Assembly (NCBI GenBank): GCA_963777155.1
Contig: CAVZPM010000033.1
Location: forward strand, 1-64,000
DNA from: Candidatus Bathyarchaeota archaeon
GTDB lineage: Archaea; Thermoproteota; Bathyarchaeia; Bathyarchaeales; Bathycorpusculaceae
DNA length: 64,000 bases
Direction of reading: 5' to 3'
The translations under genes and the position numbers were made by a program. The notes below the pieces were generated by a model that saw only the letters and a program-made list of their open reading frames with translations, ran no database searches and had not been told where the DNA came from. Positions 1-64,000 of the stretch are shown piece by piece (position 1 is the first letter of the stretch; each line of letters opens with the position of its first letter).

Positions 1-355
1 GCAGAACCAGAAAACCAAGATGCAGAATGTGACTCTGCAGGTTCTCAGCGTGTAGGGCTAGTTTACGCAGCTTTAGGTCTTGTTCACTTATCTGTATCCC
101 CATAGCTGCTTCGGTGGCTTTCAAAGAAGCAAGTGTGTGACCAATTGAGCAGATACCGCATATACGCGAGGTAATATGGTGAAGCTCATTCCAGGATCTG
201 CCAACAACCATGGCTTCGAAGAACCTTGGCGCTTCAGGAATACTCCATTCGCATTTCTCCACGGCACCGTTCCTTATAGATACCGTAATATTTCCGTGCC
301 CTTCAACCCTTGTTATATGATGGACATTTACATCAACATTTTTTTGTTCACTCAT
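1..355 (-). CDS. hydA: NiFe hydrogenase large subunit (group 3b / sulfhydrogenase alpha), 5' part; runs off the window
   Basis: Manual translation MSEQKNVDVNVHHITRVEGHG...PRFFEAM...SRICGICSIGH contains RVEGHG and the L1 RxCGxC Ni-binding motif. The ATG overlaps the small-subunit stop (ATGA). Confidence 0.93.
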   Translation of the reverse strand, partial: MSEQKNVDVNVHHITRVEGHGNITVSIRNGAVEKCEWSIPEAPRFFEAMVVGRSWNELHHITSRICGICSIGHTLASLKATEAAMGIQISEQDLKLRKLALHAENLQSHILHLGFLVL

Positions 356-1089
356 CTTTTTGCCTCCTGCCAACCGAAATATAACCTAAACTTGCTGATT
401 GCATCGTCAACCGTTAAGCCATATTTGATTAGAACTTCTTTTTGGGAATTCTCGTTTGGGTTATCGATTAAGCCTCGACAGCCCCAGCAGATTGTTCCCT
501 CATTAACGCAACACGAGTTACAACCAGCTCTCGTAACTGTGCCAACGCAGAATTGACCACGTTCAAAGGCGCAGACATTTTCGTTTTTCTTGCATTCCAC
601 GCAGACAGGGTAGGTAGGAGTTTCAGGCTTCTTTCCCAGCAACAAAGATTTGACCACCTGTAAGAAATCTTCACGGTCAATTGGGCAACCATACACATAA
701 GCATCCACAGGGATTACCGCATCAATTGGCCTTGCAGCATAAGAGTCAAAGAGCCTTGCGTTTTCACCATATACCATATTTTTAACGCCATCCAAGTCCT
801 TGTAGTTTCTAAGGCTATTGATGCCACCGATTGCCGCGCAAGATCCGATTGCCACAACAAGTTTTGCGTTCTTTCGTACCTGTTTTAACCTATCTTCATC
901 TTGCAGTCTAGTGCATGAGCCTTCTACGAATGCGATGTCGTAGTTGTCGCTTTGTTCTTTCATGATTTCCCTGAAGGTTACGACTTCAACTTGGCCCAGA
1001 AGAGCCAAAAGGTCCTCTTCGAGGTTAGCGATCTGTAGTTGGTCACCTTCACAGCCAGCAAAATCAAAAAATGCTACTTTAGGTTTCAT
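352..1089 (-). CDS. hydD: NiFe hydrogenase small subunit (sulfhydrogenase delta)
   Basis: Motifs GCEGDQLQ, VEGS, GSCAAIGG, GCP, CVECK, C-x-G-x-VTRAGC and CWGCRG; operon context. Confidence 0.9.
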   Translation of the reverse strand: MKPKVAFFDFAGCEGDQLQIANLEEDLLALLGQVEVVTFREIMKEQSDNYDIAFVEGSCTRLQDEDRLKQVRKNAKLVVAIGSCAAIGGINSLRNYKDLDGVKNMVYGENARLFDSYAARPIDAVIPVDAYVYGCPIDREDFLQVVKSLLLGKKPETPTYPVCVECKKNENVCAFERGQFCVGTVTRAGCNSCCVNEGTICWGCRGLIDNPNENSQKEVLIKYGLTVDDAISKFRLYFGWQEAKR

Positions 1090-1090
1090 C

Positions 1091-3013
1091 TTAAAGCGCC
1101 TCCGGCACACCTTTTATTTTTGAATAATTAAACACAGGCCCATCTTTGCAGACGTATATCTGGTTGATTTGGCAATGTCCGCATTTTCCGACACCACATT
1201 TCATTCGTCGTTCAAGCGACATTATGATGTGGTCATCGGGAACCATTTTCTTCTTGAGGTCGGCAATCACGAATTTGTACATGACGGGTGGTCCGCAGAG
1301 TATAGCGAGAGTTTGTTCAGGGTCGAAGGATACTTGCGGAATAAGGGTTGTTATCACACCGATATTGCCTGTCCAAAGCTCGTTTTCTGGGCACCAGTTA
1401 ACAGTTGACCTAAACTCGACGTCTTCCCTTAAGGCTAAGGCAGTCATTTCATCGCTAAAAAGCAACTCTTTTGGTTCTTTGCATCCATAGAGAAGGTAGA
1501 CCTTCCCGAAATCTTTTCGGTTATCCAACACGTAATTGAATAGCGAACGAAGAGGAGCAATTCCTAAACCACCAGCAATAAACAGAAGATCCTTGCCCAT
1601 TAATGAGTTAACATTAAAGCCATTCCCGAAGGGTCCCCTGATCCCCACTTTGTCGCCCTCGTTTAGTTTGTGCAGTCTAGTGGTTACATTGCCCAGTTTA
1701 CGGACGCAAATTTCAAATGAACTCTTCTTTGTAGGAGGAGAAGATAATGAGATTGGCGCTTCTCCTATTCCAAAAGCTGAGACTTCGACAAACTGGCCTG
1801 GTTTATGATTGAGGTCTGAGCCGTCATCTAATTTGATTTCAAAAAGAGTTTCAAGGGCAGTCATCGGGGTCTTTTTAATTATCGTTGCGAGTTTAGGTAC
1901 AAAATTAATGTTTTCTTCCGTTTGGATACTTATTTCGGGGGCATCACTGGCTTTGATTTGGCTACCGCTGTTTTGCATTTCATGGTACATATCGTTGAAA
2001 AGGTCAACGGGATTGGCTATGTTTGGTAGGCAGTTTGAGGAGCACCGTCCACAGCCCACACATGAAACAAAGCCGAAGCGGTCATAGAGGTATTTGCCTT
2101 TTTTGAAGTAACGATGACGGTATCTTGTTGGTCTGGTTGCGCGGAAGTTTTCTCCTGAGGCAATCTTTGCAAAATCCTCTAGCAAGCAGCCATCCCAAGT
2201 TCTGATTCTTTCTCCAGCCTCCAAAGTCAGATCAGGGTTATCTTTAACGTCAAAGCAGTAGCACGTGGGGCAAACCAAGACGCATGAGCCGCAAGCTAGA
2301 CACTTTTCTGAGTGTTTTTCCCAGAAGCCGCTCTTTCCATAACTGTCTTTAAGTAATTCAGGAATTAGTTCAGGGGAGAAATCGAAGGTTTGCTGTGAGA
2401 GATTCATTATCTCCCTTTTTTTCTGTCCAGCAACTTGTATGTCTCGGGCCAACGCTGTTGTTACGTTTTTGGCGTATTCGGAAAGTAGATCCTCGCCCTT
2501 TTGGGAACCAACGTTGATAATGTACCTGTTACCTAAATCGGTTAACATGAGATCGAAACCGTAGTCAACAGTGGAGGAACCCATGAATGAGGAGAAGTTC
2601 CATTTGGAAAGTTTTTGGATGTTAACTCCGATAATTATAGAGGACTCGCGTTTCTTGAAGTAGTAGGGGTCGGATTTTGTTTCTCTGAAAATTTCATCCA
2701 TGTGAAGCAACGCAACAATGTCATAAGGATGAACACCTATCATCAACAATGGTTTTGCTTCTTCGGGTTTTTTAGCAGAGAAACCACCTGCTAGATCATA
2801 AGTGAATAGGGTTTCGCGTTGTGGAAAGAAATATTTTTTTGGAGGCAACAGGGTTACGTCATAGTCAAGTCGTAATTCCTCGGCTGTTTGCAGTGGCGAA
2901 AAAGCGAATTTGTTGCCTCTTGATTTAACTCCAATTACATTATAGGAGCCATCTTCAATTAGGTTGTTTACAAAATCTTGAAAATCAGACTTTAAAATGA
3001 TCTTCATGACCAC
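1091..3013 (-). CDS. Fused sulfhydrogenase beta (4Fe-4S) and gamma (FAD/NAD(P)-binding, 2Fe-2S) subunits
   Basis: N-half has CLACGSCVLVCPTCYC and CVGCGRCSSNC. C-half has PGQF, RGPFGNGF, AGGLGIAPLRS, CGPPVM and MKCGVGKCGHC. One uninterrupted 640-aa ORF. Confidence 0.9.
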   Translation of the reverse strand: MVMKIILKSDFQDFVNNLIEDGSYNVIGVKSRGNKFAFSPLQTAEELRLDYDVTLLPPKKYFFPQRETLFTYDLAGGFSAKKPEEAKPLLMIGVHPYDIVALLHMDEIFRETKSDPYYFKKRESSIIIGVNIQKLSKWNFSSFMGSSTVDYGFDLMLTDLGNRYIINVGSQKGEDLLSEYAKNVTTALARDIQVAGQKKREIMNLSQQTFDFSPELIPELLKDSYGKSGFWEKHSEKCLACGSCVLVCPTCYCFDVKDNPDLTLEAGERIRTWDGCLLEDFAKIASGENFRATRPTRYRHRYFKKGKYLYDRFGFVSCVGCGRCSSNCLPNIANPVDLFNDMYHEMQNSGSQIKASDAPEISIQTEENINFVPKLATIIKKTPMTALETLFEIKLDDGSDLNHKPGQFVEVSAFGIGEAPISLSSPPTKKSSFEICVRKLGNVTTRLHKLNEGDKVGIRGPFGNGFNVNSLMGKDLLFIAGGLGIAPLRSLFNYVLDNRKDFGKVYLLYGCKEPKELLFSDEMTALALREDVEFRSTVNWCPENELWTGNIGVITTLIPQVSFDPEQTLAILCGPPVMYKFVIADLKKKMVPDDHIIMSLERRMKCGVGKCGHCQINQIYVCKDGPVFNYSKIKGVPEAL

Positions 3014-3164
3014 TATCTCTCCCTATTCAGGAATACTATAGTAGTTGATAGAAAAGGCAATTTAATGTTTGTGGAAAAAACTCTAAATCTGTCAGGTCCA
3101 CAAAGATAGACAAAAAAAACGGAGCTTAAGAAAACAAAAAACCGCTTCCTATGCTCACTTTAGT

Positions 3165-3761
3165 TTAAATTGTTCTTTTTGCGCCACAGTTAGGGCAAAC
3201 AGTCACCGTTTGGTCCATTAAGCCTTGGCAATACTTGCAGGGAATCATAACAACCGTGCGAACAACTTCCCTTTGCACAGGAGCTGACTGAACCATAGGA
3301 ACTAACACCTGGATTTCGCTAGTTTCGGTTGTCTTATCGGGTCGACCATCTACGGCAACCACACCCTTAACAGTCCAAGTGACTCTGCGATCCGCACCTA
3401 CATACGTTGGTCTTGCACCTGCCGGAATGTTAATGTTTACTGGGACGGCTCTGATTTCACCGTTCGTAAAATGTGAGAGCCCAGAAAGCGATGGTTTTGT
3501 GCTATAAATAACGACCGATTCGTCTACAACTCGAGGGATAGACCTCTTTAAAGCGGGATCATAGACCTCTCTTATAACCTTAGATTGTTCCACACAGGCA
3601 ATTTCACATCGAATTTCTGTGGATTCAAAGTCCTCTTTTGAAGCTATGTTGAAGGATCCTTGTAAGGTCTCTCCTAATGCAATAGAATAAGTGGTGAATC
3701 GTAACTGAACAGATGCATCCGGAGCGGTTAGTTTGTTTGTGAACTTTTTAAGGAACCCCAT
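3165..3761 (-). CDS. Arrestin/Spo0M-like beta-sandwich protein with C-terminal zinc ribbon
   Basis: Beta-strand pattern (GETLQGSF, P..ARPTY.G...VTWTVK) resembles arrestin-N/Spo0M; C-terminal CKYC...CPNC. Confidence 0.55.
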   Translation of the reverse strand: MGFLKKFTNKLTAPDASVQLRFTTYSIALGETLQGSFNIASKEDFESTEIRCEIACVEQSKVIREVYDPALKRSIPRVVDESVVIYSTKPSLSGLSHFTNGEIRAVPVNINIPAGARPTYVGADRRVTWTVKGVVAVDGRPDKTTETSEIQVLVPMVQSAPVQREVVRTVVMIPCKYCQGLMDQTVTVCPNCGAKRTI

Positions 3762-3862
3762 TGCGACACCAAATAATGAATCGTTTATTTGAGGTCTAGC
3801 TTTTAAGATTTGTGAATAGAACCTAACTCTAAGCTTAGTTCTGTTCAGCAGAAAGACTATTT

Positions 3863-4240
3863 TTAATACGGAATTGTGTCTATTCTATCACGCACAACAG
3901 CTATAAGCTCCTCCGCTTTTACCGGCTTAACTAAAAAATCATCTGCACCATAATCAGCAGCCCTTTTTCCGACGTCATCAGTAGAGAAACCTGTTATGAT
4001 AATTTTAACTATTCCTTGGCTGTTGGGTATGTTCAGGAGAATGTCTGTTCCTTCCATGTCAGGAAGCTTAACATCAATTAAGTAAACGTTAAATTTTTCT
4101 TTTTTAATTTTTTCAAGCGCAGCTTTGCCGGTCTCAGCCGTCTCAACAATGTACCCTTGTTTTTGTAAAATGCTCTTGAACACTCTTAGAATGCCTACAT
4201 CGTCATCTACTACAATAATTCGTGTTTTTTCTTCAGTCAT
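3863..4240 (-). CDS. Stand-alone response regulator receiver domain
   Basis: IIVVDDD, D(53)VKLPDMEG, ITG and DFLVKP motifs. Confidence 0.92.
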   Translation of the reverse strand: MTEEKTRIIVVDDDVGILRVFKSILQKQGYIVETAETGKAALEKIKKEKFNVYLIDVKLPDMEGTDILLNIPNSQGIVKIIITGFSTDDVGKRAADYGADDFLVKPVKAEELIAVVRDRIDTIPY

Positions 4241-4403
4241 CTAATTCCTCTAACAAACATGTAAAAGGGCTAAACAGGCATCAATGAAACTTTTGTGTCA
4301 AAAAGAAATCCGCTTATCATAGTTAGCAACATTAAACAGTCATTGGTAATAATCGCTTTAAAGGTATGTGGCTGGCACCACACAGCAACAATTTTAGGAA
4401 CCG

Positions 4404-7400
4404 TTATTTCTTTGAAGATTTAACGTAGACTTCAACTTTTACTGAAGAGGCACCATGCCCAAGAAATTCAGATAAAACGCCTGTCCATTGTGCTGTGGAG
4501 TCAGCTGTAAACCCAACCGTCTGTGAAATCCCACGCCACAAAAGAGCCTTGTCGTAGTCCTTGGCATCCTGAGGCATGAACTCAAAAATCGAGCGGCTCG
4601 CAACAACTACCAGTTTCTTCTTCATGCGTGAAATTGCTACGTTAATTCGGTTTAAATTTAGGAGAAAATCGCTTTCGCTACGGACATAGTCGGGGTCGCT
4701 GACCGTGGATGAGATAATGATGAAGTCTGCTTCGCCGCCTTGGAAGCGTTCCACTGTGTCGACACGAGTGTCTTTGCATCTATCTGACAGCATGTTTTTG
4801 AGTAATCCTTTTTGGGCGTTGTGAGGTGTTATTACACCGATGTTTTCAGTCGGGGCGTTTCGGACTAGAGCCTGCACAATCGAAGCCTCAACCTTGTTGG
4901 ACTGAAAACTTTCTGCCTCATCATGCACAATCAGAACAAAAACATTTTCGGGCGCCAAAACAACCGCCAAACCATTCGTGTTTGGCTTCGAAATAGGCAG
5001 AGTATGCTTTTTGGTCTGAACGGAAATCAATCTGGTCCTTCTCATACACCCATTCCCTCAAAAACTCCGCGACAACTGAGTGGCACCTGTGGCTTTCGCA
5101 TAATCGTTCCGCTGGGATGTCTGCAGGGTGTTTGCATTCTATGCGTTCTATGCCGAGGTCCTCGTTACGCAGCAATCTCAGAAAATCCATAGCAGATAGA
5201 AAAGACGCCATTTCTTCAAGTGTTCGGCGATCTTCTTTTTCCCAGTTATGCGCAACAATCGGGGGCAGTTGGCGGTGATCGCCTGCGACAAGGATTTGAC
5301 TGTTTTTGGACAGGAAACTGCCTGAGAGGATGAGTTCTGGAAGGCGCATCATGCTGGCTTCGTCGACTACGAGGAGGTCAAAGAAGCCTTCTCCCCAGGG
5401 TGGCTCGGAGTCGCCGATTTTCTTCATGAGTCCATAAAGTCCGGGTGGTGTGAGGCATAGAATCATGGGATCGGATGTGGAGGCGTTTGGGGCAAGGGTT
5501 GACTGGTTCATTAGGCAATCTGTGAGTTCTTTGACGGTCTCTTGGTCTTCGTTGTAGTTGACGTATCTGACACCGTCGATAGGTTGCGCGGATGCAGTAT
5601 TGCTGCTTAACACACGGTAGATTCTTAGGTCTTTGAGGTCTTTGCCGCCTGCGTCGGTGTATTCTTGCCAGCAGCGTGCGAGTTTTATTACAAATTCTTG
5701 GATGGCTTTGTGAGTGGGCGCAACCATCAACACCCTGCATCGGGAAGCTGCTCGGTGGGCAGCTACATGAGCTAGAACTGCTAACTGTAAAGTCTCAGTT
5801 TTACCCGTTCCAGGCGGACCCTGAAGCATTACAATTGGCTCTCTCCCGAATACGCGGTCAACAAAACGTGCCTGTTCAGCCTTGGGAGGAAAACGTCTAT
5901 GCTCAACCCAACTCAAAAATGGAGTTGCGGCAACCTTCGACAAAGCAGTGTGAGCTGAGCACTCGACCTTACCTGCCAAATAATTTGCAAGTATATTGTA
6001 GAGCACGTTGTTAGCCGCATAATCGAGGCATTTGGCTGCCCTATCGGAAATAATGTCGTCCGCCAATTCATCTAAAATGTAGAATCGTCCCGCTTCAAAG
6101 AGTTGCATGTACTTGTTTTTGGCTTTCTCGGGATCAGTGGTTGGGAGGTTGTGCCAGGCGCTGTATTTTCTGTCTTTGCCACTTGGCCAAGTTACCACAT
6201 TAACAACGATTTCCAGCTTTTGCGCGTCAACCTTGCCTACGATGGCGCGGGCGGATTTTTCAACTTCTGAAGGAGAACGTTTCTGGGCTTCCTCAAACTG
6301 ACCCTGCTCATTGCGTCTAAGTTCGGTTATAACCATCCAGTCGCCCGAGCTTGAACCATCCGATCCCTTAACGCGGCAGGCGTTAGCAACACATTCAGCC
6401 TTTGGGTAAACCGATGCCTTCGTAGACGAGTTTGCCGTGGACCACAAAATCCAAATCAGACTCAAACACGCTCACGCATTCAAAAATCAGAGACCTGCCT
6501 GAAGCTACACGTTGGTAGGGAAGCATAGCATAGTGCTGGTACATTTCTTGTCGCTTCGAGAAATACTCCAAGTCAAGAAATTCTCTACAACTGCGCTCTA
6601 ATGTGGCTGTGCCCAATGAGAATTGAGAAATTGTTGGGATAGGAATGGGCTTTTTACCCAATCGCCTGTTGCGTATCGATAGTGAATGTTCAATATGCTC
6701 TAATGCCAGGCAAATTTTCTGACCCATCAAATTGAGCTCTTCATCAGTGATCCGGCGGGTCTTTTGGACGTAATCGCACCATTTCCGTTTCTCCAACAAA
6801 ACCTTGGATGGACCCTTTTCGACAAAATTCTCTAAGCGACCCTTGGCTCCCCAAAGATACTCAATGGGCAGTTGGTCGCCGAATCGGGCTCGAGCAGGGT
6901 AATACCCATCTTTATGTGCGCATTCATCACGGAGAAAGCCTATTGAGCCGTCTGGGTTTCGGTTGTATGGAAGAGAATAGTTGAACAATCCATCCCTAAA
7001 CACCAAGCTTAGGTCAACAGATGAACCATCTTTACGTTTTGCTATCCATTGTTTGCGGTCAAAAAAGCTGGCTTGCTCAAGAATGGGTAGTAGACCTGAG
7101 CTGTGGAATTTTAGCGCTTTTCTATGCTGCACTTCGTCTTGGAGAATTGAGAACATGGGCTGGTCGATGGCTTGTCTTAGACCCAAAAGGTCCCGAACTG
7201 CCCGTGCACTCATCAAAGTAGGCTGGCGGCAAACACTCTTCATGAGCACATCACGTTCTCTGCGGCTGAAGAAGTAGAGGTGAATGGGTGCTTCGTCTGG
7301 GCTGCCAACCTCATTTGCTACCTTATTTATTGCTTTGGTTAATTCTTGAAAGAATTCTTCCATTAGCTTCTTTTCTTCATCCAAAGCCTCTTTGTGGTCA

Positions 7401-8753
7401 TCTGGAAGACTGGCGATGACTGTGGATACGCTTGGGGGTTCGCCCCTTAGGCGGGTGCAGTTTACACGGGCACTGATCATGGAAATAACGTCGAGCATGT
7501 AATCCCATTCAATGAATAAGTAGACGCGGATCATGCCGTCGGGACTGTACATTAATGCGGTGTCTGCGCCAGCTATGGGACTGTCTTCTGGAAGGCTGCC
7601 GTATCCAGTGCCGGTTAGCCATGGCATCCATCGGCTTTTGCTTGCATAGAGACTGCCAGGTCGAATGCCCCCTAACATGTACTGGGCGCGTTCGATAAGC
7701 CAATCAAGCTTAGGCCCCACAACTGGGTCAGCGGATATCTTCAGCAACCTTCTTTGTATCTTTGGCAGGAATAGTTTTGAATTCGTACGGACGCAAATCC
7801 GTTGCATCCATTACAGCCTTTAGTTTAGCCAAATCCTCCAGACGCTTTATGTCATGGTTAGCCAGTGCATGCTGCTCGCCTCTACTAAGATTAAGCAGGG
7901 CAATACTTTCGTTTTCGACTGCGCACACTATGCAACATTCGTTGAAGCCACAGTTGTCACATCGCCAGCAGAGCTGAAACTCTACTTTTTCGAGCAGCGT
8001 GTTGTGGATGCGGTTTAACTCACCGTTTTTTGATAGTAGCCGCTCAACGTCTTGTATTAGGGGGCTTAACTTGAATTTTGGCAAGCTATCGGCGTCAAGC
8101 TTCTCAAGGTTTGTTTCGCGGTTAATGACGCCTCCTTCAAGGTCAACCTTTGCAGATAAACCGCCTAGTTCCCGATTAAGCAACAAAACGTAAATTGCCA
8201 CTTGAATACGGTGTGCCGTCTGCTCTTTCCAAGAGGACTTTAACTCAAAAATCCTAACTTTCACCTTGCCATCTTTAAGCGGCCAAACAGCAATCAAATC
8301 AGCAATACCCTTAACATCCCAAACGCCGATTGGACCCTTCATGGGAACCTGATAAATCAAGATAGGTCTATTGTCAGTTTTCTCTCCTGCTGCAATCTGG
8401 TGCTCAATAACATAACAGAGATTATCTACTGAATCCTTGGCTTTATCCCAGCCCTTCTTTCCATAAAGTTTGGGGTCGTATATGGAGAAATCAAGGTATT
8501 CAGCGGCTTTCTCTTTTAGTTCATCGACTTTTTTCTCTTCTAACGCTTTTCCTGTACCGTAAAGCAGGGGACTGATGGCTTTGAAAGCTTCAGGCCATTT
8601 GCGTTTTTTTACTTCTTTGCCTTCGAACTTTAGTTTGAAGAATCGGGGGCAGCAGTTGAAGCGGATGTATTCAGCTATTCCTGAAGCAGTAAGTGTTGGA
8701 GCGGCTTCGCTTGGGTCTTCTTCTTCGCCTGAGTAGTTTAAGCTGAGAGTCAT
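4404..8753 (-). CDS. Large PD-(D/E)XK (RecB/Cas4-like) nuclease fused to an SF1B (Dna2/Nam7-type) helicase, ~1450 aa, split by 3 frameshifts
   Basis: Four overlapping ORFs (7728-8753, 6395-7807, 4921-6465, 4404-5045) give GIADL..FELKSS..Q.AIY, then GPPGTGKT, DEASM, GDHRQL, TVERFQGGE and RINVAISR in order. Confidence 0.85.
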
Positions 8754-9020
8754 TCGTCACTCAATCGATTGGTGCCTCTATTTTGCCGAGTTATTTGGGC
8801 TTAACTTAGCCATGGATTATTGTATTTACCGTTGACTTATGCTTAAAGACATTCCCCAAAATTCAGAATTCAAGCAAGTGGTTCATTGTGGTCTGTCTTA
8901 TTTTTCGGGTCAATTAGGTCATAATCTGGGTGTAAATCTGTACAATTTTGGGCTCAATATTGAAAAATTGTTTAATAAGCGTTTCAATAATTGGATTTTT
9001 GTAAAACGGAGGTGAAAAAG

Positions 9021-9569
9021 ATGAATCGAAAAACAACCGCAATTAGTCTAATATTGCTGACAACTCTCGCGGCAGCAGTTGGAGCACTAACACTTACAGC
9101 GTTCGCAGCCACAGACACAAATTCGACAACTACAGACACCACTACAATTATCACATCCGATGCGGCACAGAACGCAAACCAGCTACAGTTCGACGGTAGA
9201 ATGATGATGGATAGTCAAGGATTCGGTGGAGGACCAGGAGGTCACGGCGGACACGGAGAAGGTTTCATGGGAGGCATGGCAAACATAGAAGTAAGCACAG
9301 AGTACACTGCCAACGTTAACGCTATACTAGACAACGACACTGACGTGCAAAACCTAGTTTCCCAAGGTTACAACGTAACATCGATCAACCCAATAGTCAA
9401 GAACGTCATTGGAGGCGACGGCACATTAACTACACAAGCTACAACCGCAATAGTAACAATGCAGAACGGAACTTCAGGATACGCAACCGTCAAAGTTGAT
9501 GTCGCAAACTCAACAGTAACCCAGATAATCACCATCACCAGAACCGTAATCGACAAATCAACCAGCTAA
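9021..9569 (+). CDS. Secreted hypothetical protein with Gly/His/Met-rich segment
   Basis: GGAGGTGA SD, signal peptide, Thr-rich, GGGPGGHGGHGEG segment. Confidence 0.75.
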   Translation: MNRKTTAISLILLTTLAAAVGALTLTAFAATDTNSTTTDTTTIITSDAAQNANQLQFDGRMMMDSQGFGGGPGGHGGHGEGFMGGMANIEVSTEYTANVNAILDNDTDVQNLVSQGYNVTSINPIVKNVIGGDGTLTTQATTAIVTMQNGTSGYATVKVDVANSTVTQIITITRTVIDKSTS

Positions 9570-9805
9570 ACACAAATAAGATTGCAGAACAAAAAACAAA
9601 GTTTGAAAACTAAACCAATCAGCTTCTCATCTTTTCACCTTTTTTAGAACTAATCGATAGGGGTTTTTAATGCGGGGAATAAAAATTATTGATGTTTATT
9701 TTTTTTAAAAATTTTAGCTAAAAGTATTGGATAATCGAAAGTTTTATCTGAAAAAGTTAGTGAATACAAACTGTGATTAAATTGAAAGAAAGTACAGTGA
9801 GCGTT

Positions 9806-10603
9806 ATGGATTTTCCTCCGCCGCCCCCTCCTCCACCGCCACCGACTTCAAGACGTTTTTCTAAGACAATGCTTGCCGCAATATTAGTTATCGTTTTAGT
9901 AGTTCTGGTATCTGCAGGCGGTTACTATGTTATGACTCTACCCCATGACAACAACCCCGGTCCTGAGCCCTCCGCGACTGCATCGCCTTCAACTACACCT
10001 CAAACATCGCCTTCATCAGCCCCAACGTCTCAGGTCACAGCTACTCCCACCCTGTCAGAGCAAACATCTGCGGGTTATCGAGATGGAGCCTGGGCAAACT
10101 ATACCACCGAGAACTATGATGCAAACGGAGCTGTAGTCGCAAACTACAACCTTGGTTACGCCGTTGGCCAGGGAACTATCAAAGGAATTGACTGTTGGAT
10201 ATTCCGAACTGAACTGCAACTCGCCACAGAAGGCAGTGTAATGAAGACTGTTACAACTTATTGGCTGGACAAAAGTAATCTCCAAGGAGTTCATTACAAA
10301 ATAGTGATAACCTCAAATGACATAGTAATATCTGACACTGAAAACGATTATGCACCCGGCGATTTCAACGACATTCCCACAGCGATCAAACCAAGCACGA
10401 TTGTAACTAAAGAGTCAGTTACGGTTCCTGCCGGCACATTCAACTGCGACAAAGCTGTCATAACACAGACAGATCTTGGGAAAACCTATGTCACTACAAT
10501 ATGGGGTAACTCGAACATACCAGTCATCGGCATGGCAAAGCAAACTATGACCCAAGATGGCATCTTGATATCATCCACAGAGCTCATAGCATACGGCGGC
10601 TAA
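9806..10603 (+). CDS. Single-pass membrane protein: poly-Pro N-tail, TM helix, Pro/Ser/Thr linker, extracellular domain with VTVPAGTF motif
   Basis: ORF translation. Confidence 0.75.
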   Translation: MDFPPPPPPPPPPTSRRFSKTMLAAILVIVLVVLVSAGGYYVMTLPHDNNPGPEPSATASPSTTPQTSPSSAPTSQVTATPTLSEQTSAGYRDGAWANYTTENYDANGAVVANYNLGYAVGQGTIKGIDCWIFRTELQLATEGSVMKTVTTYWLDKSNLQGVHYKIVITSNDIVISDTENDYAPGDFNDIPTAIKPSTIVTKESVTVPAGTFNCDKAVITQTDLGKTYVTTIWGNSNIPVIGMAKQTMTQDGILISSTELIAYGG

Positions 10604-10725
10604 ACAAAAATCATTCTGCGAAGTTGAAATGCTGAAAATTCGGCCCTGTACTTCATTTTTACAGGCAACTTTTTTTTTAATGGATTATAATGTTTTTCCC
10701 GATTCCAATCATACCGAAGAGAATA

Positions 10726-10893
10726 TTATGTCTCTATGAGCAGAAGAGGAACAAATAATCCTGAAGGCTCTTTCTCGGCTCCTGTCTTATCCCCTAATTC
10801 CAGCCGGAGACAACAGTTTTCCTTTGCAATACAATACTCGCAACTTACGATTTCGTTTTTTGTTTGGCAATCAATTATTATTTGAGCAAACAT
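10726..10893 (-). CDS. Small Cys-rich hypothetical protein (55 aa)
   Basis: GAGGT SD before the ATG at 10893; pattern C-x8-C-x2-C-x5-CC. Confidence 0.45.
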   Translation of the reverse strand: MFAQIIIDCQTKNEIVSCEYCIAKENCCLRLELGDKTGAEKEPSGLFVPLLLIET

Positions 10894-11079
10894 ACTCTTA
10901 ACCTCGAGAAAACACACATAGAGCACAGCCGACTTATAGGCAATGTCAACTACTCAACGGCATTTTCAACAGAGGTCTTTTGAGTCTCTCTCGGTTATCT
11001 TGCACATAAAAATGTTCATAAAAACCCTATTAAGACAATGAAAGGTCGATAATCAATTTAATAGTTCTTGAGGTTCAGA

Positions 11080-11113
11080 TGTTGCAACTATAGTGCAGCA
11101 TACAGTTGCAACA
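11080..11113. other. 34-bp inverted repeat with 13-8-13 layout
   Basis: TGTTGCAACTATA-GTGCAGCA-TACAGTTGCAACA; the arms match at 12 of 13 positions. Confidence 0.7.
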
Positions 11114-11125
11114 ACAACTGGTCTG

Positions 11126-11465
11126 CTTGTTTTAGGCTTGCTGACTTGTTTCTGTGTTTTTTTTGTTTTGGTAGTTGTTGGTTTGTCCTGTGTGCACAAC
11201 CATTTTTTCTCGTTGCTTTCTAAGGTTTATTTCTGGTTTGGGTTGTAGTTTGGGGGTTGTTTGGTAGTAGTTGTTGATGTAAACGGCTTTTTTTGATGTT
11301 GGTAGTTGTAACGGAGCGGTTCTGGGGATGATAAATTCAACAAGTCAGCTTTTCTTGTGTTTGAGTTTCTTTTGGTTGTAGTAGTAGGTTTGCGTGCAAA
11401 AGCTTGTTGGTGGGTTGTGTTTTGGGTTGTATTTTTGTTTAGGTTATTTTCGGGGTTTGTTGGAA
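11126..11465. repeat. G/T-rich non-coding repeat, two tandem diverged units (A ~11126-11310, B ~11350-11465)
   Basis: The core TG(T/C)GTGCA occurs at 11189 and 11391; homologous to 31682-31865. Confidence 0.75.
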
Positions 11466-11695
11466 AATTTTTAAGCATCTAACATAACTAAATAAAATCC
11501 CAGAGTCGGACCCAACGAATCACTGATTTTTCTCAGATGGTTCTATTCAAGCATGAACTTGACTACGAATTAGTCTAAGAGTAATAGATGATTAGGTGGC
11601 TAAATACTAATATAATCAGGGAGAATAAGTTTATTTCCGGGTGCAATAGAAAAGGAAGACAGACAACATGGTTACCCTTGAATTAAGGTATCATA

Positions 11696-12367
11696 ATGAG
11701 TGAAAAATTGGAAGACCTTCTCGCAACCAAGGAAAGCGAACTTCTTTCTCTTTGCGCTATTATGCAAGAGATAAAAATAAAATTCATCATTGGCACAAGC
11801 GATTTTGCAGCAAAATGGTTCGAAGAAACAGCTAAACAATATATAAAAAAATACTCAGAAGTCTCCTTAAATTTATCAGCGAACAGTTTTGGTGATTTAA
11901 AGAAAAAAGTAAAAAGGCTCGTGACTGAATCAAAAGAAATTTCAGAAAAGGTATTGGGGCAATCAGGTATTTGGTGGCATGAAAAACCTGATTTACATTC
12001 AGCAGTCTCTCAATATGATCAGCTAGGTAATCAACAAGTAGGAAACAAATATCCTGAAGTAATAGACAGACCCGTTCGCGTTGTGCTTGGTGAACTTGGG
12101 ATCGTTTTAGAAGAATTTGGGTTCAGTGTTAGAACGAGTGTCACCCATGGACCACACAACGAAGAATACTGGTTTGAAAAAACTGAAGAAAAAACAACCT
12201 CACCGTATTTTCCACACATGCTTGAGTGGTCAAAACAAATGCAAGAAACCCTCAACGAATACAATCAGCTATACAAGCAAGCGATGTTAGTGCTGCAATC
12301 GATTCAAACGATAAAAGATGAGATAAAGAAGAGAAAAATTATTGATCTTTGGGATTCGACATCTTAA
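11696..12367 (+). CDS. Hypothetical protein
   Basis: 223-aa ORF, helical composition, no recognised motif. Confidence 0.7.
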   Translation: MSEKLEDLLATKESELLSLCAIMQEIKIKFIIGTSDFAAKWFEETAKQYIKKYSEVSLNLSANSFGDLKKKVKRLVTESKEISEKVLGQSGIWWHEKPDLHSAVSQYDQLGNQQVGNKYPEVIDRPVRVVLGELGIVLEEFGFSVRTSVTHGPHNEEYWFEKTEEKTTSPYFPHMLEWSKQMQETLNEYNQLYKQAMLVLQSIQTIKDEIKKRKIIDLWDSTS

Positions 12368-12428
12368 AAGATGTAATATGCGTATTGAATGATACTACAA
12401 ATGCAATTCAATTTAGACAACCAGTGTA

Positions 12429-12779
12429 TCAGAAAACGCCAAGCAACTTTGCTGACAAAGCAGCTATGCCGATAACGGCTATCAAAAATATTAGTCCTTT
12501 GGATTTGATTGGTGATTTGCTTTCAGTTTCAGTTTCTTGAAACTCATACTCTTTTATCTCTTTTGTTGAAGAGTTAATTTGAACTTTTGCTGTCTTTTTT
12601 TCTAGAATCATTTCAACAATATATAATTCCCCTTCAAGGGATACTTTCAAAGGCAACCATTTGCCTTTATATCCAAGTCTCTCAAGAAAATCTAGTGTCA
12701 TAGACGTTGCGATCTCAGCGTCGAACCGTGAAAGCTCTAAAGTTACACTTGCATCTTCAATAGTACTAGTGCTCGACAT
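12429..12779 (-). CDS. Hypothetical protein with C-terminal TM anchor (PepSY-like pattern)
   Basis: 116-aa ORF; YIVEM..AKVQINSSTKEI; hydrophobic C-terminus. Confidence 0.6.
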   Translation of the reverse strand: MSSTSTIEDASVTLELSRFDAEIATSMTLDFLERLGYKGKWLPLKVSLEGELYIVEMILEKKTAKVQINSSTKEIKEYEFQETETESKSPIKSKGLIFLIAVIGIAALSAKLLGVF

Positions 12780-12859
12780 TGTTCTTCTCTGAACAATTAA
12801 CTTTTCTTGATATTAGATGTTATGAAGCGATAAACAGAATTTGAAATAAACAGAATGAA

Positions 12860-13078
12860 TTATGGAAGCGAGGGATCTGGAACTTGAACTCCAGTACCAT
12901 TAATCGCACTTTGGGTTTCATTTAGCAGATTATTCATATAATTCTGGAGCTTGTTAATCTCTGGCAAATTCTGAGTATCTAAAGTAACTTGGGTGATGTT
13001 TACTGCATAATTTACGACTACAGATGCAAGGACTACGCTTGCTGTTACTAGCAATAACGCTGCAACGGTTGTCTCCAT
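12860..13078 (-). CDS. Small pilin-like protein
   Basis: GGAG SD; hydrophobic N-terminal helix TTVAALLLVTASVVLASVVVNYA resembles the pilin helices nearby. Confidence 0.6.
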   Translation of the reverse strand: METTVAALLLVTASVVLASVVVNYAVNITQVTLDTQNLPEINKLQNYMNNLLNETQSAINGTGVQVPDPSLP

Positions 13079-13266
13079 GTTTAATATGCTCCTTTCTCAA
13101 AAATTCAAGTCGTGAAAATTATTTAACCCTTATTTCTACTCTTTGGATATACTAAAAAACAGAATATTTCTTATTTAGGGATAAAAGTGTGCTGTATGGG
13201 ATCAACTATCAAAGAATAAGTTGCTTGTAGAGATCAACAGGTTTTTACAGAATTATCTGACCAAGT

Positions 13267-13785
13267 TTACTTTACAGCTTGTTCAGGGATCCTTGCGGCA
13301 GGAGGACTGGAGGTTTCTGGTTTTTCAGTTAAATTTGCGTTAGGAGGATTGCCCGATAATATTTGTATTTTCTCGGCCATGGGGTGAAGAAGATCTGGAG
13401 GAGGATATGGTGTGTTCAAGTTAGACGATAAAATGTAAATTGATGTAAAAACATGTTGATAAATAGTAAAGAGGATCTGAGGGATACGTGTTTTAGGATT
13501 TACCTCTAATTTCTTCTTTAAGTCATCCGGTTTTCCTGCTAAAGTTACCAGCCCAGAAGTACTATATTTGATCACATTTGGCTTAGTTGAAATTGCCAAA
13601 TTAAAGCTAAGCGTAACTTGGCCATTTTCTCTTTTTTGTTCTTCCAGCTTTGCGTTAACATCAAAAAAGAGCTCTTCCTTCGAGGTATACTCTCCAGTAC
13701 GTTCAGCGTGTAAACTATTAATATTAATTGAAACCAGTACTCCTGAAACAGAATATTGTGGGTTTACCGCTGATTCCTCTCTTAC
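13267..13785 (-). CDS. Hypothetical protein (possibly SecB-like); start uncertain
   Basis: The frame of ORF 13267-13599 stays open ~60 codons further upstream (VLVSININSLHAERT...FDVNAKLEE) with no ATG/GTG/TTG in that stretch. Confidence 0.55.
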   Translation of the reverse strand, partial: VREESAVNPQYSVSGVLVSININSLHAERTGEYTSKEELFFDVNAKLEEQKRENGQVTLSFNLAISTKPNVIKYSTSGLVTLAGKPDDLKKKLEVNPKTRIPQILFTIYQHVFTSIYILSSNLNTPYPPPDLLHPMAEKIQILSGNPPNANLTEKPETSSPPAARIPEQAVK

Positions 13786-13845
13786 ACATCTTGTGATTTT
13801 GATATATAACTTTTATATGGAATATAATCGGTCTGTATTAACAAT

Positions 13846-14409
13846 TTACTTGCCGTAGAAAGCTGGAACAGAAAACTCTGTTGCAAATTTGAAACTCTCA
13901 TTTCCTTTTGTATTACTTCTAGATTTCAGAACTATTTTCTTTGGAGCATCATCTTCAATATATATAAGATAAGTTACAGTTGTGCCAAGACCTAATCGAG
14001 ATAGCTGCTGGATTGCGATTCTAAACTCCTCGAATTCTTGAATTTTGGTCTTGATTTTCTCAATTGCATCAAAGATTATTTGAGTCTGAGCTTCGTTAGC
14101 GAAGGATATTTGAAGCTTCCCAGAGTAGACCCAGCATGATTCAGCCTCACCCTTTCCATTTTTTCCTTTTTGTTTCTTCTCGTTAGATGATTTTACTGGA
14201 GGCTGCTTGGTTTGGATTTTAAGAGTTTTTTGAATCGCCAACGTCTTTTTGTACCATTCTTCATCCTTATTTTCCTTTTCAAAATCTCTTAGAAGGGTTC
14301 CAAGCCATTGACTGTAATCTTCGAATAATGCCTTGTTCTGAGAAATTTGATTTGACGTATAGTCCACTATATCTTTAATTGAAGTGAATTGACGTATCTC
14401 GGTTCCCAT
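13846..14409 (-). CDS. Hypothetical protein
   Basis: AGGAG SD before MGTEIRQF; 187 aa. Confidence 0.7.
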   Translation of the reverse strand: MGTEIRQFTSIKDIVDYTSNQISQNKALFEDYSQWLGTLLRDFEKENKDEEWYKKTLAIQKTLKIQTKQPPVKSSNEKKQKGKNGKGEAESCWVYSGKLQISFANEAQTQIIFDAIEKIKTKIQEFEEFRIAIQQLSRLGLGTTVTYLIYIEDDAPKKIVLKSRSNTKGNESFKFATEFSVPAFYGK

Positions 14410-14483
14410 GACAAAGCTCCTTTTCAAGACAATTACGATTTGACTATATTTCAGGAACATGGGATAATAATATTTGTCCATCC

Positions 14484-14700
14484 AAAAAATTACAGACTCT
14501 CTGAAAAGTCTATTATGCGGGTTTTCATAGAAGAAACTCGTGTGGCTTAGAGGCAATGCAAAGCCGAACTGAACCCCCTCATCTTTCTTCTATAGAGACT
14601 AATCTCTCCGATGTCTAAACAGTTGGCTTTGTGATTTGCACTCCAAATTGGCTACCACACGAGCTCATCTCATTGGTTTTGAATAGCTGTTGCTATTTCA
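14484..14700 (-). ncRNA. Candidate structured ncRNA or leader RNA with terminator
   Basis: Nested complementary blocks: CTCGTGTGG 14537-45 with CCACACGAG 14655-63, and CAAAGCC-AACTG 14559-71 with CAGTT-GGCTTTG 14620-31. Hairpin followed by a U-run at 14484-14512. Confidence 0.6.
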
Positions 14701-14771
14701 TGCTAAAGGTGCTCGACATCACATAAAAGTATTGTGTATTAATATTCACTACTACAGATAGTCAAAACGCT

Positions 14772-16391
14772 TTACTTCGTCCTTAACTTAAAGAAATAAA
14801 CCAATCCCCCAGATACTGAGAGGGCAACCAACATCCCGATTATCGGAATGAAGTATTTTATGTACAGAGGCGGCTCTGTAACTGAAAAAAATAGTTCTGG
14901 ACCAGTAACTCCAAAGGAGAAAGGCGTCTCTGGTGAGGATGCAGTAATGGAATAATTGCCTGAATTAGGAGGTTGGAAGCTTGCTTGGAAGGTTCCCTCG
15001 GGCGTCAATATGCAATTTAGAGTTCGATTGAAGTTTACACCATAAATTTGTAATTCCACTTTTGAGGTATTTGTTATTGGGTTCAGAATGCTACTTACGG
15101 TAATATTTTCCCCCAATTGTATCGTTTCTTTGATCAAAGAGGAATTTAAAGTTGATAACATCTTGACAGCGTAATTTCCGGATGCATTTAAGACATTGCA
15201 CAAAGAATCTACCGCTTCTATCCTATATTGTATAATTGAGCCTGCCTCTTGAGCAGGAATTATGACACTACAGGTGTGGTTGAAAATGGACATACTCTTG
15301 TTGGTCTGGGTAGACCAATTGTCCAAAGTGTAGTAACATGTTGCATGTTCGAGACTATTTGAAATGGATGAGTAGGAGATCTCGGTTGCATTGCCAGCAA
15401 GTACTGTTTTTGGAGCAATTACTGGCAAGAGAGATTCGTTGGCGAAATTGGTTTTTAGCATAAATTGGATTTCTCCGGATCCTTCTTCGCCTATAAGCAC
15501 CAAGTGATAGAGGTTAGTGAATTTGTTAGTCGAAGAGTAGTTGAGAAACATTGCTTTGCCAGCGTATTCACAGCTTGCATATGCGACACCTCTTGAACCT
15601 TCACTTTCAAAATTGTAGCCACCGATCTTACTGCTAATGTTAGCATATAATCCAGGTTCCCAAGGAATAGGATAAGAGTTTATACTAAGAGATTTGGCAT
15701 CATTCATCAAGTAAAGTCTAGCTTCATACATATCCAAGGTGTGGGGTACTTTTACGTAGAGTTCCACGTAGCTGGCATTTGACATTAATTCATAGGCCCA
15801 AGAGGTACGGAAACTTGGTAATCCGTTGCTTTGTTTACCGTCTATCAAAGCTGTATTCCACACATCGGTTCTAAGGTTTTCTATTATCATGAAGGTAGCT
15901 TGTTGGCTTCCTTCGCTCTCCCGTAAATCATTTTTTATAACAAATGAATAGTTGCCTGATTGTTTTGGCGCAAAAAAAGGGTCATCAGTTGTTGTTCCCA
16001 AATGTTCCGGAAAACCTGCTGCTTCGGTGTGATAACTTTCCAAGTTTCCTTGTGGATTAAAAACGTATATGTCGTAATCTGTCTTGGCCGCAGAAGATGT
16101 GTTAACCCATGTTCCATAACAATAGACATGATAGTCGTGGTTAGCTTCAAGCGGTACTACAATAGTCCAGTTCTGACCAATTTGAATCTGACTGTTGTTT
16201 ATCATAACTGGAAAAAAGGGTTTGTCTACATACGTAATGTTCCCTTGGCCTGAATTAACGTAGGTATGGACATTAGTCGTATAGTCGTAGGTTGCAGTTA
16301 ATTGTAGACCTAAACAGCTTGGAAGCAAAAACATGGTCGTGACTATTATTACCAATAAAATTTTAGCATGAATTCGAAGTTTTATGCGCAT
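14772..16391 (-). CDS. Secreted/surface protein with C-terminal TM anchor and Ig-like region
   Basis: Signal peptide, many N-x-S/T sites, C-terminal TM followed by a basic tail. Confidence 0.75.
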   Translation of the reverse strand: MRIKLRIHAKILLVIIVTTMFLLPSCLGLQLTATYDYTTNVHTYVNSGQGNITYVDKPFFPVMINNSQIQIGQNWTIVVPLEANHDYHVYCYGTWVNTSSAAKTDYDIYVFNPQGNLESYHTEAAGFPEHLGTTTDDPFFAPKQSGNYSFVIKNDLRESEGSQQATFMIIENLRTDVWNTALIDGKQSNGLPSFRTSWAYELMSNASYVELYVKVPHTLDMYEARLYLMNDAKSLSINSYPIPWEPGLYANISSKIGGYNFESEGSRGVAYASCEYAGKAMFLNYSSTNKFTNLYHLVLIGEEGSGEIQFMLKTNFANESLLPVIAPKTVLAGNATEISYSSISNSLEHATCYYTLDNWSTQTNKSMSIFNHTCSVIIPAQEAGSIIQYRIEAVDSLCNVLNASGNYAVKMLSTLNSSLIKETIQLGENITVSSILNPITNTSKVELQIYGVNFNRTLNCILTPEGTFQASFQPPNSGNYSITASSPETPFSFGVTGPELFFSVTEPPLYIKYFIPIIGMLVALSVSGGLVYFFKLRTK

Positions 16392-16676
16392 TGCTAACCA
16401 GCTTGGAAACTTGTTTTTTAAGAGTATAAAGTTGAAGATAATAGTTATGAATGCAAGATTCTGATTCTTGCTCCAGTTGCTAACAAACACAACTGTGTCA
16501 GTCTAATTTGACAATAATAGTTCCTTAAGAATATCGAGCTTAGATTCACGGTACATATTAGCAGCAAAGATAGTGATTCTTTGAGTCAGCACCGCTAACC
16601 ATCAGTATTGAATCGTAATACGTAATATATATAAGAGTGGTTGTGTGTAATTTTTCCAACAGGTGAAAAATAATAA

Positions 16677-17241
16677 ATGATCCGAATACTAAAAAATCGC
16701 CGAGCACTAAGCACAGTAATAACAACACTCATAATCCTAGTAGTATCCATCTTACTTGCAAGCGTCTTAACATACTTCGCCGTAAACGTAGTCAGCACAA
16801 GAGTCCAAGAAGAGAGCCTATCACGTTTCTAAACAACACATCTGGGTTGATTCTGATGGTGGAGCCACCGAAGCCGCCATAATGGTAACGAACAATGGAG
16901 GACGCGACGTGGTCATCAATAAAATTTCAGTTCGCGGACAAGCAGTCAGATTGGGCCAATGTATTCTATGCAGTACGCAGCAGACGGAGACGATTTAACC
17001 GCAGATCTAGCTCACGTAACAACTCCAGTGGCAGCAGCCGCTGATCTGGGATTAGCAGATACCGCGCATTTAGCAGCTACAAGCCTAATCTTACCTTCAG
17101 GCTCAACAATGGTCATATACATAAATTCACCCGACAGCATAGGCATTAAATGACATTGGTTTAACGGTGAGCATAGGCCTCTACAGTGCACAAGCAGTAT
17201 ATTATAGCGAGACAAATATCCAGGCAACACCAGTGGCTTAA
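16677..17241 (+). CDS. Archaeal type IV pilin (class III signal peptide), paralog 1; several frameshifts
   Basis: MIRILKNRRA/LSTVITTLIILVVSILLASVLTYFAVNVVSTRVQEES; downstream fragments GGRDVVINKI, PDSIG and YYSETNIQA are shared with paralog 2. Confidence 0.8.
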
Positions 17242-17369
17242 ACAGAATTTTAAGCTGCAACCTTTTCTTTTTATTTTTTACATTCTATTGAATAGTGTAA
17301 TTTTTTTTACGCACAAGGTTACTTATCCAAAAATTGTGTAATTGCTCTTTCAAGGAGTTAAAAAAATAA

Positions 17370-17894
17370 ATGAAAAATATACTAAGAAATCGTTTGGCTC
17401 TAAGCACCGTCGTAACAACTCTGATCATCCTTGTCGTTTCAGTGCTACTCGCAGGCGTCGTAACATACTTTGCAATCAACGTAACCAGCACCCGTGTTCA
17501 AGAAGAAAGCTCTCAGTCTTTCTCATGGAACACATTTGGGTTGACAATGCAGGCGCAGCTGTCTGGCGCAATTATGATCACCAACACTGGCGGACGCGAT
17601 GTTGTCATAAACAAAATTACCGTACGTGGACAAGAATGTACTGCACTATCCGTTGACGCACGCAGCAGTACCCAGGCGTAGATTTAGTATATCGCTGATG
17701 CAGCCCCGTAGCAGTTGCTGACACAGCTCCAATAGTTCTTGCCTCAGGAAACACAATCGGCATATATGATCGATGCACCTGACAGCATAGGCACCAACGA
17801 CATTGGCTTAACAGTTGCTTTCACCGTCTTCACATCACAAGCGATGTACTACAAAGAGACAAACGTCCAAGCAACAGCCATAATCATAGGTTAA
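17370..17894 (+). CDS. Archaeal type IV pilin (class III signal peptide), paralog 2; several frameshifts
   Basis: MKNILRNRLA/LSTVVTTLIILVVSVLLAGVVTYFAINVTSTRVQEES; GGRDVVINKITVRGQ; PDSIGTNDIGLTV; MYYKETNVQA. Confidence 0.8.
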
Positions 17895-18103
17895 AAATAA
17901 TTAACCTAAGAAAAATCCCCCCCCACTTTCTTTTCTCTTTTTAAAAAACTTTTCAGTAACTATTTTCAAGACTATATTGTATTAATCCTGTCGATATGGC
18001 CAAGTTTTTGCAAAACAATATGTCTATTCTTTTACGCACAAACAGCTTAATCCAAATTTTCCGTATGTTCTACAAAATAAAGAATTGTGAGTGAGAGGAT
18101 AAC

Positions 18104-18934
18104 ATGAAGGTAAGTTTACGCCATATCAAAATTGTTCGAAATAAATATGCCATGGCCTTACCCGTAACTTTTCTCATTCTGCTTGTTTCAACTCTCAGCA
18201 TCGTCTCATTCACATACTATTTTTCGGTTGAAAAGGTGAATTCGCAAGGGCAAACTCTCAAAGTTTCCACAGCCAAAGAAAGTCTAATTTCGCTAAGCGA
18301 TGAAATTATTTCAACTTTGGGGCAGCCGGGATCCTCAACCACGTTTGATTTGATTGATTCAGGCGGATTACTAAAAATCCAACCCGCCAATAACATTCTA
18401 ACCTTAAGTATCAACGGCAACTCTGAGATCCAAGAAACCATCTTTAGCACTTCAATCGGTAAAATAACCTATCAACTACCATACTCAAGCACTTCACAAA
18501 GAGGCTTATATCTCCAAGGTGACAGCCGAACAATAACAAACCAAAGCGGTTCCTCAACAAGCCAACTCTGTATAGTAAACGGCGCTGAACATCCAGAAAT
18601 CCAGCTACAATACCGACCAACCGTTACCTATTCGGTTGCTGGGTTGCAAGATGGCAAAACAATCAACAGCATACGCATCTACATAGTTAACCTGAACTCT
18701 TCAATGGAGATATCCTTGCAGGGTGAACTTCCCCTCAAAATCTCCTGCACAGATACGCAGATTGAATCGAAGAACTACGTGGTTTCTAACACCTTTGGGA
18801 ACATGGCTATAACTTCAATATTGAATGGCGAACAAGGTAGCGTTTCAGTGCCAATTTCAAGCACAACACAAGGCGCCATTATCCACATAGAAACTGTCAT
18901 TTCCAACGTGTCAATTCAGAGGTGGGTCCGCTAG
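18104..18934 (+). CDS. Pilin-like protein (class III-type leader)
   Basis: RNKYA/MALPVTFLILLVS; first gene of the pilus assembly operon. Confidence 0.65.
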   Translation: MKVSLRHIKIVRNKYAMALPVTFLILLVSTLSIVSFTYYFSVEKVNSQGQTLKVSTAKESLISLSDEIISTLGQPGSSTTFDLIDSGGLLKIQPANNILTLSINGNSEIQETIFSTSIGKITYQLPYSSTSQRGLYLQGDSRTITNQSGSSTSQLCIVNGAEHPEIQLQYRPTVTYSVAGLQDGKTINSIRIYIVNLNSSMEISLQGELPLKISCTDTQIESKNYVVSNTFGNMAITSILNGEQGSVSVPISSTTQGAIIHIETVISNVSIQRWVR

Positions 18935-19378
18935 ATGCCGTCGATAATTCCAGCTTATGTGTATTCGATTTTTGCTGCCCTCATAGTTGGCGCAATCATA
19001 GTTTACGCCTGCAGTATCTCCACTTTAAACGTTAAAAACGAAGCTAATAACCAACAATTGAAAAACATTGATGAATATGTAGCCACGCAAAGCCTAACAC
19101 TACTTTCACAGACAACAGAAAATAACCAAAACTCAACCCGGTTTCTGGATATTCCCTCATCCATCGGAAACCAACGATTCTGGATAAGTATTGCCAACGA
19201 CTCCTCAGGGGCATGGGTTGAATCTGGGTTTGGAACAATCATTAGTCCAAAAGATCCCCAGGCAAATATTCCTGCCAACGTTGATGCCTCTGGCTACTTC
19301 ATTAGTGGTTCAGGCAGAGCAAGACTGCAATGTCACTTTGAAAACCAAACTGCAACTTTAATATTAACAAGTGAGTGA
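18935..19378 (+). CDS. Minor pilin-like membrane protein
   Basis: N-terminal hydrophobic helix; translationally coupled within the operon. Confidence 0.6.
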   Translation: MPSIIPAYVYSIFAALIVGAIIVYACSISTLNVKNEANNQQLKNIDEYVATQSLTLLSQTTENNQNSTRFLDIPSSIGNQRFWISIANDSSGAWVESGFGTIISPKDPQANIPANVDASGYFISGSGRARLQCHFENQTATLILTSE

Positions 19379-20966
19379 GAAGATGAAGTTAGGAAAAAAG
19401 AATAAAGAACAAGTCGAAGAAAAACTGGAAACCCCCGACGAAGAAATGATAGCTTATTTGGGAATCCAGGGTTATCATGTACCTGAAGGGTTCACTCAGA
19501 CCGAAAGTTACCCCCTGAATCCGCCTTTCTCTTACGCTTGGATTTTCCAGGACGACTCTGAAGGAAGCTACTTCTATGTTGTCGATGACTTGCCCATGTC
19601 ACGAGATGAGAGAGAAGCCTACAAACGCTTAAAAAACATTCTTGAATACGAACTAAAAGCTCCCCGAATAGATGAAACACTGGTTGATTCTTTCCATAGA
19701 CAACTTCCAGTAATACTGGAAGATCACAAGGAAGCTTTCGGCGATACTAACCAAGTTGGTTTAAGAAAAATCGAGTACTACCTTGAAAAAGACCTAATTG
19801 GATACGGAAAAATTGACGGGCTCATCAGCGACCCAAACATAGAAGACATAAGCTGCTTGGGCATAAACAAACCTGTTTACATTTACCATAGAAAATATGG
19901 AAGTATACGAACAAACATTGTTTTTACTGACGAAGAAGAACTTGATGACTTCATAACCCGAGTGGTACATAGGCAAGGCAAACACGTCAGCATCGCCCAC
20001 CCCATCGTTGACTTAACTCTTCCAGGAAAACATAGACTTGCTGTATCCTTTGGAAAAGAAACCACTCCAGCAGGAACAAGCTTTACAATAAGAAAATTCC
20101 GCGATGACCCTCTAACAATTGTGGATTTGATTATGAACGAAACCATAGATGAATCGATCGCAGCTTATCTATGGATGCTTATGGAAAACAAAATGTCCGT
20201 CATGGTTGTGGGACCCACGGGTGCAGGAAAAACAACCGCCTTAAACGCAATAGCATGCTTGGTGCGACCAGATTTTAAGATGATTTCTGTAGAAGAAGTT
20301 CAAGAAATTAATCTACCACAGGAAAACTGGGTATCCACAATTGCACGCATTGGTTTTGGCGGAGATAGTGACGGTGAAGTTTCACTTTACGATCTAATCA
20401 AATCAGCTGTAAGACATAGGCCGGCGTTGATTCTTGTGGGCGAAATCAGGGGCGAAGAAGCGTACGTGTTATTCCAAGCATTAGCCACAGGACACGGCGG
20501 CTTATGCACTATGCACGCTGACGATGTAGAAACCGTCATTAAAAGATTGACTCAACCCCCTATGAAAATTCCACAGAACATTCTGTCTCTGATGAACTGT
20601 GTCATTGTCGTCAAACAAGTTAACACTTCAAGTTTAAACCTTAGCCAAAGGAAAAAATCGACGAGAAAATTCGTCAAAATCTCCGAAATAGATAGCAACG
20701 GTACACCACACACCGTATTCAACTGGAACCTATCATCGGACAACTTCAATCAGGATTTAGAAAAAAGTTACTTGCTCAACAAAATCGCCCAAAATCTCGA
20801 TGCCCCTCTCAGTGTTGTTCAACAAGAGTTTGAACGCAGAAAGCATATCCTTCTCCGCATGGTCGAACAAAACCTGCGCGACTTTAGAAGTGTACACAAG
20901 GCACTGAACAGCGCACTTAACCTTGAGACTTTAGCAGCATCAAACGAAAAATCAGAGGTACAATAA
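19371..20966 (+). CDS. Type II/IV secretion (pilus assembly) ATPase, FlaI/TadA/VirB11 family
   Basis: Walker A GPTGAGKTT, Asp box SVEEVQEI, Walker B ILVGEIRGEE, His box TGHGGLCTMHA. Confidence 0.95.
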   Translation: MSEKMKLGKKNKEQVEEKLETPDEEMIAYLGIQGYHVPEGFTQTESYPLNPPFSYAWIFQDDSEGSYFYVVDDLPMSRDEREAYKRLKNILEYELKAPRIDETLVDSFHRQLPVILEDHKEAFGDTNQVGLRKIEYYLEKDLIGYGKIDGLISDPNIEDISCLGINKPVYIYHRKYGSIRTNIVFTDEEELDDFITRVVHRQGKHVSIAHPIVDLTLPGKHRLAVSFGKETTPAGTSFTIRKFRDDPLTIVDLIMNETIDESIAAYLWMLMENKMSVMVVGPTGAGKTTALNAIACLVRPDFKMISVEEVQEINLPQENWVSTIARIGFGGDSDGEVSLYDLIKSAVRHRPALILVGEIRGEEAYVLFQALATGHGGLCTMHADDVETVIKRLTQPPMKIPQNILSLMNCVIVVKQVNTSSLNLSQRKKSTRKFVKISEIDSNGTPHTVFNWNLSSDNFNQDLEKSYLLNKIAQNLDAPLSVVQQEFERRKHILLRMVEQNLRDFRSVHKALNSALNLETLAASNEKSEVQ

Positions 20967-20968
20967 AA

Positions 20969-22477
20969 ATGAAGGCCCCTGGAGGTTTTCTAGGAAAAAT
21001 CTTCGGCTTCCTGAATAAAGCAACAAGTGAGGAACGCGAGAATACTGAGCGGGAACTGCCCTTCGCTGTAATGATTTTTACTCTTATGGCTGCAAGCGGA
21101 ATCTCACCTTACGAAAGCTGGAAAAAATTCCGCAATCTAAGTTTCCTTCCAGCTTTCAAAAAGGAAGCTGACGAAGTTATCCGGCAAGTTGAGGTGCTTG
21201 GCAAAGACCCGTTGACGGTTATGCAGCAACGCGGCGAACAAACTCACTCCAAACTCTACCGAAACTTCCTCGGCGGCTTCGTTTCCTCAGTTAAAAGTGG
21301 CGGCAAACTACCTGATTATATGAAGAGCCAGCTAAAATCGATATTCGAACTTCGATACATCAATTTGAACCGCTCAATCGAAAGAATTGCCGCGTTAGTT
21401 GAAGCCTACTCAGTGATGTTAATCGTTGTGTTATGCACCTACATTCTCTTCGTGGTTTTCTCTTCGTCCAGTGTTATGGATTTGTTGTCAAGTAGCTCCA
21501 TCTCGATTTCTCCAATTATGTCTTACTTAATAGCCTTTGTCGGAATGCCCGTTATGTCTGGAATTTTTATTCTAATGGCACATAACATGCAGAGAAGTGC
21601 ATTCCCAGACCTCAAAGATCTTTACAAAAAGGCTTTAATAATCATAATTCCAGTGTTCGCTGTCATAGGCGTTTTCGGAATAATAGGTACAGATGCCCTC
21701 AAACCGGTCGGATTGCCAGAAATCGCAACCATAGGGTTAGTCGTCGCGTCTTTCCTGCCTGCCTTTCAATATTACCGTATCTCAAAAATCAACTACAATG
21801 CTGAAGAATCTATCCCTAGCTTCATTCGGGACATCACTGAGTCGCAAAAGACAGGACTTTCACCAGAAAAAAGCATTGTGCAAGCAACCAAACGTAAAGA
21901 TTACGGACCCTTCTCTAAATTTCTGGATTTAATCCGTAGCCAAATCGAATGGGGCATTCCCTTGAGGAAAACTTTCGATAACATGCGCAGGGAAATCCGA
22001 AGTTGGTTTGTCATAGTGAACTTTGCCATGATGGTAGAGACAATCGAAATCGGCGGCAACTCCATTCAATCGCTTGAAATTCTCTCGGAGTACAGTGAGA
22101 AAGAGCGGGAGATGCAGGTTAACCGCCGGGTTCTTTTGAAGCCGTACATTCTGCTTGCTTTTATGTGGAGCGCCTTGATTGCCGTCACAACAACAATTGT
22201 GGCTCTAACAACATCAATGATGACAGGCGTCGTTAGCACGGACCTTTCTTCAGTTGCCCAGATTGCTATGCAAGGACAGCTCAACGTCTTCTCGGTTGGC
22301 ATAATTATTCAATGTTGGATTTCAGGGTTTTTCATCGGAAAAATCAGCGAAGGCAATTTTGGTGCCGGGTTTAAACATTCTGCATTGTTGGCCGCAACCG
22401 CTTACCTATCTTTGGTTGTCTCTCAACTGTTGCTCTCGGGTGTTTTCTCGATGGACCAAATAAAACCAATGACATAA
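20969..22477 (+). CDS. Type II secretion system F-family platform protein (FlaJ/TadC-like)
   Basis: Two T2SSF-like repeats (ELPFA..ASGISP and SIPSFIRDI..TGLSPE), multiple TM helices, adjacent to the ATPase. Confidence 0.9.
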   Translation: MKAPGGFLGKIFGFLNKATSEERENTERELPFAVMIFTLMAASGISPYESWKKFRNLSFLPAFKKEADEVIRQVEVLGKDPLTVMQQRGEQTHSKLYRNFLGGFVSSVKSGGKLPDYMKSQLKSIFELRYINLNRSIERIAALVEAYSVMLIVVLCTYILFVVFSSSSVMDLLSSSSISISPIMSYLIAFVGMPVMSGIFILMAHNMQRSAFPDLKDLYKKALIIIIPVFAVIGVFGIIGTDALKPVGLPEIATIGLVVASFLPAFQYYRISKINYNAEESIPSFIRDITESQKTGLSPEKSIVQATKRKDYGPFSKFLDLIRSQIEWGIPLRKTFDNMRREIRSWFVIVNFAMMVETIEIGGNSIQSLEILSEYSEKEREMQVNRRVLLKPYILLAFMWSALIAVTTTIVALTTSMMTGVVSTDLSSVAQIAMQGQLNVFSVGIIIQCWISGFFIGKISEGNFGAGFKHSALLAATAYLSLVVSQLLLSGVFSMDQIKPMT

Positions 22478-22489
22478 GGAGGATAGGGT

Positions 22490-23524
22490 TTGCCAGCGAG
22501 CTCCTTCGATACTTTTTTCGCTTGTACCATTATTGTAGCGGCAGCTTTGATTGGCATGGCGTTTTTGAGCTCAACAATGCAAACCAGAATAGCTAGTACG
22601 CAAGACATTAACAAGGACAGCTATCTAAAAGCTATAGCTGACCATATCATAACTAACCCGGGATCACCCACTGAATGGGGAACTAGCAGTGCCTTGCCAG
22701 ATGACTTCGGCTTAGCTTCAAGTCTCTCTAATCGTGCTTATGAGCTGGATATGGATAAAATCTGCAGATTAAACAGACTTAACAACAATTCACTATCTTA
22801 TATTGATCTGGCAAGAGCTGCCAAACTTAACACTGCATTGGGCATAGAGATCTCCCCACTAATGACAGTGAATGTTGTTCAATCAAGTAATTCATCAGTA
22901 GGAATGGATACCTCTTTTACATTCCACATTTCAGCAAGCATCGATTCGAAGCCAACGAGTGCAAGTTTACACTGCTACATTGTCACAGACAACTACTTGA
23001 TTGAAGTCAATGCTTCTATTCCAGATGTCGGCGTTGGCCAAGTCAGCGTCCAAATTCCCACGTCAAAGATTGAAAACGCACTACTTATCGCCTTCGCAAG
23101 AGCATCTATCGACGAGAGAATAACTACAGTCGCGGTCTACAACTTCGGTCAATCAACTCAGGAATCGATCCCAAATAGCACAAATTTGGCTTTAAGCCCG
23201 CTCAATTACGTTTTAAGTTTCAATGATACAGGTTTAAAGTTTCTAAATGGCACTGTTTTCTCCTACTCGTACCAGCACCAACTTCCATCTCCTTCTGGTT
23301 CAAAAACAGCAATTCCAAAGTTGCTCGATAAAAGTCCTTTAGTTATAGTTGTTGAAGGTTTAAACGGCACAAAACATTTTCAGGAATGGACCGCTTATCC
23401 ACAGATTCCATTGAAAATCGGCGCAGACTTTGACAGTTCAGAACAAAACATCTTTAGCTACATAGTCACTGTCAACGGAGTCCTCTATAGGCTTGATTTA
23501 AGTTTAGGAGACCTGCCCCAATGA
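22490..23524 (+). CDS. Pilus-associated membrane-anchored protein
   Basis: N-terminal hydrophobic helix, PGSPTEW motif, operon position. Confidence 0.65.
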   Translation: MPASSFDTFFACTIIVAAALIGMAFLSSTMQTRIASTQDINKDSYLKAIADHIITNPGSPTEWGTSSALPDDFGLASSLSNRAYELDMDKICRLNRLNNNSLSYIDLARAAKLNTALGIEISPLMTVNVVQSSNSSVGMDTSFTFHISASIDSKPTSASLHCYIVTDNYLIEVNASIPDVGVGQVSVQIPTSKIENALLIAFARASIDERITTVAVYNFGQSTQESIPNSTNLALSPLNYVLSFNDTGLKFLNGTVFSYSYQHQLPSPSGSKTAIPKLLDKSPLVIVVEGLNGTKHFQEWTAYPQIPLKIGADFDSSEQNIFSYIVTVNGVLYRLDLSLGDLPQ

Positions 23525-23943
23525 GATTGATAAGCAACAAGAAAGGGCAGGTGAGAGTCATAGAAGCATTTTTTGCTTCGATGCTCATATTATCCTGTTT
23601 AGCCCTAATTCCCGCTCAGGCAACTCCAAAAAGCTCCACGGTTAATCTCGTCTGGAAAGCCCAAAATATCCTATTAACCCTAGACACTGATGGACAACTG
23701 GCAAGTTTAGTCGATAATCATGATTGGGCGAAACTTAGTCAGTGCGTCGAATCTGCATTACCACTCACAACATGGTTTAACTTAACCATTTATGACAAAA
23801 ACCAAAATATCTTGAATAATTTTCCAATTTCTAACGGTGGTTCAGTTAGCGACAGAATCTCCTCAGTTGACTACATTTGCGTAAGCCAGAACAGCGTTTT
23901 TGTGTATTATGTTCTACGATTACAGTTGGCGGTGATGGATTAG
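23521..23943 (+). CDS. Minor pilin (class III signal peptide)
   Basis: NKKG/QVRVIEAFFASMLIL. Confidence 0.75.
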   Translation: MRLISNKKGQVRVIEAFFASMLILSCLALIPAQATPKSSTVNLVWKAQNILLTLDTDGQLASLVDNHDWAKLSQCVESALPLTTWFNLTIYDKNQNILNNFPISNGGSVSDRISSVDYICVSQNSVFVYYVLRLQLAVMD

Positions 23944-23945
23944 AC

Positions 23946-25643
23946 ATGGGAAAACGCAGCTTTGAACGGGACTGTTCAGGTCAGGTGCTCATCGTTTCTG
24001 CTTTGCTGGTTGCTGTTCTTCTGCTTTCCACTGCCCTCTATGTCATCGAAGTTGGAAAACAAGTGCCCACTGTCTCCGCTGAAAACGATGCTTTTTTTAG
24101 TTATCAACAAGCGGCAAGAAACACTTTGATTAGTGCATTGGCAAATGTTACCGACGGCGGTAACCCAACAGTTTTAGGCACTGATCTTGATGAATTGAAA
24201 GCTGCAATCCTTTCAAACTCCTATCAAACAATGATCACCGTAGACTATGCCCTAATGAACTCAAGTAACTACCAAAATGGCTCTTGGGTTTTTTGCGGAG
24301 CCAACGGTCTGGGCATCTCAAGTGCTTATGCCTCTTTTAGGTTTGAATCTTCCAGTCCCTCAGCAACATCTAACGTAGAATACGCCGTGAACGTGACCTC
24401 AATCGTGAAAATCAATGGAAACTACATCCAACTCAACGACACAACAAAACAAGTGAACCTATTCATAAACTTGTTAAATGAAGACAAAGCAGCGTTAGCT
24501 CGCAACTTTACTTTTTCTTACCAGACCGAGTCAGAGTTGGTGCCAGCAAGTTCACCGATCATAGCCAGTTTTGGCAATGGGACTTACACAGCGTCATTTA
24601 ATGCAGAAACTGCAAAACTAAATGATCCCTTGGTTGTTTCGCTTCGCTGTCAGGATGGGCGAGGTATATTTGTAGGAGCAAACCTAACATGCACTGACAC
24701 ATCGGTTAATGTAAATTCTACTCCAGAAGTTTCTCCATCATCAACTTCCTTGACTATGTCTTCTGCTTCATCTGTAATTGTGAGTGCTTCACCGACTGTA
24801 AGCATAGCGCCTGCTGGTCCAATCACCTTGGATGCTGGCCAAAGCCAGATGTTTACAGCCAACTCCAGTGGCGGCTCTGGCCCCATATCCTATCAATGGT
24901 ACCTAAACGGCTCAGCTATTACTGGGGAGACAGATTCAACTTACCTCTACATGGCAACTTTGACTTCTCATACCATTTATGTTATAGTCACTGATAGCGC
25001 TTCAACTCCGGTTATGGCCCAATCTAACGTAGTCTCGGTAACGGTGAATGATGCGCCAACTGCAAGTATTGCTTCACTTAGCTGGATTATGGATGTTGGG
25101 CAGTCTAAGACGTTTACTGCTACTGCTGCAGGTGGGTCAGGAACTTACCTTTCCTATCAATGGTATGTGAATTCTACACTTCAAAGCGGCCAGACTAACT
25201 CAACGTTTAGTTTTTCACCTATATCCCCTGGATCTTACTCCATCACTGCTTCGGTTACTGACAGTTTAGGTGCAACTTCGGCTCAATCTTCTGCTGCATC
25301 TGTCATTGTGAGTGCTTCGCCAACTGTAAACATATTACCTGTTGGTCCAATCACGTTGGATGCTGGTCAAAGCCAGATGTTTACAGCCAACTCCAGTGGC
25401 GGCTCTGGCCCCCTATCCTATCAATGGTACCTAAACGACTCAGCCGTTACTAACGCAACAGGTTCAATTTTCTCTTTCAACGGATCAGCTGGTTCATATT
25501 CGATTTCTTGCAAAGTAACTGATAGCGCTTCCACTCCAGTGACGACCCAGTCTAACACCGTCTCGGTGACGATAAATGATGCTCCGGCACCTTCTGTTCC
25601 GCCACCTTCCGGGACCAGCACATCACGTTTAAGAAGACGCTAA
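23946..25643 (+). CDS. Pilin-like adhesin with three C-terminal Ig/PKD-like repeats
   Basis: SG/QVLIVSALLV leader; three repeats of GQS..FTA..SGG.G..SYQWY...VTDS. Confidence 0.75.
   Translation: MGKRSFERDCSGQVLIVSALLVAVLLLSTALYVIEVGKQVPTVSAENDAFFSYQQAARNTLISALANVTDGGNPTVLGTDLDELKAAILSNSYQTMITVDYALMNSSNYQNGSWVFCGANGLGISSAYASFRFESSSPSATSNVEYAVNVTSIVKINGNYIQLNDTTKQVNLFINLLNEDKAALARNFTFSYQTESELVPASSPIIASFGNGTYTASFNAETAKLNDPLVVSLRCQDGRGIFVGANLTCTDTSVNVNSTPEVSPSSTSLTMSSASSVIVSASPTVSIAPAGPITLDAGQSQMFTANSSGGSGPISYQWYLNGSAITGETDSTYLYMATLTSHTIYVIVTDSASTPVMAQSNVVSVTVNDAPTASIASLSWIMDVGQSKTFTATAAGGSGTYLSYQWYVNSTLQSGQTNSTFSFSPISPGSYSITASVTDSLGATSAQSSAASVIVSASPTVNILPVGPITLDAGQSQMFTANSSGGSGPLSYQWYLNDSAVTNATGSIFSFNGSAGSYSISCKVTDSASTPVTTQSNTVSVTINDAPAPSVPPPSGTSTSRLRRR
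24759..25587 (+). repeat. Intragenic duplication of a ~300-bp Ig-like unit (copies at 24759 and 25287, offset 528 bp)
   Basis: Near-identical stretch caaagccagatgtttacagccaactccagtggcggctctggcccc.tatcctatcaatggtacctaaacg in both copies. Confidence 0.85.
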
Positions 25644-25650
25644 ACAGTAG

Positions 25651-27015
25651 ATGAAAATCACGATGAGTCAAGCTAAAACTGTGAAGACAATGGTTGCGAT
25701 ATTGACCATAATGATTGTATTAACTGTGAATGTTAGTGCCGCTCAAACTTCTTTAGCCCTTAAAGTTGACCATAACACATTAGAGAGCGTTCCTCCAGGA
25801 AACGTGCTTTGGGCAAGAACCTATGGAGGCGCAGCCGACGATCGAGCTTTCTACGCGTTGACCGCAAAAGATGGCTATTTAGTGGTTGGTTCCTCTAGGT
25901 CAATTGTCTCAAACACAACCGTTGGTTGGGTTCTAAAACTTGATGGAAATGGTGATGTTGTTTGGAACAAAACTTTCCTTGAAGGCTGGGGAACTGAACT
26001 TCGGTATGCAGTTAACCTAACGGATGGTTACTTGTTGGTTGGAAACGAGTTTTTTCCATCTGGTCAAGTTAGTGGATATGTTGCGCGGTTAGATAATCAA
26101 GGTGATTTGCAATGGATGAAAATTTTGGTCGAAGGGTCAACTGGCAAGTTGTTCTCAGGGATCGCAACTCCTGATGGCTTCGTATTTTTTGGGTTAAGCT
26201 CCCAAAGCATTAACGGGGCATCCTCAGTTTGGACGGTAAAACTTGACAAAAGCGGAAACATAGTTTGGAGCAGAACTTACGGAGAATCAGTTGACAGCGC
26301 GGCAAGATCAGGCGTGTTGACCAAAGATGGAGATTACTTAGCGGCGGGCTACTCGGATTCCATAGGAAACGGGAACTATGATTTTTATCTCTTGAAACTT
26401 AGCATCAACGGTGACATCATATGGAACAACACTTATGGTGGCGAAGGAAGCCAAAAGGCTTATTCAATAACGAAAGCCAACGACGGGTACGTGGTTGTAG
26501 GCGATATTCAACTTCCTAATAGCGCAACTGACGCTTGGGTATTGAAAGTTGACCAAGCTGGAAACGTGTTGTGGAACAAATCTGTTGGTGGAAAAGATTC
26601 TGATTCGGCTGCAGTTGTCTCCATGTCTGAGGATGGAAATTACTTAGTCGGTGGCTTCACCTTTTCCTATGGCGAAGGAAACAGAGACAATTTCCTCTTT
26701 AAAATCTCTGATAAGGGAAATGTTTTGTGGAGTTGCACGCAAGGTGACTCTGGTTACCAAGAAGCATATCAAGTTCTTGATGCAGGTAAAAACCAATACA
26801 TTATGGTTGGTTGGACTGATCCCCTAAACGAACCATCATTGATTGGCAAAGCCCAATATGACTTCTATGTCGTTAAAATCAGTCCACAAAATACCAATTT
26901 AAACCTAACAATCCTGTTTATCGCCATATGTCTTTTAGCAGCGGCTGTCAGTATAACCGTGTGGCGATTATCTAAGAAAAATAATAAAAGATTTGTGTTA
27001 AAAACAAAAAATTGA
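25651..27015 (+). CDS. Secreted beta-propeller repeat protein with C-terminal TM anchor
   Basis: Repeats of W.kTyGG...D...dGYlvvG...wvlKlD..Gn; signal peptide and C-terminal TM. Confidence 0.8.
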   Translation: MKITMSQAKTVKTMVAILTIMIVLTVNVSAAQTSLALKVDHNTLESVPPGNVLWARTYGGAADDRAFYALTAKDGYLVVGSSRSIVSNTTVGWVLKLDGNGDVVWNKTFLEGWGTELRYAVNLTDGYLLVGNEFFPSGQVSGYVARLDNQGDLQWMKILVEGSTGKLFSGIATPDGFVFFGLSSQSINGASSVWTVKLDKSGNIVWSRTYGESVDSAARSGVLTKDGDYLAAGYSDSIGNGNYDFYLLKLSINGDIIWNNTYGGEGSQKAYSITKANDGYVVVGDIQLPNSATDAWVLKVDQAGNVLWNKSVGGKDSDSAAVVSMSEDGNYLVGGFTFSYGEGNRDNFLFKISDKGNVLWSCTQGDSGYQEAYQVLDAGKNQYIMVGWTDPLNEPSLIGKAQYDFYVVKISPQNTNLNLTILFIAICLLAAAVSITVWRLSKKNNKRFVLKTKN

Positions 27016-27022
27016 ATTTTAT

Positions 27023-27898
27023 TTACTGCATCTTTGAGAAAAGTAATGCCAGGATTCTTACGAACGCACTATAATTGGTCCATATGCCTGCAATTCTGTT
27101 TTTCTTCTTTGTGTCATCGCCACTTGTTGTATCTTCAAAGAACGTAATCAGGACTTCTTTGTTATCCGATACCATAAAGCAGGGTAAATTCGAATCATCG
27201 ACTATTCTGTTTGTTTCACTTAACCAATTGAGTTGACCTAAAAAGTATGCGCTTTTCAAAGAGTTATCTGTAACCAGGGTAACGTTTACTTTTTCAGCTT
27301 GGGCTTTCAGGTTATCCGAAAAATCGCTGTAATATAGTTGCGACAAATAAGCAGCTGAAGCAAAAACCTTGAATTCATTTTCGGTTTTTTGCAGTAATTC
27401 CTTAGCTTTCATCAAAACTTGGTCTTCGCCCTCTATCATTTGGAACATTTCTTTTTTCTGTTCAGTAACCTTTTGTTTGGGTATCGTGCGCCAAAGCTCA
27501 ACTAAGCTTGATTTTTCCTGTTCCAATAGTCTAATTTGTATTTTCTGAGCATCAACCAGCAAATCAACGGCTTTGTCAAGTGGTACGGCAGTAAATTTAA
27601 GAGGTTTTTCAAAAATAGAAAAGACAATTCCTTTCTTTTCTAGGTCTCGCAGAATTCTATAGGTTTCTGTTCTGTGAAGTGAAATAGCTTCGGCTAGTTC
27701 CCCAGCTTTCATTTCGCCAGTCCTTGCTAGATGCAGATATACTCTAATTTCATTTTTCAGTAATCCAAATCGTGTAAGCGTTTCTTCAACTGTTGATAAT
27801 TGTTTGTCATAGGTTTGATCTTTTCTCACTAGTTTCCAAGCTTCAGTCTGTTTGTCGTAGACTTCCACTAGCTCCTGCTTATCGATCAATAGAGACAT
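27023..27898 (-). CDS. TrmB-family transcriptional regulator
   Basis: FGLLKNEIRVYLHL..HRTETYRILRDLEKKG..PLKFTAVP winged helix, followed by an effector domain. Confidence 0.85.
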   Translation of the reverse strand: MSLLIDKQELVEVYDKQTEAWKLVRKDQTYDKQLSTVEETLTRFGLLKNEIRVYLHLARTGEMKAGELAEAISLHRTETYRILRDLEKKGIVFSIFEKPLKFTAVPLDKAVDLLVDAQKIQIRLLEQEKSSLVELWRTIPKQKVTEQKKEMFQMIEGEDQVLMKAKELLQKTENEFKVFASAAYLSQLYYSDFSDNLKAQAEKVNVTLVTDNSLKSAYFLGQLNWLSETNRIVDDSNLPCFMVSDNKEVLITFFEDTTSGDDTKKKNRIAGIWTNYSAFVRILALLFSKMQ

Positions 27899-28017
27899 TT
27901 TTAGTTTTTCACCGATTGCTTGCTTGAGTTACTTTGACTAAGTACTTTCTGTATATAATACAATTATGAATTCAGAATACAGATTTCCAGAAAAGTGCTT
28001 AAAATTTGTTGAATAAT

Positions 28018-29733
28018 TTAGGTTTCAAGAGCTTTCGAGGAAGCATTAGCATAAAGAGCGCCGAATTTATTGATCAAATCCTTCTGGGTGTATACTGAAG
28101 AATGTAATTGGAAATATTTCCCCATTTGATCAGTCTCTACCCCAATACCTATGACAATGACGCCTTTATTGAGCAAGCTTTCAACAGATTTCTTCAAAAC
28201 TAACGGCATTTCAGCATATCCATAGGGCCAACCATCAGAAATAACAATTAAACATCTTTGTTCTTCAAAACGCTTAGCTAGCATTTTACCAGCAACCAGA
28301 ATTGCATCTGGAATGTATGTGAGACCTTCGAACCTTAGACCGCCGATTCTTGCCCTAACTCTCTTTGAGTATGATTCAGAGCTATCCTTTAGAACATATA
28401 ACTTGTCGCTAAATGCAAAAAAAGTCCAAGATGTCGCATCCAGCATTAATTCTTTGGCTGCTTCAGCAACTGCTATAGCTAATGCGCGACCATATTCGCC
28501 TTTGACTTGCATACTATTGCTTACATCAAATAATATCGACCAAGCAAAACTGGGTTTAAGATACTCATCTAGTACAAATACATCAGTGGCTGGTTTGTTA
28601 CTAGCTAAGGATTGAATAACAGCTGCTAAATCAAGTTGACCCATCTCTTGGCGTGGGTCCTCATCTAGAAAATTGAAGGCTGACCTTAGAATATCTAATA
28701 ATCGTCGACTTGCTCCTTGCACAAGGTTTCTTGCTCGCAGGTATTGAGTGTAATCTTCTTCTGGGAAAGAAACCGATTTGAATTGTGTTACAGCTAAGCA
28801 CTGTTCGATTTTAGATAGAATCTTCTCTTCCCGTTGTTTTTGGTATTGATCTGAATTAAAGGCTTGTAGGGCCTCAGAATCCTGTTCCGGTCTCCAGAGT
28901 TGATCAATGTTGTCAACACTTTGCATTTTGCCCCCTAGAAGCGATAGAGAAGAGCTAAAATATTCTTCGAAAGGAGGAGTATTTAACCCAAAGTCTGTGT
29001 AAACGCTGCAGGGTCCTAAGCTTTCTGTATGACGAAGTGAGGGCGCCTCCAAAAATGGACCCAAAGGATCAAGTAATCCCAGGATTTGATTGTAGTTGTC
29101 CTCAAAGGTTTTCTCTAACGCTACTTTGTTGTTAGCGAGCTCATCTAAGAAGTCGTCTTTTAGTTTTGTTAATTCGGTTACTATTTGATCAGTTAGCAAA
29201 TCTTCTTCAGAATGTGAGTCGGTTTTAGGGTAATCTATCCAAAGTTTTCTCAGTAATGATGTCATGACTCTTGTAGAAACCGTATAGATTCTTGATGGCA
29301 ATTTGATTTTTTGAAAAGCGAATGCATTTGCATACGCCGTGTCGATTAAAGAACTTGGACATTTGGCTTGAAGGTAGGCATTAACATATGTGTCTGTAAT
29401 TAGCGATTTTACAAATGCCTCAACGTTTGAATCCGATTTTTTCAGGAAAATCTTCTGGTCTGAAAAAGGCAATAATGTGTGAGTAGACAAATGAAAAATT
29501 GATGCCCGAAATAATCTGCCAATTCGAACTTTTCCTGCAATATTATTATCGAAACCATAGCCCATGAAGTTTACCGAGCCATTTTCTGAGAACTTAGGGG
29601 TGGGAAGCTTTATGGTAAATCCTAAGTCATCAGCTTTTAAAAGCGGTTGGTCTATGCTGGGATCTTCGATTATTTTTACTTTAGTGTCGTCTTTCTGAAG
29701 CGAAAGCGCCCATGCATAGTCAATTAAACCCAA
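28018..29733 (-). CDS. vWA-domain protein (NorD/CbbO-like)
   Basis: C-terminal MIDAS motif DVSNSM, T in GLTYIPDA, ISDGWP, IGIG. Confidence 0.85.
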   Translation of the reverse strand: MGLIDYAWALSLQKDDTKVKIIEDPSIDQPLLKADDLGFTIKLPTPKFSENGSVNFMGYGFDNNIAGKVRIGRLFRASIFHLSTHTLLPFSDQKIFLKKSDSNVEAFVKSLITDTYVNAYLQAKCPSSLIDTAYANAFAFQKIKLPSRIYTVSTRVMTSLLRKLWIDYPKTDSHSEEDLLTDQIVTELTKLKDDFLDELANNKVALEKTFEDNYNQILGLLDPLGPFLEAPSLRHTESLGPCSVYTDFGLNTPPFEEYFSSSLSLLGGKMQSVDNIDQLWRPEQDSEALQAFNSDQYQKQREEKILSKIEQCLAVTQFKSVSFPEEDYTQYLRARNLVQGASRRLLDILRSAFNFLDEDPRQEMGQLDLAAVIQSLASNKPATDVFVLDEYLKPSFAWSILFDVSNSMQVKGEYGRALAIAVAEAAKELMLDATSWTFFAFSDKLYVLKDSSESYSKRVRARIGGLRFEGLTYIPDAILVAGKMLAKRFEEQRCLIVISDGWPYGYAEMPLVLKKSVESLLNKGVIVIGIGVETDQMGKYFQLHSSVYTQKDLINKFGALYANASSKALET

Positions 29734-29745
29734 AAAAATCCCTTA

Positions 29746-30765
29746 TTACTTCGTAAAAACTGCTTCAAGTATTCGCCTAACATCCGCTTGAACTTCAACG
29801 TTGTCGCTTGTTAAGCCAACTATCGTCTCTTCAGCCGCACCCATAGGAGTATTGCCGTCAAAGACTAAAGTTGCCCAGTTGATTAAATCTCCCAACGATG
29901 GACCGTATGGTAAATCGCCTGCTTTGTATTGTCTTCTCAGTTCTGCACCCGCTTGGATAATTTTGTAAGCGACATCTTGGTCGACTTTGGTTCTTTTTCT
30001 TAACATTTCAACCTCATGTGGAGAGATTTTTTCGCCTACACTTAAGAAGTCGAAATTTATCCAAACTGCCATTCTTCTGCGCATGGCAGCGTTGAGAGGT
30101 TTTGTTCCTGAGAATTCAGCTGTCGCAGGGTTCATGCTAATAATCATGTACCCGTATTTGTGGCGCTCAATAACTTCACTGTCTTTTTCGTTTAGTACCA
30201 GGTGTCCTCTTGTGTCGAGGACGGGGTTGAGTCTTGTGGCAACGTCCTGTTTCATCATGTTGGCTTCGTCAAGGTACATTATACCGCCTTTTCTAAGCCA
30301 CTGAGTCAACAATCCGTCTACCCAGTTCTCTTTGCCTAAGCCTATAAATCGCCCAATGAGGTCAAAGCTGCTGGTGGATAAGCCGCAGTTGACTTCCCAG
30401 ATGGGCAAACCTGTCAATTCTGCTACAAGATAGACGATGTGGGTTTTGCCTGTTCCTGATGGACCAATTAGGCTGCATTGTTTGAAATAGTAAAGTGCAC
30501 GCACTATGCGTTCTACGTAGTTTAGTCCATGGTCGAGGTATTCTGGTGTGCCTTGTGGAATCATGTTTTCCAAATGTGAGAAGCTGAAGTTTGGATGAAG
30601 GTCATACCTTTGAATATTATATTTGCTATACAAAGGCGATGTGGACATAGGACGCTCTTTATCTAAGGAGACGGTTACCTTGAATTTGTCCTGTTTTAGA
30701 GATGAAACCTCTTGAACCCTGCTTGCTTGAGATTTCTCTCGTAGTCCTTGATGCCCATAACTCAA
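29746..30765 (-). CDS. MoxR-class AAA+ ATPase (CbbQ/NirQ/NorQ/GvpN-like)
   Basis: GPSGTGKT, WVDGLL, YLDEAN, SMNP, LNAAMRRR. Confidence 0.9.
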   Translation of the reverse strand: MSYGHQGLREKSQASRVQEVSSLKQDKFKVTVSLDKERPMSTSPLYSKYNIQRYDLHPNFSFSHLENMIPQGTPEYLDHGLNYVERIVRALYYFKQCSLIGPSGTGKTHIVYLVAELTGLPIWEVNCGLSTSSFDLIGRFIGLGKENWVDGLLTQWLRKGGIMYLDEANMMKQDVATRLNPVLDTRGHLVLNEKDSEVIERHKYGYMIISMNPATAEFSGTKPLNAAMRRRMAVWINFDFLSVGEKISPHEVEMLRKRTKVDQDVAYKIIQAGAELRRQYKAGDLPYGPSLGDLINWATLVFDGNTPMGAAEETIVGLTSDNVEVQADVRRILEAVFTK

Positions 30766-30998
30766 TCGATGCTACCTCTAGAGTGTTTGAAATTGAAGTT
30801 AAGCGACAGATAAACCTTGTTAATTACTACTCAATACATCAGACATATAAAATTAAAAGACCCCAGGCAAGGACCGGATCATTCATCAATTCTTATTAAT
30901 CAAATAAGGTGTTGAAATAATGAGCGTAATTGTCTGCGTTATTTGTGACGTACAAGTGCTTAATTGAAAAAAACGTGTAAGAGAGAGTCTGATAAACC

Positions 30999-31589
30999 TT
31001 GACCCAAGAAACCGTGTCTAGACAAGAGCTACCGGAAGTCACGACCTCTCAGGATGTTAAGTCTTCAGAAAAGAAAAAATCACTAAGCATCCAAGAGTTA
31101 ATTGAATCTCTTAAGAGCACAGCAGACGATATAGGCCAAATAAGCGAGTTAAGTTCAGAAGAAAGAATATTAGTCTCGCAATTTTTCGTATCATTCCTTA
31201 AACTAATGAAACCTCTAACACCCTCAATCGCAGTTAACCAACTAGCTTTCCCACCTCAACTAAGCGATACAGTTCAAGCCCACGTGGACCCCACAGGACA
31301 TCTAGCATTACTATTCACTGATGGACATCTAGAGCTCAAAGATTTGAGCGAAGAAAAAAACCGAGACTTAATGATGATTGTAATCAGCGATATCCTGCCT
31401 AAATTCAAGAACCTAACAACTTTCCAAAAACGCAAATTAGAAAGCCGAATAAAAATGCTCTCAAGCGTAACAAAAGAAATCCAAACAGCTTTCCAAAAGC
31501 GCAAATTAGAAAGCCGCATAAAAATGCTCTCAAGCGTAACAAAAGAAATCCAGAAAAGCGCCGAAGCCTTGTCTGTATCTACAGTCTAA
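30999..31589 (+). CDS. Hypothetical protein with a 23-aa tandem duplication
   Basis: FQKRKLESRIKMLSSVTKEIQ occurs twice. Confidence 0.7.
   Translation: MTQETVSRQELPEVTTSQDVKSSEKKKSLSIQELIESLKSTADDIGQISELSSEERILVSQFFVSFLKLMKPLTPSIAVNQLAFPPQLSDTVQAHVDPTGHLALLFTDGHLELKDLSEEKNRDLMMIVISDILPKFKNLTTFQKRKLESRIKMLSSVTKEIQTAFQKRKLESRIKMLSSVTKEIQKSAEALSVSTV
31421..31553 (+). repeat. 69-bp in-frame tandem duplication
   Basis: Copies start at 31421 and 31490. Confidence 0.9.
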
Positions 31590-31681
31590 CCACGCGCTTG
31601 CCAGCCTCTCCAACCTTCTCTTCTTCTCAAGAATATCTGTCTGAAAAGAAGGAAGGCAGTTGAATCTGCAAAATGGAACAA

Positions 31682-31865
31682 CTTGTTTTAGGTTTCCTGG
31701 TCTTTGCTTTTGGGTTTTGTTTTGGTTGTTGTTGTAGGGGTTTTGTGTGCAAAAGCCTTTTTTCTGGTTGTTTCTTGAGGTTTGTTTTTGGTTTGGGTTG
31801 TGGATTTGGGTTTGTTTGGTAGAAGTAGTGGTTGTGGAAGCGTTTTTTCAACATGGTTGTGGCAA
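31682..31865. repeat. G/T-rich non-coding repeat, unit C (same orientation as unit A at 11126)
   Basis: 31744-31835 aligns ungapped to 11189-11280 at 74/92 identity (hand count); both units start with CTTGTTTTAGG. Confidence 0.75.
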
Positions 31866-32027
31866 AAAACCTCTTGGTTGTGGCAGTTTTTATGTTGCTT
31901 GTGGGAGTCAGAAACGAGAAGAAATACCCAAATCAGTTTTTCCTTTTTCGATAGCAACAATCTGTAAAATGAAAGACGGGAATACTTAGTCAAGTGTGAA
32001 GCAAAAACAAAGAGATATGGAGAATAG

Positions 32028-32446
32028 TTATAACGCCCGCATTCGGTTGTTTCGCGGGTTATGTTCAACTTCCGCTAGTCCCAAAGCTTCCAAATTGGCG
32101 GTATATAGTTTGCAAATCGTCCCCGCAAGCCTTTTTTGATGCCATACCAACCGCCCACCGGGTTCTTTTGTGACCTACCCCAAGCTTCAACAGTTCCCTC
32201 TTCAGCGGGTTTCTGCTCGTCTGCGCTACCAAGAGGCATCCAGTCTCCTTTTGCCTTCAACATCTTATGCAAATCATCCAAAGCCCGAAGCTGATACTTC
32301 AACTCTGTCTTACCTACCCAAACAACAATAGCTGGTGGATCTGCTGCTTCATCCTTGTAAGCTTTAAATTCAGAAGTTCCAGGAGGAGTTTTCAAAATCC
32401 AAGGATCGTCCTTTGTTCCTTTTTGTTTAATTGTCAAAAAAATCAC
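32028..32446 (-). CDS. Conserved hypothetical protein (DUF6855-like); frameshift near the C-terminus
   Basis: GTKDDPWILKTPPGTSE...NPVGGWYG.KKGLRGRF; the shifted frame continues LEALGLAEVEHNPRNNRMRAL*. Confidence 0.7.
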
Positions 32447-32575
32447 CTAATAATAGGATTCGTTAGAGCGAATTTCAACTTTTCGGTATAACCTTTGGTT
32501 CCCGCACTGGCTCCAATTGCACTAAGTAAAAGGTAACTCAAGAGAAAAAGATACTGCTGTACTAAAAATGTCTAG

Positions 32576-32592
32576 TGGGGGTTTGATCCCCC
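32576..32592. terminator. Hairpin TGGGGG-TTTGAT-CCCCCA after the membrane-protein gene
   Basis: GC-rich inverted repeat just downstream of the minus-strand stop at 32609. Confidence 0.4.
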
Positions 32593-32608
32593 ATTTCTTG
32601 CTTTCTGA

Positions 32609-32962
32609 TTAAGCTTGTATTGGTTTTTTATTGGTTGTCTTTTGGATAGCTTCGGCAACGATGAATAAGCCAACGAGTACGATCACTGTTGGAATAAAGG
32701 GCATTGCAAATCCCACGATTCCAGCACCGCTTAAAGCGAGAGCAAGCATACCTATGAAGAGACTGAATTTGCTTATGGCGATTCTCGCGGTCTTTCTGGC
32801 AAGATTTAGAGCTATCAAAATGACTCCAACACCCAGAGCTACGTAAATTCCAGTGTCCATCTGGTAGTAAGTTGATGTTATCCATCCGGCTCCAAGCAAC
32901 ACAATAAATACGCCCCATGCTATTGCGTCCAAAACTTTGTTTGTAATCGAGTTTTCATTCAT
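32609..32962 (-). CDS. Small four-TM membrane protein
   Basis: GAGGAGGTGA SD; four hydrophobic segments. Confidence 0.75.
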   Translation of the reverse strand: MNENSITNKVLDAIAWGVFIVLLGAGWITSTYYQMDTGIYVALGVGVILIALNLARKTARIAISKFSLFIGMLALALSGAGIVGFAMPFIPTVIVLVGLFIVAEAIQKTTNKKPIQA

Positions 32963-32975
32963 TTTTTTCACCTCC

Positions 32976-33245
32976 TCAATCATTTTCTCTTGCCGTTGGT
33001 AAGCTACACCCACACGAATTTGGAGATCCTTCCTCAACTTCGATTTCTGCTATACCTGATGCAAATCTGTCAATTTGCGTCATTGCAGTTTTTCGGACCA
33101 GCTTTGACACTCCGATTGCTTCCGCGATTTCTTTTTTGTCGGCTCCAGCATCCAGAGCTTTTTTGATTGTGTTTCTCAGGCAGGGTTGGCAGTTTGCGTT
33201 AAAGGCTGCTCCAACCGCTATTAGCAACTTTGTTTTAGTTTCCAT
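32976..33245 (-). CDS. Carboxymuconolactone decarboxylase/AhpD-like protein
   Basis: KLLIAVGAA..ANCQPC...ALDAGA.KKEIAEAI; C-terminal CGC. Confidence 0.8.
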   Translation of the reverse strand: METKTKLLIAVGAAFNANCQPCLRNTIKKALDAGADKKEIAEAIGVSKLVRKTAMTQIDRFASGIAEIEVEEGSPNSCGCSLPTAREND

Positions 33246-33266
33246 GTCAGACCTTCCATCTTATTC

Positions 33267-33337
33267 TTCTACTTCCTTAGTGGGAGTAGAAAAATATATA
33301 AGATTTTTCTGACATCTACTTCTCAGAAGGCAGGAGA
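33267..33337. promoter_or_regulatory. Two TCTACT-N11-AG(T/G)AGA operator-like palindromes flanking a TATA box between divergent genes
   Basis: TTCTACT 33267-73 with AGTAGAA 33285-91; TCTACT 33315-20 with AGGAGA 33332-37; AATATATAA lies between them. Confidence 0.55.
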
Positions 33338-33346
33338 ACACAATTC

Positions 33347-34104
33347 ATGAAAGATGAAGCAGTTGCCCGAGACCGAATAGTCTTAAGCCTAAAGAATCTA
33401 GCCTTATCGACCTATGAAGCCGAAGTCTATGCAACACTACTGGCTCATCCAACCATGACTGCAAGTGCACTATGCAAAGAAACAGGAATTTCCGACACCA
33501 AGATTTACTATGCACTTGATGGACTCTCAGAAAAGGGAATGTTGATTGTTCGCAATGCCAACCCAAAAGTCTACAAGCCAGTCCCACCCAAGGAAGCAAT
33601 TGCAAACCTAAAGCAGCGATTAACTGAAAAGCTAACTGAAGAACTAAAAGAAGCAGACGTTCTAGTCGATATGCTCTCACCAATCTATGAAAGCGCAGAA
33701 AAACCGGAAGAGTTGGAAGTAGGTTACATCATAAGTGGACAAAATAACATCACAAACAGAATGAAAAACGTTAATTGGAAATGCTCAGAAAAGAAATAAC
33801 ACTTTTCGTCGCGTATCCTGAACTCTTCAAAGAACTAAGTCCATCACTTCGCGAAGCCAAAGAGAAACGCAGAATTAAACTGAACATCGCAATGACCGAA
33901 GAAATGCTAAAAACAGAAAATATCAAAGACCTTGGTGACACTCGCCAACTTTGTTGTCCAGTAACTTTGCTAATATCTGATTTGAAAACTCTCGTAACGG
34001 TGTCTGATTGGACCTTTTCTGAGACTGCTATGCTCTCACAAGACCAAAACCTAATTCGAGTAGCAAGAGACTATTATGAAAACTCGATGTGCTATTCACC
34101 ATAG
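33347..34104 (+). CDS. TrmB-family transcriptional regulator; one frameshift at ~33780
   Basis: LSTYEAEVY..SDTKIYYALDGL.EKG..PKVYKPVPP; ORFs 33347-33799 and 33775-34104 join. Confidence 0.85.
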
Positions 34105-34199
34105 ATTTCCAGATTGAAATGCTACCTCATAGTCTTTGTAACTTCGTTTAAAAATGTGCATTAATTTAATATACTTAGAATGCCCACTGAGAAAAGTGT

Positions 34200-34640
34200 A
34201 TGTTGTCAAATCAGGAGCTTGTTCAAAAAGCAGTCACGTACTTTCAAAGCGGCTACAACTGCACCCAAAGCGTTCTCTTAACGTTATGCGGGAACATGTC
34301 GCCAGAAGTGAAGAGTGAGCTGATTCCAAAAATAGGGAGCGGTTTTGGCGGTGGCATAGGATTATGCGGATGTGTCTGTGGATCTTTAACTGGCAGCATT
34401 ATGGCCATTGGAATCAAATACGGTTCAAACGACCCAGGCGAAGAAAAAAACCTAATAGCTTATGCTAAGGCGAATGCACTTTATCGTCAGTTTGAGAAGA
34501 AGCATGGCACGGTTCTATGCCGAGAGCTAATTAAATACGACCTAACCGACCCTGAGCAAATCTCCAAGGCAAGGCAAGAAGGCATTTTTGAAAAGGTATG
34601 TGTCAATTTTGCCAAAAGTGCCGTCGAAGACTTACCTTGA
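34200..34640 (+). CDS. C_GCAxxG_C_C family redox protein
   Basis: GYNCTQSV, GFGGGIG..CGSLTG, CREL and C-terminal Cys. Confidence 0.85.
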   Translation: MLSNQELVQKAVTYFQSGYNCTQSVLLTLCGNMSPEVKSELIPKIGSGFGGGIGLCGCVCGSLTGSIMAIGIKYGSNDPGEEKNLIAYAKANALYRQFEKKHGTVLCRELIKYDLTDPEQISKARQEGIFEKVCVNFAKSAVEDLP

Positions 34641-34789
34641 AATGGAAAACAAATAGTTCTAAGCATTCTAAACCAACTTCATGTGTCTGATGTGGGAATA
34701 CGACTCATTTGGGAAAAGCCAAGGTTGCATCCATAACAAATTTTATATATTTATATAGATAAATCTATCTAACTGAGTCAAACAGGTGC

Positions 34790-35389
34790 TTGTTTATGGC
34801 TTTAGATTGGAAAAAATGGACAAAAAACGACATTATCTTTGGAATTATCCTTCCCGTAATCGCAGTTTTCGTAATCGTGTTGGTTTCAAAACTCCAATCA
34901 TTAATCGGGGGAGAGCCCGGAATTGTTCTTGGACTCACGATGGAAATACTTGAACTTGTCGTTATAGTCGGTGTTCCCTTAGCTTTGGGTTTACTATGGA
35001 ATCAATGGGCAGGCGGAGCCTCAGGATTCTTGATGGGCACATTTTATGCCTTATACTGGGCAAATAGTTTCCATGGAATCTCAGGTTCAGGAACGGTCTT
35101 GTTAGCATATGTTCTCAGCCCAATGTTAATAGGGTATATGGCAGGAGCTTTAAACAAGCGGTCAGATAACTTCAAAAGAATTCTAATTTCGGGGATAGTT
35201 GCTTCTACAATTGGAGGGATTGTGCTTTTTACAATATTCCAAATGTCCCCAGCAAACGTAGTCACTGGCATAGTTGGATTTGCACTAACAGTCTTAGCAC
35301 GTATACTAGCCGCGGTACTAACCGCAATTGTAGTAAAAGTTTTCTTCTGGTACGGAATGGGCACCCAAAAACACACAAATATTTCCTAG
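34790..35389 (+). CDS. Multi-pass membrane protein (about 6 TM; possibly ECF S-component-like)
   Basis: Hydrophobic profile; LGLLWNQWAGGASGFLMG. Confidence 0.65.
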   Translation: MFMALDWKKWTKNDIIFGIILPVIAVFVIVLVSKLQSLIGGEPGIVLGLTMEILELVVIVGVPLALGLLWNQWAGGASGFLMGTFYALYWANSFHGISGSGTVLLAYVLSPMLIGYMAGALNKRSDNFKRILISGIVASTIGGIVLFTIFQMSPANVVTGIVGFALTVLARILAAVLTAIVVKVFFWYGMGTQKHTNIS

Positions 35390-35577
35390 CCTCTCTTTAT
35401 TTTGGGGAATTCTTGATCCAAATTTCTTGTGATAAAAAAAATTGTATTAACAACAAAGAGAGCCACTGTTCTCTAAGTAACCCAGAAAAGGTTGCCGACG
35501 GCTGCCTTGATTTTGAAGACGCAATGGATTTTCTCAGACTAAAAGCTGATGCGATAAGAGGAACCCTCAGCTAATAC

Positions 35578-35916
35578 TTAAGTCGTCCAAAAAGAAAACA
35601 CTTGAACGTTATCCTTTTCAAACTGTTTCTTTAAAATAGCTTTGACTTCATCCTCATCCAGGTTTAGGATTCCCTTTTTATCTGCATGCAAGGGTATTCT
35701 TGTTTCTTTTAGTGCTCCATCTTTTGGAAAATCAAAGAACATGTAATATCGCCTGTCATGCAGCATTATGATTCTTAGAGACGAAAGTTCCCGGTTAGGT
35801 GAGAGACCGTTTTGCTCAAGAATAAAAGTTATTGATTGAGGCTTTTTTTCGCTAACTAAACGCTTGAATTCTTCCCAATCCCTAATTCTAACGTGACCAT
35901 CACTCATTTTCTTCAA
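35578..35916 (-). CDS. Hypothetical protein
   Basis: 112-aa ORF overlapping the arsC stop. Confidence 0.65.
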   Translation of the reverse strand: MKKMSDGHVRIRDWEEFKRLVSEKKPQSITFILEQNGLSPNRELSSLRIIMLHDRRYYMFFDFPKDGALKETRIPLHADKKGILNLDEDEVKAILKKQFEKDNVQVFSFWTT

Positions 35917-36297
35917 TTAACCTTTGGACTTTGCCTTCTATTTCATCTCTTATTTCTCGAACTTTTTCGATCGGTTTTCCTTTTGGATCCTCAAGTTTCC
36001 AATCGATTGTTGGTTTAAAGAATGGTCCTGGACAAATGCCTTGGTCATTGCAGCCCATGGTGACAATTAGATCTGATTCGTTAGCCATTTGAAAAGTAAT
36101 TAATTTTGGCTTTTGTTTGGGAGATATCGATGCCTTTCTCTTTCATTACTTCCACTACAGTGGAGTTAACTTTGTCGGCTGGTTTGTTTCCTGCACTAGA
36201 TGCTGTGAATATTGTTTTGTCCGTATTTTTTTGCAAATGCTTCTGCCATTTGACTTCTGCCAGCATTTTCGACACACACAAAGAGGACTTTTTTCAT
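35900..36297 (-). CDS. arsC: Arsenate reductase / LMW phosphatase family; frameshifted
   Basis: Manual translation MKKVLFVCVENAGRSQMAEAFA (C-x5-R P-loop), then SAG..PA, TMGC...CP and W.LEDPKG..IRDEI. Confidence 0.88.
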
Positions 36298-36301
36298 ACA
36301 A

Positions 36302-36607
36302 TCAAGTCTTAACTCGTTTTACTGGATATGTCTTTCTTAGATTTCTGATTATTTCTTGAGTCTGTTTCTTGGAAGGGTGTGTTATTGCGCCTGCGGGACA
36401 GATTGAATCGCAACCCGAGCACGAGACTACGCAGTTATTTGGGTTACTTACGACTGGTTTTTTCTTTCCATTATCGTCCTTTAACTCGTAGGTGCCAAAT
36501 GTGCAATATTCGACGCATTTGCCGCAGCTTACGCACTTTGTATAGTCAATAGTGGGATACCAAGGTATTTTGTCTCTTGGAATACCGTGCCAAGTCTGTT
36601 CCGTCAT
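36302..36607 (-). CDS. 2[4Fe-4S] ferredoxin-family protein
   Basis: CVSCGKCVEYC and CVVSCSGCDSICP. Confidence 0.88.
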   Translation of the reverse strand: MTEQTWHGIPRDKIPWYPTIDYTKCVSCGKCVEYCTFGTYELKDDNGKKKPVVSNPNNCVVSCSGCDSICPAGAITHPSKKQTQEIIRNLRKTYPVKRVKT

Positions 36608-36666
36608 TAATGACTTCCTTGTTTCGTTATTGTCTATAGCAACTTTTAAATATTGTTATTGATCTA

Positions 36667-37005
36667 ATGAAATCTATGTCTGACAAGATTGGAGACAACA
36701 TACGGTTCAAGTCAACTGTCTTCTATGCACTTTCCGATCCAATTCGATTAGAAATAGTCACTTATTTGCGAAATGGGGAAAAATGCGTTTGCGAGATAGT
36801 TCCTCACCTTAACCTTATTCAACCGCTAGTTTCTCGCCATCTAAAAATCTTAAAAGATGCTGGGATAGTAAGATGCCGAAAAGACGGAACCAAACGCATG
36901 TATTCAATCGTTGACAAAGAAATCTACAAAGTAATCGACGCCTTGACCTCAGAGCTGCTTAACACTCTCTCCAAAGAAGCTTTCGAAAACGTTACCTGCC
37001 GCTAG
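36667..37005 (+). CDS. arsR: ArsR/SmtB family regulator
   Basis: ALSDPIRL..EKCVCEI..QPLVSRHLKILKDAG. Confidence 0.9.
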   Translation: MKSMSDKIGDNIRFKSTVFYALSDPIRLEIVTYLRNGEKCVCEIVPHLNLIQPLVSRHLKILKDAGIVRCRKDGTKRMYSIVDKEIYKVIDALTSELLNTLSKEAFENVTCR

Positions 37006-37012
37006 TGTCAGA

Positions 37013-38050
37013 ATGACTTGTGAAGAGCAACCAAAAACTCTAGGCTGGGTTAGCAAACTCCTCGCGCTCTGGATCGCCATAGCGATAGTAATCGGTCTTG
37101 CTCTTGGAAAATTTTTCCCAGAATTTAGCGCAACCTTACAAATTGGCATTCCCATCGGCCTTTTCTTCATGATTTACCCCGCTATGACTAAGATTGAAAT
37201 CAGCGAGCTCAAAAAAACAGTAAAAAGCCCAAAACAAACCTCAATCATAGTCTTCTTCAACTACCTTATCAACCCATTCCTTTTGTTTGCTTTAGGCTAT
37301 GTTTTCTTTGAATTACTCTTTCCAGCACTTGGATTAATTGATCTTCAGACTGCACGGTACTTGTGGACAGGATTAATTCTCTTAGGGGTTGCACCATGCA
37401 TTGCAATGGTTCTGGTTTGGACTGATCTCTGCAAAGGCAACGGTCCTCTGGGCATTGTGCTTATGGCATGGAACTCAATAATTCAAATAATAACAACCCC
37501 CCTATTCATTGCCCTATTGATTGGTACATATGTCAGTATCGACATAGTGGCAATCGGAGAAAGCATACTGCTCTATCTCGGCTTGCCCTTGCTCTTTGGA
37601 GCTATCACACGAAGACAAGTTATCAAGCACAAATCAAATGAATGGTTTAACAAAAAATTGATCCCTTATTTTGATACGTTACAACTTTTGGCTTTACTTG
37701 CGACCATGGTTGTTATGTTCGCTCTAAGAGGCGGAGTTATACTTGACAATCCGTCAATAGTATGGCAAATGGCTATTCCTGTGATTCTTTTCTTCTTCTT
37801 ACTCTTTAACCTCGTTTACTTCACCACCAGACGATTAGGTTTTAACTATCAAGATTCGTCAACCATGGCATTCCATTGTACCGGCAGAAACTTTGAACTT
37901 GCGATAGCAATTGCGCTAACAGCGTTTGCAACTATGCCGATGGTTGCAGTTTCAACGGTTGTTGGACCTTTGATCGAGATTCCGGTAATGCTGACTTTGG
38001 TTTCGATAGCATTGAGACGTAGGAAGAAAATATCAAGAACCAATGTTTAG
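37013..38050 (+). CDS. acr3: Arsenite efflux transporter, Acr3 family
   Basis: APCIAMVLVW, GRNFELAIAIA, VVGPLIEIPV. Confidence 0.92.
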   Translation: MTCEEQPKTLGWVSKLLALWIAIAIVIGLALGKFFPEFSATLQIGIPIGLFFMIYPAMTKIEISELKKTVKSPKQTSIIVFFNYLINPFLLFALGYVFFELLFPALGLIDLQTARYLWTGLILLGVAPCIAMVLVWTDLCKGNGPLGIVLMAWNSIIQIITTPLFIALLIGTYVSIDIVAIGESILLYLGLPLLFGAITRRQVIKHKSNEWFNKKLIPYFDTLQLLALLATMVVMFALRGGVILDNPSIVWQMAIPVILFFFLLFNLVYFTTRRLGFNYQDSSTMAFHCTGRNFELAIAIALTAFATMPMVAVSTVVGPLIEIPVMLTLVSIALRRRKKISRTNV

Positions 38051-38116
38051 AAACTATTCCTACTTTTCGTATTTTTAGGAAATGTTTAATTAGTTAGAAA
38101 TACATTAGTCATTGCT

Positions 38117-38377
38117 GTGATTAGCATGACAAGCTGTGAAAGTGACACCTGCAGAATTGATGCAGTAATTACCATGGATGTTAAAGGCCAAATTGTGCTC
38201 CCAAAAGATCTGAGAGAAAAAGCAAACATGAAGCCAAACGACAAAATAGCAGTCGTCGCTTGTGAGAAAGACGGCGAAGTTTGCTGCATTATGATGGTTA
38301 AAGCTGAGAAGTTAGTGGGTGCAGTCACTAAAACGCTTGGTCCATTAATCAAAGGATTGACTAACAAGGAGAGTTAA
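38117..38377 (+). CDS. AbrB-fold protein resembling the HgcAB-associated protein HgcC
   Basis: C.IDAVITMDVKGQIVLPKDLREKA...DK.AV...EKDGEVCC. Confidence 0.7.
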   Translation: MISMTSCESDTCRIDAVITMDVKGQIVLPKDLREKANMKPNDKIAVVACEKDGEVCCIMMVKAEKLVGAVTKTLGPLIKGLTNKES

Positions 38378-38380
38378 TTT

Positions 38381-39208
38381 ATGAAAGAAGAAAATGTAAA
38401 GAAAGAAGTAAGAAAACGCTACGCAAAAGTAGCTAAAACCAACGGTTCTTGCTGCGCTTCAAGCGTTAGCTGCTGCTCAGCCCCAACCAACGAACAAGTA
38501 AGCAAAATGATAGGTTATAGCGAAGAAGAGATGAATGCTGTTCCAGAAGGCGCCAACCTCGGATTAGGCTGCGGCAACCCCACAGCTTTGGCATCTTTGA
38601 AAGAAGGCGAAAGAGTTCTTGATTTAGGTTCAGGCGCAGGCTTCGACTGCTTTTTGGCCGCCAAGAAAGTTGGCAAGCTGGGAAAAATAATCGGCGTAGA
38701 TATGACTCCTGAAATGTTAGACAAAGCAAGAGCAAACGCCAAAAAAGGAAAATACACAAACGTTGAGTTCAGACTCGGAGAAATTGAGAACCTGCCAGTG
38801 GCAGACAATTCAGTTGATGTTATAATCTCAAACTGTGTAATCAATCTCGCCCCAAACAAGCAGCGGGTTTTCGAGGAAGCGTTCAGAGTTCTTGCACCAA
38901 ATGGCCGTTTGATGGTCTCAGACATAGTCCTCTTGAAAGAGTTACCTAAATCCGTTAAAGAAAATGTTGAAGCATACGCTGGATGCATCGCCGGAGCAGA
39001 GCTCAAAGACAAATACCTTGAACAAATAAGAAAAGCTGGATTCCAAGAAGTAAAAGTCATACACGAAAAAACCTACCCGCTGGAATACATCATAAGCGAA
39101 TCCACATTAAAAGAAGCAATCAAAATGGCAAACATGACAGAGGAAGAGGTAAAAGAAACCGCCAACATTGTGGTAAGCGTTAAAGTATCTGCAGTGAAAA
39201 CAAAATAG
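38381..39208 (+). CDS. arsM: Arsenite S-adenosylmethionine methyltransferase
   Basis: N-terminal CC pairs, [32 protein letters not shown]. Confidence 0.93.
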
Positions 39209-39239
39209 ATCTGCAAGCTAAAATTTGAAGGGTTTGTTT

Positions 39240-39809
39240 ATGAAAAAATCTTTGGGCGCCAACACTATCGTTCCCACAACACCTGTCTGGGTTGTTGGAA
39301 CTTACGATAAAGAAGGAAAACCAAATGTAATGACTGCCGCTTGGGGAGGAATTTGCTGTTCCAAACCACCATGCATCTATGTGTCTCTCAGAAAAGCAAC
39401 CTACACCTATCATAACATTAAGGAACGGAAAGCGTTTACCGTCAGTATTCCATCTGAAGCATTCACCAAAGAAGCAGATTATTTTGGCATAACTTCTGGA
39501 AAAACGGTTGACAAATTCTCCGCAACAGGGCTTACCTCTGTGAAAAGTGAGCTTGTGGATGCACCCTACGTAAAGGAATTTCCTCTGGTTATAGAGTGCA
39601 AAGTTATCCAAATTGTTGAAATTGGTCTACATACAGAATTCATAGGTGAAATCGTGGATGTCAAAGCAGATTCTTCGGTGCTTAACGAAAAGAACCTCCC
39701 AGACATTGAAAAAATAAAACCGATCATCTGGAACCCAGCAGGAATGTCATATCATTCAGTTGGCAAACCTATAGGACAAGCCTTCTCCATTGGAAAAGAG
39801 ATACGATAA
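39240..39809 (+). CDS. Flavin reductase-like protein (flavoredoxin)
   Basis: [31 protein letters not shown]...[10 protein letters not shown]. Confidence 0.88.
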
Positions 39810-40150
39810 GCACGGCATTGAAAAGAATATGTTCGTATCCTCTTTTAGGCGTCTGTACTCACTTAACTAAAATAAACAAATTATGTTAAGTTGAATTTGC
39901 TAAGTCTGGGGTAAAGTTGACAAATAACATTAATGGATATTCTCAAAAAGCTTTAACAAAGATCAATTCATCTGTTTTTTAAAATTCGGGAAGGAGAAAA
40001 AAAGAGAGGTAGAACGCTGAGAGGCATCGGTTTAGACCAACAACTTGTTTCTTGGTCTTAGTTTGCCTCTATTGAGTCTACAGCTTTCACTCAATTTCCA
40101 CTCCCTAATGGGTCAAAACAATAAAATCAACAAGAAACATGGAATAAAAA

Positions 40151-41239
40151 ATGAAAAAAATTCAAATCATAATTACCGTATTTCTAATCTCATTATCTAT
40201 CTGCGCATTCATGAGCATACAAGCAGAAGCCCAAATAACGCCAACGCCTACACCAGTTCCAACAACGACGCCTTCTCCGACCCCAAGTCCTTCCCCGACT
40301 CCAACTGCCACTCCTTCTCCAACACCGAGTCCTCCCCCAACTCCAACAGCGACCCCAACTCCTACACCTACCCCAACTCCAGCTCCAACTTCAACTCCGA
40401 GCCCTACCCCAACAACAACACCGACGCCAACCCCAAGTCCCACTCCTTCACCATCTCCTACCCCAACACCCACACCAACTCCAACACCTACAGTTTCTCC
40501 AACTCCGATCGCGAGTCCTTCGCCCTCGCCATCGCCAAGTCCATCTCCACCTGTTACCCCTTCCCCAACTCCAAGTCCCTCCCCGACTCCAACTGCTACT
40601 CCTTCACTTACTCCCACTGCGAATCCTTCTCCAACCCCAACTTCGACTCCAACTTCGCCTTCACCAACACAAACCTCAACAAGTACTCCCCTTCCAACAC
40701 TAACGCCGATTATATCTCCAACCCCTACAACTGTTCCAACTCCAACAAGAACGACATCACCTACTCCAACTATGTCAACAAGAACTGTGGCAGCAACTAC
40801 GGAAAGTGGAGCAATTGTTAATCTAAAAATCAACGGAAACATAACCAGTTCACAAATGTCCAACATCTCAATTACAACAAGACAGTCCCCAACGACAACA
40901 ACGTTGTCTTTCACTGTGACTGGTGAAAGCGGCACCCAAGGCTACAGCAACATAACTATCCCGAAAGATTCAGTAAATTACGCATCAACACCAACAATCT
41001 ACATTGACAACAAACCTGCTCAAAATCAAGGCTACACCCAAGACAGCACAAACATTTACATATGGTACTCAACCCACTTCAGCTCACATCAAGTGGCAAT
41101 ACAATTAGTTATCCCTTCGGCTCCGACAACCGCATCCTTGGTATCCTGGCTCGCGGTCGCAATAACAATCTCCCAAATCATTCTAGTTTATATTACAATA
41201 GCCATTAGACGCATAAGACGAAAACCTGACTACGCCTAA
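40151..41239 (+). CDS. Secreted Pro/Thr/Ser-rich (mucin-like) surface protein with C-terminal TM
   Basis: Signal peptide, ~175-aa (P-T/S)n tract, [18 protein letters not shown] domain, TM anchor. Confidence 0.8.
40230..40770 (+). repeat. Low-complexity Pro-Thr/Pro-Ser coding repeat
   Basis: Degenerate ccaact/ccttct hexamer codon repeats. Confidence 0.85.
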
Positions 41240-41349
41240 AGAAAGCGCGCTCTAGCTCAATATTTGCCCAAAATGCCTTCCTACAAATGAGCAAGGAGGT
41301 TGTGGAGTGGAAAATAGAAAAGTGAATCAAAATTTTGGGAGTCGGAGGT

Positions 41350-41724
41350 CTATGCTGTTTCTCTGACTTTAATGTGTTCCTCAATGTGGACTTTATTTGT
41401 CCTTAGGTCGAGCCAACAATGGAATAGGTCTTCGTTTTGGATTTTGTGGCTGTGGGGTTCAGGTTGCACATGGGATTTTATCATGCCAAATACTACGTCT
41501 GAAATTACCACTTTGTAGTTTCCGTTTGGAAGAGCTTCCACGGTTACGTGGCTTTCATCGGTTGGCAAGTTTCCGTAGCTACCTTCGTTCTCGATGCTTA
41601 ATTCTCGCTCTAGCCAGAGTTCCAAGAGTTCCGTGTTGGGTCGTTTTGGTTTCTTGATTTCTCTGTTGATGTGATCTAGGTACTGTTGGGGGATTGTTAT
41701 TTCGAAAGTTTTCAAGTCAAGCAC
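41350..41724 (-). CDS. Hypothetical protein
   Basis: 124-aa ORF, no recognised motif. Confidence 0.55.
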   Translation of the reverse strand: MLDLKTFEITIPQQYLDHINREIKKPKRPNTELLELWLERELSIENEGSYGNLPTDESHVTVEALPNGNYKVVISDVVFGMIKSHVQPEPHSHKIQNEDLFHCWLDLRTNKVHIEEHIKVRETA

Positions 41725-41932
41725 CTGTGTTTATTAGAAACTGACAAATGAGGTATAAATAGAGATTGGAAATCAAAAACAACAGTTGTTCACCGCTTTT
41801 TGTCTAATTTTGTTCGGAAAAATTGCTTCACAAATAATATATGAACAACCACAAACGCGAACATTTTTACAGAGAGGTTGTGAAATATAATGATAATCAA
41901 CTAAATAGGTAAGTCTACGATGGCTGAATCTT

Positions 41933-43195
41933 ATGATTAAAAAGGGTTTAGATGAAAAAGAAGAGGGCTATTCTAAAATGACCGAAATAACTAATGTAGC
42001 GGAAAAAGGATTAAGCATGCTGTGTTCTATGGGATCTCCTAAAAAAATGCCGTTTTCTCTTGACGACCTTCATTTTGTACCTGCTCAAGTTTATAGAATT
42101 CCTCTTAACACAAACGAAGAAGTAAGCATAAAGACTGTTATCGGACCAGAAGCAAAAAAACCTCTGAAAGTTTCCTCTCCAATCATGTTCAGCGGGATGA
42201 GCTATGGAGCTGTATCCAAAAAGGTGAGATTAGTTCTGGCAAGAGTTGCTTCGAAACTAAATCTGGGAGTAAACTCGGGGGAAGATATAGTTCTACCAGA
42301 AGAGCTGGATATTGCATCAAAAAACCTTATTGTACAATACTCAACTGGAAAGTTTAGAATAACTGAAGAGACTCTTAAGAAAAGTTCAGCGGTAGAAATC
42401 AGGTTTGGTCAAGGAGCATTTCCAGGATGGGAGAGTCTGTTGCCTGCAGAAAAAGTACCGCCTGAAGTAGCCAAGTTGATGGAGCTTAAAGAAGGGGAAT
42501 CTGTTCTCACCCCCGCACATCATTCGGACATAAGAAATGAAGATGAACTTAAAGAAAAAGTAAGATGGTTAAAGGAGATAACCGACGGAATTCCAGTCGG
42601 CGCCAAGATAGGTTGTGGAAATGTCGAAGATGATGTTGAAATTCTGGCAAACAGCGGCGTAGATTTTATTTCACTTGATGGTTTCGGAGGAGGAACAGGG
42701 GCAACTGAATTTTTTGTGAGAGAGAATGTTGGAGTTCCCATTGTGGCAGCTTTGCCAAGAGCTGACAGGCATTTGAAGAAGATGGGCTTAAGAAACAAAA
42801 TTACCTTGATTGCGGGGGGCGGATTGAGAACCTCAGCGGATTTTGCAAAGTGTCTTGCTCTTGGTGCAGACGCAGTTTACATCGGAACTTCTGCTTTAAT
42901 AGCAATAAACTGTCAGCAATACAGAGTCTGCCACACAGGACATTGTCCAACCGGAGTGACCACAAATGATCCAATTCTAGTTCAACAACTAAATGTAGAT
43001 GAAGGGGTTCGTAAGCTGACAAACTTCATTAATGTTTCAAATCTGGAAGTTGCAAATCTGCTAAGAATTGTTGGAAAGGACGATATCAAGAAACTGGGAA
43101 TAGAAGACTTGGTTGCTTTGAAAAAAGAATTATCTGAAGCTACGGGTGTCAAGTGGATTAATGGAAAGAATATGTCTCTCAATCCCCACGTGTAG
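41933..43195 (+). CDS. FMN-binding glutamate synthase family protein (stand-alone GltB FMN domain)
   Basis: MSYGAVS, NSGE, GQGA.PG, DG.GGGTGA, GGLRT..D..K.LALGAD, C.QYRVCHTG.CPTG. Confidence 0.88.
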   Translation: MIKKGLDEKEEGYSKMTEITNVAEKGLSMLCSMGSPKKMPFSLDDLHFVPAQVYRIPLNTNEEVSIKTVIGPEAKKPLKVSSPIMFSGMSYGAVSKKVRLVLARVASKLNLGVNSGEDIVLPEELDIASKNLIVQYSTGKFRITEETLKKSSAVEIRFGQGAFPGWESLLPAEKVPPEVAKLMELKEGESVLTPAHHSDIRNEDELKEKVRWLKEITDGIPVGAKIGCGNVEDDVEILANSGVDFISLDGFGGGTGATEFFVRENVGVPIVAALPRADRHLKKMGLRNKITLIAGGGLRTSADFAKCLALGADAVYIGTSALIAINCQQYRVCHTGHCPTGVTTNDPILVQQLNVDEGVRKLTNFINVSNLEVANLLRIVGKDDIKKLGIEDLVALKKELSEATGVKWINGKNMSLNPHV

Positions 43196-43397
43196 AAGCT
43201 GGTCTAATCCCAAACATGTTGGGATAACCTATGGAAAGGTAAATACCCAGAAATTCATAAGGACCCAAAGTTCAATTTTTAACTATTTTGCATCAGAGAA
43301 GATTGCGAAATAAGAAAGGCTATCGAGCATCTTCCTCTAAATACAATTTCTTTTCTTTGTAAAAAAAGTCGAGGGGTTGTTAACCCTGCTTGTGTGT

Positions 43398-44066
43398 TTA
43401 TATAAGTTTGGTGCCGCATTCGCCACAGAAACTGGTACCTGCAGGATTTTTAGCGCCGCACTTGGGGCAAACAATCAATCCTAATGGTGCTCCACAGTTA
43501 TTGCAGAATTTGCCTGAACCGGCTGGTTTTCCACATACAGGACAAATTGTCTGTCTTTGTGTTATTTCACCTGAATAGACTTGGGTGGTTCCGGCTTTTT
43601 GTTTAATGTCTGCGACCATTTTCTCGGCTCTTGCCGCAGCTACCTCAGTGCTTTCTCTTGGGGCATCATCAGTGCATAGTCCTTCCTGTTCGTTCCAGTC
43701 ATTTTCGCAAACGTATTTGTGGCATCTGGGGCATCTGTGGAAGTGACCTTTTGCTTCGTTTTGGGCGAGTTCGAATGCTTGTTCATGTTCTTTATGCCAA
43801 TCAGGTGTCATGCCTTGGAATCGTTGGCTCATTGCGTCTGCTCCTCGTTGAATTGAGTAACCTCCGCGCCCAGCTAGTTCTGATCCGATCGAAGCGACTT
43901 GACCAAGTCCTCTCCACAATCCTTTTTTCTTGTAGGTTTTGCTTGCGACGAAGTTTGTTTTGTAGCCGTCGTTGCATATGTCACACATAAAGGTGAATTG
44001 GAACCCAGCTTCGGTGCTGTTATCATCATAGTTTCTTGTAAAAGGTTGAAGTGGCATTTTACTCAT
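43398..44066 (-). CDS. Zinc-ribbon protein (double zinc ribbon at the C-terminus)
   Basis: CDIC, CPRC, CPVC/CNNC, CPKC/CGEC. Confidence 0.8.
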   Translation of the reverse strand: MSKMPLQPFTRNYDDNSTEAGFQFTFMCDICNDGYKTNFVASKTYKKKGLWRGLGQVASIGSELAGRGGYSIQRGADAMSQRFQGMTPDWHKEHEQAFELAQNEAKGHFHRCPRCHKYVCENDWNEQEGLCTDDAPRESTEVAAARAEKMVADIKQKAGTTQVYSGEITQRQTICPVCGKPAGSGKFCNNCGAPLGLIVCPKCGAKNPAGTSFCGECGTKLI

Positions 44067-44398
44067 CTCTTAATTATATTTAGGGGCTTACCGCATTTTA
44101 TGCATTTCTCTCCCAAAGGTGCTTGCTCTGTTTTGCATTTTGCACAGACAACGGTGAGCCTTTGATTACAGTTTTGGCAGTAGTCTCCGAAGAAGGTGGG
44201 TTTTCCACAATGCGGGCAGTTTATCTGAAGTGACAAGCCACAGTTGCTACACCTGACTTGTCCTGTTTCGGTGGGGTTCCGGCATTTCGGGCATCGCTGA
44301 GGCCCTACTGGGTTGACTTTTCCACAGAAGGGACACACATTGTCATCTGCGGATACAAGTTTTCCGCAGTACTTGCAAGGGTGTTTGTAACCTGGCAT
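44063..44398 (-). CDS. Multi-zinc-ribbon protein (8 CxxC motifs in ~111 aa)
   Basis: CKYC, CPFC, CPKC, CSNC, CPHC, CQNC, CAKC, CIKC. Confidence 0.8.
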   Translation of the reverse strand: MPGYKHPCKYCGKLVSADDNVCPFCGKVNPVGPQRCPKCRNPTETGQVRCSNCGLSLQINCPHCGKPTFFGDYCQNCNQRLTVVCAKCKTEQAPLGEKCIKCGKPLNIIKR

Positions 44399-44399
44399 T

Positions 44400-45806
44400 T
44401 CATGCATCTCCTTTCTTCCATTTTTCTGTATCATCCAAACTTCTAGTATTGAAAGCTAATAAACTAGCTACATCGCTCTTCCACTGTTCAAGTGATGAAT
44501 GTATTACTCTTCCAATGAACAGACTTCTCAACATCCTTAATGAGGGCATTCTTGCAATGGCAAATCGGTATTGAACATATTTCGTGCTGTCCAATTGGTT
44601 TTCGGAGAGGAATATTGGTTCTCTTCGGAAGTTAACATCGATCATGGCACGGTTGATGTTTTTGATAAAATTCTCCAGTTCTCTGATTAGGTCTTCGTCT
44701 TTTGTCTGTGCGTATTCCTTTCGACTCATTGTTCTGAAAAAGTAGGTTGCTCCTGTTGTGGCAGGTTTTTGTTCTTTATCTTGATTTTGACTGGTTTCTT
44801 CTTCTGTTTCGAAGACTGTATTCTCTGAATCCCCCTGTTGTTTTGTATCTTCCACTGCATCGTCCTTGGTGTTGAATGCTTCTATAGCTATTGTGTTGCT
44901 CAGTCTGTTTGTTCCTGGGTCAAGAAGAGGAAACATCATCCATATGTAAGTGCCAGTTAGATCGCCCATAAGTCCACGTTTAATTCCTACACAAACTTGG
45001 TCTTTTGCAACGAGTGAGTTTAGGAAGTTGTATTCTTTAGTTATACCTGCTTCGTCTATTTTCTTTTCCAAGCGTCGCCAGAAGTCTTGTGACTGTAATT
45101 CGATTTCCTTTCTTTTTGCTGCTCGCCCATCTTTCATAAGTGACGCTATTTTGTTTAAAGCGAGTGGAGTAGCTTCGGGAATTAGTTCTTTTATGTTTTC
45201 CTGCGTTCTAAGGATCATTTTGTTTAGAGCGTCTGAGAGGGCTTTCGCGAGTGGATCGAAGTTTTGTCCGAGTCGCGTGAATTCAATTTTTTCTAAAAAT
45301 TCGTTTGTAATTTTTAGCGTGTAGTCTTGTTTGTTCACGTTTGTTATATAGCAGTATGGAAGACGAATGGGGTCGCTTTTTTGTGGCAGAACTACAATTG
45401 CAGTGTCATAGAGGCGGATTTCACAGTTCCCGGTTTGGTTTATCTGCCCGTTTGGGTCAATTAGGTTATATTGTGCTTCGAAGCCACCTTTGAGAAGTGA
45501 TTCATCTATAAGTAGATATTTGAGCATTAGCTCATTTCTAAACTTGTATAGTTGGAAAAGAAAATCTTCGTATTGGTATCCTAAGCCCCAAAGGTTCAGT
45601 TTTTCTTTGGAAGTTAAGAAAAGATCGACTTTGTAGTCATAGTCTGATATTCCGACAATGTCCGTATATGCAAATAACATAGGTTCCCCGAACATGACGG
45701 TTAGAGTCAGATATCGTTCGTCGAATGTGGCTTTTGCTTCTCCTTCGGTTTTTATGTTCGATTCGTCGTCGTAGAGTTTGTAGTTTACTGCAACTTCCAT
45801 ACGCAT
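44400..45806 (-). CDS. Hypothetical protein, possibly two N-terminal PH-like domains
   Basis: Two ~100-aa beta-rich units with similar patterns (YTDI.GI...DYKV.L and YCYI.NV...DYTL.I, each ending LG..(Y/F)). Confidence 0.65.
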   Translation of the reverse strand: MRMEVAVNYKLYDDESNIKTEGEAKATFDERYLTLTVMFGEPMLFAYTDIVGISDYDYKVDLFLTSKEKLNLWGLGYQYEDFLFQLYKFRNELMLKYLLIDESLLKGGFEAQYNLIDPNGQINQTGNCEIRLYDTAIVVLPQKSDPIRLPYCYITNVNKQDYTLKITNEFLEKIEFTRLGQNFDPLAKALSDALNKMILRTQENIKELIPEATPLALNKIASLMKDGRAAKRKEIELQSQDFWRRLEKKIDEAGITKEYNFLNSLVAKDQVCVGIKRGLMGDLTGTYIWMMFPLLDPGTNRLSNTIAIEAFNTKDDAVEDTKQQGDSENTVFETEEETSQNQDKEQKPATTGATYFFRTMSRKEYAQTKDEDLIRELENFIKNINRAMIDVNFRREPIFLSENQLDSTKYVQYRFAIARMPSLRMLRSLFIGRVIHSSLEQWKSDVASLLAFNTRSLDDTEKWKKGDA

Positions 45807-45989
45807 AACCTATGATTACTTATGCTTTAGTGGGATATCTAATTTTGTAATATATTGGGCTGACTGTAAGGTTTTTTTTCAAAGATTCCTAAACCAACAT
45901 TTTTTGATTAAACCCAAGCCACAAAAAAGCTAATCATTGTCTTCAAAACTTTAAATATACAAAGTAGAGCGTACAAATTGCGGAAACAT

Positions 45990-46448
45990 ATGAAGACAAT
46001 TATCTTATACTCGTCTAAAAGTGGCAACACAAAGAAAATTGCAGACTCGATGGCTTCCCAAGTAGGCTGTGACGCAATAAGAATAACTGCCGATAACACT
46101 CCACCCAATGTAGATTTAGAGGGGTATGACCTAGTGCTTGTTGGAACAGGTCTTTTTGCTGGAACACCCAACGAAGACATGGTACGGTATATTGGGAACT
46201 TAAATTTGAAAACCACCAAAATGTTTGCTCTGTTTATTACTTGGGGAGGAGCACCAAGAACTGATAAATTGGCATTGAAAAGGCTAAAGGCGCTTTTGGA
46301 GGGCAAGGGGCAGAAAGTGCTTGAGGACCCTTTTGCGTGTTATGGTGGGTGGAAGGGTGTGCTTATGAAGAGAGGTCATCCTAAAGCTGAGGAAATCAAA
46401 GCTGCAGGTGAATGGGCAAAAAAGCTTGTTGATGGTTTGGAAAAATGA
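45990..46448 (+). CDS. Flavodoxin-like protein
   Basis: ILYSSKSGNTKKIA, YDLVLVGTG, GHP. Confidence 0.85.
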   Translation: MKTIILYSSKSGNTKKIADSMASQVGCDAIRITADNTPPNVDLEGYDLVLVGTGLFAGTPNEDMVRYIGNLNLKTTKMFALFITWGGAPRTDKLALKRLKALLEGKGQKVLEDPFACYGGWKGVLMKRGHPKAEEIKAAGEWAKKLVDGLEK

Positions 46449-47011
46449 AACAAGCAAAGTTATTTGGTGAAAAAGAAGCAGAACCCAAGGTCTTGACTTC
46501 GTTGGAAATAGCAAGAGCGGAAATGTTGGCATCTCAAATAAGCGAGAAAATAAAACCGTTATGCATCCGACTGGAACTCGTTGGTTCTATCCGCAGAAAA
46601 AAACTTGTTGTAGGAGATATTGACTTTGTTGCTGTGGCAACTGATGGCAATTGGACAAAAATCGCTTCATGTTTCAAAAAATCAAACGTAATTTGCGCTG
46701 GAAATCAACTCATTAAGGTAAACTACCCTATAGATGGGTGTTTATTCCAAGCTGATTTTTATCGTGCATATGATAAGAATTTTGGCATTCAACAACTAAT
46801 CCGCACTGGCAGCGCCGACCATAATATGTGGCTTGCAAGTTACTCTCTTTCAAAAGGGTTTAGACTAAAATATAGTGAAGGATTACTAAAAGATGAAAAA
46901 GTCATTGCTGGCAAAACAGAAGAAAGCGTTTTGGAAGCTTTAGATTTGCTTTGTCCAAAGCCTGAAGAAAGAGAAATTGTAAATGGAAAACCTGTCTGGT
47001 TAAAAAGTTAA
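46445..47011 (+). CDS. Minimal family X DNA polymerase (palm and thumb only)
   Basis: VGSIRR..VGDIDF, QADF, TGSADHN, GF.L...GL, TEESVLEAL....PEERE. Confidence 0.85.
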   Translation: MKQAKLFGEKEAEPKVLTSLEIARAEMLASQISEKIKPLCIRLELVGSIRRKKLVVGDIDFVAVATDGNWTKIASCFKKSNVICAGNQLIKVNYPIDGCLFQADFYRAYDKNFGIQQLIRTGSADHNMWLASYSLSKGFRLKYSEGLLKDEKVIAGKTEESVLEALDLLCPKPEEREIVNGKPVWLKS

Positions 47012-47250
47012 AAGTGAAGTTCATTGCTACCTTCAATTTTGTCTTTGTTAATAATATAATCCAACCAACGATGTAGGGTCAGTTTTGAAAAACGTCTGTT
47101 AAGCTGTTAAGGATTTCAGGGCAGCGCATCACATTAACATAAAATACTCTTGCCTCTATTCGCATATGACAAGTGAATAATTAATACCCAATAAAGGTCC
47201 AAAATAGCCGAAAAAGATTAAAAAAGAAAAAAGGTTGAATTTTGTGTTGT

Positions 47251-47913
47251 TTAGCTGGGTGCAAACAACGAGTCTGGAAGCGATGGATTAACGCTGACAC
47301 CAGAAAATGTCACTGAGTCTCCGCCAGCTGAATAAGTGTAGTCTCCTAATCCTGTCCATGCGCTAAGACTGCCTACGTATCCTTGCCATAATGTGTTCCA
47401 TGTATCGTATTGCATTGCGTACACTTCTGAAACGTCAGTCCATGTTCCATCTGAGTACGACCAGGCCTTCTGTTGTGCCGAATTTATTATGAATCCACCT
47501 TGAGTTCCTGAACCGTCTGTGTAATCGATACGCATCATAAAGTTTGCTGTACCCGCATTTTTGCCATAGTATGTGTATGATCCCTCTGAAACTCCGCCAG
47601 AGGTTACTGAAACAGTGTATTGTAGACTGCTTGCTCCTGCAATATCTGCACCTGTAACACTGCTAGATGGTGCCGGCGTTGAGGTTGCTCCAGTGGTAGG
47701 TGTCGGGTTGCCGTTTGGCGTTGGCGTTGGTGTTGTTGTAGAATTATTGTTGCCCAAGCCGCCCATCGCTATGAAGGCTCCCACTACTATAATAACAATC
47801 AATATGAGCGCTAGAAGGATTAGCAGCAGAGTCTTACGAGATTTCTTTTTGGTTGGTTCTGGTGGTGGAGGAGAAGGCATTGCTAAAATATTATTTGAGA
47901 ACTCTTTTTTCAT
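47251..47913 (-). CDS. Single-pass membrane protein: poly-Pro N-tail, TM helix, Thr/Pro linker, extracellular beta domain
   Basis: PSPPPPEPTKKKSRKT-LLLILL...; C-terminal LPDSLF. Confidence 0.75.
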   Translation of the reverse strand: MKKEFSNNILAMPSPPPPEPTKKKSRKTLLLILLALILIVIIVVGAFIAMGGLGNNNSTTTPTPTPNGNPTPTTGATSTPAPSSSVTGADIAGASSLQYTVSVTSGGVSEGSYTYYGKNAGTANFMMRIDYTDGSGTQGGFIINSAQQKAWSYSDGTWTDVSEVYAMQYDTWNTLWQGYVGSLSAWTGLGDYTYSAGGDSVTFSGVSVNPSLPDSLFAPS

Positions 47914-48249
47914 ATATTTCCCTAAGTTTTAATGGATTTGATTGTCGAATAAACCTTTCGGAAAAAACACTGAATGATTCTTAAACAAGCGCTAAGTTGA
48001 TTTACATTAAACCCAGACTTTACCAAGCAGTCAAAACTCAGCATACCCGCCTAACAAACCAAAATTTTTTTTATAAAACAATAGATAACCTACTGTAACC
48101 GGTAGTAATTTGGTTGGTTGGATTCGAAAATAATCTCCGAACCACTAGAAAGTACGTCATAATTAACAAACTCTACGTTCTATCGAATTCTCTCAACAAA
48201 TACAAAAATGATTTTCGAGAAATATCGCGGTCTTTGAATAACGAATCGT

Positions 48250-49374
48250 CTAATGACTGTTGTTTTTTGTGTTAAATAACTCTGATAATTTCAGAATTGT
48301 TTCCTTGTAAACCGAAATAGCGTCTAAATATTCTTTGGTCTCGATGTGTTCGTCCAATGTATGGTCAAGGTGGGAGTCTCCTGGTCCATACGTAACTATG
48401 GGCAGGTTCATGGCTTTACCAAGAATGTTCATGTCTCCCGTACCGGTTTTGTGCAGAAGCGTTGCAGGTTTGTTTAGCACTTTTCTAACCGACGAAGCCA
48501 ACACATGAACCAGCGGAGATGCTTTGTTTACCTCAAAGGGTTCAACAGTGTCCAAAACGGTTGCTTTCACGGAGACCTTTGGGTTGGCAGCTTGGTATTT
48601 GTTAATTATCTTCTGTATCTGCTCAAAAACCTGGGAGGTTGAGAATTGGATGGGAACGCGGACATCTAGGTTCATTTCTGCCTCGAAGGGAACAACTGAG
48701 GTGGCTCTTCCACCGACAAGCTTCACTAAACAGGCCGTGACAGCGTTGTATGGACTCGCAGAGGGATCAAGCGAGGGATACGAAGACGCATTTTTGATGT
48801 GTTCCCAAACCTCAATGGCTTTCTCCAAAGAGTTGTCGTAGAGCCAGGGCGTAGAAGCATGTCCCGTCTCGGTTTTAAGGAGAATTTTGAGTTGAATTTG
48901 ACCCTTATATCCAATTGTAACGTTTTCGACGCCGCTTGGTTCACCGAATATTGCGTAGTCAGCCGTTATTCCTTGAGTGATAAGGTGCTTAACACCTCTG
49001 CTAGTGGCTTCTTCTTCGACAACGGCAGCAACTAAGATTTTACCTTTAAACCCAATTTCTTTGGAAGCGGCAAGGGCAGCCATAATCATTGCGGCAAGCG
49101 GACCTTTCGCGTCTACGGCGCCTCGGGCGAAGATTTTATTTTCGTCTATTCGAAGCGGCAAGTGACCAGCTACTGTATCCATGTGACCGCACAACAGGAT
49201 TACGGGTTCGCCTTCGCCGACTACACCAATAACGTTGCCTATGGCGTCTTTTCCAACTTCAAAACCCATCTTTCCCATTTCTGATTCTAAAAAGTTGGCT
49301 GCGTCCCCTTCTTTGCCTGAGGGACTATAGATGCCCAGTAGGTTAGTTAGGAACCGGACTGCTTGCTCGCTCAT
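48250..49374 (-). CDS. lysK: [LysW]-lysine/[LysW]-ornithine hydrolase (M20 family)
   Basis: GHMDTV, RGAVDAKG, VEEE, GEPS, YGPGDS.LDH. Confidence 0.9.
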   Translation of the reverse strand: MSEQAVRFLTNLLGIYSPSGKEGDAANFLESEMGKMGFEVGKDAIGNVIGVVGEGEPVILLCGHMDTVAGHLPLRIDENKIFARGAVDAKGPLAAMIMAALAASKEIGFKGKILVAAVVEEEATSRGVKHLITQGITADYAIFGEPSGVENVTIGYKGQIQLKILLKTETGHASTPWLYDNSLEKAIEVWEHIKNASSYPSLDPSASPYNAVTACLVKLVGGRATSVVPFEAEMNLDVRVPIQFSTSQVFEQIQKIINKYQAANPKVSVKATVLDTVEPFEVNKASPLVHVLASSVRKVLNKPATLLHKTGTGDMNILGKAMNLPIVTYGPGDSHLDHTLDEHIETKEYLDAISVYKETILKLSELFNTKNNSH

Positions 49375-50554
49375 TTTCCTCTTCTCCTAAAACTGTATCT
49401 AGAACTGCGATGGCTTTATCGATTTGTGCTTTTTCAATAACCAACGGCGGTAGTAAACGAACCACGGTTCTACCTGCATCTAACACTAAAACGCCTCTGT
49501 CAAGCGCTTTTAGAATAACGTTGTGTACGTCAAAGCGTAGTTCCATGCCAAGCATTAGACCTAAACCGCGGACTTCTTTGATGATTTTGTGTTTGGCTTG
49601 GAGAGCTTCCAGCTGTGACTTGAAGTATTTGCCGTTGGCAGCTGCTTTGTCTGCAAGTTTCTCTTCCAATAAGGCATCGATGGCAGCGCATCCTGCAGCG
49701 CAAACCATTGGATTCCCACTGAAAGTAGTAGAGTGTTCACCAACTTTAAACGAGGACATGATATTTTCTTTTGCCACAGTAATCCCTAAAGGTAATCCGC
49801 CCGCAAAAGGCTTGGCCAAACACATAATATCGGGAATAACCCCCCAGTTTTGACACGCGAACAGTTTTCCCGTGCGTCCAAAGCTTGTTTGGACTTCGTC
49901 GAAGATCAGCAGAACGTTTTTTTCATCACAGATTTCCCGAATCGCTTGCAGGTAACCTTCTTGTGGAACACGAACGCCGCCTTCTCCGCGAATGGGCTCC
50001 ATTATAACCGCCGCAGTTTTTTCAGTTATTGCTTCCCGGATTTTGTCAACATTGTCTGGAACCACATGCTTGAAATCTGGAACTAAGGGCATGAAGGGTT
50101 CACGGTATTTCTTGTCCCATGTAGCTGACAGGGCCCCCATGGTTTTTCCGTGAAATGCCCCCATTAGCGCGATGATTTCTGTTTTGCCTGTTGCTTTGCG
50201 GGCTAGTTTAATTGCGCATTCGACAGTTTCAGCACCGCTGTTTGAGAGAAACGCCTTGTCTAAGCCCTCGGGAGTTATGGCCACGAGTTTTTTTATGAAC
50301 TCTGCTCGTTTATCATTGTAGTAACAGCTGTGGCAAGTGATAAGTTCTTCAGCTTGAGCTTTTATTGCCGCCACAACTTTTGGGTGACAATGTCCTAATG
50401 CCGCAACACCATAACTGCTTGAGCAATCAACATATTCTTTACCGTTAATATCCCAAAGAAGCGCACCTTTGCCACGTGTGATGACAACGGGTCTTTTTGA
50501 GAAAACATTCGCCAAATAGCGAGTATCAATGTCAACTATTTCTTTTTCATTCAC
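49343..50554 (-). CDS. lysJ: [LysW]-aminoadipate semialdehyde/glutamate semialdehyde aminotransferase
   Basis: NSGAETVE, FHGKTMGALS, FDEVQT.FGRTG, LAK (PLP-binding Lys), HSTTF.GNP. Confidence 0.9.
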   Translation of the reverse strand: MNEKEIVDIDTRYLANVFSKRPVVITRGKGALLWDINGKEYVDCSSSYGVAALGHCHPKVVAAIKAQAEELITCHSCYYNDKRAEFIKKLVAITPEGLDKAFLSNSGAETVECAIKLARKATGKTEIIALMGAFHGKTMGALSATWDKKYREPFMPLVPDFKHVVPDNVDKIREAITEKTAAVIMEPIRGEGGVRVPQEGYLQAIREICDEKNVLLIFDEVQTSFGRTGKLFACQNWGVIPDIMCLAKPFAGGLPLGITVAKENIMSSFKVGEHSTTFSGNPMVCAAGCAAIDALLEEKLADKAAANGKYFKSQLEALQAKHKIIKEVRGLGLMLGMELRFDVHNVILKALDRGVLVLDAGRTVVRLLPPLVIEKAQIDKAIAVLDTVLGEEENERASSPVPN

Positions 50555-51356
50555 TAGTTATCACTGTACCGACCTGATGATTAAGAGCTGAAGTTATGGG
50601 CTGTTTACATGTGCCAGACGTGACAAGGACTTCTTTGACACCCTGATTAAGTGCTTCCAGTCCAGCGTGAACTTTGGTGCTCATTCCTCCGCCGATTTTG
50701 GAGAGCACTTCCTTGACTTCGGTTGCTGCAATCTTTGGAACCCGCTCGCCCTTGAGCATTAAACCTTCGACGTCGGTGAGCAGGATTAGTTTGTCTGCTT
50801 TTAACGCGCCTGCGATTATGGCTGCGGTTCGGTCGCCATCGACGTTTAAGGGTTCAGCGTCTTGGCTTAGCGCAATCGGGGTAACGATTGGCACGTAGCC
50901 TTTTTCGAGCAACAAATTGAGCAGTTCAGTTTTAACATGAGTAATCTTGCCGGTGTAGCCGCCGTCGATTACTTTTTTGCGTCCGCGTTCGTCTACTGCG
51001 ATGAGTCGGGTTTTACGTTCAGCTTGCAGAATCGATGCGTCAAGACCGCTTAAGCCGACGGCTTGAATGCCTTGGCTTTGGAGCGCTAGCACGATTTGCT
51101 TGTTGATTTTGCCTGCCATGACCATGGTGTAGATTTCGATGGTTTCCTTGTCGGTGTAGCGGCTGCGGAAGCCTTCGGGGGAGATTATGAATTTTTGTTC
51201 TTTACCCAGCTTTGAGGCGATTTCTGTGACTTCTACGCCTCCGCCGTGGACAAGGACTACTTTGTTTGTTTTTGTAACTTCTTTGAGGTCACAGACCAGG
51301 TCGGTTGAGGTGCCTTGTTTTAGGATGCTTCCACCTATCTTAATAACGAGCAACAT
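50547..51356 (-). CDS. lysZ: [LysW]-aminoadipate/glutamate kinase
   Basis: IKIGG, VHGGG, SRYTD, GGYTGKI, LNVDGDR, GGM.TK. Confidence 0.92.
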   Translation of the reverse strand: MLLVIKIGGSILKQGTSTDLVCDLKEVTKTNKVVLVHGGGVEVTEIASKLGKEQKFIISPEGFRSRYTDKETIEIYTMVMAGKINKQIVLALQSQGIQAVGLSGLDASILQAERKTRLIAVDERGRKKVIDGGYTGKITHVKTELLNLLLEKGYVPIVTPIALSQDAEPLNVDGDRTAAIIAGALKADKLILLTDVEGLMLKGERVPKIAATEVKEVLSKIGGGMSTKVHAGLEALNQGVKEVLVTSGTCKQPITSALNHQVGTVITSE

Positions 51357-51361
51357 GGCGA

Positions 51362-52415
51362 TCAGACCGGATGGAACCCAGTGCTCTTAAGGCCTGTGGT
51401 CTCGTCAATACCCATAAGCAGGTTGAGGCATTGCACGCCCTGTCCCGCTGCGCCCTTGGTCATGTTGTCTATGGCTGAGAAGAGTATGAGTCGGTTTGCG
51501 TGTTCGTCGATTTCGAAGCCGACGTCGCAGAAGTTTGTTCCCATGACTATTTTTGGGTCAGGCAACTGGTAGGGTCCTTTCTGGTACTTTACTAAGCGTA
51601 CGAAGGGTTCTGTGCCATACATTCCGCGAAGGGCTTTCCAGAGGTCCTTGCTGGCGATTGGCTGTTTGGGGAAGGCGTGGATGGTTGCAAGTATGCCGCG
51701 TACCATGTTGACGGCGTGGGGGGTAAATCCGATTTTGACGGTTTCGTTTGCGAGTGCGGTTAGTTCCTGTTCGACTTCGGCTGTGTGGCGGTGACCAGTG
51801 ACTTGGTAGGGGCGGACGCCGCTGAAGCGTTCAGGGTGATGCGATGCAAGGTTTGGTTTGCTGCCGCCGCCTGAGGAACCAACTTTGAGGTCAACAATGA
51901 TTTTGCTGTTGTCGACTAAACCCGCTTTCACTATCGGAGCTAAGCCGAGGATGGCGGATGTTGCCATGCAGCCTGGGCAAGCGACAAGTTTTGCTTTTTT
52001 GATTTCTTCCCGATGAAGCTCAGGCAAGCCATAAGCGGCTTCCTTTAGCATTTCGGGGTGAGCATGTGTCCAGCCATAGTAAGATTCGTAGTCAGCTGGG
52101 TTTTTGAGGCGAAAATCGGCACTCATGTCGATTACTTTCAAGCCGGCCTCAAGCAGTTTGGGAACCAGATTAACTGAACCGCCGTGTGGGGTAGCGGTGA
52201 AAACCAAATCGCAGTTTGCCTTAAGCTGATCCATGTCCATGGGCACAAATTTTAGTTGAGTTAAGCCTCTGAGGTTTGGGTGAACGTTGAAGACGTATTC
52301 TCCTGCGACCTGCCGTGAAGTAACCATCGTTACCTCTACCTGCTGGGTGCATAAGAAGCAGTCTTAACAGTTCACTGCCAACGTATCCTGAACCGCCGAT
52401 TATTCCAATTCGCAT
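51362..52415 (-). CDS. lysY: [LysW]-aminoadipate/glutamyl phosphate reductase; one frameshift at ~52340
   Basis: IIGGSGYVGSEL, ATPHG, SADFR, PGCMAT, HRH, DN..KGAAGQ. Confidence 0.92.
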
Positions 52416-52436
52416 TTTCTTTTTCCTCTTTTTTGA

Positions 52437-53623
52437 TTAATGGTCAATTAGGCTTTGAGCGCCCTTAAGGAGCGGGATAGCCACGTTAAGCCCCGTTGCG
52501 AGCCGAGTGTTCTCCCAGAACTCTGGGCAAGAATTCGACTCATGAAACACCAAGGCGCCTTTATTTTTTTCTACACTTTCTTCAATTATGTTCTTAATAT
52601 TTTCGTACGCTGAAGTGCCTTTGTAAAGCGCGAAGGCTTTCTCGAGTTTGCCCGTCCACGATTCGAAGTCGGTTAAACGGGTTTCATCTTGCTTCACCTT
52701 CTGAACGGACACCCATGCTCGGGCGGCTTTGTCAAGTTCAGTCTTAAGTGTTGCGTCGTCGGCGTTCTTGTTTTCGCCAACGTTAACCATGGCGTCTAAC
52801 GCGAATATCCATGCGTCGCTACCTTTCCCAAGGACTTTTCCACTTTTGACTGCCAACTCCTGAATGCTCAGGGGCAGTTTAGCGTGGAAAACCAGGTTAC
52901 CAAGAAAAGTGTTTGTTCGGAAATCTTTGAAGCCAGCTCTTGCCATCGAGGTGTGGTAGCAAACGGGCTGTTTGCCTTTCTCTTTGGAAGACGATTATGC
53001 GTAAGTCATAGAACCATTTCTGGACAAGTTCTTGAGCGACTACACCTATTGGGTTAATGATTGTGGGTTTAGTTTCTTTGATGCTTGCTTCCAACTCCTC
53101 ACGGTTTCTGGAGAGCATAATCATTTTGCCGTGTGTGCCAGCATCTGCCTTGATTACGATGCCTTCGTCGAGTGGGATTTCTTGCTCGAAGAGGTCAGCG
53201 ATGTCTTTTTCGTTGTGGATTTCTCTGTCCGTTCTTCATGGTGTCTGTTGCGTCGCAGGGCACGAAGACGGTTTTGGGAATTGGGATGCCTTCCTTGAAA
53301 AGGTGCATTAGGGTACGGTATTTGCTGTAGCAGATGAATTCAATTTGGGATGAGTTCAGGGTTTTTTTGCCAAGCATCTCCATGATGTATGAGGCTTGGA
53401 GACGGCGGTTTTTGCTTTGCGCCCGGTTAAGCACAACTTTAGTGTTTTCCACGATGCTCGTGTAGTCTTTGCCTTTGGTTTTGGCGCTAAAGCCGTCTTT
53501 GGAGATGGATAGGGCAATTTTTCGGAAGGGAATGAAAGCGAGGTCTATGCCGAGTTGTTGGGCGGTGAGCTTTATGCCGTTTTCGTCGTTTTCCGAGCGC
53601 TCATACAAAAGGGCAATGCTCAT
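52437..53623 (-). CDS. lysX: LysX/ArgX-type ATP-grasp ligase with an internal insertion; frameshifted
   Basis: Lies between lysW and lysY. SKYRT..L...GIPIPKT, QELVQK..YDLR, FRTNT.LG, LD, HESNSCPEF; three ORF fragments. Confidence 0.8.
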
Positions 53624-53695
53624 CGCTTTCAGCTTCCGTTTAAAATTAGTTCCTTAAAAGGGTGATTTGAAGTAAGAGACGGGGTTGGTTACTGT

Positions 53696-53902
53696 TTATT
53701 CGCCCCAGTCTTCGCCTTCAATGGTTAATTCTTGAAGGTCAACGCAACCGCATTTTACCTGTTTAACCTCGAGCTCAAGTCCGCAGCCAGGACAACTGAC
53801 AATTTCGCCTTTCTCAGTGTCTGCTGGAACATCAAGATCTGCGTCACAGTCTGGGCATTTTGCTTTTGCGTTTGGTTGGTTTGAGTTTACGGGTTTAATC
53901 AT
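53696..53902 (-). CDS. lysW: Amino-group carrier protein LysW
   Basis: CPDC...CPGC and the C-terminal EDWGE signature. Confidence 0.95.
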   Translation of the reverse strand: MIKPVNSNQPNAKAKCPDCDADLDVPADTEKGEIVSCPGCGLELEVKQVKCGCVDLQELTIEGEDWGE

Positions 53903-54036
53903 TTTTTATTCGTCACTTTTTTTATGTTGGGAAATGTCAATCAGATTATTTCCAGTTTCTTTTAAACATTATGACTTATTTGTTACAACTTGAACTTCTA
54001 ATGTCTCATTTGGTGCAGCTTTTCTCTTGGCTAGAA

Positions 54037-54051
54037 TAACAAAAATCGTAC
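54037..54051. promoter_or_regulatory. Possible LysM (Lrp) binding site
   Basis: TAACAAAAATCGTAC between divergent lysW and lysM. The right half resembles the Sulfolobus lysW LysM site as I recall it. Confidence 0.3.
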
Positions 54052-54149
54052 AATAAACGCGCCAACACAACGAAATCCGCATTACCCATTCAACCCCAAT
54101 GATGGAAAACGTTAAATTTCATCACTCCAATATTTCTTCGGCTGAAAAA

Positions 54150-54560
54150 ATGGACGAAAAAGACAAGCAAATCATAAAAATCCTAAAAGACGACGGAAGA
54201 GCAGGCTACGGCGACATAGGAGCCCAAATAGGCTTATCCGAAGGCGCCGTAAGGAAACGAATCAAAACATTAACTGACGAAAGCGTCATCAGAAAATTCA
54301 CAGTTAAAGTCGGCGTCGGCGAAGGAGCCCAAGCCATAACGCTACTTGCCACAAACCCAGCCTACCCAACCCAGGAAGTATCCAAAAAAATCCAGGCAAT
54401 CCCAAACGTCGAAACCATCTACGAAGTCACAGGCGAATACGACATCGTTGCAGTCATCAGCGGACTAAGCGTAACAGAAGTAAACGAGTGCATAGAGAAA
54501 ATCCGCCGAGTCGAAGGCATCATGAAAACCAACACCATGATAGTCCTACGAAGCTGGTAA
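54150..54560 (+). CDS. lysM: Lrp/AsnC family regulator LysM
   Basis: MDEKDKQIIKIL..DGR, GLSEGAVRKRIK, YEVTGEYDI; divergent from lysW. Confidence 0.88.
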   Translation: MDEKDKQIIKILKDDGRAGYGDIGAQIGLSEGAVRKRIKTLTDESVIRKFTVKVGVGEGAQAITLLATNPAYPTQEVSKKIQAIPNVETIYEVTGEYDIVAVISGLSVTEVNECIEKIRRVEGIMKTNTMIVLRSW

Positions 54561-54682
54561 CCAACACAAGTGAACAATAGTTCTACTAGCATTTGTTTTA
54601 TTTTACAATGGTTTTCTATTGTTTTGTAGTTGAGAGAACTTAATCGTAAAGAAAGCTCAATGCGTTCGTAAACGATAATGAT

Positions 54683-54754
54683 ACATTGATTAGTGAAGAG
54701 GCTCTATTGTTTGCGAAGTACCTCAGAAACGGGGATTCAAGAATATGCAATTAA
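54683..54754 (+). pseudogene. Short gene remnant resembling the C-terminus of archaeal solo Cas1-like proteins
   Basis: Translates TLISEEALLFAKYLRN with no start codon or upstream gene body; the resemblance is from memory. Confidence 0.35.
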
Positions 54755-54924
54755 ACTAAGGAATGGGTGCTGAGGCTACGGAACCGATAAGAGAGAAGAC
54801 GAAAATGTATAACCTCTTCGTTGCAACTCAATAGTTGAAATTTTTATCCAGAGCCTATTCAGCCCCGTTTCAACCAACAAAAAAAACTAAAAAGGGAGGG
54901 AAAATATTTCCCATTGGTTTCGCT

Positions 54925-57578
54925 TTATGGTCGTTTTCTAAGAGCTAAAATAATGACTGCACCGACTACTACGATTGCAATGATTATTCCGATGATACCA
55001 GGTACTAAGTATAGATCTGCTACTGAAGTTGCTTGTGTTGGTTGTGGTGTTGGTGTTGCTGCTGCTTCGTCAACGACGAAAGCTGTTTGATCGTATGATC
55101 CATAGTATGCTTTAGAGCCTGCGAAGGTTGCGATGACTGTGTATTTACCTGCAATGTCTGGCATCCAACTTAAGCTGTAGCTACCTGAGGAGTCGCTTGT
55201 GGTTGTTCCGATTTCACGGAAGTTTCCGTTTGCATCAACCACTGAGATTGTAACTGGAACACCGGTTGCATTGGTTGGCATCTCGAATTGCTTGTAGATA
55301 TAGAGCATATATTGGCTTTGGCTTTCGTCAGAGACTGCTGGAACACCGTTGGGGAACCGTAGTGCAATGCGTGAGTCGGTTGTGCCTGGTGAAATGTCGG
55401 TTACTCTTGCCTGATATGAGTACACTTTGTCCTGGTGCAGCGCCAAGGTTTGGAGCTGACACAGTGATTTTGCTTGCGCCTTTACCCATTGCGTAGATCT
55501 GTAAGTCGTATGTATCGTAGCCTGCGATGATGCTGTCACCCATAACTGGGTTACCACCCCAACGAGTTTCACGCATCAAACCGTTTATGCGGAAGATTTC
55601 ACTGCCGTCAGTTGCGTTAACACAAGCGAATGGTCCGCCTCTTGGCATTGGACTGTTAGCAGAGTGCTCAAGAGTGCCGATGTAGATTTTGCCGTCAGCG
55701 ATTAGGTCAATCCAGCCCCACCAGTTTTCACCAGTGACTGGCTCGTTGTACGGATCTTTTAGAATGTAGGTCCATTCTGTGTGGCCATTTGAAAGATCAT
55801 ATGCATACATGATACCTGCGAGACCAACTGAGTAGAGTTTGCCATAAGCAAAGTACCAAGTGTGCTCACCAGCGCCCGAACCGTATAGGTCAAGATAGTT
55901 TTCAGGTTCAGTAGCCCAGAGGTATGATCCGTCGACAAGGCTGAAGCCGTAGTGGGTTGTTAGTTCTTTGCTAAATACTGCCATGACACCGTTGCCATAG
56001 GTATCGTCTTTGACGTAGTTTGATGCGCCAGTGTAGTAGAGTATGTTATGAACCTTCAAGCCATTCAGAGGGTGCTGCCCAGGTCTTGTCGAAGATTGTT
56101 GCGATTGATTGTGTGTTTTTGGTTGCATTGCGAGTTGCAGTTATGCTGTCGATTGGTAGACCCCACAGCGCACCATGGTTTGGTTGTAGGCCATACCGAC
56201 AACTCTGTCGCCGTAGTAGGCTCTAATATAGTTTGGTGACGGTAAGCCTTTGGGTATGGTTACGTTCCATGAGTAGCATTTGTCTAGTGAACCGTTTAGG
56301 AATCTTGTCAGCTGGGAAAGCTGAATTTATCTGCTGACCTAATTGCGTTAGTTGGGTTTGTAGGACCACCTGCGTCGCGTGAGCCTCTACCGTTTGCATC
56401 CATGCCTAAGACACCGAAGTCCCAGCTGCCATATGTTGGTTGTCCGAGAACGGCATTTTGTAGACCTGCAAGGGTAGAATTCCAAAGTGCCATCCAGCCG
56501 GCGTTGTAGTTGATTTGGTAGATGAGGATTTCTCCGTTTGGACCCCAGATTCTTGTGCCTGAGGGTACGCTGTGGAACATGAACTGGAATGAGCCATCGT
56601 TTGTGCTGTAGGCTGTGTAGTTGCTGCCGTTTACTGACCAGAGGTAGTTCCATACACCGTTAACGTTGTAGCTTGGATAGAACATCGTCTGACCAAAATT
56701 CAGGAATGTTCCGTTTAAGAACCAAAGTTTCTCGCCTGTGTGCAGATCGATTGCTTGAATTCCTGGTATGCTGGTTTGCGCGTATAAGCCGTTTCCTTGA
56801 GCGTTGTAGTATAGTACTCCGTTGATAACTACTGCGTTTGCGAATCTGCCTTCATAAGCGTCGCCTCCGTACATATCTGCAATTATATTGTTTTCGCCAT
56901 CGTACAAACCGCCTGATATGCCGCCTTGCTCGTATGGAGTTGCCCATAGGATGTGGGGAGTCTCAGGAGCGTTATCTTGGTACAGTACAATCGAGTTGAA
57001 TGGTCGTTCTACCCAGTTGCCTGAGATTGAGTACCATTCTCTTAGCTGTGGGTCGATTGGTCGACTCCAATACTCAGTTGGTAAGGCATGACCAGGATAG
57101 AATTGTACATCTACGGATTCAATTACTTCCAATGTCGTTGATTTGGAGCTTGCTAGAAGTATAGTGCCTTGTTGTATAGGTGCAGTTCTTCCAGATGGCG
57201 TAAGGCTGTTATTGGATATGTGTTGTTAGGGAAGTTTGTTGTTATGGTGTAGTTTCCTATTTGGGTTGGTACATATGTGGTGTAGGTTGAGCCTGTAGAG
57301 TCAGTTGTGAATGGACCAAGAGTCTCGGTTGTTCCGTCTGGTTTTGTGACGGTAATGGTGATTCCACTCCAGCCATAAGATGCTGATGGTGCAGCCTCTG
57401 AGATACCACATTTAAGTAGTGTCTCCTGGCCAACACCGACAGGGTTAGGAATGGCATCGACAATTGGATAGGTTTTCATTGTCGCTGCTGCTTCTGCTGG
57501 CTTTATAGGTATTGCCGCAATTGTTGAAACTATGAATGCTGCTAAAATCAAAATTGAAATTGTTTTTTTAAAATGCAT
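54925..57578 (-). CDS. Secreted PQQ-binding-like beta-propeller surface protein; several frameshifts
   Basis: Signal peptide, PNPVGVGQ..ITVTKPDG..LGP..TDSTG, LPTEYWSRPI, ADGKIY..EHS, GVPVTISVVD.NGN, C-terminal TM with RKRP. Confidence 0.85.
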
Positions 57579-57877
57579 TTTTTCTTCTCCTAAAATGATA
57601 TTCCATACTTTAGTTGGTTTTATTATTTAACACTTTTCATACTTGACTTGAGGTGTTTTGTCGCAGAAAGTTACTAAAAATAACCCATTGCTAAATTGTA
57701 AATCCTGAAATATAGATTAATGTCAGAATACTGCGCGCGTTATTGGAATTAATTGACCTACTAAATTTAACCAAAACCTCTGAATTTATCAATACTATAA
57801 TTATCAAGGGAAAATCCGACATCATTCTTAATTATCATGGATTTTCCCATGATAAATTACTTATTAACCCTCAAGAT

Positions 57878-58010
57878 AAAAAAATGGGTTTTGCGAGTGA
57901 AATCACGAGACTGAAAGGGGTTCAACTCCAACCTCAGTTCCATGCCCTATATCCTCGGCTTTTAGGTGAAAGGGTCATAACAGACAGATAATACTTCTTT
58001 TTGTTGTGTC
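57878..58010 (-). ncRNA. Candidate small structured RNA
   Basis: GC-enriched hairpins in an AT-rich intergenic region; a T7 run follows on the minus strand; CTTAAG at 58034-39. Confidence 0.35.
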
Positions 58011-58153
58011 GTGTTGTGTTGAGGGTGTGGGTGCTTAAGGGAGTATAGAAAAGTAGTATAGAAGAGTAAAGTGAGTTAGAAATCAGAGAGAGAAAGATTA
58101 AAATTTAATCCCCAAATCCCCTGTTACCTATTCTCATTCCTTGAGAGTTTAAT

Positions 58154-58866
58154 TTACTTTCTTGGTTTCTCAATTTTTTCCACTTTATCAACCGAGCCAA
58201 GGTAGACTATGTCAGTTAAGCCGATGAAAAAGCCTGTCTCAACAACACCTGGAATCATCTTCACTTTGACTGCGAGTTCAGCTGGATTCACTATTTCCCC
58301 GAAGTATGCGTCTATGACTGCGTTGCCGTTGTCTGTTATTGTGGGACCTAGTTTTCCTTTGCCTTCACGCACCACGGGTTTTCCGCCCATGGCAGCGATT
58401 GTCGCTTTAACTATGGGAAGTGCGAAGGGCAAGACTTCAACAGGAACAAACTGGTTGTTTTCGCCCAGCAGTTTGACTTTTTTGGGTTGGTCAGCTATGA
58501 TTACGTTGAGTTTGGAGGCTGAAGCAACGATTTTTTCTCTCGCCATCGCTGCACCGCCGCCTTTAATAAGGAATAGTTCGGGGGTTAGTTGGTCTGCGCC
58601 GTCTATGGTTACATCGATTACTGGGTGCTCATCTAATGTTGTGATGGGGATGCCGCATTCAACTGCTAACAGGAATGCTTGGTAAGAAGTTGGGATGCCC
58701 ATGATATGATTTTTTCTTTTTTGATTCGCTCGCCTAATGCTTGGATTGCAAATGCGGCTGTGCTTCCACTTCCTAAACCTACAATAAAACCGTCTTTGAC
58801 GTGTTTGACTGCTTCTAAAGCGGCGTTTTGCTTGGCCTGTTGGATTGGATCGAGGTTAGCTTTCAA
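58154..58866 (-). CDS. rpiA: Ribose-5-phosphate isomerase A; one frameshift at ~58705
   Basis: GLGSGSTA, DGAD, IKGGGAA..REKI, TDNGN, PGVVETGFF. Confidence 0.93.
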
Positions 58867-59632
58867 TTTCCATCTGTCCCAATTTGTCTAGCACTTTCTC
58901 TACTTCGGCTTGAATTGATTCTATACGTTTTTCCGCTTCAGTCTTCTGGCTTGGTCTTTCTTCTGGCGGTTTACGTTTTTTCTTGGGTTTCTCTTCTCCA
59001 CCTGCAGGAGCTTCGCTTTTTTCTTGCTCTTCCTCTTCTTCGTCTTCTTCCTCCATCTGCAGAGGTGTTTGGGAAGGCATCTTTATTGGGATTTCACGGA
59101 TTGGTTTAACGTCGATTCTGCCTCGAAGCTCTTCAACTTTGCTTGTTAATTCGCCGAAGCGTTCACTGAAGAGTTTCATGAGGTCTTCCTGCATGCCCTC
59201 AAGCTCATGCAAGGCAACGATGCTTTCGTCTTTCGAAATCGATTCTTTTATCAGGTTCATCCTGTTTTTGTAAGTGATAGCCATCTTGTCTCTTTCTTGC
59301 TCGGTAATTTTTCCTTCCGCGTGAGCTTCATAGAGTCTTCGTAGCGCATCGCCCAAGATGTCGCGTTCTAAATCAAGCGTGCGCAACTCGTTTTTTGCGT
59401 CGGATGCCATCGTTGTTTGGATACTTTTAGAAACTTTAAACGGCAAGGGATTGTATTCAGAGTCCAAGTCTGCTTTTTGCTTCTTCTCGGGCAGTTTTTG
59501 TTTTTTTTCTGGAGAAGGACTTTTTCCGTACCTTCGCATGGCCAAAACTACGGTGCCAACGGCGATGATTACCACTAACAACACTAAGGTTACTATTATG
59601 GGGTCATCATACCAAACTGCCAAGCCGTGCAA
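58856..59632 (-). CDS. Membrane-anchored coiled-coil hypothetical protein
   Basis: N-terminal TM, charged helical body, acidic tract. Confidence 0.7.
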   Translation of the reverse strand: MHGLAVWYDDPIIVTLVLLVVIIAVGTVVLAMRRYGKSPSPEKKQKLPEKKQKADLDSEYNPLPFKVSKSIQTTMASDAKNELRTLDLERDILGDALRRLYEAHAEGKITEQERDKMAITYKNRMNLIKESISKDESIVALHELEGMQEDLMKLFSERFGELTSKVEELRGRIDVKPIREIPIKMPSQTPLQMEEEDEEEEEQEKSEAPAGGEEKPKKKRKPPEERPSQKTEAEKRIESIQAEVEKVLDKLGQMEIES

Positions 59633-59736
59633 TCCTCGATATCTTCATTGTGCACCATGTATATATTAATTAATATAATTGCTATGTTTGGTAGTTCAAG
59701 TTTAAATAAATATTGCAAGACTCAGCGTCTTCAGTG

Positions 59737-60585
59737 TTATCTTTCTTTGGTTAGTTCCTCGAGTGTTTTTAGCATGCTTCCCGATCGGTAACCTTCCAAA
59801 TCAATTGTCACATACTTGAATCCCAATTTCTTCAATTCCTCAGCAACATTATCCAAAACATCGACACTACAAAAGAGCGGGATGTCAGCTTTTGCCACTT
59901 CAATCCTTGCTAACCCGTTGTGATCCCTGACCCTGATCTGTTTAACTCCAATTATCGTCTTTATGGCTTGCTCTGCCTTTTCGATTCTCCCTAACTTCTC
60001 TGCCGTAATTTTCTGGTTGAAGGGTATTCTCGAAGCTAAACATGCTAAAGCAGGCTTGTCATGAACACTAAGCCCCATCTGTTTGGCTACTTGACGAATC
60101 TCATCTTTGCTAAACTTGTTAACCATCCAGGGGCTGTAAACGTTTTTGGCTTCTTGGACAGCTTTGAAACCTGGCCTGTGGTCGTTTAGGTCACTGAAGT
60201 TTGTGCCCTCAAAAACTGCTTTAAACCCCAATTTATGTGCATAGTCGATTAGGGTTTGGAGGAGTTCTTTTTTGCAGTAGTAGCAGCGGTTCTCGGGGTT
60301 TCTGCTGAAATCGGGGTTTTCTAACTCGTTGGTTTCTACCACGTACAATTTAATGCCAATGTCCTTAGCTATTTTTTTAGCTTCTTGCAGCTCCTCAGAC
60401 GTGTAGGTCGGAGAATGAGCAACAATAGCAACAGCCTTCTCACCTAAAACCTCGCGGCTAACCGCAGCCAAAGTTGAACTGTCCACACCCCCAGAAAAAG
60501 CAACAGCCACCCCATCTTTGCCTTTTTCTTCTATGAAACACCTTAACGCTTCAAGTTTACGGTTCAAAACTTCCATGCAATTCAC
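59737..60585 (-). CDS. larE: ATP-dependent sulfur transferase LarE
   Basis: AFSGGVDS, RCYYCK, DHRPG, ACLASRIP, QIRVRDH, GYRSGS. Confidence 0.92.
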   Translation of the reverse strand: MNCMEVLNRKLEALRCFIEEKGKDGVAVAFSGGVDSSTLAAVSREVLGEKAVAIVAHSPTYTSEELQEAKKIAKDIGIKLYVVETNELENPDFSRNPENRCYYCKKELLQTLIDYAHKLGFKAVFEGTNFSDLNDHRPGFKAVQEAKNVYSPWMVNKFSKDEIRQVAKQMGLSVHDKPALACLASRIPFNQKITAEKLGRIEKAEQAIKTIIGVKQIRVRDHNGLARIEVAKADIPLFCSVDVLDNVAEELKKLGFKYVTIDLEGYRSGSMLKTLEELTKER

Positions 60586-60588
60586 CGA

Positions 60589-61832
60589 TTACAGCATTTC
60601 TTGGGTTTTAGAAACTGCAAGGTCGGATATTTCTCTTAGAGGCTTCTTTGTTTTTTCCGCCAACCGCTTGAGGTCCTCAAATTCAGGTTTAACTCTGATG
60701 ATTTCGCCCTTGCTGTTTTTTGAAACCTTCACTCTTATCGTTTCTTTTACGCCGCCTATGGGCAGATCGACTGAATATAATTCGCGGGCAATGATGTGTC
60801 GTTCGCAGTAGTAAACTCGTACCCCAAGCGACCCGGTCTCATCCATAAGTACACGTGAAAGGTGAGCCACGTCTTTTTGATCAGCGATGACTTTCACGAT
60901 TTGCCCAGGGCGATTCTTTTTGGTGAACATAGGAATTATGCTGACGTCTTTAGCGCCTTCCTGCAATAGCTTATCAAGTGTATACCCTAAAACCTCACCG
61001 GACACATCGTCGACATTGGTTTCTAAAACAGCAATTTCATCCTTTACCAATCCATTATCCAGCGAGTCGCCCAATGTGAACCTTAAAACCGCAGGCATCT
61101 GAACAAACTCTTTGGTTCCCGCGCCGTAACCCACTTTCAAAGGAGCCATAGCGGGGTAAAAAGGGCTGACTTCCTCAACTAAATTAACTAATATAGAAAC
61201 CCCTGTCGGTGTGGCAAGTTCTGCTTCTATCGGTCCACCCTGGAAGGGAAAATTCTTAGATTGCAATATAGCTAACGTTGCGGGTGCCGGCGCAGAAACG
61301 ATGCCATGGGAAAACTTGAACGTTCCTCCCCCTACCGCCACAGGAGTCGAATAAATCTTGGCTTCAAACAAACCCAAATCATCCAAAGCTACGGCTACAC
61401 CAAGAATTTCAGCAGCAGTATCAACCAATGCCACCTCATGCAAATGTGCATCGTCAAAAGAGGTTTTGTGTAAATCAGCTTCGACGCCAACGATAGTACG
61501 GATTACGTTTGGAGGCAAACTGTTTAGCCTTCACTGAAAGCTCAAGGTTGCCAGCAGCTTTTTCCACTATATCAATTATTTCATTGCCATGTTTTTTGCT
61601 TGTTGATTCAGAGGTCACATCTATTTGGGAAGCTCTGAATTCGCCCCGCATCACTTGGTTAATTGTCTATTTTGATTTTTCCGTAGCCATACTCTGGGTT
61701 CTCCAGCGATTTTATGGCACTAATAACCTTGTCAACGTTAGCTCCAAGGTCTATTAACGTAGCAAGAATCATGTCTCCGGCAACGCCTGAAGCTTGACAA
61801 TCAATTAGAAGTATTTTCTTATGTTCCATCAT
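60589..61832 (-). CDS. larC: Nickel insertase LarC; two frameshifts at ~61660 and ~61515
   Basis: SGVAGDMIL..L.DLG, HLHEV, PAPATL, EL.TPTG, ETNVDD, KKNRPG, PEFED. Confidence 0.9.
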
Positions 61833-61913
61833 CTTTATCACAAAAATTTAGGTGGTTGCAAGCAAGCATAATAGATATATTACTTAAGGGTTTTTTTTAA
61901 GGATTGTCCGATT

Positions 61914-62730
61914 ATGTACACACTCAGGGAAGTTCTCGACAAAGTTGCTAAAAAAGAGATTTCGCCGTCTGAAGCTGAAACCCTCCTAAAGCTATGTGCT
62001 GTCGATGAAGTTGGTTGCCTAGCTAAAGCTTGATGGCAACCGAGAACTGCGCAAGGGTATTCCTGAAATTGTTTTAGCTGAAGGGAAAACGGCAGGCGAT
62101 GTAGCTGAAATATCCTGCAGTATGCTCGCTAAGAATGGCAGAGTGATAGTTAGTAGATGTTCAAAAGAGCAGGTGCAGGCAATTAGAGAAGCCTTTTCCG
62201 ATGATGTGAACTTGGAGATAAATGACAAAGCCCGAATGGTTGTGGCAAAAAAGAAAAACTTCACCGTTACCCCAAGTGGTGGCAAGATTGCCATTTTAAC
62301 CGCAGGAACTTCAGATATTCCCGTCGCTGAAGAAGCTAAAATTATCGCACAAGAGATGGGCTGCACAGTCTATTCAACATACGATGTGGGCGTGGCGGGA
62401 ATTCACAGGTTACTTGAACCCCTAAAAGAGGTTTTATCAAACGATGTTGACGTTATCGTTGTTGTGGCGGGGCGGGAAGGTGCTTTGGCTTCAGTGGTTT
62501 CGGGACTCGTTGACGTTCCAGTGATTGCGGTTCCAACCTCAAACAGTTACGGTTTTGGCGAAAAAGGTTTGAGTGCCCTTATGGCAATGTTGCAGTCGTG
62601 TTCGTTGGGGTTGGCGGTTGTTAACATCGATTCAGGAGTTGCCGCGGGGGCAGTGGCTACTTTGATTGCTAATCGCGCTGCAAAATTTAGGAAACATTAT
62701 AACGCTTTACTTGTTGTTTGCCATAAGTAG
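61914..62730 (+). CDS. larB: NPN cofactor carboxylase/hydrolase LarB; one frameshift at ~62025
   Basis: RELRKGIPEIV.AEGKT, TAGTSDIPVAEEA, DVGVAGIHRL, AGREGALASV, MLQSCS.G..VVNID. Confidence 0.92.
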
Positions 62731-62838
62731 GTTTGGACGTATCTTTTACTGGTTAAATTGGTATTTTTTGTGTCGTCGATGTAGGCAAGGGTTAGTTTTG
62801 CGGTGTTTTCGTCGGTTCTGCATGTTTTCACACCTTTA

Positions 62839-62909
62839 GTAACACGTTTTGTAAAAATGGTAACACAATACTTATATCTAAGTAACACTTTTTTTCAAAA
62901 ACGTGTTAC
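62839..62909. promoter_or_regulatory. Array of GTAACAC half-sites with a GTAACAC-N14-GTGTTAC palindrome over the cbiM/nikM promoter
   Basis: GTAACAC at 62839, 62860 and 62882; GTGTTAC at 62903; CTTATAT at 62871. Confidence 0.7.
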
Positions 62910-62931
62910 CGCAACATCACGGAGAAAAAAC

Positions 62932-63626
62932 ATGCACATCCCCGACGGCTACCTAACAATCAGCGTAATAATACCCACATTCCTAATAACGATAGTCTTC
63001 TGGGCAATCTCAATTAAAAAAACAAAGGTAACCGAACAACAAGTACCAATAATGGGCTTACTAACCGCACTTTTCTTTGCAGCAATGATGATGAACTACC
63101 CCATCTTCGGCGGAACAACCGCGCACCTACTAGGCGGAGCAACAATAGGACTCATACTCGGACCCTTCGCAGGCTGCATCTCCATAACAATAATTCTGGT
63201 ATTACAAGCATTCCTCTTTGGAGACGGTGGACTCACAGCACTAGGCGCAAACGTGCTTAACATGGGCATAATCGGCATATTCATTCCGTGCATAATTTTC
63301 CTGGATGGAAACAAGCTTTTCAAGTTAAAAACAACCACCAGCATATTCGCCACAGTCTTCATATCTGCATTAGTCGGCGACTTGACTTGCCGCAGTCTCC
63401 GCAGGTGTCGAGCTTGGCTTATCTCAACCTATCTTCCAATATGGCTTAAGTGTAGCTGTGCCAGCAATGGCAATCAACCACTCAATCATCGGCGTCGCAG
63501 AAGGCATAGTCACAGTAATCATCATAGGCACACTTCTCAAACTACGTCCCGACGTGTTAGAAAAAAGTCCCATTTTAGGCAAACTAAGCATTTTCCAAAA
63601 AGAAAGAGACTGTGGAGGCACAATAA
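62932..63626 (+). CDS. cbiM: Ni/Co ECF transporter S component (CbiM/NikM); frameshifted
   Basis: N-terminal MHIPDGYL metal-binding signature, GTTAHLLG, LQA.LFGDGG..ALGAN..NMG, HS.IGVAEG. Confidence 0.9.
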
Positions 63627-63922
63627 ATGGCAACTATTATAAACGAAATCAGAAAACGCTATTCATCGGTTTAGTTGTCGCTTTAGTGTTTGTCTTAGTT
63701 GGCGTCTTCGTTCTTTCATATTCAATGGAGACGCTTGATAAGCAAGCGGAGCAGCTTGGAGCAGAAGAAAAACCTATCTACAATCCGCCCTTTGCCGACT
63801 ACACCATCCCCGGGTTAGATAATGTATGGGGTGCCCTACTCATCGGCATCATAGGAACACTACTGCTGTTCATTGTGGGCTTAGGCGCAGCTATACTCTT
63901 AAACAAGAAAAAGGGCAAATAA
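63627..63922 (+). CDS. NikN/PDGLE-type accessory membrane subunit (may be fused to CbiM)
   Basis: Two TM helices around ETLD..AE...PFADYTIPG; GGAGG SD before the ATG at 63627, which needs a frameshift to join the ORF. Confidence 0.7.
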
Positions 63923-63924
63923 AA

Positions 63925-64000
63925 ATGAAGGTACCGCAATCTCTCAGAGACTTAATGGAAGGCGCAGAATCCTTAGTCTACATTGAGGACCTAAGCAACA
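63925..64000 (+). CDS. Probable ECF T component (CbiQ/NikQ), 5' fragment
   Basis: ATG 2 nt after the previous stop; assigned from operon order only. Confidence 0.45.
   Translation, partial: MKVPQSLRDLMEGAESLVYIEDLSN

Follow-up and report, generated by a model that had tools for sequence, protein, structure and literature searches.

A conserved, non-coding rod-like element homologous to an internal stretch of cheD in a genus of Bathyarchaeia

The 64,000-nt stretch of DNA analysed here (contig CAVZPM010000033.1 of assembly GCA_963777155.1; hereafter the window) carries a rod-like element in a 362-nt spacer between a 572-aa ORF (14772-16490) and a 187-aa ORF (13846-14409), all on the minus strand. 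It is well supported that this element is a conserved, non-coding rod derived from cheD, the gene for chemoreceptor glutamine deamidase (PF03975), of the same genus. On balance, we consider it somewhat probable that the element is a structured RNA that was exapted from coding sequence and has been maintained as a functional RNA. The initial annotation of the window, made from its letters alone, had proposed a new structured RNA at this position, and this reading holds in so far as the element is conserved, strand-specific, structured and covarying, belongs to no Rfam family and is not a repeat. What the annotation had missed is the homology of the element to internal cheD coding sequence of relatives that have the che genes. 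The features referred to below are the following, all on the minus strand:

13846-14409, minus: gene of a Bathyarchaeia-specific 187-aa protein without Pfam or NCBIfam family; the downstream gene
14461-14500, minus: conserved block AGAGTCTGTAATTTTTTGG-ATGGACAAATATTATTATCCC (40 nt), upstream of the 187-aa gene
14484-14512, minus: 3' hairpin plus T6 (T6 at 14484-14489); possible archaeal termination signal, overlapping the promoter block of the downstream gene
14522-14678, minus: rod core, the stretch matched by covariance model R2; homologous to cheD codons ~40-102, non-coding here
14534-14545, minus: 3' arm of the basal stem P1, CCACACGAGTTT, in the MFE fold; homology to cheD stops ~10 nt beyond it
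14572-14580, minus: G-run motif GAGGGGGTT on the 3' side of the apical loop; corresponds to cheD codons Cys-Gly-Gly-Leu
14594-14607, minus: apical hairpin AGAGA-TTAG-TCTCT, at the position of helix P5
14655-14666, minus: 5' arm of the basal stem P1, GAGCTCGTGTGG, in the MFE fold
14682-14697, minus: 5' hairpin AATAGC-AACA-GCTATT, in the fold; possibly an RNA hairpin close to the 5' end, or else a palindromic operator in the DNA
14723-14744, minus: promoter-like, BRE/TATA-like motif (TATTAATACACAATACTTTTAT) of the kind that precedes cheY in che-positive relatives
14772-16490, minus: 572-aa ORF with a C-terminal membrane anchor and without family; the upstream gene, ending 27 nt before the promoter motif

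Fold and distribution of the rod element

The minus strand of positions 14484-14700 (217 nt) folded with an MFE of -66.3 kcal/mol, compared to -48.1 +/- 4.6 kcal/mol for shuffled sequences (z -3.95), and none of 200 shuffles folded equally well. The folding signal is therefore above that of shuffles, as the structured-RNA proposal predicts. The plus strand of the same region yielded a z-score of -2.58, with 3 of 200 shuffles equally good; since this fold is weaker, the minus strand is favoured for the rod, in agreement with the strand preferred at the outset. The predicted architecture consists of a 5' hairpin, a long rod with a closing stem of 12-13 bp, nested helices and an apical hairpin, and a 3' hairpin followed by T6. 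The internal helices of the MFE fold are TTGGAG/CTCTAA, GCAA/TTGC, CAAAGCC/GGCTTTG, AACTG/CAGTT and CATC/GATG, so that every helix named in the initial annotation was recovered, including the apical and the 5' hairpins. The rod core alone still reached a z-score of -3.5. The pairing in the rod family takes the form of nested helices that span ~130-190 nt. Individual helices differ in how they vary. P1 shows a compensatory change of G-C to A-T with respect to the genomes G022 and G011, and its arms vary between copies while complementarity is retained. The sequence of helix P5 differs in the other clade and in cheD, and four short copies lack the helix. The 5' hairpin has an invariant stem and a variable loop among the three closest genomes.

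In blastn searches of the genus, two long matches to the element were obtained, with 78% and 72% identity. Downstream of a recurring AT-rich word, we found divergent RNAs of the same architecture and, in one genome, a CheY-like ORF instead. The gene of the 187-aa protein lay downstream in all seven of the first homologous loci, and single-sequence folds of 25 upstream regions gave the same rod in nearly all cases. Two covariance models, R1 and R2, were built from the homologues. As MAFFT mis-registered the basal stem when the two clades were aligned, and RNAalifold recovered only 20 pairs on the MAFFT alignment, the fold of one sequence was projected onto the alignment and the sequences were realigned with Infernal. 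The window's own element scored 39.7 bits with R2 (E = 1e-6 among the loci and 6.9e-6 genome-wide) and was the sole match in its genome. Matches of R2 were far stronger on the forward than on the reverse strand, e.g. 179.8 versus 37.4 bits.

Upstream of the gene of the 187-aa protein, R2 detected the element at 26 of 80 loci in addition to the window. In the genus as a whole, 66 of 120 genomes were R2-positive (43 of the 73 high-quality ones) and 54 were negative. Only 12 of the best 30 R2 loci were accompanied by the gene of the 187-aa protein, and of the other 18, 17 were located inside an ORF whose translation reads as CheD. Copies were also present at unrelated loci, where they are followed by T-runs.

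The element matches no RNA family in Rfam. A comparison of the whole 64-kb window with the 4227 models of Rfam 15, including those for SRP RNA, RNase P RNA, 6S RNA, riboswitches and T-box elements, gave no match at the gathering thresholds. At E <= 10, the 501 nt from 14350 to 14850 gave two rows at chance level, with 18.6 and 13.5 bits as compared to cut-offs of 43 and 50. This bears out the view that the element lacks the signatures of the SRP and RNase P RNAs, both of which were dismissed by eye and by the Rfam null result. The same applies to a tRNA-like reading of the GGGGGTTAGCTCA stretch as acceptor and D-arm, and a guide RNA of the H/ACA type was rejected by eye, there being no ACA box after the stem. 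The element resembles 6S RNA, SRP RNA and other rods in Rfam in its overall rod shape, its length of ~150-200 nt and its internal loops. Unlike them, it shares no common motif with these families, and its origin from coding sequence is unlike that of any of them.

Homology to cheD and constraint within the coding sequence

In a che-positive relative (L112), Pfam assigned the gene order cheY, cheD (PF03975, E = 2.4e-29), cheC and cheR. The rod is located inside an intact cheD in 29 genomes, approximately at codons 40-102. A CheD domain was detected in 29 of the 120 genomes of the genus, and all 29 were also R2-positive; among the matches listed, the R2 match lies just upstream of the CheD domain match and overlaps it. 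With 29 of the 66 R2-positive genomes carrying CheD, 37 R2-positive genomes remain that lack the domain, and that of the window is one of them. A joint alignment of the element with cheD revealed homology over the entire rod, including the stretch encoding GSC and CGGLAH. The two have in common the promoter motif of the che operon type and the same nested helices. In contrast to cheD, the copy in the window is interrupted by three stops when read in the cheD frame, is without the part matched by Pfam and encodes no CheD; its pairing and its G-run are conserved relative to cheD, whereas its codons are not.

Loss of the reading frame is general among the non-coding copies. Read in the cheD frame, 25 of 28 copies contain at least one stop, two contain none and one was not scored. 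The copies inspected had stops and frameshifts, and no ORF is common to the 28 copies. PF03975 gave no match in the window's genome, and tblastn with CheD, CheC and CheR queries from the same genus found nothing in it. Since this genome is 90.6% complete, the absence of the che genes is probable rather than proven. In a FastTree phylogeny of 188 model-aligned columns with midpoint root, most of the copies linked to the 187-aa protein formed one group apart from cheD, whereas L137, L138 and L140 were placed near cheD, and L085 and L071 within it. This rough tree hints at more than one origin of the non-coding copies.

The rod is constrained beyond the encoded protein already in the live gene. 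Among 13 intact cheD genes, the codon identity in columns with invariant amino acid was 0.77 for the rod (29 columns) versus 0.41 for the rest of the gene (34 columns; Mann-Whitney p = 1.2e-7), and 12 of the 29 rod columns but only one of the 34 others used a single codon. The constraint is patchy, with values of 0.90 for the 5' arm of P1, 0.97 for the G-run plus the 3' arm of P4, and 0.80 for the 3' arm of P1, which argues against a recombination sweep. The two arms of P1 in cheD, which encode Glu-Glu-Val and Glu-Pro-Leu-Pro, are reverse complementary to one another. The mean z-score was -7.2 for rods embedded in cheD (n = 16) and -5.7 for non-coding copies (n = 28). Outside the genus, cheD from nine further genera or families within the class folded no better than shuffles (z +1.5 to -2.3), and the sole R2-positive genome had a cheD with a z-score of -6.55. 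In 19 cheD rods, 86.4% of the cells were paired compared to 83.6% after shuffling (0 of 500 shuffles as high) and 34-40% with slid partners; only 10 pairs changed on both sides, a count reached by 51 of 500 shuffles. Since the rod is under synonymous constraint while cheD is still alive, it is no accident of the protein sequence.

Two genomes carry a second copy of cheD, L139 (G117:C6) and G073:C43. In the former, the G-run is lost (GGC GGA in place of GGG GGG) and the R2 score is only 50 bits; the latter has no R2 match. Thus, the protein does not need the nucleotides of the rod, as judged from these two paralogues.

An RNA function that overlaps an archaeal reading frame on the same strand would not be without parallel. 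Archaeal intraRNAs within coding sequences, defined by internal transcription starts in Halobacterium (PMC6161675), share this arrangement. The rod differs from them in that its basis is comparative, i.e. synonymous constraint and fold, and in that it also occurs as a separate non-coding gene.

The G-run of the rod is conserved. A run of at least four G is present at this site in all 28 non-coding copies. In cheD, the codons TGT GGG GGG and GCT CAC are invariant in 13 of 13 genes, and the intervening TTA is TTG in one of them. The sequence AGGGGGT is complementary to the 3' end of 16S rRNA (GGATCACCTCCT) over seven positions, including one G-U pair; as the 16S rRNA gene is not assembled in the window's genome, this 3' end was read from two other genomes of the genus. 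We regard the complementarity as a lead for a mechanism and not as evidence of one.

Possible maintenance of the non-coding copies

The covariation proposed as a check of the structure was assessed on the homologues. In 18 non-coding copies, 80.7% of the cells were paired compared to 68.9% after shuffling (0 of 500) and 36-43% with slid partners, and double changes occurred in 40 of 56 pairs compared to 26.7 in shuffles (0 of 500); these pair counts lie above shuffles, but the figures are overstated because the alignment was fitted to the model and the sequences are kin. G-U pairs are common in the rods, non-coding and cheD-embedded alike.

As a measure of neutral divergence, we used the fourfold degenerate sites of the neighbouring gene. 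In this model-fitted alignment of related sequences, the element was more alike than the fourfold sites in 307 of 325 pairs, and averaged an identity of 0.55 in the 202 pairs where fourfold identity was below 0.45. For two pairs within the window's clade, the identity of the element was below the fourfold figure. Between the two main clades, the fourfold identity was 0.23-0.35, i.e. saturated. Neither a neutral rate nor an absence of pair preference, as expected of a neutral pseudogene, was seen in the model-fitted alignment of these related sequences.

Non-coding copies were also found next to an intact cheD in four genomes, G014, G109, G117 and G073. The copy in G073 is located upstream of the gene of the 187-aa protein and those in the three others at other loci. 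The P1 arms of all four are rewritten and still complementary, with z-scores from -2.3 to -8.9. T-runs follow P1 within at most 45 nt in the copies of G014, G109 and G117; loci with T-runs after the rod include those of the window's clade, L137 and L140. A likeness to the che-type promoter was seen by eye in two of the copies from che-positive genomes; the motif scan matched L141 only. In copies at four kinds of locus, the likeness to cheD stops ~10 nt after P1.

The most serious alternative is a plain remnant of the gene: the che operon would have decayed by deletions, leaving a piece of cheD and the old promoter as junk that is not yet eroded, with a hairpin shape merely inherited from complementarity already present in the cheD sequence. 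The homology to cheD and the loss of its frame are as this explanation predicts, and several loci look like stages of such a decay. L071 has an intact cheY, a frameshifted cheD that ends at about residue 120, and then the gene of the 187-aa protein; L113 and L114 have premature stops in cheD, and cheD of L117 is truncated. In G081, cheD lies 9 kb upstream of the gene of the 187-aa protein on the same strand. The element is missing from 54 of the 120 genomes, and in L029 and L030 it is nearly erased, with only the 3' flank left. Mere decay does not account, however, for the persistence of the fold, the G-run and the promoter motif between clades whose neutral sites are saturated, nor for helices that were rewritten with their complementarity intact. 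It also leaves unexplained why copies at four kinds of locus have the same end point, why G073 and other genomes have a copy in addition to an intact che operon, and why synonymous sites are constrained already in live cheD. We therefore consider a plain remnant rather unlikely. Template-switch mutation in inverted repeats can mimic compensation without selection.

Decay of cheD was also observed in G139 and G064; in these and in L113, L114, L117 and L071, the gene is prematurely terminated, frameshifted, truncated or interrupted by stops within the Pfam match. The genus appears to be losing chemotaxis repeatedly, with the CheD domain kept in 29 of 120 genomes.

Under the reading of an exapted, functional RNA, the rod was apparently kept for its shape after the loss of cheD. 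The rod would itself be the selected unit, an RNA domain that first worked within, or was excised from, the che mRNA. After loss or duplication of the che operon, it would persist on its own, as a transcript of ~200-240 nt whose 5' end lies near 14700 and whose 3' end does not extend beyond T6 (14484-14489). Its mode of action would most likely be that of a binding platform, in which the long stem gives stability and the single-stranded apical G-run (AGGGGGT, Shine-Dalgarno-like) contacts a partner, which may be a protein, the 30S subunit or a C/U-rich RNA. A role in mimicry or as a decoy, as well as the identity of the partner, are guesses. Evidence against a maintained function is that the element is dispensable, given that 54 of 120 genomes of the genus have no match, and that two cheD paralogues do without it.

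A more specific form of this reading, which we put forward tentatively as somewhat less than an even bet, is that of an RNA gene nested in the cheD frame of one lineage of Bathyarchaeia, which was freed more than once together with a promoter of the che type and has its own job. The rod would then have evolved on top of the codons and outlived chemotaxis, and it may present its G-run to the 30S subunit or to a regulatory protein.

Decoy RNAs that stem from pseudogenes or paralogues are represented by mammalian PTENP1 and by enterobacterial GlmY, which mimics GlmZ. Like these, the element would be a non-coding descendant of a functional RNA or mRNA that it still resembles, and it could compete for the binding partner of that RNA. 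Unlike PTENP1 and GlmY, it persists in genomes without any cheD mRNA to compete with.

Literature searches yielded no description of RNA structure in cheD or of non-coding RNAs in Bathyarchaeia. To our knowledge, almost all known structured RNA families are without visible ancestors, and the origin of new ones is largely obscure. This genus offers the coding form of the fold side by side with intermediates in decay and with non-coding copies that stand alone. Should the non-coding copies be functional, they constitute a traceable case of a coding sequence turning into an RNA gene, and cheD of these uncultured, globally abundant archaea of sediments and soils holds a second layer of information in its codons. 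If the RNA is indeed nested in the cheD frame, this would be a rare documented birth of a structured non-coding RNA family from an archaeal protein-coding sequence. The covariance model represents a new RNA family for the annotation of Bathyarchaeia genomes, and it marks a stretch of cheD whose codon usage should not be taken as neutral.

Promoter, flanking genes and further alternatives

The AT-rich, TATA-like boxes initially noted upstream of the rod proved to be a conserved promoter-like motif at 14723-14744. Matches to this word of 22-26 nt with 92-96% identity were obtained by blastn in at least five further genomes of the genus, among the matches listed. The 22-nt word presumably comprises BRE and TATA elements. 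The motif was followed by a homologous RNA in seven loci and by a CheY-like ORF in L011, and 5 of 19 che loci have it ~70 nt ahead of cheY when up to four mismatches are allowed. Since the word also precedes cheY, the non-coding unit resembles a che promoter joined to the rod.

Directly downstream of the che-type promoter word, just after its TATA-like part, L124, L119, L120, L137 and L138 contain perfect palindromes of the form TTATCGTAA-N3-TTACGATAA or TTATCTTAA-N3-TTAAGATAA. From their sequence and position, these look like operator sites of a che regulator. The hairpin AATAGC-AACA-GCTATT of the window occupies a comparable place.

Metatranscriptome contigs from three runs in two studies covered positions 14593-14689 and 14653-14811 with at least 95% identity. 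These are short assembled contigs without ends or strand; the uncovered parts carry no weight. One of the contigs extends over the promoter into the last part of the upstream gene, and may reflect read-through or DNA.

The initial annotation had also considered that the element could be a 5' leader, similar to an attenuator or riboswitch, which would act on the downstream genes (14409-12429) through termination at the U-run. The arrangement is suggestive: the element lies on the same strand and directly upstream of the gene of the 187-aa protein in the window, at 26 of 80 loci and at all of the seven first homologues, with a hairpin plus T6 ahead of the gene, and the distance given for the run was correct, as it ends 75 nt before the ATG at 14409. 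T-runs terminate archaeal transcription. In the window's clade the T-run is conserved, whereas the other, larger clade has merely TTTCT there, so that read-through into the gene would be possible. The T-run and the 3' arm of the 'terminator' hairpin, however, are part of the conserved block at 14461-14500 (AAAAGTATGTAATTTCTGC-ATAGACAAATCCTATTATCC), which precedes the gene of the 187-aa protein also where the RNA is missing. Among the loci without RNA, 37 have a core of the ATAGACAAA type, and 22 of these 37 a GTAATTT-like word just upstream. By its conservation, this block is most likely the gene's own promoter region. Since it is kept at loci without the RNA, the T-run is not simply the RNA's own terminator; of the terminator initially assigned, hairpin and T6 exist as described. 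It also follows that the gene has upstream signals of its own and does not need the element, which is missing at 54 of 80 loci of this gene. Copies inside cheD and at unrelated loci, and the lack of a match to any Rfam riboswitch, likewise speak against a leader, which we regard as quite improbable. Neither alternative terminator/antiterminator pairing nor a ligand pocket is evident in the MFE or centroid fold.

The likelihood is similarly low that selection acts on the DNA, with the inverted repeats and the G-run serving as protein-binding sites (an operator or looping site of a che regulator) or forming a cruciform. The blocks GGAAGAGG and CCTCTTCC vary little in most copies, obvious palindromes occur in the nearby che promoters, and the plus strand also folds above chance (z -2.58), as would be expected for a DNA element. 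It is hard to reconcile with such a role that many pairs are G-U and therefore valid on one strand only, that the model scores are strongly strand-asymmetric, and that nested helices are paired over ~130-190 nt. Moreover, whole helices were rewritten with complementarity, which binding sites would not tolerate.

The probability of a mobile repeat (MITE) or of a gene for a small protein is close to nil, despite the inverted-repeat, rod-like shape of the element and a 50-codon open frame in the copy at L026. The element is single-copy in its own genome (2.29 Mb in 39 contigs) by blastn and by model R2 and is thus no MITE, which the initial annotation had named as a finding that would refute its reading; its position is syntenic with the gene of the 187-aa protein in 26 loci plus the window, and no ORF is common to the copies, with cheD-frame stops in 25 of 28; for the window's genome, we consider both refuted.

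For the downstream 187-aa protein, 89 relatives were found and 80 loci were kept; the titles of the records are almost all Bathyarchaeota or Bathyarchaeia. The protein had no match in Pfam or NCBIfam, and in the Atlas it matched clusters of hypothetical proteins only. Its AF2 model (pLDDT 75.8) combines long helices, beta-hairpins and a disordered linker rich in Lys; it had no match in the PDB at E <= 0.001. Four loci that encode the protein, L091, L043, L044 and L058, come from bins titled as bacterial or Nanoarchaeia. The protein of L091 is 97% identical to that of the window, and the locus carries the same RNA. These four are probably mis-binned contigs.

The 572-aa ORF is the upstream neighbour in the window's clade. 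The placement of the element inside a pilus locus, as initially described, was loose: genes for an archaeal pilin, T2SSE and T2SSF do occur at 17.3-22.5 kb of the window, and the closest of the pilin-like genes, on the opposite strand, has its start at 17370, beyond the 572-aa ORF. Elsewhere in the window, a 341-aa ORF at 7728-8753 (minus strand) ends in a Cys-rich stretch (CWRCDNCGFNECC...C), which may point to an Fe-S nuclease of the Cas4/AddB kind. The ORF at 9773-10603 (plus strand) starts with ten prolines, followed by a membrane helix and a stalk rich in Ser, Thr and Pro, and by this composition looks like a surface protein.
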